From Mobula birostris (lineage: Eukaryota): a DNA stretch of 64,000 nucleotides. The DNA lies in contig NC_092377.1 in the NCBI RefSeq assembly GCF_030028105.1, positions 49,602,952 to 49,666,951 on the forward strand, in the 5' to 3' direction. Under the pieces are notes generated by a model, which saw only the letters and a program-made list of their open reading frames with translations, did no database searches and was not told the origin of the DNA. Positions 1 to 64,000 of this stretch are shown piece after piece (the stretch's first letter is position 1; each line of letters opens with the position of its first letter). The translations under genes were made by a program, and so were the position numbers.

Positions 1-52
1 TAACTGGATTATTTTTATCTGTGAAATTTTTCTTATCTCTATAGTATTAAAG

Positions 53-783
53 CAGTGGTCCCCAATCACCCAGCCGCAGACCAGTACCGGGCCACAAAGT
101 ATGTGCTAGCAGGCCATGAGGAAACGATATGAGTCATCTGCAGCTTTCCTCATTCCCTGTCATGCACTGTTGAACTTGAACATAGGGGTGCCAACTGATG
201 CGTATTAGCCGGGACATCCCGTATATTGGGCTAAATTGGTTTGTCCCATTTGGGACCGCCCTTGTCCCGTATTTCCCCCGCTAAGGTAGAGCGTTCCTAT
301 GAAATCATTCGTAAGCCAAAATGGCGTAAAGCAAAGAAGCAATTACCATTAATTTATACAGGAAAATTTTTTGAGCGTTCCCAGACCCAAAAAATAACCT
401 ACCAAATCATACCAAATAACACATAAAATCTAAAATAACACTAACATATAGTAAAAGCAGGAATGATATGATAAATACACAGCCTATAAAAGCAGAAATA
501 ATGTATGTACAGTGTAGTTTAACTTAACAGAATCAGGAAGATTATGCCAAAACCGATTTGTAGAAAAAAAATCGGCACGTACTCGCATGCGCACACAGGT
601 GCCTGCGCAAGGCTTCATGGTCATGGTAGTCTCTCTCGGGATAAACACAAGTGTCCCGTATTTGACCGGTACTTTTGTCCCTTACTTGGGAGTGAGAAAG
701 ATTGCTACCCTGCTGGAACACCAACACCCCCCCCCACCGCCCAGTCGGCCGGTCTGCGGTGCAAAAAAGGTTGGGGACCCTTG
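53..783 (+). mobile_element. Composite non-autonomous hAT (Charlie/MER1-like) MITE, copy 1
   Basis: Termini CAGTGGTCCCCAA ... TTGGGGACCCTTG. 8-bp TSD TATTAAAG (45-52) / TATGAAAG (784-791). A second copy lies at 20441-21224 in the opposite orientation. Confidence 0.85.
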
Positions 784-1629
784 TATGAAAGTATTTGCAT
801 TGTGCCATGGGCTATCTTACTTTAGTTTCTCTCTTCAAGTAGGCCTGTCCCTTTGTTCAATTGTGAAGTAACAAGTTTTATGCCTCGTTCCTGACTTCTA
901 AAAGAACCTCAGAATTAAACACCAGAATCCACCAGCTGAAAGCAGGAAGTTAAGAAAGGACATAAGTATTGGGAAGCAATTGTGGTGGTGGTTTATTTGA
1001 AATGTTTGGGGAGTGGGTTGATGTAGTCAGGAAAGTGGTGGTAATGTTGGAAAGATGATTTAGAGGAGCGATATGGATGTCCTGGGGATGGGGATGGTGG
1101 GGGAGGAGGGTGTAAGTTACAGAAGAGTTCAGGGTGATGGAAATTCAGAGTGATGAATGAGATAACTGGTTGTAAGGGATCACTTGGCAAGTATCAAGAT
1201 GGGAAAGAAATTGTTCAGGTAGATGAAAGAAGGCGTAAGAGGAAGGGTTGTTTAACTTGGGGAGATGATGATTGTTTGGATGACAATCCAGAAAGCAAAG
1301 ATAGTAGTTGGGTAGGGGCGTGAAGGAGACAGGAGCAATAATGTCCATGTCACTCTAGTGATGGAGAATACATTAGACACATCAAACTCCCCGGCAGCAG
1401 AGCGTTGAATCTTTAATGTCAAAACAAACTGAACCCGTTTTTGTTTCACACAATTTGATTCCACTATATTTGTTAAACAACGTCCATAAAGATGGACATC
1501 AAAAATACAGAACATTTGTAACAAAAATTCAACATTACACTGCTGGCACACAAAAGTATCTGACTTCACCGTTGATGTTATAATTGTGCATATAACTCGA
1601 GGCTTGGTGCAGGCAAATTAATTCTTCCT

Positions 1630-2435
1630 CAGTGTCAACAAGATAAAGGAAATGGTCATCAACTTCAGAAGAATTTACACCACTCAACTCTCTTTACATC
1701 GGCAGCACAACAGTGGAAACCGCGAGCAGTTTCAAACTCCTGAGACTGCATATCTCGCACAACCTCTCATGTTCCCAGAACACATTCCATACAATCAAGG
1801 AAGCTTACCAATGCCTCTACTTTCTGAGGAGGCTGAAGAGAGCTGGACTATGCACATATATACTCACATCATTCTATAGAGGCACAGTAGAAGGCATCCT
1901 TACATGCTGCATCACTGGTTGGTATGTAAACTGCACGGCAGTAGACAGGAAAGCTCTACAACTGGTAGTCAAAAATTGCCCAATGCATCACCGCCACCAA
2001 TAAGAACATATGTACAGAAGGTTCCGGAAAAGAACCAGTAACATCATGAAGGATCCCACCCAGCCTTGCTTATGGGCTGTTTGTCGCATTTCCATCTGAA
2101 AAGAGGCTATGTAGCATCCACACCAGGACAACATGACTCAAAAACAGTTATAACAGTAAGGCTGATCAACACCTCCACCCACTAATCCACCCCACTACAC
2201 CCCAACCATCACTCCTTTATCATTTCCTGTCAGTCCTTTTAGAAGTACAGGCACTTCTGTGCCTAGAGTCACTTTATGGACATACAATTAATCTATGTAT
2301 ATAAGCTATCTTATCTATTTATATTATCATATTGTGATTTTTTGTGCTGGCTGTATTGGATCTGAAGTAACAATTATTTTGTTACCCTTTACACTTGGGA
2401 ACTAGAAATGACATTAAAAAAACTTGAATCTTGAA
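1630..2435 (+). mobile_element. Rex/Babar-type LINE 3' fragment (degenerate RT C-terminus and 3' tail)
   Basis: Translates KEMVINFRR...FKLLRLHISHNLS...LYFLRRLKRA...FYRGTVEGILTCCITGWY, typical of the Rex1/Babar ORF2 C-terminus. Ends in an ATTAAA...CTTGAATCTTGAA tail. Boundaries approximate. Confidence 0.75.
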
Positions 2436-3254
2436 AGTAGAATACTATGATACTAAAAAGAGTTCTATTCTTCTGTGAAACTATTTAAAGCACTATCTTA
2501 AAAAAAACACTACTCACAAATTACTGCACTTATTCTCAGTCTGGATCATGTACTCAGCTACATCATAATGATCTCATAACTCCTTGATTCAGAAGTGAGT
2601 ATACCAGCAAATAAATGAAAATGACTACAATGATTGCATTTTACGGCTAAAATTCAGGCTGTAGCTTTAGAAAAGAAATACTATAAAATCATTCAACCAA
2701 GTTTACAAATTATTGAAAATAGAAGATGTACTGCTGTAATATTTATTTATCGATGGCAAATAATTTTTGCTTGTCTAGTTTTATAAACCTTTGAGGAGTT
2801 AACATCCCGATTGATGGCAGGAAGATAGCAACTTCTTCAGAACTAAGGTCAATGCATATTGAGACCAATGCAAAAGTCAAGGATGAATAGCTGTTTACAT
2901 TGGGAGTGGTCATGTGAGCTTTATGCCCTTGATGTTTTGAACACTAAAAATTCAGATCAAAGAAAATTTTATTTAATATATATTGCCAGTGCAAAGATCC
3001 AGAACACATACGTCAGTAAAATAGACTCACCAAAATAACATGAATGATATAAAACGCCTGATTAATAAAATAAACCAGAAATAATACCTTCAGTATGCAA
3101 GGCTACAAAGTAAGGAGCAGCAGGAAGTTCGTTGTGTTAACATCACACGAACATTTCTTGATATGGTATGTGTTGCCAGGTGGATTGATCAAACCTGTTT
3201 GCTTTTGCGATTAAGTTCTGTAATCAGCAAAAGAAATGAATGATTTGAAACTTT

Positions 3255-4085
3255 ATCATTCATAGTATCATATTTCACAGGGCCTTCAGTCCAACTCATC
3301 TATGCCAATGAAGTCAATCAGTCCCACTTGCCCACATTTGGCCCATATGTCTTAAAATTTCCTTATCCGTGTAACTGTCTAATTTTTTTTTAATTAATTG
3401 TACCTGCCTCTACAGCTTCTTCTGATAACTCATTGAAGAAGGCACACATAGCAATGCTTTTTTTAAACCATATAGTTCACCTGCGTTGACACTTTCAGGG
3501 AATTATGTATCTGAATCCCTAGATCTCTCTGTTCTACTATACTCTTCATCGTTCTGATATTTACTGTGCAAGTCCTGCTCCAGATTTGTTTATCAAAACG
3601 TTACACCTGCACTCATCCAAGTTAAATTCCATCTGCCATTTCATGGCCCACTTCCCCAGTCAATCTCTATCCCACTGTAATCTTCACTGCCCATTATAAC
3701 ATCATTAGGTCTTCATCTATATTAACAAGTTGGATGAGAATGCCAACTACATTCTCATCTGAATCATTAATACAAAAGATTAACAGTGGACCCAGCACTT
3801 ATCCACACAACTCATCACTGGTTACAATCATCCAATTTAGAAAACAATACTCCAGTACCACCTTGACTCCCTCCACTAAGCCAATTTAGTCTCTAGTTAA
3901 CCAGTTCACCTGGATTCCATGTGATCTAATCTTCTAATCTACCATTCAGAACCTTGCTAACTCATGTAGACAATTATCTCTGCCCTGCCCATGGCAATAT
4001 TCTTCATCATCTCTTCAAAAACACTCCCTGAAATTTGCGAGATATGATTTCCCATGCAAAAAGACAAGATAACTATCCTAATCAT
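3255..4085 (-). mobile_element. Old degraded CR1 LINE fragment
   Basis: Recognisable antisense CR1 RT motifs (aaattccatctgccatt, agtggacccagcact, tgatttcccatgc). No ORF left. Confidence 0.55.
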
Positions 4086-4817
4086 TCTTCATCTTTCTGA
4101 ATTCATATTCATTTATTTATCACATGTACATTGATACATCCAGTGAAATGTGTCATTTGTTGAGTTACAACCAACACGACCTATGGCAGCCCGCAAATAA
4201 CACCGCGAATTCCAGCACCAACATAGCATGCCCATAATGTTCAGTATAACAACACAAACCACAACAGTAACAAAACAACAACAAAACAAGCCCCTTTCCT
4301 CCCTCCTACCCACTCACACACAAACAAAAGCCTTTGACCCCAGGACAGACCGCCTCTAGGCCTCCAACCCACATTTCCTGGGCCAGGATCACAGACTTGC
4401 AGATTTTGGCCTTGGATTTTCAGACATGCCAACTCAGAGACTTTGCCCATCATGCCTTGATTTCTGGACTAACCAACTTTGGTCTTCGACCTTCAGATGT
4501 TATCCTTCATTATCGATCCCAGAACTCACTGATCATGGACTTTATCTCCAGCCCTCAAACTCCAGACTTGCATGGACCTCCAACCCCAAGACGCGCTCCC
4601 CCGGAGGAGGGGAGGGGGCGTCAACAGTCCTTGTGCCAAAATGCTGGTAGGTCCTGTCAATCAGAATCCCCTCCAGTAACTTTCCCACCAATGATGTTAG
4701 ACTCTCCGGCTTATTCTTGCTACTCTTTTTAAAAAGGCACATTGTAACCCTCCAATCTTCCAGTACTTGACCCTTGGCTGAACCTTGCTTATAATTCTGC
4801 ACAGGAATATGTGGCAA

Positions 4818-4835
4818 TACTGCCCTCTGGTGCCC
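4818..4835 (-). promoter_or_regulatory. CTCF-like motif
   Basis: Reverse complement GGGCACCAGAGGGCAGTA is close to the CTCF core CCACCAGRGGGC. Motif match only. Confidence 0.35.
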
Positions 4836-4877
4836 TTGGCATTGGTTAATGGAGTGAAAGCATGCTGACCATTTCCA

Positions 4878-5315
4878 GCAACACACATAAAAATTGCTGG
4901 TGAATGCAGCAGGCCAGGCAGCATCTATAGGAACAGGTACAGTCGACGTTTTGGGCCAAGGCCCTTCGTCAAGACTAACTGAAAGAAGAGATAGTAAGAG
5001 ATTTGAAAGTGGGAGGGGGAGGGGGAGACCCGAAATGATAGGAGAGGACAGGAGGGGGAGGGATGGAGCCAAGAGCTGGAAAGTTGATTGGCAAAAGGGA
5101 TATGATAGGATCATGGGACGGGAGGCCTAGGGAGAAAGAAAGGGGGAGGGAGGGAGCCCAGAGGATGTCAGGGAGTATAGTGAGAAGGACAGAGAGAGAA
5201 AAAGGAGAGAGAAATTTTTTTAAAATTATATTTATATATAATAAATAAATGAATAATGGATGGGGTACGAAGGGGAGGTGGGGCATTAACGGAAGTTAGA
5301 GAAGTCAATGTTCAT
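4878..5315 (-). mobile_element. Penelope-like element 3' end/pLTR with mutated hammerhead motif
   Basis: Near-identical (reverse complement) to 49628-50040. The hammerhead at 4941-4976 has TTGACGA and CAAAA substitutions. Confidence 0.8.
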
Positions 5316-6380
5316 TAACGCAAGTTAGCTTGTTTCACAGCAGAAAGTCAATGAGACATTGCCCTTATGTCCTTGTTATCCTTATGCCTTTGATGCAATT
5401 TTAAAATCAGTTATTCACAAGACAATATAATTGCTTTCGTATGATTGCTTGGAAACTTAAACTATATAGTCCCATAAACTCCAAGAATAAAATGATATTT
5501 TTAGCGCAGGATCAGACTAGAACTGCAACCAAGTGGGCCAATCACTTATCTTTCATTTCTACGGGTCACAAACTACACTGAACCAGCTGCTCTCATCAAC
5601 TCCTTTATCCACATGATAGCATCTTAAAAGCAGAAATTTATCATTGTTTAAAAATATATATTAAAATGACAGGTGTCTGCTATGTTCAAATCAAATAGGT
5701 TGAAAATGAGAAAAAATTCTATTGCCTTAGAACAACCTATCAGTCAATTTCAGTCCTAATGCAAGTTCTTAATCCAAAACATTGACAATTTCTTCCGCCA
5801 TTCACCCACACCCCACAGATGTTGTTCGACCTTCTGAGTTCTTTCAGTGGTTTGTTTTGTGGTCCATTCACTCCTCATATTGTGCATGCATAACCATTAG
5901 GCCATACTGTACTATTTATCATGCAGGTACTCACACTGAAGCCTGATTCTACAAACACCTCCATATACTTTTCACCAAAGACTTCTGGATTGTAGTCAGT
6001 AACCAGTACAGTATTAGTGGCTATTTTTTTGTTATATCTTTACAATTAAGTGTAAAGAGCCAGAAAACGATTTGTTACAAATACTGCATAATCTTGGTCT
6101 TTCAAATCTATTGGCTCAATGGTAAAAAACTTAATGAATGTATCTACAAAGCTATTAAAGATCAAATGAAATGTTACAGCAATGGCTTTAAAAATGTTTA
6201 ATTTATTTTTTCCCCTGGGAGTTAATATTCTAGAATTTCTTGGGAAGTTTCAAGTATCAAGGAGGGACAGTGTCAGGGCAGACTGATCTGAGGATGCTAT
6301 CAGTGGGAAAGGACTGGGACTGCGTGGAGAAAGATTGGTGGTAGCGTATTTTGGAGGAGGCTGTTGAAGACTTAATGGGC

Positions 6381-7160
6381 AAAAGACTGATTATGGACTT
6401 CAAGAAGGGTAAGACGAAGGAACACATACCAATCCTCATAGAGGGATCAGAAGTAGAGAGAGTGAGCAGCTTCAAGTTCCTGGGTGTCAAGATCTCTGTG
6501 GATCTGACCAGGTCCCAACACACTGACATAGTCATAAAGAAGGCAAGACAGCAGCTATCCTTTATTAGGAGTCTGAAGCGATTTGGCATGTCTATAAACA
6601 CACTCAAAAACTTCTATAGTTGCATTCTGACAGGCTGCATCACTCTCTGGTATGGAAGGGCTACTGCACAGGACCGAAAGAAGCTGCAGAAGGTCGTAAG
6701 TCTAGTCAGGTCCATCTTGGGCACTAGCCTACAAAGTACCCAGGACATCTTTAGGGAGCGGTGTCTCAGAAAGGCAGCATCCATTATTAAAGACCTCCAG
6801 GACCTAGGGCATGCCCTTTTCTCACTGTTACCATCAGGCAGGAGATACAGAAGCCTGAAGGCACACACTCAGCAATTCAGGAACAGCTTCTTCCCCTCTG
6901 TCATCCAATTCCTGAATGGAGTTTGAAGCTTTGAACACGACCTCACTTTTATTAATACACAGTATTTCTGTTTTTGCAGATTTTTAATAATCTATTCAAT
7001 ATATGTAACTGATTTACTTATTTATTTATTATTGTTTTGTTTTATTTTATTTATTATTTTTTTCCTCTTTCTCTGCTGGATTACGTACTGCATTGAACTG
7101 CTGCTAAGTTAACAAATTTCATGTCCATGCCGATGATAATAAACCTGATTCTGGTTCTGA
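6381..7160 (+). mobile_element. Rex/Babar-type LINE 3' fragment
   Basis: ORF 6351-6926: VERVSSFKFLGVKISVDL...KKARQQLSFIRSLKRFG...HALFSLLPSGRRYRSLKAHTQQFRNSFFP. Tail AATAAACCTGATTCTGGTTCTG. Confidence 0.85.
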
Positions 7161-9112
7161 AGCATACAGAGTTGATAGAGTGCATCTGGCTGTGAATAAA
7201 GTTTGCATAGGCAACCAAAAAGTTTTCCATTGCAAGAATAGTGCTGCCATCTTCTGCACAGACTCACTGTCAGTCCGCAGATTGATCAGCATCTGGCACC
7301 AGTTTTGAATTGGGTGACATTTTACAGCCTGGCTTACAGGGATGTATATCGTGCAAGAAAAAATAAAAGAGGGAAGGGAAGCAGGGTAGCAAAAATAGTA
7401 CTGTTCCCAGAGCCTACATTAGACCTCACTGTAACAGTGCAGGGGACCAAAAACAGGGCTTAATATGCTAGAGGGGCAATAAATTAAAATGACAGGCAAC
7501 CAGAAGTTCAAGGTCACTCCTGTGAATTGAATGCTGCTACTCCACTGCAGGTGATCCAAACTGTTTGATTTCTCCGATGTAGAGGAGGCCACATCATGAG
7601 CACTGAATGCAGTACAAATGAATCACTGCTTCACTTGGACTGTTATTTGAATTCTTGGTTGGTGGGAAGGAAAAAGGTGAATGCACAGGCATTGCATTTC
7701 CTTCAGTTACATGGGAAAGTGCTATCAAAATCTGGTTCAGAGGAGCCAGGGCATGCAGCAGGAATTTGTTGGGAGTGAAAAGCCATGATATAACAGAGCT
7801 GGGAATGCAGGAGTTGCACTTTCTCAGACAGGAAAGAATCTGGTCATCAAGCACACAATGTTATTGGTGTTGCTATGTGTGGTACTGGAGTGGCCCAAAT
7901 GCCACTCCAGCAATGTAGCTGTTCATCTGCCACTTAATTTATTAATCCAAAGTGGATCATATCCACAGGGATGTGATGTATAGTTCTCCTGAGAAAGAGG
8001 GGAAGAATGTAACTTAACCATCACCTGATGGCTACCTTTGATTGTGGCTAAACTAAGCACTGTATAAATTCTGGGTACTCAATTATCAGATGTCACTACT
8101 TGTCGAGGCTGTACTTGTCCCTGATGTGGAGAAGAATGGGTCAGTGCCATGGAACATTCCATTTAGGTGGGCCATGCCATACTACCGGTCCTTCATTGTA
8201 AAATTTATTTGGAAAAGCACCTTTCACCACAAAGCTGTCCTGGAGGAAAATGCAAAAGATTCTGTCTGACAGAGTGCCTCATCAACAGAAATTTCAAACA
8301 AGCACCAAGTCACTTGATTCATTTTGAGAACACCCAACTCCTATTAGACCATTAATGTATACCAGGAATCTAAATACGCTGCATGCTGAGAAGGTCATTC
8401 ACCTTCCTGTATAGTTTGAAGACTGTCTAGAAATTAATCCAGTTGTCTTCGTCGAGATTTATGTTGACCAGCTGCATGATGCTAGACTGAACTCTATACA
8501 CTATTGCTTTGCCACATATGAAGAAAAGCTTTGACTACTGCTGGAAGGTCTGGACTGCCTGAAGCTTGTTAATCTTCTGGTGCCAAGAACTGTCTACAAC
8601 CAGTCCTGTCCAGGGACCTCTGCCATTAATGGAGTTAAGCACAGCCCGTTTAGCATCAATGATATTGACATACGAAACATTATCCCTCCAGCCCGAAGGT
8701 CTTCTTAAGAAGAACGTAAATGTGTTTTATTAAAAGGTTTAATACTGCAATACTGAATGGCAATATAAACGTTATTAATTTGATTTCATTGGGGAAAAAA
8801 CACAAGGATCACCTCGTTTCAAACAAGAAAAAATATGGGATGCTGAAATATGCTAGAGGAACTCAGCAGGTCTGGCAGCTTCTATGGAAAAGAGTAAACA
8901 GTCGACGTTTCGGGCCGAGACCCTCCATCAGGATCACCCTGTTTGTTTTCTCCCGTCTGAAAGAATGGTGCCAAGCTCGAAACAGCAAGGCCGCCAGGAA
9001 TGAATCCTCCGCCCAGGAATGCAGACCTGAAATATTACACAATAATAATTCACATTTTAAGCGGGCAGTAGCTTTTGCTGAGAATGAAAGGGCCTGGAGC
9101 CCAAGGTCTTAC

Positions 9113-9166
9113 TGTTAGGAAATCCTGCGCCGCTAAGTGACAGTGACAATCGATAAATCCGCTCAT
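9113..9166 (-). CDS. tatdn3: TatD DNase domain-containing 3, coding exon 1 (rest of gene extends left of the window)
   Basis: ATG at 9166 gives MSGFIDCHCHLAAQDFLT (TatD D-x-H-C-H metal motif; human LVDCHCHLSAPDF), followed by a phase-0 donor GTAAGA. Head-to-head with nsl1, as in human. Confidence 0.92.
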
Positions 9167-9507
9167 ACTGCCCGGAACGCCACAGGATGCACCTCACCGT
9201 CCTTTGACATTAGTGAAGTGCAGCGTTTTACTTTCGGATTTGCTTATTTTAGGAATTCTCGGGGGGGGGGAGAATATTCTTCACGAGCAATACCAGGTTG
9301 GGCTCTAAACCATTTGTTTTAAAATTGGGACGCACATTCCTTCCGTGATGTGGCTGACCAGGGCTCTGGCGGAACCGGTATTAGAAGTAATGTTTTTCAC
9401 CGGAATTCTCTAGGGTTGCACTCGGCGGAAGTTCGTCTGTTTGGAAAAGTGGCGGCAAAGTCTCCTAGTGTTGGAGTGGTTCCAGAGCTGCACCGACGGG
9501 TGGATGG
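9167..9507. promoter_or_regulatory. Bidirectional CpG-rich promoter and 5' UTRs of tatdn3/nsl1
   Basis: 341 bp separate the divergent ATGs. Local CpG enrichment, ETS/GABP-type GCGGAAGT near 9425, additional CCGGAA cores, no obvious TATA. Confidence 0.75.
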
Positions 9508-9630
9508 ATGGCGCTGCCGGGCGGCCGAGTGCTCTGCTGCTCGAAGCGGCCGGTGACGGCGGCGCTTGAGCGCTTGTCGGAGGCTCTGTGCGATCGGTTG
9601 CAGGGAGAGCGGCAGCTGGAGGCTCGGCGG
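9508..9630 (+). CDS. nsl1: NSL1 (MIS12 kinetochore complex), exon 1
   Basis: MALPGGRVLCCSKRPVTAALERLSEALCDRLQGERQLEARR (human RVRCTSKRAVT). Donor GTGAGT at 9631, phase 0. Confidence 0.85.
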
Positions 9631-9654
9631 GTGAGTGGGGTGAACAAAGGCCCC

Positions 9655-9708
9655 GAGGTGGAGGTGGAGGTGGAGGTGGAGGTGGAGGTGGTGGTGGGGG
9701 GGGGGGGG
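9655..9708 (+). repeat. (GAGGTG)6 microsatellite followed by a G-run
   Basis: Directly visible, starting about 25 nt after the nsl1 exon 1 donor. Confidence 0.95.
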
Positions 9709-10393
9709 AACAGAGAGAGTGGGTATAGGTGGAGAGACGGAGGAGGATGGAGGGGTGAGGCACTGGGGAGGGTAGTTTGGTTTTCCAAGTTATAGTGGAA
9801 GGACGTGTATGGCCATGTTTTGTTAAATGCATAAAATCGTGGACTGTTTTCTAAGCTGGGATCGAATTCAGAAATCAGTGGTGCAAACAGATTTGGGAAT
9901 CCTAGTGTCGGTTGAGTCAGTACTAAGAAGGCAAATGCAATTTAGCATTCATTTCCAGAGGACTAGAATATAGAAGGCAAGAATGTAATGCTGAAGCTTT
10001 ATAAGGTACTGGTCAGACCACATTTGGAGTTTTATGAGTAGTTTTAGGCCCCATTTCTAAGAAATGATGCGGAGGGTCCTGAGGAGATTTACAAGAAAGG
10101 TTCTGGGAATGAAAGGGTTAACACGCAAGGAGCTTATGATGGCTCCAGGCTTGTACTCGCTGGTGTTTCAAAGAATGCGAGGAGTGCTCATTGAAACCTA
10201 CAGAATATTGAAAAGCCTAGAGCTGCTGTGAAGTGGATTTTTCTAGTAGTGGGAGAGTTTAGAGCCAGAGGGCACAAGCTCAGAATAGAAGGACATCTCT
10301 ATGGAACAGAAATGAGAAGTTTTCTTTTGGCTAGATGGTGCTGAATCTGGAATGCATTGGCACATACTGCTGTGGAGGCCAAATCATTGGGTA

Positions 10394-11956
10394 CAGGTTT
10401 CCCCCGCCATCCGAAGGTAGAGCATTCCTATGAAACGGTTCGTAAGCCGGAATGTCATAAAGTGAAGAAGCAGTTACCATTTATTTATATGGGAAAAATT
10501 TGTGAGCGTTTGCAGACCCAAAAAATAACCTACCAAATCATGCCAAATAACACATAAAACCTAAAATAACAGTAATATACAGTAAAAGCAGGAATGATAT
10601 GATAAATACACAGCCTAAGAATACTTTTCTACAATCATTGCCACACTGTCCACTGTAGCAAAAATCTCAAGCAAGCACCCTCGGCAGAAACACTCTCTCC
10701 AGTAACCTTTAAGCTATGAAGAGGCCAAATCATATCAAATAACACAAAAATACACAGCCTATATAAAGTAGAAATAATGTATGTACAGTGTAGTATCACT
10801 TACCGGAATTGGGAAGACAGCGCCAAGCACACTGATGATGGTGTGTTAGGCTGAGTCGTCGGAGGTTGGGGTGGTGCAGTGGTCCCCAACCTCCAGGCCG
10901 CAGACCGATAACGATACGCGAAGAATGCAGTGGTGCAGCGGTAGCCGGGACACACCCAGCACATCTTTAAGAAAAAAAGCCAAAATAAACAAGCTAATTA
11001 ATTAGATGCTGCCCGGCACCAAATTAATTAGCTTGTTTATTTCGGCTTTTTTTTCTTAAAGATGTGCTGGGTGCGTCCCGGCTACCGCTGCACCACTGCA
11101 CAGTTCGCGGCAATGTATCGGTCTGCGGCCCGAATGTTGGGACCACTGGGGTGGTGAGACACTGAGATGTCATCTCATTGTCGTCTGTTTCCATCAGGGT
11201 AGGCAGGTCATCTTCTTCTATGTCTGCCTGCCTCATTGTTGAAGGTCGAGGTTCGTCATCTGCTGTGGCTGGTGTGGAAGGCTTGAAAAATGACAGTATG
11301 CTTGATTGCTTAGCCTCGCGCATTTTTCTATCATACAGTTCTTTGTAAGCACTCAAACCATCCTGCAAATATGCCCTTTCAAAATTAAAGTGGTACTTTT
11401 CTGCAATCACTGCAGCGAAAATCTCATGCAGTTGCTTCACGTTCAATTCTTGGACAACTTCACTTTCGGTCTGTTCACTACTGCGTTCGGTTTTGATTGT
11501 TATCCTTTCCTCTTCCAATTGCATCAGCTCTTCATCTATCAGTTCTTGGTCATGGGATGCCAAAACCTCTTCAACATCATCTTCGTTAACTTCCACAAGC
11601 CAAACTCACTTTGTCCTTACTTCGTTCACCATGATCGAAACGTTTAATTATGTCTAGTTTTACACTAAGTGTAACACCCTTACGAGCTCTTTTAGGCTTT
11701 TCCGACACCTTAGAACTCATCTTGCAAATGGATGCTCAAAATAAATCGACATAAAGCACAGATGCTCACAGGCACGTGTTTAAGCGATGCCAGCTAGAAT
11801 GCAGTTCCGGGGGAGGAGCTTGACTGCTCGGGGCATGCGCTGCCTTTTTTCGTAACAGTGAAAACACCTTCTGTTAGCGAAAACAGGTAACGAATGTAGG
11901 TCTTTTGTAACAGCAAAGTATCACAAAGCGAACGTTCGAAAAACGGGGGGCACCTG
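10394..11956 (-). mobile_element. TcMar-Tigger/pogo deletion derivative with transposase C-terminal remnant
   Basis: TA TSD. TIRs CAGGTTTCCCCCG ... CGGGGGGCACCTG. ORF 11024-11596 (EVNEDDVEEVLASHDQELIDEELMQLEEE...AYKELY...KQSSILSFF) resembles Tigger transposase C-termini. Confidence 0.85.
10877..11148. mobile_element. 272-bp palindromic hAT MITE nested in the Tigger element
   Basis: CAGTGGTCCCCAA ... TTGGGACCACTG. Perfect 8-bp TSD GGGTGGTG (10869-10876 / 11149-11156). The arms are inverted repeats of each other almost to the centre. Confidence 0.9.
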
Positions 11957-12166
11957 TATATTTAAAGTGGGGACTGATAGGTTCCTGATTAGTAAGGGTG
12001 TTAAAGGTTACAGAGAGGAAGCTGGAGAATAGGGATGAGAGGGATAAAAATCGGCCCATGATTGAATGGCGGAGCAGACTCAATGAGCCAAATGGCCTAA
12101 TTCCACTCCTATATCTTATGGTTAAATTGTATATCTATTTTTTAATATGTGCATTAATTTTTGTAG

Positions 12167-12251
12167 ATATTTGAAACAGCTGTTCAGGAGAACATCCTTA
12201 TCAATGGAATGTTATGGCAAGAAGTTGCGGAGGATGATGAATTGAGATATG
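12167..12251 (+). CDS. nsl1: NSL1 exon 2
   Basis: ttttgtag acceptor; IFETAVQENILINGMLWQEVAEDDELRY (human TFESAVQENISINGQAWQE). Donor GTATGG, 85 nt, phase 1. Confidence 0.93.
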
Positions 12252-12394
12252 GTATGGAGCACTAAATTCCAGCTCATTATCAGAGTATGTGGTGGATGTA
12301 GAGGTGAAAAGATAAATATTGAACTTAACAAAAAGTCTTACCTTTGAATTCTGATTGTAGTTGTCCAGCTCAATTGCTTAATTGGTTAGCTATT

Positions 12395-12995
12395 TTAATT
12401 CCACTTTCCACTCCCATACCAACATGGCTGTCCACATTCTCCTCTACTGCTAAATTGAGGCTTTGATGCACATTAGAGGAACAGTGTCTCATATTCCACC
12501 ATGGTGGTCTTCAACCTGATGGCATGAACATCAATTTCTCCAACTTAGAATAATCCACTACCTCTGTCACTACTGTCTTTTCCCTTATCTCACTCACTCC
12601 AATACCCTTTCCTGTTCTCTCGATCTGCATATCACCTACTTCTCTGGTTCCCCTTCTCACCTCAAGGTCCACTACTATGAGATTTCATCATCTTCGCTTC
12701 TACCTATTACTTTCCAAGTTCTTACATCATTCCCATTTTCCCCACCCTGATCTGCCTGTCTACCCCTTCACCTTTCACTCATCACTTGACAGCTCTGTCC
12801 AGCAAACACTCTTTCCCCCCCCCCCCCCAATCATTTTATACCGTTATCTTCCGTCTTTCCTTCCAGTCCTGAAGGAGGATTTCAACCAGGAACATCAACT
12901 GTCCATTTTGCTCGATAGATGCTGCCTGTCGCACTGAGAATTGCTCTAGCGTTTTGGGAGTTGCCCAGATTTCCAACATATTACACTCTGTTGTG
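12395..12995 (+). mobile_element. Degenerate Penelope-like 3' fragment
   Basis: GIY-YIG C-terminal remnant (HFNSTFHSH...LQPDGMNINFSN), pyrimidine-rich pLTR and a decayed hammerhead. Confidence 0.7.
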
Positions 12996-13104
12996 TCTCC
13001 ATTTTAAACTATTCTTGGGTGTCCATGTTCTTATGAAGTATTAGCTAGACCAAGTTTTTTTTTTTTGGGAACACTGTCACTGTCCAGATTGAGAGTTGTT
13101 CAAT

Positions 13105-14042
13105 AAGGTTCAAAGGTTCATTTATTATCAAAGTACGTATCCGTATACAACTCTGAGTTTAGTCTTCTCTAGATAGCCACGAAATAAAGAAAGTACTTAA
13201 AAGTCACCCAGAGAGAAACATCAAACCCACCTCTGCACAAAAAAGAATGGCATCGTCATCATCAACCCCCATCCCCCTCCCCACACAAAACACAAGAACA
13301 TTGACCCCCAAACCCCTCCCCATGCACAAAATGCAAGAATATTGCCCCCAAAACCCTCTCCCCTGCACAAAATGCAACAAGAACCTCGACCTCCAAATCC
13401 TCCTCCCCACACAAAGTGCAGCAAGAACATCGATACTAAACCCCCTCCCCCATAGAAAATGCAACATCAACCCCCAAACCCCTTCCTCCGCACAAAACGC
13501 AATAAGAACAACTCCCAAATCCCCTTCCCCTGCACAACAAAGTAGAAAGGAATTGGCAAAAACACAGAATATAAAAACCATAGTCATAAAAAGTCCACAA
13601 TCCATAAACACAGAACCACGAAGCATCCTCTGACATTCATCGAAAGAGAGGCAGAGGCCTATCTGCTTACCATGGCTAGCCACACTATGGTTATCCACTC
13701 ACAGCCAAAACAGGCTGTCAGCACTGATCTCTCGCTCACCTTTTGCATTTGCTTTATGTCTCAATCTTACTCAATGCTTCAATCAGCAAAATGGAGTCGA
13801 AATTTGCCTCTAAATTTCTTTGCATCGAGCCCCACCAAGTACAAGCTCACTTCCCAGAATCTTCTCAGAAACAGCAAAGCAATGGATCACTCAGTGGATC
13901 TCCAAATTGTAAATTACAGGCTGTAACAGTCCCAGAAATACATTTAAGATGAGAAACAGATGTGAAGGAATTAAAATAGACATTTTCATGCACTATCTGG
14001 AAGGTGTTGACTGACGGAGCATTGTACACTAGCACCATCTTT
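13105..14042 (-). mobile_element. Non-autonomous LINE-derived/SINE-like element containing a minisatellite
   Basis: On the minus strand it begins AAGATGGTGC and ends AATAAATGAACCTTTGAACC, like other non-coding retro-derivatives in the window. Confidence 0.45.
13215..13545 (+). repeat. About 38-41-bp degenerate minisatellite (about 8 units)
   Basis: Repeated unit resembling AACCCCCAAACCCCTCCCC(T/A)GCACAAAATGCAAGAACAT. Confidence 0.8.
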
Positions 14043-14933
14043 CCTTATATCTGTGAGCTTAGTCCTCAAATTAATACACAAATATATTTAGCAAGCACTT
14101 AGAGGAATAATATTAAGGAGCATATTATAGTAATTGAAAGTGATTCTGTTACAGAAGATGGAGATACTTTGAGTTAAACTCAGTGTAAATTTGATCCTTG
14201 AACACTGATCAATAAGAGTTGAAAGCATTTTTAACTGGAATGGAATAACCTGGACATCCTATTCAAAATCCTCTGGTGCAACAGCAAAAAACAAATGAAA
14301 GAAAATATATAATATTAGCTGTTAGTGACATGGAATGGAATTGACTTGATTCCTCTGTCAGTGCTTTTAAATGGTTTGCTGTGGGAATCCATCCATTGCT
14401 CATTACAGAACTTTGAGTCTTGGTGTCATCCTGCTCTCTGCAGTCTGCATTTCCTTCATCTATGGGAACTAAGACTAGGTATGCATATTAAATAAAACTA
14501 TAATTAGGGTACTATTAATTTCCATCAATTGTCCTTTTTTTTTGTACAGGTATCTCAAATTGCAATGGACATTTAACAATTGACCTTGTTTCAATTCTAT
14601 TTAAATGGTTTGATTTATTCAAATCAAAATTTTGAATTATGATGAAACCTCATAACTTTATTTTTTGCATGCTGGCAGCAGACATTGCACTTCAATTAAA
14701 TTCTGGTTATGTAAGCAGAAGAAGTTACTTTGTAATTTAAATCTTTCTGAATTTAAATGTTGAAGTGTTATGGTAGTCAACAGGATTTTAATGTTTTTTC
14801 TGTTTTATTTCTGTAGAGAAAGTAAGTTCGATAGGCTGTGCTATTAATTCCTAAAGTAATTGGTGGTGTTAATATCTGGCCAAAAAAAAGCCAATTTTTA
14901 CTAAATATCTTGCTTTAACAATTTTATTTTCAG

Positions 14934-15064
14934 GAAATGACATAAAGAACTTGGATGACGATTTGGATGAATGTATTAAGGAGACAGCCTCAAAACGTAA
15001 ACAGTTTCCCAGAAGGGTCGTTGGACATCTTGCTAAAATCATGAAAGCAGAAAGGGAATTGTTG
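14934..15064 (+). CDS. nsl1: NSL1 exon 3
   Basis: ttttcag acceptor; (G)NDIKNLDDDLDECIKETASKRKQFPRRVVGHLAKIMKAERELL (human SDIKVLEDQFDEIIVDIATKRKQYPRKI). Donor GTATGT, 131 nt. Confidence 0.95.
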
Positions 15065-15414
15065 GTATGTGTTTTCGATTTTGTATCTTTTGTGCTGTTG
15101 AGTTTTTTTTCTCAGGGTGAAAATGTCAGATACTAGAGAGCATGAGTTTAAGGTGAGAGGGAGGGAAGTTTAAAGTAGATTTTATGAAGCGAAGTTTTTT
15201 TTAAACAGACTGGTAGGTACCTGGATTGTGCTGCCAGTGAAGGTGATAGAAACAGATATGATAAAGAACCTCTAGATTGGCACAATAGGTGGAAGGATGT
15301 ATGCCATATGAGATTAGTTAAAATAAGCATAGTCAGTACTCGTACTTAAGAGTCACTTCCTGTGCTGTACTGTTTAATGGTCTATTCATTTCATAGTCTT
15401 GTAAATGTATTGTA

Positions 15415-16433
15415 CGAGGGGTGATTGATAAGTTCGTGGCCTACGGTAGAAGGAGATTAGATTATGAGAACACTCAATCCTATTTTATTGTCATTTAGAA
15501 ATGCATACATGCATTAAGAAATGATACAATGTTTCTCCGGAGTGATATCACAGAAAACAGGACAAACCTAAGACTAACACTGACAGAACCACATAATTAT
15601 AACCTATAGTTGCAGCAGTGCAAAGCAATACCATAATTTGATGAAGAACAAACCATGGGCACGGTAAAAAAAGTCTCAAAGTCCCGGAGTCGATTGACTC
15701 CCGAGTCCCCGATAGCAGGCGGCATAAGGGAGAAATTCCCTGCCATAAACCTCCAGGCACCGTCAACTTGCCGATGCCTTGGAAGCAGCGGACACCAAGT
15801 CCATCTGTCCGAAAACGTCGAGCCTCCAACCAGCCCCTTCGGTGCAGCCTCCCGAGCGCCATCCTCTGCCAAGCACTTTCGACCTAGCCCCGGCTGCTGA
15901 AGCAAGCAAAGCCGAGGATTCGAGGCCTTCTGCTCCAGAGATTCTGGTTACCATACAGTAGCAGCGGCAGTGAAGCGGGCATTTCAGAAGTTTTCCAGAT
16001 GTTCCTCCGTACTCTCACGTCTGTCTCCATCAAATCAGAATTGTGCACGGTCCCCTACTTGACAGATTACAGATATCGTTCACCGGAGAGGCCGCGCGCG
16101 CTGCTGTCGCGCCGTCATCTTCTCCTCCTCTTGTTATTAACTTCAAACTTTCTGCATAGTCACTCAAAGAGTTGAACTGCATATGCATGTAATGAGAGCT
16201 GTATAACTCATCTCCTTCTACCTTGGGCCACGAACTTATCAATCACCCCTGGCTGTGGACCACTTTCTGGAGGTCCAAGATGCCGACTTCTACAAAGAAG
16301 GGATCCGTATGCTCCATGACCCCAGGATTAAGTGTGTAAATGTAGGAGGGGACTATGTTGAAGAATAAATGTGCTAGACTTTCTAAAATTGACTCCTTCT
16401 ACCTTAGGCCATGAACTTATCAATCACCCCTTG
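15415..16433 (+). mobile_element. Mariner-derived non-autonomous element with an extra internal TIR and transposase C-terminal remnant
   Basis: TA TSD. TIR CGAGGGGTGATTGATAAGTTCGTGGCCTA at both ends plus a third copy ending near 16250. 16252-16368 reads AVDHFLEVQDADFYKEGIRMLHDPRIKCVNVGGDYVEE*, a mariner C-terminus. Confidence 0.85.
15466..16130 (-). mobile_element. GC-rich non-autonomous retroelement inserted in the mariner element
   Basis: Minus strand starts GAGGAGAAGATGACGGCGCGACAGCAG and ends GACAATAAAATAGGATTGAGTG. CpG-rich, so probably young. Confidence 0.55.
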
Positions 16434-16569
16434 TATAACGTGATTTGTATTACTCCAGATTTCATGGATTTATGAAAAGGGGATTAGAATTAGTTCTTGG
16501 TTTGGCAGGTTTGTGTTTAATTAAAGATTAAGTGGACTAAGCCTGCATTCTCAAGATTTTAGAAGTCTG

Positions 16570-17140
16570 TGAAGGGAATTACAGAGATGTGAGAGTAGAG
16601 GTGGCCGAAGTTGATTGGAAGGGAACTCTAGCAGGAATGATGGTAGAGCAGCAATGGCTGGAGTTTCTGGGAACAATTCGGAAGGCGCAGGATAATTGCA
16701 TTCCAAAGCATTATTCTAAAGATAGGTGATGCAACTGTGGCTGACAAGGTAAGTGAAAGCCAAAATGAAAACCAAAGAGAGGGCATATAATAGAGCAAAA
16801 ATTAGTAGGAAATTAGAGGATTTTGGAAGCTTTTAATAACCAACAGAAGGTAACAGAAAAAGTCATCGAGGGAAAAGATGGAATCTGAATGTAAGCTAGC
16901 CAATAATATTAAAGAGGATACCAAAAGTTTCTTCAGATATATAAAGAGTAAAAGAGAGACAAGAATAGATATTGGACTGCTGGAAATGTTGCTGGAGAAG
17001 TAGTAATGGGGACAAGGAAATAGCAGAAAAACTGAATAAGTATTTTGCATCAGTCTTCATTGTGGAAGACACTGTCAGTATGCCAGAGGTTCAAGTGTCA
17101 TTGGGCAAAAGTTAGTGAAGTTGTCATTACCAGGGAGAAG
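16570..17140 (+). mobile_element. CR1 ORF2 internal fragment
   Basis: Similar to 37620-38190 (gtattttgcatcagtcttca...gtggaagac). Confidence 0.75.
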
Positions 17141-17589
17141 TCGATGTTTCGGGCGGAGTGTTGAAGGGTCTCAGTCCAAAACGTCAACTGTATTCTTTTC
17201 CACAGATGCTACCTGATCTGAGTTTCTCCAGCATTTTGTGTGTGTTGCTTGGATTTCCAACATCTGCAGATTTTCTCTTGTTAGAGATATGTACAGTAGG
17301 TTTTCAGATATTAATAGTATCGGAGTATGGGTTAAGTGTAGGAAAGTGGTAGAGGTAAAAGGTCACAGGTCTACTCCAGTTTATCTTGTTACAGGTTATT
17401 AACATCCAAGTATTCTTTTTAAAAGAATAGTAATTAAAGAAATCCTCCTGCAAACTGGGACTTCGGAAAAGCAATCTAGCTTACATTATTTGAAATGTAT
17501 CTTTTCAAATGGAGGCTTTTTGATTCATTGATGCTAGGTCTCAGATTCACTCCACCATTTACATCCCTAAACCTATCTTCTCATGTGTT

Positions 17590-17792
17590 CATTAATACCC
17601 ATCTGATTCTCCATGAGCCACCCCTGCTGGGAACAATTCACAGTTGTCAATGAATCTAACAACCAGAATGTTTTTAGGGTGTGGAAAGAAAGCAGAACCC
17701 CTAGGAGTTACCCTACTGTCAATAGGGAGCACGTGCTGCATCCCAATTGTCCTTAACTCACTGGAGATTTTAGAAAGTGATATCACTGTGCC
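17590..17792 (-). mobile_element. V-SINE (HE1-like), degraded
   Basis: Antisense V-domain (gtggaaagaaagcagaacccctaggag) and 5' head GGCACAGTG. Confidence 0.5.
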
Positions 17793-19872
17793 ACCTTCTG
17801 TACTTGGAGTATTTACTGTATTTCAAACACAGACATTCAGCAACTGTTCTTTTCAAAAAGTGCATTAGTTAATGCTCCGTTTGATTCTAAACTAAATCAC
17901 CAGGCACCCTACCGCTATGATTTTTATTTTGCAATTCTACGATATTGGATCACACTTAAGTTTTTAGCTACAGTAATCATTGTCAATTTCTTTGCTGCTC
18001 CTCCCTTTCCTGACTATTTCTGTTCTGAAAACTCAGTTCAGAAAGAGATGATGTGGAGAAGGGACACACAGAAGGATCAATGTGTGCAGTGCAAGGACAG
18101 GAATCTGGCAGTATCAGTGTGTAAAGTACACAGCAGAATGCACTTCAGTATCTCAGGAATAATGCATGTATAAACATAAAGATCTTAATGCTTCCAAAAT
18201 AAAACTGAAGTGTATTATGGATTAAACAACTTTCAACTCTAAAACGGCAAAGTTCAGAGTGGAAGCAAATAACCGTAGTCTTTTTCTTTTTCAAGTCAGG
18301 GTTTCAAAGAAAGGAATACTGTCACTACTTGAACATTCATTGTCAAATAATTCAGTTTGCTTTCACATGACCCTAATCTCCAGTTGTCATGAGATTTCCT
18401 ATTGGTCATATATATATATTCCTTGTGTTTATCTTTCTCAACACAAAATCTTGCATCATGAGTTTCGTTCTCAGTTTCAACTTTTTCTTTTTTATATCAC
18501 ATTTTGATTCAAATTTTGGGCAAAATAAGACTGATACCAGTGTTGTAATGCATAGTTATTCATTTTTAATCCCAGGTTTCAAAGTGTAAGCTAATTACCT
18601 TTTCACTTTCTCTGCCTCCCAACTTTCTCCTACTTACTTCTGCACAAAGTTCACAATATTGTGTTCTATATCGTTGCCCTGAAAATACTTGATAAATTTT
18701 AATTTCATTAACAACTGTCTTCACCTTTTTTCACTAGGAATTTATTGTTGTGAGAGCTCACTATTGTGGAAGCATTTCATTGTCAATAAATCAGAAAAAT
18801 CATTTGCATTCTCTTGTGATCTCATCCCTAACTAATGTAATTATACATGGAGATCAGTCCAGAGTATTGCATTAATAACTGAGAGTTGAACCATTTCCCA
18901 CAAAGCCCACACCAATCTTCAAGCCCCGGTAATACTAATCCTACTCTAATCTATATACTACTAAAACTCTCACGCTCTGTTTTTTCTGTTTTTGTGACCT
19001 CCAATTAGCGCAAACGGTGCATTACAGCAGCACTTTTTTGGGCTAAATTGAATTAAAATGCGCTAACTTACAGAATGCAGGCAAAGTTCAGGGTTATATA
19101 TTGGTATAAGATTTCTCATTCGCCAAAAATCAACAGGCTGGCTTTCACCCGAGATGCGATCGGCCATCATGGAAATTGGGACGTGACAGCCCGACGCATG
19201 CACACGGCTAGCCTCAGCAGCGACATCTACCGGAGCAAAAGGGCAGGGCAGCTCTATTTTGAGGGGTCACATTCTGCTAATCATCACCATCAGCATGTGC
19301 AGGATTGGGACAGATCTAACTGCCACCCATCAATAAGAGATAATTAAATCTTATTGTAATGACGTACTCCAGGACACCCATAAAACCCTTTGCTGCAGTC
19401 AAAGGACAGCGGTGACTATATCACATCCATTTAGGAGAGCGCCAACCACATCATCAAGAATAATCAGCATCCTTTGGTGTTAGTGCTTTGTATCTTCTAT
19501 CCAGCATTAGGGTAAAAAAAAAATGGTCAGCCTAATTATGCCGCGTGGAAAGGGAAGGGGGACATTATGGTCAAGAGATGATGCCAGACGTCGTCAGGAA
19601 GTGGCAAGGAGAGGGAGAGAACAAGAATCAGATGAGGCCAGGGCCGCACGACTCCAGGATCAAAGAGTCAGGACAAAAAAAATGAGAGAAGAAGAGACAG
19701 AGGAGGGGAGGCATGCATGTCTCCAGGATCAGAGGCAAACAACAAACAGCAGAAGGGATGAAGAGACGGGGGGGGTGGGGGTGAATGTCAACGAAAGGCA
19801 CAAGGGTGGCAGAGCAACACTCACAACGTGCCCGAGGAACTCAGCAGGTCGGGCAGCATCCATGGAAATGAT

Positions 19873-19910
19873 CAGTCAATGTTTCGGGCCGGAACCCTTC
19901 GTCAGGACTG
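19873..19910 (-). ncRNA. Minimal type I hammerhead ribozyme motif (AUU site)
   Basis: Reverse complement CAGTC-CTGACGA-AGGGTTCCGGCCC-GAAA-C-ATT-GACTG. Confidence 0.55.
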
Positions 19911-20440
19911 AAGAGGGAAGAGGCAGTGGCCCTATAAAGGAGGTGAGAAGGAGAAGGCTGGTAGGTGCCAGGTGAAAAACCAGTAAGGGGAAAGATCAAG
20001 GGCTGGGGGAGGGGAAGCAGGGAGGTGATAGGCAGGAAAGGTGAAGAAGGAATAGGGGAAAACACAATGGGTAGTAGAAGAAGGCGGAACCATGTGGGAG
20101 GTGATAGGCAGCTGGGGGAGGGGGCAGAGTGAAACGAAGGGGAAGGGAATGACCAGAAGTTGGAGAATTCTATGTTCATGCCCAGGGGCTGGAGGCTACC
20201 CAGACAGTATATGAGGTGTTGCTCTTCCAACCTGAGTTTAGCCTCATCCTGGCAGTAGAGGAGGCCATGTATGGACATATCTGCATGGGAATGGGAAGCA
20301 GAATTGAAGTGGGTGGCAACCGGGAGATCCTGTCTGTTGTGGCGGACGGAGTGGAGGTGCTCAACGAAGCGGTCCCCCAATCTGTGTTGGGTTTCACCGA
20401 TGTAGAGGAGGCCGCACTGGGAGCATCGGAGGCAATAGAT

Positions 20441-21224
20441 CAGGGGTCCCCAACCTTTTTTGCACCATGGACCAGTTTAATATTGACAATATTCTTGTGG
20501 ACTGGGCTGGGGGCGGGGGGGGGGTTTCAAATAGGGTTAAACTCACCTCGGCATGTCTTTTACAGTTAGGGTTGCCAACTTTCGCACTCCCAAATAAGGG
20601 ATAAAAGTAGCAGTCAAATCCCGGGACACTTTACACCAGGAAGGACTACCATGACCATGAAGCCTTGCGCGGGCACCTGTGTGCGCATGTGATGTGCGCA
20701 TGCACGTACATGCCGAATTTTTTCCCCACAAATCAGCTTTGCCTTCATCTTCCCGACTATACTGCACATACATTATTTCTACTTTATATAGGCTGTGTAT
20801 TTATCATATCGTTCCTGCTTTTACTATATGTTAGTGTTATTTATTTTCAGTTTTATGTGTTATTTGGTATTAAATTATTAGGTTATTCTTTGGGTCTGGG
20901 AACGTTCAAAAATTTTTCCCATATAAATTAATGGTAATTGCTCCTTCGCTTCACACCATTTTGGCACAAAAGGTTTTATAGGAACATTCTACCTTAGTGG
21001 GAGAAATCCGAGAGAAGGGTGGTCCCGTATGGGACAAACCAACTTATCCCAATATACAGGATGTCCCAGCAAATACGGGACTGTTGGCAACCTATGTTCA
21101 AGTTCAACAGTACATGACAGGGAATGAGGAAAGGTGCAGCTGACTCATATCATTTCGTCGCGGCCTGGTAGCACATGCTTTGCAGCCTGGTACCAGTCCG
21201 CGGCCCGGTGGTTGGGGACTGCTG
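20441..21224 (-). mobile_element. Composite hAT MITE, copy 2
   Basis: CAGGGGTCCCCAAC ... GTTGGGGACTGCTG. 8-bp TSD CAATAGAT/TAATAGAT. Colinear in reverse with 53-783. Confidence 0.88.
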
Positions 21225-21919
21225 TAATAGATGACCCCAACAGACTCACAAGTGAAGTGTTGCCTCACTTGGAAGGACTGTTTGGGGCCCTGAATGGTGG
21301 CAAGAGAGGAGGTGTAGGGACAGCTGTAGCACTTGTGCTTACAGAGCTAAGTGCCAGGTGGGAGATCTGTGGGGAGGGACGTGTGGACCAGGGAGTCGTG
21401 GAGGGAACGAACCCTGCAGAAAACGGAGAGGGGTGGAGAGGGAAAGATGTGCTTAGTGGTGGGGTCCTGTTGAAGGTGGCAGAAGTTGCGGAGGATAATG
21501 TGCTGGATCCGGAGGCTGGTGGGGTGCTAGGTGAGGACAAGGGGAACTCTGTCCCTGTTGTGGTGGCGGGAGGATGGGGTGAGGGCCAAAGTGCAGGAAA
21601 TGGAGGAGATGCGGGTGAGGGCATCATTGATGACGGCAGAAGGGAAACCATGATCTTTAAGAAAAGAGGACATTTGAGATGTCCTGGATGGCAGATAAGC
21701 CAGAAATGATGCCATCAAAAGTGTCCTTCGTTAAATGAGCAGCTATATTTGCTTTGCTGTGCATCATTCTTCTTCAATAAACTGAGGTTTTCTACTTCAG
21801 TTTCCAAAGCAAAGTGATACCAATGGCATTCAGGAAAATTTAATGTTCATTCTGGTCACATCAAAGGGTGCCCCAACGGGTGACCCCGTTGTCTAATCTT
21901 TTTTAAATTTCTCTCCGCT

Positions 21920-22195
21920 ATTTTAGGGACGCAGCTCAGAACAGGCCCTTCCGGCGCAATAAGCCACACCACCCAGCAGCCTACCTATTTAATCCTAGCC
22001 TAATCACGGGACAATTTACAATGATCAATTAAATTACTTACTGGTACGTCTTTGGAATGTGGGAGGAAACTGGGGCTTCCAGAGGAAGCCCACATGCTCA
22101 CGGGAAGGACATGCAAACTTATGGACAGAGCTGGAATTGAACTTCAACACTCCACCTGTAATAGCATTACACTAATCACTATGCTACAGTGGCAA
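21920..22195 (-). mobile_element. V-SINE (HE1-like)
   Basis: Antisense V-domain gtctttggaatgtgggaggaaactgg...gaggaagcccacatgctcacgggaagg. Confidence 0.7.
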
Positions 22196-22876
22196 CACAA
22201 CTATCAACTTGCTTCTCACCTACAGTCTAATATGGCCAATTAACCTACCTGCCTTCACTTTTTGAGATGTGTGAGGATACCCATGGAGTCACAAGGAGAA
22301 CATGAATGCTCCCCATGGCGCCAGAAATCAGGAAAGAACAAAGATTTACTAGCTGTGCCAGCCAGAAAGAGGCGTTCACTAATTTTCTGCTTACCAGCCT
22401 TTATGCCCATGTGGTTTGAGTGGTTTTTGATGCCCAGCAACACAAAACATCCCATGTCCTTCTTCGTAGATCTCCACTGAAAATTTTAACGCCCGATCTT
22501 TCACTTGTTTAGGTGTTCTTTACTATTTCCCATCACCTGGTCTAGCCGTGCTTTGCAGTACAGACTGGTTTTAAGTGATGTTCAGAAGTTATGAAATTGT
22601 GCTGCCTGCTGATATGCAGAGGTATTGACATGCAGCAAAATATACTATGCTCTTTACATCTCAATTAGTATCACATCTTGGTCTGTGTACTAATTGTAAA
22701 GGGTGATGAAATTGGTTGCCCCCTTGATTCCTTTTACCATGCATGATTAAGTCTGCATTCTAGACCACTATTACTCAGTCTGTACAAGCTTCAAAAGTAG
22801 TATTACTTTAATAGTAAAATATTTTAACTGATTTTGTTTATTACTGTCATAAACTTAATACATTTCATTGTTGCAG

Positions 22877-22934
22877 AAGCTTTATCAGCCAATGGTAGAT
22901 CTGCAAATGAAAATGGAAACCCATCCAGAACAAG
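22877..22934 (+). CDS. nsl1: NSL1 exon 4
   Basis: ttgcag acceptor; KLYQPMVDLQMKMETHPEQ (human KQYHPVVHP). Donor GTAATC, 58 nt; phases fit exons 3 and 5. Confidence 0.88.
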
Positions 22935-23377
22935 GTAATCACCTAGCATAAATTTTTGCTATAGACCTGAGTTAATTAACACAATAAAACAACAGAAGGT
23001 AGTTATCAAGTAATCTTTTACATCAGGGATAACATCTTTTAAATGTTGTAATGGTACTCACCTCTACTACTTCCTTGACAGCGTGTTCTACATGCTCACT
23101 ACTTTCTGTGTGGTTGGAGGAAAAGGAGTTGTCCCTCAAGTTCCCATTAAATCTTTCTCCTCTCACCTTAAATTTACAGTATGTAATCTAGTTTTAGACT
23201 CCCTTATTCTGGGAAAAAGACTTTCTCCACCCCTCAGTTTCTGTGCTCAAGGCAAAAAAGGTCCCAGTCTCTCCAGCCACTTGTACTGTACTCATGTCCC
23301 TGTAAGATCCTGGTGAATCTTTCCTGTACCTTTTTCAGCTTACAAACATCATTCCTATGATTGACCAGAACTGCACA

Positions 23378-23413
23378 AGTCCTGACGAACGGTCTCGGCC
23401 TGAAACGTCGACT
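23378..23413 (+). ncRNA. Minimal type I hammerhead ribozyme motif, intact core (GUC site)
   Basis: AGTC-CTGACGA-ACGGTCTCGGCCT-GAAA-C-GTC-GACT: stem I AGTC/GACT, CUGANGA and GAAA boxes, palindromic ACGT in place of stem III. Confidence 0.75.
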
Positions 23414-23510
23414 GTACCTCTTCCTAGAGATGCTGCCTGGCCTGCTGCGTTCACCAGCAACTTTTATGTGTGTTGCTTGAAATTCCAGCATCTGCAGAAT
23501 TCCTCGTGTT
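23378..23510 (+). mobile_element. Short Penelope pLTR insertion inside an old CR1 fragment
   Basis: Identical family to 40918-41198 and 49943-50040. Flanked by TGCAC on both sides. Confidence 0.8.
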
Positions 23511-23631
23511 TGCACGATACTCAGTGTGGTCTCACCAACAACACCTTGCAACATGACACCCCAACCACTAGGTGCTAACTCTTTTTGGTATTTGTGCATT
23601 GGCCAATTTTAATATGTATGCTTTTCATTAG

Positions 23632-23699
23632 TGTTCAAGGAAGCAGAAATATTGGAAAGTACATCAAAAAATTGTCAAGATATGAGTGAAGCCATGAAG
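23632..23699 (+). CDS. nsl1: NSL1 exon 5
   Basis: cttttcattag acceptor; (V)FKEAEILESTSKNCQDMSEAMK (human ...EISEAMK). Donor GTAAGA, 68 nt. Confidence 0.92.
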
Positions 23700-24294
23700 G
23701 TAAGAATTCCACATATTTTGAGTTTTATCTAGAGGAAACTCGATCAGCAGTTAACAAATTTCAGAAACATTTCAACTAGAGTTTTTAGAAAGTATTCAGG
23801 TCTTTCAGTCCTACCCTTGTTTGTTGTGTGAGGCCTTCTGTTCTCCTAGAGGGGCTTTCAAGTTCCATCTTCCAAATAATAAAGTACAAAAATCAGTGTG
23901 AAAATTTCTCTAAAGTAAGATGGGTATTGGAATTTGAATTAAGTGCCTACATAAAACTTTTTGATAATTATGGCGATTCGTATATTTGTCCATCCAAAAA
24001 AAGTACCAGACAAAAAAATCTTAATTGGTTGTCTGAATCAGGGTCCATAATTTCATGTGATTCAGAATCAATCCTTTAATGTACGTCATTGTTAACCAGC
24101 AGTTAAATTTGCCCAGAGGAGACATGCAGTTTCTGGAATCTGAAAGAACAAACTATTGTAGCAGGATATCCATGCAGACATCTTATGCCATGCCTTTGAG
24201 CTTCATTAGTTTAGGGATGGGAGGGGATGAGAAATTGTGACATTTTAAGTCTTAACCTGCATCAGGACTGTAGGATATGTTTTTTTTATTTTAG

Positions 24295-24307
24295 CCACTA
24301 GATGGCA
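24295..24307 (+). promoter_or_regulatory. Strong CTCF consensus motif
   Basis: CCACTAGATGGCA matches the CTCF core CCASYAGRKGGC exactly; located in nsl1 intron 5. Confidence 0.5.
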
Positions 24308-24946
24308 ATATTAAGAGACCAAGAATAACACTACAAACTATATAGAGTTCCATTCAGTGACTGCAATTGAATAGTAAAACATTGGAGCGAATGATGTAAG
24401 TTAGGGAAACTGTTAATTGCTATTCTAATCCTGTGGGACTGACAGTTAGTTTATTTGTTACCTAGTTTGAACTTGGGACCATACCATGTCTAAATATGAA
24501 TTTCTGGGCACTAAGTCAGCTGTGGTTACATCAACTGTGATGCTAGTGTAGCATATTGGGGCACACATCTGTCATATATTACATGAGTAACATGCTAGTG
24601 ATTACTGGTCTGTTACTACCTCATTGGTACTATTGAAATGTGCACAGATCTCCTGGCACTAATTGCAGCTACAAAGGGTTCCGTTGAAAGAGCTGCTGCA
24701 AGACATTTTCTTGAATTCCCATCTTTGTTATGCCTTAATTTCTAAGATTTTTTCATTTGATAGAGGTAACTTTTAGATGAAGTACTTTGATTACTGAGGC
24801 TGTGCAATGTCTTGACTTGGCAAACTGGGCAGGAATTACCTGGGGGAAAAAGATGTGAAAAATCATTTAGCTTTTGTGTATTTTCCATGGTTTGAACTAA
24901 ATAAATGTGTAATAGCACTAATAACCATATTTTTGTTTTCCTTTAG

Positions 24947-25228
24947 GAGTTACCAGCCTTTATGGAGAAAGCACAAGGACTTTTGCAAACTCTACATCTT
25001 GTTTCTGTCATGAAGCACTCACAGACAAATAAGACAGTCTTCTCAAACCATACAGGGATGGAACTCCAAAATGAAAAAGGACAGGCTTTTCCCCTTGGAA
25101 AAACGGATATCACTCCCATAGAGACAGATAAAAAGAAATTGCTGAAGAATCGTAGTTCAAGGAAGAGAAAAACAAATACTTCTGTTAATTATAAATATCC
25201 AAAGCGAAGACTGCATCTTGGTCAATAA
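24947..25228 (+). CDS. nsl1: NSL1 exon 6 (terminal)
   Basis: ctttag acceptor; ELPAFMEKAQGLLQTL...ITPIET...YKYPKRRLHLGQ* (human SLPALIEQGEGFSQVL...TTPTET...KKINL). Spliced CDS is 747 nt, 248 aa. Confidence 0.93.
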   Translation, partial: ELPAFMEKAQGLLQTLHLVSVMKHSQTNKTVFSNHTGMELQNEKGQAFPLGKTDITPIETDKKKLLKNRSSRKRKTNTSVNYKYPKRRLHLGQ

Positions 25229-27149
25229 ACCCTGCCAGATGTTTAGACCCAACATTTTTGTATATTCCTGTATAAAATATAGTTGTTTTCAGTGAATGTT
25301 AAGCAATTAATACCCAAATGTGCAACAAAGTATGGCAATATCAACATGTAATTGACTGAGTCTGTTCATACTAGCTACATGATTGAACAGAACATTGGAT
25401 GTCCATAAAATAGGGAGAAAATGAAATAGAATATTAAGCATGATAGAATGTGTAATATAACATATTTGTCATCTTTCTTCATTTCTACAGAAGATGCTAG
25501 ACTGGTATGGATCTTGATTTAAATATTTAGTTGCTCTTTGTTTTTGTGCATTTCACAATTCTTATTACAAGTATTGATTTATCTGAAAAGACTGCAACAT
25601 CCTTTTGAAAATGTGAAAAATGGTTTAGTTTTTGTTTGACTTATTTTTCCTCCAGCTTTACTAAGAGCCTCTCTAGCATTCTGTTCAGTTGTGATATTGT
25701 GACTGAGCAAATCTTTATTCAGAAAATGAACATTGTGTGTCTAAATATGATACAGAAAAATTAAACTTTTGTCAGTTATGCATTTAATAAAGGATGTAGC
25801 ACACCTTAATACATTTTGTTTAATATTGTAAAGATCAATAATTATACCTGTCCTTTTGTATGTGTACATCAGTTTTGGTTTTAAAAAAATTTAAACTGTA
25901 AATACAGTAGATTCACTTAAGATCTCTTAAATTGGGAGCAATGCTTTATTATAGGAACTTTTAATAATCCCACGTGTTGATCCATGCTGTACATTACTCT
26001 TTGCATTGAAGTCGACACAGCTAGGGGAACATTAATCTCACCATACTCAACCTTTTGGTTCCTGTCTTTGTATGTACTCCTCCCACACCACTCCCATTAG
26101 CTGCCCTGGTACTCTGGTTCCCATCCAGAGACAGAATTGTTTTTTTAATGGTTCAATTTAATATCAGAGAATGTATACAACCTGAAATCCTTACTCTTCG
26201 CAGACATCCATGAAACAAAGAGAAGAAAACCCAAAGAATGAATGACAGCAAACATTAGAGCACCAAAGCCTTCCCCCTCCTCCCATGCTCAAGATGCAGT
26301 GTGCCCCTTAGAAAATAGGTACATTTAAAATTTTATCCTTGATTTTGACCGTGCCTGTGCCATTCAAGATCAATGTCTCAATTACTTCAGGAATCTAAAT
26401 AATTATAAATTGTTGAAATTGTTCAAATTAATTGACCTTAAAGTACAATTTTGCATTTTTGTCATCTGATTATCAGTGCATGATGGTGATCTTTGAATTT
26501 ATACTGAACAAGTAAATCTTAATTTTTTACTTGTTCTTTTAAATCTTTCACTGTAGAGAACATTCTATAGGAATAAAATATGCAAATAGTTATCACCTTA
26601 ACTCTACTATTGTTTATTGCATTTGCTGTACTGTATACAAATACATTGCAAGTACTTACCAAAGTTGCTGCAAAAGTATTTTTCAATCTCAATTTCCAAG
26701 TGTGGAATAAGGCACCAATTGCATGGGAAAAAGAACAAGCTACGTTCTTGACTCCTTATCACATGGCATCCTCACTTAGGATGTACAGTACAATGGGATA
26801 ACTCCATAGACTTAGTAGTCCAACCTTGCATCACTTTCTGCCCAAGATCTACAAGCTGCAAAATTTATTTCTTATTACCTCTGACAGATGTACAGTACTC
26901 ATTCCTCTCATCTATACTAATCTTGTGCTTGCAATTGGCCCCTATCCCTCTACTACTTTCCTCTCCAGGTATTTGCTTCCTCTTAACAACTTGTTTCATG
27001 TAGCTACCACATACTGTGAAAATCTTGCCTCTTGTATCAGCTTTAAATTTCTCCCCTCAAACTAAACATGTTATCTAGTTTTATAATCTTTAGCAGCACC
27101 TCCCTCCCTAAGGGGCACACCAAGAAAAATGATTCTATCTGGGTGGAAA

Positions 27150-28375
27150 CCAGAGGAGCTAGTGAGTAGTGTGGGGAAAGTAGATGTTCAGCCTACATGC
27201 AAAGATGGGAGCCAAAAAGTTCAGCATATGGGGATTAATGTTCTGGGTTGTGTCTATTTTAATGCAAATATAGGTAAGGCACATTACCTAAGATGAGAGC
27301 ACGAACCAGCACATTTGTAGCCATTAGTGAGACTTAGTTGCAAGACTAGCAGCTCAATGTTTCAGGCATGATGGTGGAGGAGGTATTGCTTGTCAGGGAA
27401 ATGTCGTAATGCTCAGGCAGGACAGACTAGAGGGTTCATCTCCTGGAAGGAAGGCAGAAAATGGAATTATAAGCCGGTTAGCCTGACTTCAGTGGTTGAC
27501 AGGAGACAGAGTGGGAATAAAGGGGTCCTTGTCTGGATAACTGCTGGTGACCAGTGGAATTCCACAGAGGTGAGTGTTGGGACTGCAGCTTTTCATGTTA
27601 TATGTCAATGATTTGGATGATGGAATTGATTACTTTGTGGCAAATTTGTACACAATACAAAGGTAGGTGGAGAGGCAGGTAGTGTTGAGAAAGGAAGTCT
27701 GCGGAAGGGCTTAGACAAATGAGAAGTGGCAGATGGATACTGTGTAGGGAAATGTAAGGAAGAATAAAAGTGTAGGCATTCTAAATGGGGAACAAATTCA
27801 GAAATCAGAGGTGCAAAGGGACTAAGAATTCCTCGTGCAGGATTCCATAAAGGTTAATTTGCAGGTTAACTCAGTAGTAAGGAAGGCAAATGCAATGTTA
27901 GCATTCATTTTGAGGGGACTAGAATATAAAAATAAGGATGTATTGTTGAGGCTGAGGAGCATTTGATGGTCTGTACTCACTGAAGTTTAGAAGAATGAAG
28001 GGGGATCTCATTGAAACCTACCAAATAATTGAAAGACCTGCTTAAGAGTGGACATGGAGAGGATGTTTTCAACAGTGAGTGAATCTAGAACAAGAGGACA
28101 CAGCATCAGAATAGAAGGGCATCCCTTTAGAACAGAGATGAACAATTTTTTAGCCAGTGGGTGGTGAATCCGGAATTTATTGCCACAGATGGCAGTGGAA
28201 GCCAAGTCATTGTGAATATTTAAAGCAGAGGTTGCTAGGTTCTTGATTTGTAGGGCGTTAAGGGTTAGGGAGCGAGGACATGAGAAAAAGGTTGGGAGAA
28301 AAATTAATCAGCCATGAATGGTGGAGCAGAGTCAATGAGCCAAATGGCCTAATTCTTGTCCTATATCTTGTGATC
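27150..28375 (+). mobile_element. Degenerate, internally deleted CR1
   Basis: NYKPVSLTSVV, RT-like remnants and a CR1 3' end (ggcctaattcttgtcctatatcttgtg). Confidence 0.75.
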
Positions 28376-29479
28376 TGTGGTTTGTTCAGTAAGTACATTC
28401 CATGGTTTAATACTTTTGACATGTACAATTGTTAAAATGCTAAATAATCTCATCAGAAAAGTTAAGAATGGATTCTGCATATGTTTTACATTTCATTATG
28501 ATGATAGCGTTCTAGTGAATTCCACTCTCAAACTATTTAGGCTCTGTCTTGTGTGTTATTTGTAATTGAAGCTGGTTACTACTTATACAGTGTTCTATTC
28601 CACTTTAGTGAACAAATTCGTCATCGTAGTTTCTCCTATCCCTTTACTAGAGTAATTCTGGAAATGAAGGCAATGGTATGGAAGAGACAAAATGCTTTTC
28701 TTTGAGGAGAGTTGACAGTATCCTGGTCATCTGTACATGGTTTAAGAAGAACCTTTGCCTAAGGAGGGTGGAGTTTCCAAAATATTAGTACATGAGCCTT
28801 TTGAGTGTATCCAGACTGTACCTTACAGTTTTAAAGTCTTGTGCATCACCACACATAAACTACACACCCTCCCTGGGACCAATGTAATCTCTTATGAGGT
28901 TAAATGGAATATATAAACCAAGATGATTAGAGGAAACATAGCACTGGATAATTTATCTCTGACCCCACTGGGGAATTGAAACCAGCCCAGAAGACCAGTC
29001 TGGCCCGAACGATAGCTCTGGCTCGTATAAGGTGATCTCTTCTGTGGCCAGTAGTAGCTTTGGTACTGTACCCATTTGAAAATAATTACTGTACCGTTTA
29101 TTGAAAGGCTTGGGCCAGATTCAAGGTCTACTCTTCTCTATGGAGAAAAGAAAATCTCAGTGTTTAATCTACTTCTATTTTACAGATTTTCAGTTTATGA
29201 TTCTCTAGTTCACCCGTCCTTAATAAAATGCGTCTACTAAAACACATTCTGTTCTCGCTTTTATAGATCTCAAGAAAGCCTTCTTTAATTGTACACTCCA
29301 AGAGATAGAATCGATGCAGCCCATAAATATAGACAGGTGCTAATATCTTTACCCCAACACCAACAGCGATATAGAAGTGCTCCCGCAGGATCACAAAATG
29401 AATCAGGGCAGTGTAGGAACCTAATGTACAACTCAATCAAGCTCATTTTGATCGAGCAAGCTTTCCACTGTTTGACGCT

Positions 29480-30438
29480 GTAGTGTTATTCTTTTACTTT
29501 TCCATCTTAATTTCGAGCGACTCAGTCATTTCTTCTGGGAAACAGGCGGTTCGCTTTGATAGGTTTGTTCTTCTGGATACGCCCAGGACATGGCTTTGAT
29601 GAACTGTCGCTATAGTACAGCATGTTCTTTGTGGGTGGGAAGGGATGAATATACTTGCACGCAGTTGAACTGTCTTTTCAGATACACTACGCAAGTAGAG
29701 AAATTTGTAAAGCGTAAGGAGAACTTTTGACTACTTTGGAGTTCGTGACAGGTAAAATAACGCGATGTTTACGGTGAGTTGGGTACGGGGAATATTCCGG
29801 TGGAAGCCGTTAAATCTAATTTTATTCTATTGCTTATACGGTTTATGGATGAATCTGAAACGAAGCCCAAATCCGGTTATTGTGTATTGTTTTCAGTTGA
29901 GCCGGTGAATTACTATTTTAATCGGGATATGCCAATTAACATTTTTGAGCAAGTCAGCTTCTAGACTGAGCAATGTCAGTAACTATCGTCTGGTGTTACT
30001 TTTAGGAAGAATCGGGTAAAAAAATTCGTGCCTCGAACTGTGTGTCTGATTGAGGCTAGGCAGCCCAGCGAATATTCTACCTGATAGTGTGGAAGTTCGG
30101 AGATTTCGACTTTCCTAAATTTAAAACCAAAACACGTGACTTGAAATTTGGCATACGCATTCCAAGAAGAAATTTGTTTTTTTTTACTTGGACAATGTGA
30201 AACTCTCAGAACTGCTTTTCCTTTTACAATTACATCAAAGCGTGAAGTTTTTTTTGCCAGATCGATGATCGATGGCAAACGGCGTGCTAGACATCTCCCT
30301 CAGTACTTGACTCCAGCTCCGTACACTGGTTCAATGGGAAATCCGGCCTCTTGAGAGCATGCTACGCTGAACTCCTTTCGTTTGCAATCAGTTAGAGCTG
30401 TGCATGTGTTTACACATAAATCTGATTATTTGGATGCC
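29480..30438 (+). promoter_or_regulatory. batf3 promoter/5' region, CpG-retaining, with STAT, NF-kB, IRF and E-box motifs
   Basis: Unique, CpG-enriched sequence. GAS TTCTGGGAA (29533-29541) and TTCCAAGAA (30160-30168), CACGTGAC (30133), kB-like GGGAAATCC (near 30336), IRF-like CTTTCGTTT (near 30375). Confidence 0.55.
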
Positions 30439-30513
30439 ATGTCTGGGTTAGATTCTGCAGAGCTCCTTGCACATGATCCAGCCAACAGCAGCGGCTCGGC
30501 CCGGGCGTCTCAG
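30439..30513 (+). CDS. batf3: BATF3 exon 1
   Basis: gccATGt start; MSGLDSAELLAHDPANSSGSARASQ. Donor GTCAGT, phase 0; 95-nt intron to exon 2. Confidence 0.75.
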
Positions 30514-30608
30514 GTCAGTAGAAAGTCTCTCTCACACTATACGTATTGCACTGTGCAGGTCATTTGTCACTGCATATTGTAAAGCAAGATCTGGTATTTG
30601 GACTCTAG

Positions 30609-30713
30609 GACTGTGGTGGCGATAACAAGAAACTTCGAAGAAGGGAAAAAAACAGAATCGCTGCGCAAAGAAGCCGGAAGAAACAGACCCTGAAGGCAGA
30701 TAAACTACACAAG
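30609..30713 (+). CDS. batf3: BATF3 exon 2 (bZIP basic region)
   Basis: DCGGDNKKLRRREKNRIAAQRSRKKQTLKADKLHK (human RKVRRREKNRVAAQRSRKKQTQKADKLHE). ctag acceptor, GTATAG donor, 105 nt. Confidence 0.95.
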
Positions 30714-31648
30714 GTATAGCTCTGAGCCGCAGATCCAGCGGTGGCCCGCTCATTTGCGGATAATGAAATGAATTAACCCCAAACTGCAGTTCTAAATGCT
30801 ATTAGACATAACGAAACAATATCAGTAAGTTTCAGTAATGTCGCCCTTTTAAGATATCTAGCAGTAATTGATTTAAAGCTGTATTTGAAGGTCCAGTAAA
30901 TGTATGTCTAATGCGGGTATTCGTGCGGACTGGCCCACTGGCAAAGCTATGACTTCCTTTAAAATTTCTTACATTGTGTGGGGAATTGTCTTTCATCGAA
31001 TTTATCTGGACTGTGACTGTACATTTCCAAACCATGGAAGAGCCTATAAGAAAGAATTCTGCCATTAAATGTGTCATATGCCAGGTTCCTGAATATTGAG
31101 GCGTGAGACCGTCACGGCTTTAATTGGCCTTGGCCTTTACTAACCGCAAACCTAGTTGTTTGGGAAATTTCCCAGGCGCTAACATTCATGCACTTCGTAA
31201 ACTCAATGTGATTAGGAGCCTGATAATATAAAGTAGCTATGCTACAAAAGGTTTGTTTATTTTATCATTTACAGTAACATTGGGGGGGGGAGCGCAGAAA
31301 ATCTTAATCATTAAATTATTTATTACACAGAGGGAGGCCACTCCGTCAATTCTGTCTGTGTTAGTCGGATAAAAAGCAACCCAACCTAATCTAGCTATCC
31401 AGCTCTGCGGGTCACAAATCTAATTGTGCACGGGCAAGTACTGTTTAAATGTAGTAGTAATTGGTTCTGCCTGTACTACATTTCAAAGTAGTCAGTTTTG
31501 GATTCCTGCCACCCTCGGGGTAAATAAAAATCTCATCTCAAAATCAGAATGGGAATCAGGTTTATTGTCACCGGCATGTGACGTGAAATTTGTTAACTTA
31601 GCGGCAGCAGTTCAATGCAATAAATACTCCAGAAGAGAGAAAAACCCT

Positions 31649-31668
31649 AATAATAATAATAATAATAA
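31649..31668 (+). repeat. (AAT)n microsatellite
   Basis: Directly visible. Confidence 0.9.
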
Positions 31669-32959
31669 GTAAACAAGTAAGTCACTTACATTATACGTAT
31701 ATTGAATAGATTTAAAAACGTGCAAAAAAACCCCCCAGAAATACTGTTTAATTTTAAAAAAGTGAGATAGTGTCCAAGGGTTCAATGTCCATTTAGGAAT
31801 CGGATGGCAGAGGGGAAGATGCCACTTTTAATTATTGCCTTTGTTTTTTGACTCGTTTGCCAAAGTAAATAGGTCTTATTTATACAACTTAGTTAAGTCT
31901 CTCCTCAGACTCCTGTATTTCAGAGAACACAGTCCCAGCTTGTCTGTTCTTTCCTTGCAGGTATAATCTTGTGTAATGTCACAGCACCCTCTCCTGTGCA
32001 ATCACCTCTTTCCTGTAATAAGTTTCCTACAGAAGCTGGAAATCTTGAGCAACACACTAAATGCTGAAGGAACTCAGTAAGTCAGGCAGCACGTATGGAG
32101 AGGAGTAAGCAGCTGAGGTTTTGGTTCGAGACTCTTCATTGGGACTGGGAAGGAAGGGGGAAGTAGCCAGAATAAGAAGATGGGGGGAAGCAAAGGAGTA
32201 CAAGCTGGCAGGTCATAGAAGGGTCTCAGCATCTGACGGACCTCTTGTCTTTATGATTTGCTGCTCCATGGCAAAGTCTTTTCAAGGTGTACACCTCTGA
32301 AGAAGTTGAAATCTTCTCTTTGATGGAAGCTCAGTGAGATATCCTCTGTGATCTCTGCTGCTCTCTAGCTCTTTGTTTACCCCCCTCCCTACCCACCCAC
32401 CTTCCCTGTCAAGTGATTTCACCTATCAGCTGCCCAGCTGGTACACCTTTCCTGCTGTCTAAAGCTCTCCTGGTCACTGCCAATACAGGGCCACTTCTGA
32501 ACAAGCCTTTTAACCATGCCCTCTGCACTTTGGCTAAATTATTAACATATATTACAAAAAAGGGGTTGATGTATTGAGCCCTGTGGAAGCCCTGGCTGTC
32601 CAGTCATAAGGACACCAGCCGTGCTTTATCACTTGGTTCTCGCCGCTGAGCCATTCCTGTAGGCGGACTTTAGGGATCTAAGAAAAAGATAAGAAGCAAA
32701 GCCTCAATAGACGATTGAGGGACTGTGGTTGCTCCTCTTTGTTTTTCAGGTCATAGTGGGATTGAAGGATTTGTGATACAAAAGGTATTATGTAAACAAG
32801 TATTACAGGTTCACAGCATTTGACTTTTTTTTAATGGCCTCTTTATACATGCCTTGCATGCAAGTGTTGTCTTTCCTGATTCATTTCTCACGCTTGAAGT
32901 ATTTATCAAAAGCCAAGGCTCTTCAAAAGCTAATCACTCTAGATGACAGAGATATGATA

Positions 32960-33620
32960 TATCAACAGGTAGATAGGGTTGTGAGGAAAGCTTTTGGCAC
33001 AATGGCCTTCATAAATCAAAGTATTGAGTACAAGAGATGGGATGTTACACTGAAGGTGTTTAAGACATTGGTGAGGGTTAGTTTGGAGTATTGTGTGCAG
33101 GTTTGGTCACCTACCTATAGGAAAGATGTAAATAAGGTTGAAAGAGTACAGAGAAAATTTACAAGGATGTTGCCAGGTCTGGAGGACCTGAGTTACAAGG
33201 AAAGATTGAATAGGTTAGGATTTTATTTCTTGGAACATAGAAGATTGAGAGGAGATTTGATAGAGGTATACAAAATGATAAGGGGTATAGATAAGGTAAA
33301 TGCAGGAAGGCTTTTTCCACTGAAGTTGGGTGGGTGGGACTACAACCAGAGGTCATGGGTTAAGGGTGAAAGATGAAACGTTTAAGGAGAAGATGAGGGG
33401 GCACTTCTTCATTCAGAGAGTGTGGAACGAGCTGCCAGCACAAGTGGAGCATGCGAGCTCGATTTCAATGTTTAGGAAGCTTGGATAGGTGCATGGATAG
33501 TAGGGGTATGGAGAACGAAGGTCCCAGTGCAGGTCAATGGGAGTAGACAGCTTAAATGGTTCAGCACAGACTAGATGGGCCTAAGGGCCTGTTTATGAGC
33601 TGTGTGTCTCTATGACTCTA
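32960..33620 (+). mobile_element. CR1 3' fragment
   Basis: ORF 32834-33376: QVDRVVRKAFG...LEYCVQVWSP...RRLRGDLIEVYK. Tail ctatgactcta. Confidence 0.85.
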
Positions 33621-36230
33621 ATTGTTGTAGTACTGTACAATCATATCTATCTTGTTGGCTTTTCCTTATGACTGTAATTAGGATTAATTAATATACCATT
33701 TCTTAGAATTGTAAGCTCTGAAAGTTACACTGATGATGGAATCTTTCCCCCCTTGTTTGCTTCAGATGGTCACTGACAAATATGGTAAAGTATTGGTTAA
33801 ATGCGAAGTAAAACTCTGTTTAATCTATCTTTTAATCAGACTTGAATTCTCGAACTGCTGAACAAAGATAACTAATTCATTACTGTATTCTTGATCTTGG
33901 AGTGCAGACATTTACAGGTACATGCTCAGTCTACAAACTTGTGCTGAGAGCATGGCTTGACTTTCTGCCCTCTACACAATAAGGAGTTACCCTTATTAGA
34001 GTGGAGAAGCTGCTTCTGAAGTCCAGGAAGAGGGAGGCTGGGGAGGCAATGCAGTTGCTCAGGAATGAGGCCTGGACTCCGGCTGACACAGTGAGCATGG
34101 CCATTGTTGGGCTCCTTGTGTTGACAGAATGCCTGGATCAGATTCTCTTGTATCACCCCCGACTGGAATGTGATGAAAGCTGCTGTCTACCATACCCCCC
34201 CACTCCCACTTTGTTCAGCTGTAAACTCCCTCAATCACGTGAATTGACTGAAATACTTATAACATTTTAAATCTGTGGGAATATAAAACGTGGGAGTCAG
34301 AGTAGGCCAATATTTACTTTGCTCTGCTGTTGAACATCAAAGCTCACTTTAAGCAACACACACAAAATGCTGGAAGAACCCAGCAGGTCAGGCAGCATCT
34401 ATGGGGAGAAATGAACAATCGATGTTTGAGCTGAGATCCTTCATCAGGCCTGGAAAGAAAGAGTCCAGAAGCCAGAAAGCAGACCTTAATCCCACTTTCC
34501 CATCTTGAGCTAGATCTGTGAATTCCCTTAGTGTTGGGGAAAAAAAATCATTCACCACATCTTGTATATTCTCAGCAACCAGTGTTCTGTAGCGTAGAGA
34601 ATATCTGAGATATACAACCTTGGCACAAAACAATATCTACTCATCTTAGTCTGAAATATCCACCATCTTATCCCAAGTACACGACTTATAGTTCTAGATG
34701 ATCTAACTGGAGCAAACTTTAAAAGTGTTGAAGTGTACAAAAGGATGGATGTTATGTATTTACAGTAGATTTCCTATATTTCCCTGTTCATAAAAACATT
34801 GTGGATAATGTTTAGAAGTGATAAACAATGGCATATTTTTTATGAACTTAGTACATATAAGAGGATGTAAGAGAAATGTCAACCTATCTATTTACAAAGC
34901 AAAGTACACAGATATTACTATTGAGATAAAACTGACACCGTGGGTACACTTTAAAGCTCTTATCCAGATGTTCATACATTAAATGAAACTATAATGAATA
35001 TTGAATTCATAACCTGGGTAAGTATTTGCCTGATATTTAGCATCCCTTGCCATCAAATGAAACATCAAAAGACTTCATTATTTTAAAGGACTCTATCTGA
35101 TTATCCCTCAGCCTTCTCTTTACTAGAAGAAGGAACCCAATGTTATTCAGTTTTTACTGCTTAGTTGCAGTATGCCCCTCCACTGAAGGAAGAGCAGAGA
35201 CACATTTTAAGGTAAATTAGGTCTTCAAGCATGCTACTCCGCTACTAATTTCCCATCAATTAGTGACAATCCACTTCCTGTGATGTTTGTAACTTCATTC
35301 TCATACGTTCTTCATTGTTACATGTCGAAACTGAAGGAAAAAGAGCATTTTCATGCATGGATATTTTAATCTTTGATTATTTAGCAAACAAGGCTACAAT
35401 GATCAAGAATTTTTTTTATTCCATGACTTACAATGGTTTGCATTTTGGCACATTAACAAGTGCAAGTCTTCCCCAGCTTATGAACATCCAATTTATGTAA
35501 AGCCAGTACATACAAACAAGCATTCTGGGAGCGTGGTGGTATGGGCTTGCCTGCCACTGTGATGCTGCAAGCATTTTCTACCACCAGGGAACCGGCTCAC
35601 AGCTGCGCTTCCAACTTGCAAACTGCTCAAAGGAATGGAGTCCTGTCGTAATATGACAGTTGTGATAGTTTAATTATGCTTGTAGATCTCTTAGTACTTT
35701 ATCTCTGGAAAATCAGGGAAAATATAAGTTATGTTCTAATTATATCATAGATATAGAGGAGTGCTTCTTTTTACAGTTCTGAAGCTCAGCTGAGTGGTTG
35801 AATTGTGGAGCTGCAGGTGTGACTGAGTCATGCATTGATGGTGCCCAGTTTGATATGAGTGCAGGCAGCAACTTCAATTCATTATTGATAGGTTCATGAC
35901 AGAGAAATAAACTGATGCCATCACAACCTCAGTGCAGATCATGACTGGCCAACTTAAAATCAGGCGTTAGTTTTTACAGAGCTAACTGAAGTCCAAAATT
36001 ACGATATCTCATCCTTGGATTTTAAGTAAGGAGTTATAAATGTTTGGGATTTATTTATTTACTGCTTTTCCATTTAGCTAGATCACTTTGGTCAAAGTGT
36101 CTTTCAATTAATGTGCAAAAGATGCTATGAAAATTCAGTGAATTCCGGCTAATTGGGACACATTGGGACCAGTATATTTTGGCCCAATAAAGCAATTAGC
36201 CGAAGTTTCATGGAAATATTAAAAAGTCAT

Positions 36231-39200
36231 TTTTAAAAGGCATGCAGTAGTTATAGGGGATTCCATAGTGAGGGGAACAGACAAGAGATTCTGCGAGCCG
36301 GACAAGGATACCTGGATGGTGTGTTGCCCCCCTGGTGCCAGGGTACAGGATATCTCAGATTGGGTCCAGAGTATTCTGAGGAGAGAGGGCGAGCAGCCAG
36401 AAGTCTTGGTACATGTTGGTACCAATGACATAGACAGAAAAAGAGAGGAGGTCCTGAAGGAAGATTACTGGGAGCTAGGAGGAAAATTGAAAAGCCGGAC
36501 CTCCAGAGTAATAATCTCAGGGTTACTGCCTGAGCCACGCACTAATGATGGTAAGAATAGCAGAATTAAGCAGATGAATGTGTGGCTAAGTAACTGGTGC
36601 AGGGGGCAGGGCTTCAAATTCTTGGATCATTAGGATCTATTTTGGGGAAGGTATGACTTATACAAAAACGATGGGTTACACCTGAACTCAAAGGGTACTA
36701 ATATCCTGGTGGGATTGTTTAATATAGCTGTTAAGAAGGGTTTAAACTAATTTGGTAGGGGGAAGGAAACCAGGGTGTTAGGGTCAAGGAAGAGGAAAAT
36801 AGAAATAAGTCAAAGATACTGTGCAGCAAAGATGGCAAGAAGGACAGGCAGGTGAATAGACAAGATAATTTGCTGTGCGATAGAAATATAGCAAAATCAG
36901 TAACAGATACCGATCTAAATGTACTGTACTTAAATACACTCAGCATTAGAAATAAAGTGGATGACCTTGTTGTACAGCTACAGGTTAAAAGATATGACAT
37001 TGTGGCCATCACCGAGTCATAGCTAAATGATGGATGTGATTGGGAGCTGAATGTCCAAGGATACACAGTGTATAGGAAAGATGGGAAGGTAGGTAAAGGG
37101 GGTGGCGTGGCCCTGATGGTAAGTAACGATATCAAATCAATAGAAAGAAGGGACATAGGATCAGAAGAGATAGAATCCTTATGGGTCGAGTTAAGAAATG
37201 GCAAGGGTAAAAAGACACTAATAGCAGTTATATACAGGCCTCCAAACAGCAGCTGGGATGTGGACTACAAGTTACAGCTGGAAATAGAAAAAGCGTGTCA
37301 GAAGGAAAATATCAAGATAATTATGGGGGATTTTAATACGAAAGTGGATTGGGAAAGTCAGGAAGGTACTGGATCTCAGGAGAGGGAGTTTGTAGAATGC
37401 CTACAGGATGGCTTTTTGGAGCAGCTTGTCCATAAGCCCACCAGGGGATCAGCTGTTTTGGATTGGGTGCTGTGTAACGGTCCTGAGGCGATTAGGGAGC
37501 TGGAGGTAATGGAACCCCTTGGAAGTAGTGATCATAATATGATTGAGTTCAGTTTCAAATTTGAAAAGGAGAAGCTGGTATCAGGTGTATCGATATTTCA
37601 GTGGAACAAAGGAAACTACAGTGGTATGAGAGAGGAACTGGCCCAAGTAGATTGGAAAAGTAAGCTAGGTGGAGGGACGGTAGAGCAGAATTGGATGAAA
37701 TTCCTACAAGAAATGAGGAAAGTGCAGGAAAAGTATATTCCAAGAAAAAAGAAAATCATGAATGAAAAAATGGCACAAATGTGGCAATGAGAGAGGTTAA
37801 GGCTTAAATAAAAGCAAAAGAGACGGTGCACAAGGAAGCAAAGATTAGTGGGAGAACTGAGGACTGGACAACTTTTTAAAACTTACAGAAGGAAACTAAG
37901 AAAGTCATCAAGAAAGAAAAGATGAATTATGAAAGGAAGTTGGCAATTAACATAAAAAAGGATACTAAGAGTTTTTTTAATATATGAAGAGTAAAGGAGT
38001 TACACAGGTAGATATAGGACCGATTGAAAATGATGCTGGAGAAATTATAATGGGTAACAAAGAGATGGCAGAGGAACTAAATGAGTATTTTGCATCAGTC
38101 TTCACAGTGGAAGACATTAGCAACATACCTGATAGCCAGAGGTCTCAGGGAATAGAATTAGGTACAGTCAAGATTACTAGAGAGAAAGTGCTTGGGAAAC
38201 TGAATGGACTAAGAATAGATAAGTCTCCCGGACCGGATGAGGTGCACCCATGGGTTCTGAAGGAGGTGGCTTTAGAGATTGTGGAGGCATTGGAAATGAT
38301 CTTCCAGGAATTAATAGACTCTGGCATGGTTCCGGAGGACTGGAAGGTCGCAAATGTAGTTCTACTATTTAAGAAAGGAGGGAGGCAGCAAAAAGAAAAT
38401 TACAGACCTATTAGTCTGACATCGGTAGTTGGAAAAGTTATTGGAGTCGATCCTCAAGGACGAGGTTATGAAATACCTCGAGGTGCATGACAAGATAGGC
38501 CCAAGCCAGCATGGTTTCATGAAGGGAAGATCCTGCCTCACCAACCTATTGGAATTTTTTGAGGTAATCTCAAATAAGATTGACAAGAGAGAGGCTGTGG
38601 ATGTTATATATTTAGATTTTCAAAAGGCCTTTGATAAGGTGCCACCTAAGAGGCTGCTTAATAAGATGAGAGCCCATGGAAACACAGGAAAGATATTGGT
38701 ATGAGTGGAGCATTGGCTGATAGGCAGAAAGTAAAGGGTGGGAATAAAGGGATCCTCCTCTGATTGGTTGCCAGTTACTAGTGGTGTTCCACAGGGGTCG
38801 GTGTTGGGGCCACTTCTTTTTACAATGTATATTGATGATCGATGATTTAGATTATGGATTAAATGGCTTTGTGGCTAAGTTTACGGATGACACCAAGATA
38901 GGTGGAGGAGCAGGAAGTGTTAAAGAAACGGAAAGGTTGCAGAGAGACTTGGTCAGTTTAGGAGAGTGGGCAAAGAAATGGCAAATGAGATACAATGTTG
39001 AGAAATGTACGGTTGTACATTTTGGTAGAAGAAATAATCGGGCAGATTATTATTTAGATGGGGAGAAAATTAAAAAATCAGAAGTGCAAAGGGACTTGGG
39101 GGTCCTCGTGCAGGATACCCTAAAGGTTAACCACCAAGTTGGATCGGCGGTAAGGAAAGCGAATGCTATGTTGGCATTCATTTCAAGAGGAATGGTGTAT

Positions 39201-39808
39201 AAGAGTAAGGAGGTGTTGGTGAGGCTCTGTGGGGCACTGGTGAGACTGCATTTGGAATACTGTGCAGATTTGGGTCCCGTATCTTAGAAGGGATGTACTG
39301 ATGTTGGAGAGAGTTCAAAGAAGATTTACGAGGATGATTCCTGGAACGCAGGGGCTAACATATGAGGAGCATTTGTCGGCTCTTGGACTGTATTCATTAG
39401 GGTATAGAAGAATGAGAGGGGATCTCATAGAAACATTTTGAATGTTGAAAGGGTTGGACAGAGTAGATGTGGAAAGGCTGTTTCCCTTGGTGGGTGAATC
39501 CAGGACAAGAGGCCACAGTCTTAGAATTAGAGGGTACCCATTTAAAACAGAGATGAGGAAAAAATTTTTTAGCCAGAGGGTCGTGGATCTATGGAATTTG
39601 TTGCCACATACAGCTGTGGAGGCTCAATCATTGAGGATGTATAAGGAGGAGATTGATATGTATCTAATTAGTCAGGGTATCAAGGGATATGGGGAAAAAG
39701 CCAGAAATTGGAACTAGATGGGAGAATAGTTTAGCTCATGTTGAAGTGGTGGAGCAGACTTGATGGGCCGAATGGCCTACTTCTACTCCTTTGTCTTGTG
39801 ATCTTGTG
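36231..39808 (+). mobile_element. Near-full-length CR1 LINE (ORF1 SGNH esterase part; ORF2 APE endonuclease and RT), disabled
   Basis: VVIGDSIVRG...VHVGTNDI (ORF1). GGGVAL, YRPP, MGDFN and SDHNMI (APE). NYRPISLT, YLDFQKAFD and KFTDDTK (RT), with stops and frameshifts. CR1 3' end; GTCAT on both flanks. Confidence 0.95.
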
Positions 39809-40917
39809 GTCATAAAAGAGATAAACTACCTTTTAACTGAGTAATGAAATAGGTATTTAAATGAAATACAGAAAAGAAATTGACTAGCTATAACACTAGC
39901 AATACCACTGTACTGACAAATTGTGTATTAGTTCCTGAAATTGATCGATGGAAGAGTTCATCCAGTGTACACTGCTGTGTTCCTTTGATTGACTGTAAAT
40001 GAACAAAATCAGCACAGACGCCAAGTGCAAAAATCAATCTATTATGCTATTCATTGCTTTCTTTGAACCTAATTGTGTTGCATTTTTGTAGCCAAGGGAA
40101 CAGTTCAGCATGGTATGATGAAAAAAGACCTGTTTCATCAGCATTGAAGATATCATCTGCACAAAATTTTTGAAGCAAGTAGGGGAGTTTTGTAGATTTC
40201 CACATTTCTGCAATTACAACTTTAGCACCATCTTTCCCACTGTTTGCTTTCTTGAATTTAATGTGGTGCCAACATTTCCATCTTCTTAGCTAGCTCCTCT
40301 GACTTATTTTTCAAATATTAGTCTACTGACATGCATACCTCATCCAGTTACAATGGAAAATCATTGATTGAGATCCTCCTAAACAACTGGATACCTACCT
40401 TCTTGCTTTTCCTTCTCAGATGTTCCCCGTTGTCCCTTGAATAATGCATATTCTTCTTGCAGTTTATCTCGCAGATTTTTTAAAATTTCAAAATATACTG
40501 TATTCAAAATTAAATATATACAATAAACCATTCAATAACTTTTCATTCTTTACATACGTTTCCATTATAGTCAGTACATATCCGTATTTATAGCCACCCA
40601 TGTGCAACTCCAGCAGTCCAGCTTACCATATCATTGTTGAGGGGTATACTCCCCGCCCCCGACCCCTCCCACTCCCACGGGTGGAGAAACCTATACTGTG
40701 GTCCTTCCCCACTGGGCCCTTGCGGTGTATCAAGCATGTAATTGTAGATTTCGGCACTGCAGTTATCTCTGTTAGCTGACGATGAGTGGTGTTTGGAGGA
40801 TAGCTTTTAATTTAGTAGAGGAGGGTAATTTTTTCAGCTGATGTCATTTTCTTGTGCCATCTTGGCAAGGATCTGAATTATTAAAAAAATTAATAAAACA
40901 AAGCTATCAGAAATCAA

Positions 40918-41198
40918 GCAACACACATCAAAGTTGCTGGTGAACGCAGCAGGCCAGGCAGCATCTCTAGGAAGAGGTACAGTCAACGTTTCGGGCCGAG
41001 ACCCTTCGTCAGGACTAACTGAAGGAAGAGCTAGTAAGAGATTTGTCTTGACAAACCTTCGTTAGTCCTGACGAAGGGTCTCGGCCCAAAACGTCGACTG
41101 TACCTCTTCCTAGAGATACTGCCTGGCCTGCTGCGTTCACCAGCAACTTTGATGTGTGTTGCTTGAATTTCCAGCATCTGCAGAATTCCTCGTGTTTA
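40918..41198. mobile_element. Fold-back (inverted) Penelope pLTR insertion
   Basis: Two inverted arms of about 100 bp. 14-bp TSD CTATCAGAAATCAA (40904-40917 / 41199-41212). Confidence 0.9.
40981..41016 (-). ncRNA. Minimal type I hammerhead ribozyme motif, intact core (GUU site)
   Basis: Reverse complement AGTC-CTGACGA-AGGGTCTCGGCCC-GAAA-C-GTT-GACT. Confidence 0.65.
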
Positions 41199-42324
41199 CT
41201 ATCAGAAATCAATGCTCTTTGAATTTGCGTCCATCGGCCCAAATGGATAACATAACACAAGCACACACAACTGGTGTTATTTAAAAACTATTCACTCTAA
41301 GGACAATGTAGTGTCTAATGGCCACACAAATGCACGTGACTGACACTAGTTAGAAACTGATTGGCAAGTTTCCTGTCCCAGTTCAGCGGCGTGGTGTCCC
41401 AAATAAACAAAGGGAATACCAGCTATCTTATTGATTAGTTTTTATTCTTTAAGAGTTGTCCCAAATAAGCGGCTGCCCTGATTAACTGATGGCCCAATTA
41501 ACCGGAATCCATTGTATATTAAGAAAGCAGACAACCCAATAGTATTGTCTGGATTAGAAGCTGACGCCGACTAAATGCCCACTGTAATGGTGAGCTTCAT
41601 GAAAATATCAATTGCAAGATGTCTGATCTTGCTTCATCTGAAATGATTACACGTTGTCCACTGTTAGCTTGTTGGGTGCTCCGGTTAAACCAGCTGATGG
41701 ATTTCTTTCATGGGTTTATTGTTTCCTTCTCAGTTGTTCATAAAGTATGGTGAAAAGTGTTAGTTCACTCGACCACAGTCTTCTGGTTTTTGTCCCTAGT
41801 TTCCACTGACTGAAGTGATTGGGAATGAGCCATACATTTGGCCTCAGAAGCCAACACTTACCCTTTCCCTCACTGTAAAACTTTATTTTTATCTTTTATA
41901 ATTTGATAATTAAAGATGCTTAACCAGACTGTGGGTTCCTTTTGGTATTCCACAAAATATGTAACATGGGTTAAAACACAGGTGCATGAAGTGTGAATTA
42001 AGTATTAAAAAGCCTGGCACTCACAGGTGGGTATTTTTCAGTAAAACATTGCTCTATTGCGTATTTTACAGATACCAAAGAGTTTTACAATTTTGATTAG
42101 TTTTAGCAGTTGGTTCACTTTGTAAGAGCATGATACTGTGAAAAATTACTGCCTGCTTATTTTTTAGAGCAGTGCACTGTGATTTTGAAAAAGATTGAGC
42201 TGGCTACTTGAAAGTATATAATTGGCCTTGCTGTCTGAGAGTTTATAGGACAGGGAGGGCAGAGGGGCTGACATCATTGCTTGATGATCAGTGCTCCGTT
42301 TTGTATCTGGGACAGGCTGTCATT

Positions 42325-42810
42325 CAAAGTGCTGGAAGAACTCAGCAGTTCAGGCAGCATTTATGAAGGGGAATAACAGTCAAAGTTTTGGGTGAAAACC
42401 CTTCATCAGGACTGGAAAGGAAGGGGGCAGAAGCCAGAATAAGAAGGTGGAGGAGTCCAAGCTGGCAGGTGACAGGTGAGGGTGAAGGTTTGTGGGTAAG
42501 AGAAGGGGGAGGTTGTGAGCAGCTGAGAAGTGATAGATGGAAGAGGTAAAGGAGTGAAGAAGAAAGAATCTGACAGGAAAGAATAGCGGACTGTGGAATA
42601 AAGGGGGTGGAGTTGGGGAACCAGAGGGAGGTGAAGAGGGGTGAGTGGCCCACCAGAAGGAAGGAAAACCAAAAAAGGAGTGGGGGAGAGAAGCAGAAGG
42701 GTCTCGGCTTGAAACGTCAACTGTTTATTTACCTCCAAAGATGCTGCCTGAACTGCTGAGTTCCTCCAGCATTTCCTGTGCGCTGCTTAAGATTTCCAGC
42801 ATCTGCAGAA
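42325..42810. mobile_element. Older Penelope pLTR remnant with inverted ends
   Basis: gctggaagaactcagcagttcaggcagcat ... atgctgcctgaactgctgagttcctccagc, with decayed hammerhead motifs. Confidence 0.7.
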
Positions 42811-44111
42811 TACTGTAATATCCCTACAAGAATCTGAGGGTAAAATCCTAGAGTAATTAACAATCTATATTTTCTCAGCTCCTGAATTCATATTCTTTCA
42901 AGTGATAGGAGCTAAGCAAATTGTATATTTTTATTATATTAATAGAGGCATGTTGAGTTTGAATTTAGGCTAAAATATGACACAGACAGAAGGAGAAACC
43001 TTTTAGGCCATTAACATAGCTCTACAAGAAATAGGTGAATAGATTTTTACCAATGTTTTTACCAAATGCAAAGCATCACCACATGATTTTGTTATTAAAA
43101 TAGAAAATTATGACAATTTAGATCACAGGTTAGGTGATGAAGATGATGATTCAAAATGCTCCTCCCTGCTAGGATTTAGGGCTTTTGTTGGTTTGGTACT
43201 CATAAGCTTTGACACATTAGGGAAATTTTGAGAATACTGTTAATTACACCCATGCAATTACATGGACTTAAGATTGCTCATAGACAGGGGAAGTGAGCTG
43301 AAGCGTGAATTCACTTTTACTGACATTGTTGTCCTTCTATTGGAAAACGAGCCTTTCAGAGAAATTATGCAAATAATGAAGATCTCAAAAAAGAAACACA
43401 AACTGTAAGTTACAGTGCTGGTTACTTAACTAGTATTCCCCATTAGACTGTGAGATAAGGGTGCTGTATAGATTCACACAGAGACCAGGAGCTGCAAAAA
43501 GGCACAACAATTTATGACAGTTGCTTCTCAAGCTGTGTCAGTCTTGCAACGTATACAACAAATTAATCTCATGATGCAGCACTTAAAGGAACACTTTACT
43601 GAAAGGAAAGCAGAATGTTATCTATATTTACAAATACTTATCTAACCAGGCACATGTCTTTTCATTATATCAGACCTCCATAATGATGTATAAGTGCACC
43701 TAAGCCTCACTTCTGTACCCCTTGGTTATCTCCAAAAATGAGACCTTGCACGTGGATTCTGACCCTTTGTATCTGTATGCAACAGGAATGAAGGTGATTC
43801 CAAAGTAATAGTAGAAGAGATAGTTGAGACATTTAAGTTAAACATTCACAAGACAGAGCTATAATAAATGTTGGCTGAACTTGAGGTGGGTAAGTCTCCA
43901 GGACTGGATGGGATTTTTCCTTGGATCCTCAAGGGTTCTTTGGATATGGAGCGGTGTCAATATATGGAGATTATTGCTTCCTGGTTCAAAACGCTGAGTA
44001 TCGATAGGCCCAGTCTAGAAGTCAAACAGTATAGTCTTGCGGCAGGGAAAACCTTTAGAAATAATGACCCAGGAGATAATTAATAGTCAAGAAGAGGAAA
44101 ATGGATTAATT

Positions 44112-45752
44112 AAGACCATAAGATATAGGAGCAGAATTGGGCTATTTGGCACATCAAACCTGCTCGGCCATTTCATCAAGGCAGATCCAATTTTCCTCTC
44201 AGCCCCAATCTCCTGCCTTCTCCCCATATCCCTTCATGCCCTGGCCAACCAAGAACCTATCAAACTCTACGATAAGTATATATAAAGATTTGGCCTCAAC
44301 AGCTGTCTGTGGCATAGAATTCCACAGATTCACTAATCTCTGGCTAAAGAAATTCCACGTCATCTCAGTTCTAAAAGGACACCCCTCTATTCTGAGATTG
44401 TGTCTTCTGGTCTTAGACTCTCCCACCATAGGAAATATCCTCTCCACATCCACTCTTTCAAGGCCTTTCACCATTTAATTGATTTCAATGAGGTTACCCC
44501 TCATTCTTCTGAATTCTAGTGAATACAGGTCCAGAGTCATCAAACACTCTTCATATGACAAGCCATTCAATCCTGGAATCATTTTCATGAACCTGCTTTG
44601 AACCGTCTCCAGCTTCAGCACATCCCTTCTAAGATAGGGGTCCAAAACTGCTCACAGTACTGCAAGTGAGGCCTCACCAGTGCTTTATAAAGTCTCAACA
44701 TTACATCCTTGATTTTATATTCTAATCCTTTTGAAATGAATATTAACATTACATTTGCCTTTCTTACCACAGACTCAACCTGCAAATTAGCCTTTAGGGA
44801 ATCCTGCAGAAGGACTCCCTATTTTCTCTACACTTAGAAAATAGTCAACCCTTTCATTTCTTCTGCTGCGGTGCATGACCATATACTTCCCAGCACTTCA
44901 ATCCATCGCTATTTCTTTGCTCATTCTCCTAAACTGTCTAAGTCCTTCTGTAGCCTCCCTACTTCCTCAAAACTACCTGCTCCTCCACCGATCTGCATAT
45001 TGTCTGCAAATATTGCAACAAAGCCATCAATTCCATTGACATATAACATAAATCATAAAACATAAATAAATCATTGACATATAACATAAAAAGAATCGGT
45101 CCCAAAACAGACCCCTGTGGAACACCACTAGTCACAGGCAGCCAACCAGAAAAGGCTCCCTTTATTCCCTTTCTTTGCCTCCTGCCAAACCAGCACTGCT
45201 TTATCCTTACTAGTATCTTTTCTGCTATACTATGGGCTCGCAGCTTGTTAAGCAGCTTCATGTCTGGCACCTTATCAAAGCTTTCTGAAAATTCAAGTAC
45301 ACAGCATCCACCGATTCTCCTTTGCCTATCCTGCTTGTTATTTCTTCAAAGAATTTCAACAGATTTGTTGGGCAAGATTTTCCCTTGAGGAATCCATGCT
45401 GACTATAGCCTATTTTCTCACGTGCCCTGACCCCGCATCCTTAATAATCGACTCCAACATCTCCCCAACCACTGAGGTCAGACTAACTGGCCTATAGTTT
45501 TGTTTCTTCTGCCTCTGTCCCTTCTTGAAGAATGGAGTGTCATTTGCAAGTTTCAAGAATCTAGTGATTCTTGAAAGATCATTATTAATACCTCCACAAT
45601 GTTTTCAGCCACCTCTTTCAGAATGCTAGGATGTACACCATCTGCTCCAGGTGACTTATCAACCTTCAGACCTTTCAGTTTCCCAAGAACCTTCTCTCTA
45701 GTTATGGTAACTTCACACACTTCATGGCCCTTGACACCTGGAACTTCCACCA
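44112..45752 (-). mobile_element. CR1 ORF2 fragment with 3' end
   Basis: Minus ORFs: [42 protein letters not shown]. Confidence 0.9.
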
Positions 45753-45988
45753 TACTGCTGCAAGACAAGGCAACACTGACTTGTTATGGGCAAATGTGTA
45801 CTTGATGCCCAGTGCATATTTGGTGAGCCAAAGGCCTGTTTTAGTGCCACATCTCTCCAGGACTCTAATCATATTTAACCAGATTGATAAAATAACAGGT
45901 AGACTTCCAGAAAGCTTTTAACAACTATAACTTAGCAGTCATATCATCAAAGTTGAAGTACTTGGCAGAAAGGAGGTATTGAGTGTTT

Positions 45989-47130
45989 AACATAGAAACA
46001 CAGAAAACCTACAGCACAATACAGGCCCTTCGGCCCACAAAGCTGTGCCGAACATGTCCCTACTTTAGAACTACCTAGGCTTTACCCATAGCCCTCTATT
46101 TTTCTGAGCTCCATGTAGCCATCCAGGAGTCTCTTAAAAGTCCCTATTGTTTCCGCCTCCACCGCCGCTGCCGGCAGCCCGTTCCACTCACTCACCACTC
46201 TCTGCGTAAAAAAACTTACCCCTGACATCTCCTCTGTACCTACTTCCAAGCACCTTAAAACCATGCCCTCTCGTGCTAGCCATTTCAGCCCTGGGGAAAA
46301 GCCTCTGACTATCCACGCAATCAATGCCTCTCATTATCTTGTACACCTCTATCAGGTCACCTCTCATCCTCCGTCGCTCCAAGGAAAAAAGGCCGAGTTC
46401 ACTCAACCTATTCTCATATGGCATGCTCCCTAATCCAGGCAACATCCTTGTAAATCTCCTCTGCACCCTTTCTATGGTTTCCATGTCCTTCCTGTAGTGA
46501 GGCGACCAGAACTGAGCACAGTACTCCAAGTGGGGTCTGACCAGGGTCCTATATAGCTGCAACATTACCTCTTGGCTCTTAAACTTAATCCCACAATTGA
46601 TGAAGGCCAATGCCTTCTTAACTATAGAGTCAACCTGCGTAGCAGCTTTGAGTGTCCTATGGACTCGGACCCCAAGATCCCTCTGATCCTCCACACTGCC
46701 AAGAGTCTTACCATTAATGCTATATTCTGCCATCATATTTGACCTGCCAAAATGAGCCACCTCACACTTATCTGGGTTGAATTCCATCTGCCGCTTCTCA
46801 GCCCAGTTTTGCATCCTATCAATGTCCCGCTGTAGCGTCTGACAGCCCGCCACACTATCCACAACACCCCCAACCTTTGTGTCATCGGCAAATTTACTAA
46901 CCCATCCCTCCACTTCCTCATCCAGGTCATTTATAAAAATCACAAAGAGAACAGATCCCTGAGGCACACCACTGGTCACCGGCCTCCATGCAGAATATGA
47001 CCCGTCCACAACCACTCTTTGCCTTCTGTGGGCAAGCCAGTTCTGGATCCACAAAGCAATGTCCCCTTGGATCTCCTTACTTTCTCCAATAAGCCTTGCA
47101 TGACATACCTTATCAAATGCCTTGCTAAAA
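45989..47130 (-). mobile_element. Young CR1 3' fragment with a long open RT frame
   Basis: 288-aa ORF 46188-47054 ([27 protein letters not shown]) and a (GTTTCTAT)-type tail. Confidence 0.92.
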
Positions 47131-47139
47131 ATTAAAAAT

Positions 47140-48240
47140 TAAGAATAAAGTCAGCCAAGTAATGAACAATGAAGTTTCATAATGAATAGAGATATTGAAC
47201 TCTGGTTAAGAAAAAGAAGGAGACAAACTTAATCAATTGGGAACTAGTGAATCTCTTGATGACTACAAGAAGAGTACAAGTGCACTTAAGAGAGAAGTAA
47301 AGACAGTAGAAAGAGGATATGAGAACGATCTGGCAGGCAAGGTGAGGAACCAGAGAAAATACATAAGATTTTTAATGAATATTTCTCTCCCTTTATAATG
47401 TGGAGAAAACAATGGAAGCTAAAGAAATAGAGAAAATGAGTGGTGTTGTCGTGGTCCACATACAATTTAGCAGGGAGGAGGTTTCAGAGGCCTTAGAGTG
47501 CATCTTCAGGGCCTGACCTAGTGCATTCTCAGACCTTTTGGGAAGTTAGAGGAAAAATGTTCCGGAGGCCCTTGCAGAGATCTTTACTGATCACGGTTGA
47601 GGTTCCAGAGGACAGGAGAGTGGCTAATGTGGCACCACTGTTTAAAAAGGATAGCAAAGAGAAGTCAGGAAACTGCAGGCCAGTGAGTCTGACATTAGTG
47701 GTGGGGATGTCAACGGACAGTATCTACCAATATTTGTAGAAAAAATGATGGTGGATTCTGGACAGTCAGCATGGTTTACTGCATGGGAAGTCATGTCTGA
47801 TAAATCTCTTGGAGTCCTTCGAGGAGGTAGTCAAGAAGGCAGATGGATGTGGTCTATGCAGACTTAGAAAGATCTTTGACAAGGCCCCTTCATGACAGCT
47901 AGTCTGGAAGGTTAGTTCACATGTGATCCAGAGATGGATAACGGATTGGCTTCATTATTGGTTCAGTGATAGGAAGCAGAGGGCAATGGTCGAAGGTATT
48001 CTTCACAGACTACTGGTGTCTAAAGGTGTGACACAGGGGTCAATGTTGGGACCCTTGTTTGTAATTTATATAAAGGATAGGATGTGAATATATAAGGCAC
48101 GGTTCGTAAGTTTGTGGATGCTAATAAAATAGGTGGTGTTCTAGGTAATGTGGAAGGTTATAAAAAATACAGGGGGATCTTGATCAACAAGTTATGTGGC
48201 TGAAAGTGGATAAATGTGAGGTATTACATTTTGGGAGATC
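47140..48240 (+). mobile_element. Old CR1 ORF2 fragment
   Basis: VANVAPLFKK, NCRPVSLT and QHG motifs with many lesions. Confidence 0.7.
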
Positions 48241-49436
48241 AGTGTGGCCCAGAAAACAACTCTCAGCAAAAGCTACAAAATTGCTACTAAATTAATTTCT
48301 TGAAGACACAGAGGATCCTATTTTAAGGGTTTACTTCCTGAAAGCACAGAATGTGCCCTCCTCCTTTCCCCTTTCCATACAGATGAACACAGCTCGTAGC
48401 TAGCAAACATCATCAGATGCTGTATATGTGTATACATGCTTTAGTTCAAAATGAGGCTTAGCATTAAAGCTAAACTCTTCCCTACCTGTGGTCTCCTGAA
48501 GAGAAGTTGACAAGACTGGTTTGTTTGAGCTTTTATTCTCCAAGGTCTTAAGCATGGCCGTGAAGAATCAGAGATGCATTGTAGTAAGAGGGGCGCAAAT
48601 CAAGGATCACTTCTCAGGTCACTGTCTGAAGTAGATCTGTGGAGTCATTTCAGCTGTTATTATCCCTAAAATAATATTCAATTAATAGATTGACAAAAAT
48701 TGCTTAAGTCGTAACCCTGAATGTAATTCATTGGATGTAAAATGCTTTGGGATTTCCTAAGATTGTGAACGGCGGTTTGAGAACACAAGTTCTTGTTTTT
48801 CACATTTTCTATTGAATAGTATTAGTGTTACTTCTTGGCCTGCCGTGTTGCATTTAAGTGTGTAATATTATATGAATTTTCTATGGAATATCTTAAATAG
48901 GATTCCTTTTTTTTGCACATCTTCCCAGCTGGTCAGAATAGCGGGGGCCAGAGAATGAGTTACTCTGTTGCCTGCAGGAAGAATGGAGGCCAAGAAAGTT
49001 TTGGAAGGAGACTAAATTGTAATGTTTTGTCATCAAATGAAACTTGAAGAGTAAAATAAAATCTGCTGATGCTGGTAATCTAAAAGAAAAAAACAGAGAA
49101 CATCCAAAGATACTTCCCTTCCTACTTTGATGCAATGCTTTTTCATTACCCGATCTACTGTAGATTAATAAAAAACATGAATGACTGAAAATCCATGGGG
49201 ACTGGCCCTTGCTTTTACAGTAAGGTAGTGGCCACTTATTATTTCCTGTGCTGATCTTGCTTGAATTTGGGAAGAGCCGAGAGACCACCTTATTAACATT
49301 GCACCACGTGGACTTGCCAACTCCCACCCACTAGAACCTGCTCCTTTATAAATGCTGTGAGCACACACCCTGATGTTCAGCCCCGACCTAGCGTCCCCAC
49401 TCCTCACCATGGAGGAGGAGCAGTACAACACTAAGC

Positions 49437-50040
49437 AGTACAGCACTAACTCTGGCTCTGGCAGCCAGAGAAAGCATGATCTCCCAGTGGCCACACATTT
49501 TAATTCCACATCCCATTCCCATTCTGACATGTCTATCCACGGCCTCCTCTACTGTAAAGATGAAGCCACACTCAGTTTGGAGGAACAACATCTTATATTC
49601 CGTCTGGGTAGCCTCCAACCTGATGGCATGAACATTGACTTCTCTAACTTCTACTAATGCCCCACCACCCCCTCGTACCCCATCTGTTATTTATTTTTAT
49701 ACACACATTCTTTCTCTCACTCTCCTTTGACCCTCTGACTATACTCCTTGCCCATCCTCTGGGTCCCCCCCCCCCTTTGTCTTTCTCCCCGGGCCTCCTG
49801 TCCCATGATCCTCTCATATCCCCTTTGCCAATCACCTGTCCAGCTCTTGGCTCCATCCCTCTCCCTCCTGTCTTCTCCTATCATTTTGGATCTCCCCCTC
49901 CCCCTCCCACTTTCAAATCTCTTACTAACTCTTCCTTCAGTTAGTCCTGACGAAGGGTCTCAGCCTGAAACGTCGACTGTACCTCTTCCCAGAGATGCTG
50001 CCTGGCCTGCTGCATTCACCAGCAACTTTGATGTGTGTTG
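49437..50040 (+). mobile_element. 5'-truncated Penelope-like element with TSD
   Basis: DLPVATHFNSTSHSHSDMSIHGLLYC...LEEQHLIFRLGSLQPDGMNIDFSNF* followed by the pLTR. 11-bp TSD CAACACTAAGC (49426-49436 / 50041-50051). Confidence 0.9.
49943..49978 (+). ncRNA. Minimal type I hammerhead ribozyme motif, intact core (GUC site)
   Basis: AGTC-CTGACGA-AGGGTCTCAGCCT-GAAA-C-GTC-GACT. Confidence 0.72.
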
Positions 50041-50845
50041 CAACACTAAGCTTGAGCTTTTTCTAACAATCCACGTCTTACTTCTCAGCTGGCTTATTTT
50101 GCTCAGAATGGCCCATCTCCTACCATCCTCCCTGAATTCCAGTCTACTGGATGAGTGTTAGTTTCATTTGGCCCGATAAAGTTTTGTTACAGCACAGAAA
50201 GGGGTCAACCATCCCAGCAGGCCTGTGTCAGGTAGCTCAGCCTCTTCCAATATCCAGACCCTAGAACCTTCTGAGCCATTGATATAGACTCACATCGTTG
50301 GTATAGATCAGGTCATGCTGGAATCAAAGCCAAAGAAATCTAACAATGAATAAACCAATCTATTTCTAATTGTAGATTAAAAAAAGACTAATCCAGAAAT
50401 CGATCCAGCTTTCTGTCCTGAAAAAATGCCTATTCTATTTTTTTTAATAATCTTTTCCTCTTTCATCTTTTACTGTCCGTTCTCTTCTGCCCTCTCCCCA
50501 CCCACCTGACGGCTGTCATCTCTAACCATGTTTCTTATAATTGCTTAGGTAAATCTTTATGTTTATGTAAAGGTTAACAAACCAATTATAATTTCTGTCT
50601 GCTCTTTTGATTCCCAATGTTACACATGTATGAGCAATTCACTTGTAATGATCATGCACTGAAAATATGTGTGAATGAAGGCTTTCACCCCAATTTCCTC
50701 TTGTTTTGAACTCTGGTACTGTAAGATTAAATTCCCAGGCAACTTGACTGAAGCTAATTTTAATGATTAATATTCTTTTAGCTTACTCATTTTTTTAAAA
50801 TGGGTTTGAGTTCCTCTTCTTTAAGACTTGCTTTTTTTTTTACAG

Positions 50846-51058
50846 GAATATGAAGGGCTGGAACAGGAAAACACTGCGCTAAAAAGGGAAATAAGGAAAC
50901 TTAGTGAAGAAGTGAAACATTTATCAGATGCTTTGAAAGATCATGAACGAGTATGTCCAATGATACACTGTACCATGAACTTTATCACAACACCCAGACC
51001 TCACCCTAGCATAATCGCCAGCTGTTTATCTCATGAAGGCCAAAGTGGAGTCTCATAG
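50846..51058 (+). CDS. batf3: BATF3 exon 3 (leucine zipper and C-terminus)
   Basis: tttacag acceptor; EYEGLEQENTALKREIRKLSEEVKHLSDALKDHERVCPMIHCTMNF...ASCL (human EYESLEQENTMLRREIGKLTEELKHLTEALKEHEKMCPLLLCPMNF...AGCL). Total 130 aa. Confidence 0.95.
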   Translation, partial: EYEGLEQENTALKREIRKLSEEVKHLSDALKDHERVCPMIHCTMNFITTPRPHPSIIASCLSHEGQSGVS

Positions 51059-52264
51059 ATGGCTCAAGCAATGAAGATTTAAATTTGGTATTTTTTTAGT
51101 GAGAACTTAACATATATATTCATATTTTGAAGTATATTTGATTCTTGTATGCAGTCTATTGTCCTAAGTATTGCCTTTATGATAGTCCTAATTGTGACCT
51201 AAATGATGCTGCTGTGGTCCTGTACACTGTTTGGCCAAGCCTAAGGATACAAGTTTTGCAAGCTTATTATTCAGTGTGTACTTTTTGCTTAGCTTAAACT
51301 CACCCTATTGAACAGGAAGAAAGTATTTTGAAAACGTGCAGCTTTTTTTTTAATATCTTGGACGTTTTTGGTGGAAAAACTCCCCACAAGTCAAATGCAG
51401 CATTTGCAATTTTTTTTCAACAATTATGTACTTGAAGCATGGTTGGTACATTGGGGCACAAACTCTCAGGGATTCTAATTTGAAACACATAAGGTGGGGG
51501 GTTATATGGGAGGCAGGGTTTAAGGGTTGGCACAACATCGTGGGCCGAAGGGCCTGTACTGTGCTGTACTATTCTATGTTCTATACATAATCAAAATTTT
51601 GTTATGTTGAAACCAACACGAAAAGAAAAAAGCAGTGTTCAGTCCACTGAGAAACTGATAACTGAACAAGTTACATTTTGTGACCATGTGCCCTAGAGAA
51701 ACACTGAAACACCGCATGGGTGTTTCAATTCCTCTAAGCTTGAAGGAACCAAACTCTCAGGATTCTGCACCGAATTATTTACACAGAGCTATTTCTAAAT
51801 AGCCTAGAATTGTTCAGCTTTTATCTCATCATGGATATTAATAAGGAATACTATTCAATAGCCTCTGAATGTGGTGCCACCTTTATGTAAAATGAATTGT
51901 CTTCTTAGATTCTGAGTGGTTTACTTTCTGATGTAGATGAACTGTTTTGATGATGTTTTACAGCTAAAACACAAATGTCTGGAAGTATGAGGCCCAAAAA
52001 TTCACCCTGCACTGCCCACAGCTCCACTGAGCGAACTTACATAATGATCTATCAGCTTTCTATTCACTTATTTTGGTTGCCAATGTTCAGCTGTCCAGTG
52101 ATGAACTTTTCCACGACACCCAGACCACATTTTAATGCTTTGAACAATTAATATTTAAAATCTCATCCCACTATTTAATGGGCTAACAATTCCACTTTCA
52201 AAGAAACAAGAGGAAATTCTAATGCATTTGTGAAGAGTTCACATAATGATTATCTTGAGCCTTA

Positions 52265-52776
52265 AGCCTGATTTATACTTCTGCTTCAACTCGATGCCGT
52301 AGGTACTGCGTCGCTGCAAACCCTACACAAAGCCTACGCGGATCCCTACGCCAGAGCCTGACGCGCACCTCTCCCAAAACGTAACTGCACGTCGCAGCAA
52401 CACAGACCGCAACAACTGTGATTGGTCCACTTGGTAGCATCGCATCTCCTCCTACACTGCAATAGCTTCCCATTGGCCGACTGAAGGGCAGGGAAGGAAC
52501 TCTGGCTGCAATGCTTTCCATAAAGCTTTACAGACCTCTGAAATTATGGACACATTTCGCTTTTACGAAAAAAAACGCTCGCTTTAAACTTGTTTACCCC
52601 GAGAAAGACTTCCATGACCATGAAGCCTTGCGGGGGCAGGTGTGTGCGCATGCACGACGTGCACGAATTGCAGAGCAACGCAGACACACCAACACACAAG
52701 TATAAATGCTCACAACGCATGTCGGTCACTTGCGTAGGTTCCCACGTGGAGTTGATGCAGAAGTATAAATCAGGCT
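52265..52776. mobile_element. PIF/Harbinger-type MITE
   Basis: Perfect 20-bp TIR AGCCTGATTTATACTTCTGC. 3-bp TTA TSD on both sides. CpG-rich interior. Confidence 0.85.
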
Positions 52777-55339
52777 TTAGTAGAGCCATATGGCACAAAC
52801 TGTTACATTTCGATTATCTGTTGTATTTTTTAATATGTGTGAATGATTATGTGGCTTTCATTGGATTACATCGATTGCTGTGTTTTTATGCCTGCTATCA
52901 GCAAAATGACCTCATGTGACCTCGATTAAATTGAAAAAGCAGGTAATGTATTAGATATTGCTCAGTGGTCTGCAATCATGATGCAGCTGCTTAAATGATG
53001 AGGAGTGCATCTGATTGTAGTCAACTGGTAGAATGAATTCTTTCTCTGCCTCCCCAAGGATTGATCAGCCCATCACTGCATCAAAAATCTTTGCAAGGTG
53101 CAGAGTGGAAACTTGCCTCACCTAGGTAAGAGAGTGCAAAACAAGGTTGATTGCCAAAGTAGTTGGTCTCATCCCAAAAAATTTCTTTTGTTCTCTGAAA
53201 TTTGTAGAATAAGTAGAAAATGTGAGGAAGAAGTCAGCTCATTCTGACTTTGTAGATGCATAAACACACAAAGTTTACTTCAAACCTCACAGAGAAGCAT
53301 CCAAGTAAAACTGTCCAATTGCAATCTGAGTGATGATGCCTACAAAACAATATGCTTTGGTGGCTATTTCTGCCTTCATCAATTTTTGTACATAAATATA
53401 CTTTGGCTTCAATCAGTGTCTTAAACATGCTTTCTGCAATTTGACGGTTATCTGGAGTATCAACTATTTTCATCTTTGAAGCCTATTTGATTCTGATAAG
53501 TCTTGAACAGGAAGGGTACACAGGGTGTGAATAGAATCTTTTTTTGTGTGCGAGCATCTAGAGCCAGGGGTCAATGTTTGACAATAAGGAGTCACTTAGT
53601 GAAGGCAGATATGAGGGTTTTTATTTCCTCGAATGGTTGTGAGTTTTCTGAATAAACTTCCTTGTAAAGCAGTGGGAGAAGTGTCTTTTACTATTTTTGC
53701 CCTAAAAGGCGGCGGTAAGCAGGCATTGAGAAGTTTTTGGAGATGGGCACTAATGCAGAGTTCAGGTTCCAGTTAGATCATCCATGACATATGGCAGAGC
53801 AAGCATGACAAGCAGAGTTAACTTGCTGCTAGTCCTTGATCCTATATCGCAAGCCCTCTGCATTCCAATTTGATCTACTTTTAATGAAAATGGTCTAGAA
53901 ATTTTTGGGGAAAGTATCTCACACCTAAAGGTTTGCTAATTGTGTCTGAATTATAAGGCATTAACAATACCCCAAATTACTGTGATACTGCATTTACGAT
54001 ATTTACAATATTTGGCCGGTTCCTGCTTCAAGGTAAGGGTAAGTATGTCAAATGCTTGGAATTTCAGAAACCCACCTAGATACTCATGACAGAAGTCATG
54101 GAATGTACCCTGACGCTATCCAATGGCACGACATATGTTCCTGGGGTTATGCCAAGGACTGATCAGTTGGGCTCCAGTCTGTCCTGCCAGCAGTCTCTGA
54201 TAGCAATCCTGACAGGACGTAAAAGACTCTGAAGTGTGTCTGTCATGTCATGCGAGGCCCACTAGCCCATTTTTCATCATCCTCCCTATCGAAGTCCAGT
54301 GATCATTTGACGCTTGAAGTCTGAGCTGAACCAGTTTCTAGGTGTAGCATCTTGTAAGAGGAAATCAGAGAATAGTTAAAACAGCTGAAGATGAAGACTG
54401 TAGAGGGTGGTGCTGTCAAACAGGATTGCTCGATTCTGTAGACTGAGTAGCCTGATCCTCCACTATAAGCTTCTGTAATTCTATGAAGATAGCATCAGTA
54501 TTTGGAGCAGCAGCTAAGCAAAACTACCACTGGATGTGCCAACTTGTTAGCAGTTGATGAACTCACTGCGGATTTGCAACTCTGCATCTTTCTGCCTGCT
54601 GCCCCAAAGCCTAGTTAAACAATTCTCACTGTCATCTCCAAGTAGATTCTGATCATTTGTTCAATTCAATACCATCTACCCTCTTCAGTATTTGGAGATT
54701 ATTTATGTAATTCAGAATAATTTGATTGAATTACTACAATTCTACATAATTAAGTATTCAGTGACATTTTATTGATAATCTTTTAAATGCACAAATAAGA
54801 CCTAATTTTAAAATGTTCTTCACAATAAACTGTTGAATCATTTCAATTATTTGTGGTGAGTTATGGTGATGAGTTATATGTAAACTGTGTTTCTCCCTTC
54901 TATTCTTACTCTTCAAATATTCTTATTATTAAGCTATTGAATTAGATAAAGGCAACTCGATTGATTTCTTAAACGCTCATCAATAGATTAAAAAAGATAA
55001 ATTCTTCAAAAGCTTAAATCTTATTGAAGCTTTCAATGAGTTTCTGTTAGATTTTTCTCGTGAATGTTCATTTTGAAACTGATGTAAAAAAATTATTTCA
55101 TTTCGATATATCCTTTCAGTTGTGTGTAAAACTGCATTCAATGGATTTAATATAAATATGGAGGATAATAATGAATGATTATGTTAAGTTTTGGCTGTTG
55201 CCGCTCAACTAGGCATCAGGAGCAACAGAGTAACGTCACAGAATTGTTCCTTTAAATTTCACAGGAATGTGAATTCTTCTTTTCAGGAAACGGAGTAGTA
55301 TGCTGTTATGATTGCATTTAACATGTAAGCTCAATAGTA

Positions 55340-55600
55340 TTTATTTATATATTTATTGAGATAGAGCACAGACAGCTCCTTGCTGTCCATCAGGCTATGC
55401 TGCCCAGCAACCTCTGATTTAACCCTTATCTAATCACGGGACAATTTACAATAACCGATTGCCCTACCAACCCTCACATCTTTGGACTGGAGCACCTGGA
55501 GAAAACCCATGTAGCCACAGGGAGAAAGCACAAACTCCGCCAGACAGCAGCAGGAATTGAACCCGGGTCACGGCTACTGTAAAACATACTGTGCCAGGCC
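55340..55600 (-). mobile_element. V-SINE (HE1-like)
   Basis: Antisense V-domain (tttggactggagcacctggagaaaacccatgtagccacagggagaa) and B-box-like gaattgaacccggg. Confidence 0.7.
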
Positions 55601-55819
55601 TTAAGGCTCATCAAAAGCCTCAGGTATTCTTACTTGAGGTTCTGATGAATTACCTACACATGAGATTCATCATACAGTAAATTCACAGATGCGGATAGAA
55701 TAGTCGTTATGGAATGCAAACAGTTATGTTCCAATACATCTAGCAACACAGTTTAAGGGTTTGACGTTCATTCTCATGATTCCAAACATTTTCTCGCAGA
55801 AGCATAGTTCAAAGGCGAA

Positions 55820-56345
55820 ATTGAGTTTATTGTCATAAACACAAGTACGTGTCTGCACAGTTGCAATGAAAAACTTAGCTTGCAGCAGTATCACGGGCAC
55901 ATGGCATCACAAAAGTAGCATTCACAGGAAAAATAAAACAAATTATATATAAATTTTATGAGAAAGAATAGAATTACAGCAAAAGAAGTCCATTGTAAAT
56001 TGATTAAAGTGGTCAAGAGTGTTGCTAAGCTTAGTGATTACCATTGTGCCAATTAGTTCAAGGACCAAAATGGTGGAAGGAAAGTAGCTGCTCTTGAACA
56101 TGTTGGTATGGGTCTCCAGGCTTCTGTACCCCTTGCCCAACGGTGGCTGTGAAAAGATGGCATTGATCTTTGATGCATCCTGTAGGTACTACCAATGATG
56201 GAGAGGGATGTGCGTCGGGCAGTGTATGCATTTAAATCTGAATCGGAGTGCACTAGTCTCTTCAGCTCATGTTCCCACACATTTAAATTGTCAGACCAGG
56301 CCATGATGCAACCAGGCAGGGCACTTCCAACAGTACATCTGGAAC
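55820..56345 (-). mobile_element. Rex/Babar LINE 3' fragment
   Basis: GKGYRSLETHTNMFKSSYFP and a GACAATAAACTCAA tail. Confidence 0.65.
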
Positions 56346-57559
56346 TTTAAGTGTTTGATTACAAACTAAACTCCCTTATTCTCACAGGAACTACTGCAAA
56401 TTTTTATTGTATAGAATTTGCATGCAATAACAATAGTGATTGTTTGGTTAGGCAGGAATATTCTGAGAACAGCTTCTAGTGTTATGAAATTTTCTTCAAA
56501 CTGTCATTTTTGTTAGTCAGCATGATACTGTTGAATTAATATTAATTTTCCTCATTCCAGGCAGTAATATAACATTTAAATTTGATAATGAAGCTTTCTC
56601 TGTGAATGTATGTTGTTTGTGGGTGTTAACGTTCATTTAAGGCACTGCATCCACAGGTATCATCAGCAGGTGAAATTTGCCTTGACTGATCAGCAGAAGA
56701 TTAGCATTGCTCAGGTGAATTTCTGATTGACATGTCACTGTGTATACCAGACTGTTTATGATTAAATTATGCTGGGATCTACAAATGTGGGAGCAGTTAA
56801 CATTTCAGGTTGAAGACCACATTGTCAGAACATCAAACTGGAGAGAGAGAGTTGCGGGGGAGGGGAGGGAATGGATGGGGAAAAGGAAATGTTTATAAAA
56901 AGGTGAGTTTAGTCTTGCTGTGGGAATAAACTAGACACGAACGTTCAGTTGATAAATGTTTAAGAAAGAGATCACATATAAATGAACAGAACACATCAGT
57001 TACAGAGAGAGAAAACTGTAAAATCTGCAAACTGCTTGACAGGCCAGATGGTGCTAAATGCCAAAAGAAAATGGAGCCAATGTCACAGATAAATGAGAAG
57101 CAGGCAACAGTGGAAGAGACAGAGAAACTGAGTCAGGGCTAGTATAGAATGTGATATTGAGTGCACATGGCTGCAATGTGTCCAAGTGAAAAATGAGATC
57201 CTGATCTTCAAGGCTATGTTAGGATTCAATGTAATAGAGCCAAAGACAGGTCAGAGTGGTGGTTGGATGGAGAAATAAAGTGACAATAATCTCCATTTAG
57301 TATAGCAGATTGTGAGTTGCAGATATAATATTCTAACTTGTCTGTACGGATGCCAACAAGTGCTTCACCTGGAAGGAGTGTTTGCAGGTAAGGACTGTTA
57401 CTTCTGGAAAAGGAGTTGAACATTTTGCAATCACCAGCAATAGTCTGGTCAATGGTGCAAATAAAAGCCCCTGGAAAATCTGGATGTTGCAAAAGGAGAA
57501 TGTGAAAAGATGGAAATCCTATTGTCTGGAGAATGTACAGTGAGCATGTTATGGGATAT

Positions 57560-59622
57560 AGAAGAGCAGTCAGAGAAATTTTCAAATGGAAGAAGGACAC
57601 TACCATGGCTGACAGGTGAAGTCAGAGCCAAAGTAAAAGCAAAAGAGAGGGCATACAAGGAAGCCAAAGCTAGTGGGAAGATAGAGGATTGGGAAGCTTT
57701 TAAAAACTTGAAGGAAACCAAGAAGGTTATTAGGAAGGAAAAGATGAATTATGAAAAGAAGCTGGTGACTAATATCAAAGAAGATACTAAAAGCTTTTTT
57801 TAAGTATATAAAGGGGAAAAGAGAGTTGAGGGTAGATATAGGACCAATAGAAAATGATGCTGGAGATATTGTAATGAGAGATGCAGAGATGGCAGAGGAA
57901 CTGAATATGTATTTTGCATCAGTCTTCACAGTGGAAGACCTGCAGTTTACAGGACATTCAAGAGTGTCAGGGAAGTGAAGTATGTGCTGTGAAAATTACG
58001 ACTGAGAAAGTGTTCAGGAAGCTTAATGGTCTGAGGGTGGATAAATCTCCTGGACCTGATGGAATGCACCCTCAGGTTCTGAAGGAAGTAGCTGGAGAGA
58101 TTGCAAAGGCATTAACAATGATCTTTCAAGAATCGATAGATTCTGGCATTGTATTGGATGATTGGAAAATTGCAAATGTTACTCTGCTATTTAGGAAGGG
58201 TGGGAGGCAGCAGAAAGGAAACTATAGACCCGTTAGCCTGACATCAGTGGTTGGGAAGTTGTTGGAATCAATTGTTAGGAATGAGATTACGGAACACCTG
58301 GAGGCATATGACAAGATAGGCCAAAGCCAGCATGGTTTCCTGAAAGGAAAATCCTGCCAGACTAACCTACTGCACATTTTGGAGGAATGTAGACAAACAG
58401 GGTAGACAAAAGAGATGCAGTAGTTGTGGTGTACTTGGATTTTCAGAAGTGCTTTGACAAGGTTCCACACATGAGGCTGCTTAGCAAGATAAGAGCCCAT
58501 GGAATTACAGGGAAGCTGCTAGCATGGGTGATCAGCGGAAGACAGAGAGTGGGAATAAAGGGATCCTATTCTGGCTGGCTGCCGGTTACCAGTGGAATTC
58601 CACAAGGGCCGGTGTTGGGACTGCTGCTTTTTATGGTGTATGTCAATGATTTGGACTATGGGATTAATGGATTTCTGGCTAACTTTGCTGGTGATACAAA
58701 GATAGGTGGAGGAGTGGGTAGTGTTGAGGAAACAGAGAACCTACAGAGAGACTTAGATAGTTTAGGGGAATGGGCAAAGAAGTGGCAAATGAAGTACAAT
58801 ACTGGAAAGTGTACAGTCATGCACATTGGTGGAAGGAATAAATGAGCAGACTATTACTTAGATGGGGAGAGAATTCAAAATGCAGAGATGCAAAGGGACT
58901 TTGGAGTCCTTGTGCAGGATACCCTAAAAGTTAACCTCCAAGTTGAGTTGGTGCTGAAGAAGGCAAATGCAATGTAGGCATTCATTTCTAGAGGTATAGA
59001 ATATAAGAGCAGGGATGTGATATTGAGGCTCTATAAGGCACTTGTGAGACCACACTTGGAGTATTGTGTGCAATTTTGGGCTCCTTATTTTAGAAAGGAT
59101 ATATTGACATTGGAGAGGGTTCAGAGAAGATTGACTAGAATGATTCCAGGAATGAATGGGTTACCGTATGAGGAATGTCTGGCAGCTCTTGGGCTGTATT
59201 CCCTGGAGTTCAGGAGAATGAGGGGGGGGGGATCTCATAGAAACATTCCAAATGTTAAAAGGCCTGAACAGATTAGATATGGCAAAGTTATTTCCCATGG
59301 TAGGGGAGTCTAGGACAAGAGGGCATGACTTCAGGATTGAAGGACGTCCATTTAGAACAGAGATGCAGAGAAATTAGTCAGAGGGTGGTAAACCTGTGGA
59401 ATTTGTTGCCACGAGCAGTTGTGGAGGCCAAGCCGTTGGGTGCATTTAGGGCAGAGCTAGATAGGTTCTTGATTAGCCAGAGTATCAAAGGGTATAAGGA
59501 GAAGGCAGGGAAGTGGGGATGACTGGAAGAATTGGATCGGCCCATGATTGAATGGCAGAGGAGATGCGATATGCCGAATGGCCTAATTCTGTGCCTATAT
59601 TTTATGGTCTGATGATCTTATG
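57560..59622 (+). mobile_element. CR1 ORF2 (RT) 3' half, disabled
   Basis: PWLT, KSPGPDGMHP, NYRPVSLT, YLDFQKCFD and LEYCVQFWAP motifs, plus a CR1 3' end. Confidence 0.93.
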
Positions 59623-59813
59623 ACAAGTTCTAATTTCTCCAGAATCACTCAGCTCCAGAGCACATCACAAGGTTGGTCCAAATATTGACCAAAGATCTGA
59701 ATTCCAGAAATGAGATGAGGGTGCCAGCCTTTGACATCAAGGCAGCATTTCACAAAGTGTTGCATCAAGAGCACTTGGAGAAATAGCTATTGAGTGGAAA
59801 ACGTTCAGAATCA

Positions 59814-60000
59814 AACAACAGGAATTCTGCAGATGCTGGAAATTCAAGCAACACACATCAAAGTTGCTGGTGAATGCAGCAGGCCAGGCAGCATCTCTAG
59901 GTCCTGACGAAGGGTCTCGGTCTGGAACGTCAACTGCACCTCTTCCTAGAGATGCTGCCTGGCCTGCTGCATTCACCAGCAACTTTGATGTGTGTTGTTG
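59814..60000. mobile_element. Fold-back Penelope pLTR insertion
   Basis: Inverted arms flank a hammerhead with a GGAA substitution. 14-bp TSD AACGTTCAGAATCA (59800-59813 / 60001-60014). Confidence 0.85.
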
Positions 60001-60004
60001 AACG

Positions 60005-61480
60005 TTCAGAATCAGATTTATTGTCAGACATACGTCATGAAATATGTTCTTCTCCAGCAACTGTACAGTGCAAATACATAAAAATTGCTATAGATCACAA
60101 AAGAATATATATAAAAAAAAAGTACAAAAAGAGAGTAAGATGTGAGGTTGTGTTCATGGGTTCAGGGACCATTCAGAAATCTGATGGCAGACAAGAAGAA
60201 GCTGTTCTTAAATCATTGTGTGTGTTTCATCAGGCTCCTGCACTTCCTCTTTCGTGGTAGTAATGAGAAGAGGGTGTGTCCTGGATGGTGAGAGCCCTTC
60301 ATGATTGATGCCACCTTCTTGAGGTATCTCCTTTTGAAGATATTGTCAACAATGGAGAAGCTAGTTTCCAAGATGGACCTGGCTGAGTTTACGAACTCTT
60401 TTGATCCTGTGCAATGGTGCTTGCATACCAGAGGGTGGTGTAAACAGTCAGAATGCTCTCCAGAGTATATCTGTAGAAACTTGCTGGAATCCCAGGTGAC
60501 AGACCAAATCTCCCCCCAATTCCAATGAAGTATATCTGCTGGCATGCTTTCTTTGTAATTGCATCATTATGATAGATCTTCTGAGATGCTGACACCCAGA
60601 AACTTGAAACTGCTTCCTCTTTCCTATTCTGATTCTGAGGATTGTTGTGTGGTCTCCTGACTTCCACCTTCCTGAGGCTCACAATCAATTCCTTTGTCTT
60701 ACTGACATGGGGTACATGGTTCTTATAGTAGAACCACTCAACCAGCCAATCTATCTCATTCCATGCCTTCTCATCACCATAGGAAATGCTGTCAACACAG
60801 TTGTTTCATCAGCAAATTTCTGGATGGCATCTGAGCTGTGCCTAGCCACACAGCCACGAGAGTGGAGCAGTGGGCTAAGCATGAATCCCTGAGATCTGCC
60901 TGTGTTAATGGTCAGTGAGGAGGAAATGTCATTTCTGATCCACACCAACTATGGTCTCCCGATGAAGAAGTCAAGGATCCAGTAGCACAGAGAAGTACAG
61001 AGGCCCAAGTTGATTAATAACGAGGGGATTATGGTGTTGAACACTGAACTGTAATCAATAAATAGCAGCCTGACGTTGGTTTTGCTGTTGTCCAGAGGGT
61101 CCAAGGCCGAGTAGAGAGCCGATGTGATTGCGTCTGCTGTATACCAGTTGTTACCATAGGCAAATTTGAATGGGTCCAAGTCCTTTCTCAGGCAGGAGTT
61201 AATTCTAGTCATGACCAACCTCTCAAGGTGCTTCATTACAGTGGATGAGAGTGCTATCAGGTGATAGTTGTTGAGGCAGTTCACCCTGTTCTTCTTGGAC
61301 AACAGTTTGATTGATGACCTTTTGAAGCAGGTGGGAACCTCTGACTTCTGCAGGGAGAGGTTGAAGATGTCTTTGAACACTCCAACTAGTTGGTTAATCC
61401 AGGTTTTAACTCTCTTGAAAGATGTTCTGATGTTGGTCTCAGTCAGATATCACAGAGTCGCCAGATGCTGCAGGGATCCA
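60005..61480 (-). mobile_element. Rex/Babar LINE RT fragment
   Basis: FKDIFNLSLQKSEVPTCFK, VRLLFIDYSSVFNTI, QKFADETT and HPGHTLFSLLP motifs; GACAATAAATCTGATTCTG tail. Confidence 0.88.
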
Positions 61481-62381
61481 CACAGGTATCATTTTATTCT
61501 CTTTTTCAAACTATGACTGGTTGGATGACCAATTGTTATCAGTGATTATCAGAGCCAATGGTTAGATGCTATCTCATAGAGAACATGCTTACTGTGGTCA
61601 TCAAAGGCATTAAAGTTCTTAGCCACAGGCCATTACTGCAAACATTCCTCAATCTAATATCCTAAGACAGCCATCTTTCACCAGAAGGTGAGAAGTGGAG
61701 ATATTTGCTGATGATTGTGTGGTATTCCATTCCATTTGCAAGTGAAGCAGTCTACATTCTGCAAACAGCAAGAAAATATTCATTATAGGGCTAATATGAG
61801 TAATGAAACGTGTAGTCAAAGTTGCCAGGGAGTCACTGATAATTATAAAAATATTCAATTAATAATAACATAGAATGAATATACACATTCTTTTTTTTAA
61901 TTTATTGTTTCATCTTTTCAGGGTTTGTTAAAGAACCTGGCATTCAACTCTGTTTTTGTCCATTACTACTTGGTTTCCTTCTCCTCCGTGGAAAAGGCTG
62001 CCAATATGATGATATCATTTATAACCTTACAAATGCTTTTGGAATTGTAGTTGTTTTTTCCTGCCTAGGTACAATCTCACATAGGTGTTTCTTTGCATAT
62101 CTATATATACCCTGGATTTATGGGAAAAATGCTAATAAGCAGATCTTTTAATACCTGCTAGCAGCCAATTGGGTCAAAATCCTGCCCATACTGGAAAATG
62201 GAAGTTTTTGTATCAGTAAATTACAATTTAACTATCTTTTTAACCGCCTGTCAAGACATCATCTTTTCCATTTCCTCCACCACCACCAGTTTTTTCTTGG
62301 TTTTTTATTTCATATTTTCAGTGCTCAAAATTATTTTGTTTTATCTTCAATATCTATCTCCAGTTTATAATTCATTAATTT

Positions 62382-62930
62382 AAAAATTTTTTTTTTGCTC
62401 AGCATAACAAAACTTTCAATTTACAGATACATTTACATTTCTTCCCCTCCCAGATGTCAGCTATCAGAATAATTCCATCAAAATATAGACATCACCCCAA
62501 CATTCTATACAAAAGTCCTTATTGGTATAGCAGACAGGTTTACATCTACATACTACAGAAAAGGATGCCATGTTTTATGAAAACTATTTGTTTTTGAGTG
62601 TACCATACATGTCAAAAAGTCCAAAGGAATGTATTCCATGATTAATTTAAGCCAACCAGAAAGTCCAGGGGCCTTATCGGATATCCATCAAAGTAAAATA
62701 TTCTTCCTCACACAAAAAGTCAGGATGTTAAGAAGTTTTTTCCAATATGCTGGGTAATAATACGACTGCTGGGTAAGCCTAAGAGAAAAGACACTGGGTC
62801 CAGTTCAAGCTCCATCTTCAGAATCTTTTCCATTTCACTCAAAATATCACTCCAGTATGCCTGAAGTTTGGGAAAAATCCAAAAACAGTGGGTGAAAGTT
62901 CCATTAATTTAACAGGAATTTACACATCTT
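62382..62930 (-). mobile_element. L1-like ORF2 C-terminus and poly(A) tail
   Basis: Minus strand reads GTFTHCFWIFPKLQAYWSDI (L1 C-terminal motif). The T-run near 62387 corresponds to the poly(A). Confidence 0.65.
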
Positions 62931-63814
62931 ACCACAGACATGGTTGATGTGAATTAATGTCCAGTCAGGCAAGTGGGTAGGTTGTGGTAGCTGCTTTCAA
63001 AAAAATCTTCGTGTATATCAACCAGTATTCAAACAAAATAATTGCAAGAATGTAAAATATAAATTGAAAAACTACAAGAACATCAGTTCTTTTCCTAAGA
63101 ACTGATAAATTCGTCAGATTTCTAGTACCAGTTTGCACGCATCATCACAAAGTTATAGTTGAACTGGTGAAAGCCTAAGAACTGCAATACACCAGAAAAA
63201 ATGGGCTAAGTCCTGCCTGTCCTACATAGAGTAGACAGAATCTAGGTCAAGTAAACACTAGTAGAGACCTTAAGTAACTGACCTCAAACAAAATCTTTTC
63301 TGCGTTGGAGAAAATTATTAGGGCTATGGTTTGTGGAGATGAGGGATGAGTGAAAGGGCAGAGAGAGGAATGATTAGGAACATTGGAAGAAGGGAAATTG
63401 TGAGAAGCATTGGCTTCAGATGATGGAATGTGCTTGTCAGGTAATGCAAGGGTTGGATGAGTGTGGGTCATCCTCAGACGTGACTGGGGTCAGAGGTGAT
63501 AGGTCAGTTCAGGCCAGCAGCCAGGAATCAACGTCAACAGCCAGAAGTGGAACAAAATGTTAAATCATATACTTGAAAGGAGAGCTACCCACATGATAAT
63601 GAATGCCTTGAATTCCATGGTCAGGCATGCATTGTTCTCTCCAGCTAATATTAATGAGGCTTCACCTCTCCATTCAAGATCTGCTTCAGTGTATGGCTCA
63701 CACCATTCATCAGCCTCTGATATGTGTAAACGCCAGCTTGAGTCGCTATTTCTCTGGCACACTAAACTCTAGCTATGTATGAGTTTAAGAAATGATTGCA
63801 CTTACAGAAGATTT

Positions 63815-64000
63815 GGGGGCACCGTGGTGGTGCAGCAGTTAACATGGCACTATTGCAGCTCAGTGCTCCGGAATTCAGAGTTCATATCCATATCTGTAAG
63901 GAGTTTGCACATCCTCCCCATGAATGCATGGCTTTCCTCCAGATGCTTTGCTTTCCTCCCACAGTCCAAAGACTGGTTAGTAGGCTAATTGATCATTGTC
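63815..64000 (+). mobile_element. V-SINE (HE1-like), runs off the window end
   Basis: tRNA-like head GGGGCACCGTGGTG...GAGTTC, then V-domain GGAGTTTGCAC...TTTCCTCC...TTTCCTCCCACAGTCCAAAGAC. Confidence 0.8.

Follow-up and report, generated by a model that had tools for sequence, protein, structure and literature searches.

Does the pre-mRNA of nsl1 carry a ribozyme able to cut it? The question is raised by a hammerhead motif at 23378-23413 of the window, meaning the whole stretch of 64,000 nucleotides of Mobula birostris DNA analysed here. The host gene, on the same (plus) strand as the motif, was modelled with six exons, an open frame and GT..AG introns, and its exon 3 matches the Pfam family Mis14 with 27.4 bits, the cut-off being 24.9. 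Exon 4 (58 nt, 22877-22934) and exon 5 (23632-23699) bound an intron 4 of 697 nt (22935-23631, GT..AG), in which the predicted cut site lies 222 nt upstream of exon 5. A sequence-only reading of this DNA had placed a hammerhead on the sense strand of this short intron of the kinetochore gene nsl1, 697 nt long, about 220 nt before exon 5; sequence, orientation, intron, distance and host gene were all found to be as it had them. The exon limits were also seen in two contigs, X9 and X17 (organisms A and B), where exon 3 and exon 4 are followed by exon 5 directly after position 22934. These contigs come from two runs guessed to be RNA and, being assembled, cannot reveal RNA ends, rare cleavage or rare isoforms; missing intron cover in them was left out as evidence. 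In assembled form at least, intron 4 is removed exactly. Most of this intron is transposon debris, the element that carries the motif being nested in an older, multi-copy repeat fragment (approximately 23008-23360 and 23514-23560), which resembles a CR1-type LINE.

Read from the plus strand of the window, the motif is AGTC-CTGACGA-A-CGGTCTCGGCCT-GAAA-C-GTC-GACT. The 5′ strand of stem I, AGUC (23378-23381), from which truncation has removed the family's fifth pairing base, is followed by core positions C3 to A9, CUGACGA (23382-23388). Next comes an extra A between positions 9 and 10.1 (23389), described as typical of the minimal hammerheads (min-HHRs) of Penelope-like elements (PLEs) in PMC4209133 and present in 217 of 219 family motifs from the loci that we fetched. 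Stem II and its loop (23390-23401) lead into the segment 23402-23409, which holds the core GAAA, a loopless ACGU palindrome (23405-23408) that would form stem III in a dimer only, and C17 at 23409, after which the cut is predicted; the 3′ strand of stem I, GACU, occupies 23410-23413. The single-stranded core is complete (C3-A9, G12-A14, A15.1, U16.1 and C17). A descriptor made of a 4-bp stem I, the core and the paired 15.2-16.2 palindrome matched three times in the window (at 23378, at 49943 and once on the minus strand) and never in 200 shuffled windows, so the motif is not a product of chance.

PMC4209133 defines min-HHRs by four features: stem III lacks a loop, 15.2-16.2 is palindromic, one additional base stands between 9 and 10.1, and the pair G10.1-C11.1 is highly conserved. 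The nsl1 motif has the CUGANGA...GAAA core and an NUH cleavage triplet, together with the loopless palindrome (CG at 15.2-16.2, as in 171 of the 219 family motifs) and the extra nucleotide. The dimer-only architecture proposed by the earlier reading, with stem III reduced to a palindrome, is therefore that of the published class. The Infernal-type search with hammerhead models, which the same reading had put forward as a check, did not go its way: an Rfam scan returned no hammerhead at gathering score over the whole window, nor any at E values up to 10 within 23200-23650. Four weak matches by E value in the latter interval, CPEB3 included, fell far below gathering score and were taken as chance. 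We conclude that the nsl1 motif is a min-HHR of the published kind, and not a match to the canonical type I model.

Intactness is another matter. The family's G at position 10.1 is replaced by C in the nsl1 copy (23390), and the first pair of stem II is thereby a C·U mismatch, with three pairs left. This is the sole position at which the nsl1 copy carries a rare base when set against 28 close sisters. Exact 31-mers counted genome-wide gave 34,387 copies with G10.1 and 94 with C, that is 0.27%, about the level that sporadic mutation after insertion would be expected to leave. Good hammerhead activity needs a purine-pyrimidine pair at 10.1-11.1. The G-C pair at this position is all that miniribozymes are reported to retain of helix II (PMC544870), and the conserved G10.1-C11.1 pair is absent from the nsl1 copy. 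Its stem I has 4 bp, compared with 5 in untruncated sisters, because truncation took away the fifth partner. The “intact core” claimed earlier thus stands for the unpaired residues, every one of which is present, and falls for the helices, where G10.1 to C breaks the base of stem II and stem I is reduced to 4 bp. With C·U in place of the G10.1 pair kept by the family, the nsl1 copy is a decayed derivative rather than an intact member.

Two other accounts of stem II were discarded. U at 11.1 is no private defect, since 17 of the 28 sisters have it and G·U is a common family state; an alternative register found by eye, with A23389-U23401 as first pair, places C·C next and brings no rescue. Among the 219 sister motifs, a sample biased by its origin in fetched loci, 10.1-11.1 is G·U in 145 and G-C in 62. 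In this subfamily G·U is commoner than G-C beyond the decay seen at neighbouring CpGs, and a wobble-bearing source element therefore probably spread successfully. We also observed three C10.1-variant copies about 43.5 kb apart at G000:C1731:50043-137352, probably a tandem segmental duplication.

The motif heads a 136-nt insertion (23378-23513, plus strand) which starts at the first base of stem I, much as the earlier reading had it (about 130 bp, beginning exactly there). It is 96-99% identical to 29 genomic sisters and, over 104 nt, 93% identical to a repeat located 296 nt downstream of a 745-aa RT + GIY-YIG frame at locus L255. Pfam scores of that frame lie under the cut-off for both domains (GIY-YIG, E 0.0016; RVT_1, E 0.024), and RVT_1 passes at L248, a locus of a sister subfamily (E 1.2e-8). 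RT motifs, a CX4CxxC linker and GIY-YIG can be read in the L255 frame, the linker being present in the translations of L255-L257, between RT and EN as the CX2-5CxxC linker is in Neptune elements. Long copies have an ORF ending in a GIY-YIG domain, with this repeat about 300 nt downstream of it. The insertion is accordingly a 5′-truncated end fragment of a PLE, made of the pLTR hammerhead and a tail, and the Penelope origin suspected from the letters is borne out by the RT + GIY-YIG frames that precede this repeat. The linker suggests Neptune/Nematis rather than Penelope/Poseidon, as far as such features can place an element. Ends of the sisters tell the same story: 3′ ends cluster at about +98 to +104 and +127 to +137, some 35 nt apart, inverted 5′ copies accompany many sisters, and target duplications of 6-14 bp flank several short ones. 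Two 3′ ends, inverted 5′ copies and target duplications are hallmarks of EN+ PLEs, according to PMC8557442 and PMC11167929, as is the arrangement of a 5′-truncated repeat downstream of RT plus C-terminal GIY-YIG with an optional tail of 30-40 nt. In the nsl1 copy that tail, of about 35 nt, corresponds to 23477-23513, judging from the sister 3′ ends and the tail described in PMC11167929.

The family is very large. The tail 26-mer occurs exactly 40,806 times in the genome. In 70 evenly spaced 10-kb samples (700 kb), 82 matches were found, 32 of them with at least 88% identity, which extrapolates over the 4.0-Gb genome to about 4.7×10^5 fragments in total and about 1.8×10^5 at that identity. The window itself holds 12 further BLAST matches of the kind of the 136-nt segment, and the nearest close sister of the nsl1 copy on its own strand is at 41064, 17.7 kb away. 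Longer copies of the same subfamily are seen at 49628-50041 (plus) and 4878-5315 (minus), the former connecting the C-terminal portion of the endonuclease ORF with the hammerhead end, and head-to-head inverted pairs of the end fragment, typical of the inverted 5′ structure of Penelope, at 40914-41197 and 59812-60013. A longer copy of a sister subfamily (19813-21680, minus) lies in nsl1 intron 3; its GIY-YIG region is split by an insertion of about 780 bp (approximately 20441-21224) with terminal inverted repeats, relatives of which are found at 45-711 and 10398-10817.

How old is the nsl1 insertion? In a relative, organism C, the site is empty: one contig aligns across the two flanks and has 18 letters in the stretch for which the window has 160. 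Comparison with it points to a candidate 5-bp target duplication, TGCAC, at 23372-23376 on the left and 23511-23515 on the right, the right copy overlapping the last three bases of the element. Two contigs of organism B enter the element from either side, by 23 and 26 letters, below our 31-letter rule; the insertion is likely, though not firmly, common to organism B. Being seemingly shared in this way, it would have persisted through at least one species split. On these contigs the insertion is lineage-restricted. The combination expected of a domesticated ribozyme, conservation at the orthologous site with a motif more intact than its source family, was not found.

Insertions beginning at stem I are not peculiar to nsl1; the whole family has a hotspot there. 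A copy was counted as a junction when none of its three upstream bases agreed with the family, and by this rule we scored 1,352 junctions at the first base of stem I among 32,018 copies. On inspection, thirty such loci divided into 12 clean junctions, 11 inversions or rearrangements and 7 sister-subfamily cases. At the cut site, 284 junctions among 40,806 copies were scored, three times the +36 control (95); a −15 control gave 127 matches, a raw count that has no denominator. Among 12 cut-site loci that were inspected, inversions or small deletions were flagged in 10, one was an internal deletion, and one had an unrelated, clean flank. The genome-wide counts show no dominant accumulation of 5′ junctions at the cut site. 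In the pooled samples, aligned with gaps, 17 of 55 5′ ends fell within −5 to +13 and none of the 55 at +31 to +35, 30 of them being blind beyond +33 because they were anchored on the tail.

Since copies retain bases 5′ of the cut site, their templates were uncut, which suggests that, genome-wide, templates of this element are mostly so. The hotspot may mean that reverse transcription ran off an RNA 5′ end close to stem I, or else that it stalled or switched template there. In untruncated copies (for instance 49915-49942, and L005) the sequence just upstream of stem I looks to us like a branch point with a pyrimidine tract and CAG, and presumably could also be taken for an initiator (TCAGTT); a 3′ splice site or a transcription start at this place could explain the hotspot. 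The PLE of Anolis agrees, as unprocessed RNA is reported to be its main substrate, and no RNA-seq ends at the cut site are reported for it (PMC11167929). Junctions at stem I versus the cut site thus offer a genomic test of whether PLE ribozymes cut RNA before reverse transcription.

Taken together, the nsl1 motif is very probably an inert passenger, a min-HHR at the head of a PLE end fragment which is spliced out uncut. From a start at the internal tail site, reverse transcription of the element would have copied an uncut template as far as the leading edge of the hammerhead, either running up to it or halting there; integration of this short cDNA at an endonuclease nick would have followed, and the transversion at 10.1, presumably neutral, would have been acquired later.

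The alternative that survives best, although we hold it to be improbable, has the insertion acting as a repeat and not as a ribozyme. Its partner would be the antisense Penelope copy of intron 3 (19813-19909), and their duplex would loop out exon 4, leading to exon skipping or A-to-I editing, with the hammerhead sequestered as well. The two copies flank exon 4, 3.5 kb apart, and the predicted duplex reaches −125 kcal/mol, compared with a mean of −53 and a best of −69 kcal/mol for 100 shuffles. A sense copy at 17163, however, competes for the same partner (−98 kcal/mol) and is transcribed earlier, and such inverted pairs must be very common at the copy density given above. Moreover, the RNA-type contigs include the exon 3-4-5 order, and they show no sign of exon 4 skipping, rare forms being invisible in them. 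Any effect of the insertion on nsl1 would be no less plausibly due to double-stranded RNA than to catalysis.

Catalysis itself would have to take place in trans. The nsl1 monomer cannot fold into an active form because its stem III has no loop, and PLE hammerheads are said, after Lünse et al. in 2017, to cleave as dimers. No intact sense partner was found in the same pre-mRNA: the cores of the sense relatives at 12863 and 17163 are incomplete, and the 19909 copy is antisense. In any dimer the nsl1 copy would, from its sequence, be a crippled enzyme half. The min-HHR tested in PMC4209133 was reported to be inactive as a monomer and weakly active as dimers. The broken stem II does not by itself bar the nsl1 strand from the role of substrate, because the cut strand uses the core of its partner. 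One may then picture nsl1 RNA joined to an intact sister in a double hammerhead, perhaps with the aid of a PLE protein, and cut so that nsl1 mRNA is lowered or tuned. The required substrate half, ACGUC^GACUG, is unchanged in the nsl1 copy, and the 34,387 exact G10.1 sisters could serve as partners. Pairing is nevertheless predicted to be poor: whatever the partner of the nsl1 copy, ViennaRNA put the Kd of the heterodimer at 2-7×10^−5 M, and in a secondary-structure model correctly folded complexes (L005 with nsl1) scored less favourably than the unbound monomers by 12-15 kcal/mol, a penalty that is overstated because tertiary energy, like protein help, is uncounted. The trans half-complex would rest on about 9 bp which compete with each strand's own stem I.

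Published intronic ribozymes bear on what such a cut might do. As cited in PMC2995048, splicing was blocked by a fast HDV ribozyme but not by slow intronic hammerheads; the nsl1 intron, of only 697 nt, is short-lived. In a zebrafish intron, canonical monomeric hammerheads of natural type are reported to knock mRNA down less than 3-fold, and a fast, engineered one to lower the gene 13- to 20-fold (PMC11856399). The Anolis PLE hammerhead showed no cleavage in vitro until PLE protein, reported in PMC11167929 to switch on its otherwise silent activity, was supplied, and by analogy such assistance would be the only route that keeps the trans-cleavage idea alive. Against it also stand the empty site in organism C, the junction counts with no dominant pile-up at the cut site, and the fact that nsl1 is not singled out among the many copies. 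We regard cleavage of this kind as less probable again than repeat pairing. The latent regulatory cleavage site that the sequence-only reading had seen in nsl1 pre-mRNA is not upheld, given the broken 10.1, the restriction to a lineage, the lack of an intact partner in cis, the weak predicted pairing in trans, the inactive monomers and weak dimers of min-HHRs, and the exact splicing of the intron in contigs of two organisms.

A broader form of the idea, in which an active Penelope supplies protein and intact transcripts that form double hammerheads on sense intronic copies and cut host pre-mRNAs genome-wide, copies with a dead stem II included as substrates, has in our estimate a slimmer chance still. 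If trans cleavage were true, even dead copies would allow the transposon to control, or to harm, genes of its host, and the question of what PLE hammerheads do in vivo would have its answer. Least probable of all is that G10.1 to C was selected as a way of silencing a sense-strand ribozyme that did mild harm in an essential gene, for although the only private substitution in 136 nt hits a conserved ribozyme position, and the organism B contig shows no difference at 10.1, this is one event where about 1/8 of random hits would strike a conserved position, the monomer is inactive anyway, and the change leaves the substrate strand unprotected.

The preferred reading, that of an inert passenger, fits known systems well. 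Like the PLE pLTR min-HHRs of Cervera and de la Peña 2014 (PMC4209133), the nsl1 motif has a type I layout with a short stem I and a loopless stem III, its 15.2-16.2 is palindromic, one nucleotide is added between 9 and 10.1, and it belongs to single motifs dispersed from truncated PLEs. It differs from those described there by the loss of G10.1, its family by frequent G·U at that pair, and stem II by its length of 4 bp; the family count obtained here also exceeds the 4,000-9,000 motifs given for coelacanth and Xenopus. As min-HHRs in Penelope pLTRs are already published, the nsl1 motif, one decayed copy among very many, matters little. The Anolis Poseidon element PAc (Frangieh et al. 2024, PMC11167929) resembles our family by a hammerhead near the element end, by two 3′ ends about 35 nt apart (the tail) and by insertions made from uncut RNA; in contrast to PAc, the ORF here has the CX4CxxC linker between RT and EN, and the family is known from sequence alone. 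With the Neptune-clade EN+ PLEs of PMC8557442 it shares RT followed by a C-terminal GIY-YIG, a Zn-finger-like linker, 5′ truncation, inverted 5′ copies and an optional tail, a likeness at the level of features.

A search by title, with the subscription literature mostly outside its reach and survey supplements and species tables not covered, gave no paper on a PLE hammerhead of cartilaginous fish. Conservation between distant species and folding as a monomer mark the amniote intronic hammerheads and CPEB3, whereas the nsl1 motif is a lineage-restricted, mutated transposon copy in need of a partner. What these ribozymes have in common with it, as described in PMC6765202, is that the motif lies in an intron, on its sense strand. 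Non-LTR retrozymes (bioRxiv 10.64898/2026.07.22.740005), whose survey is stated to cover one chondrichthyan genome, likewise have PLE-derived type I hammerheads and many dispersed monomers; they are defined by tandem arrays with at least two hammerheads, unlike the nsl1 copy, which is a solo monomer. A repeated arrangement of another kind was observed at G000:C38:20408865-20485540, where eight endonuclease matches lie about 10.9 kb apart on one strand, which suggests a tandem array or segmental repeat containing a Penelope copy.
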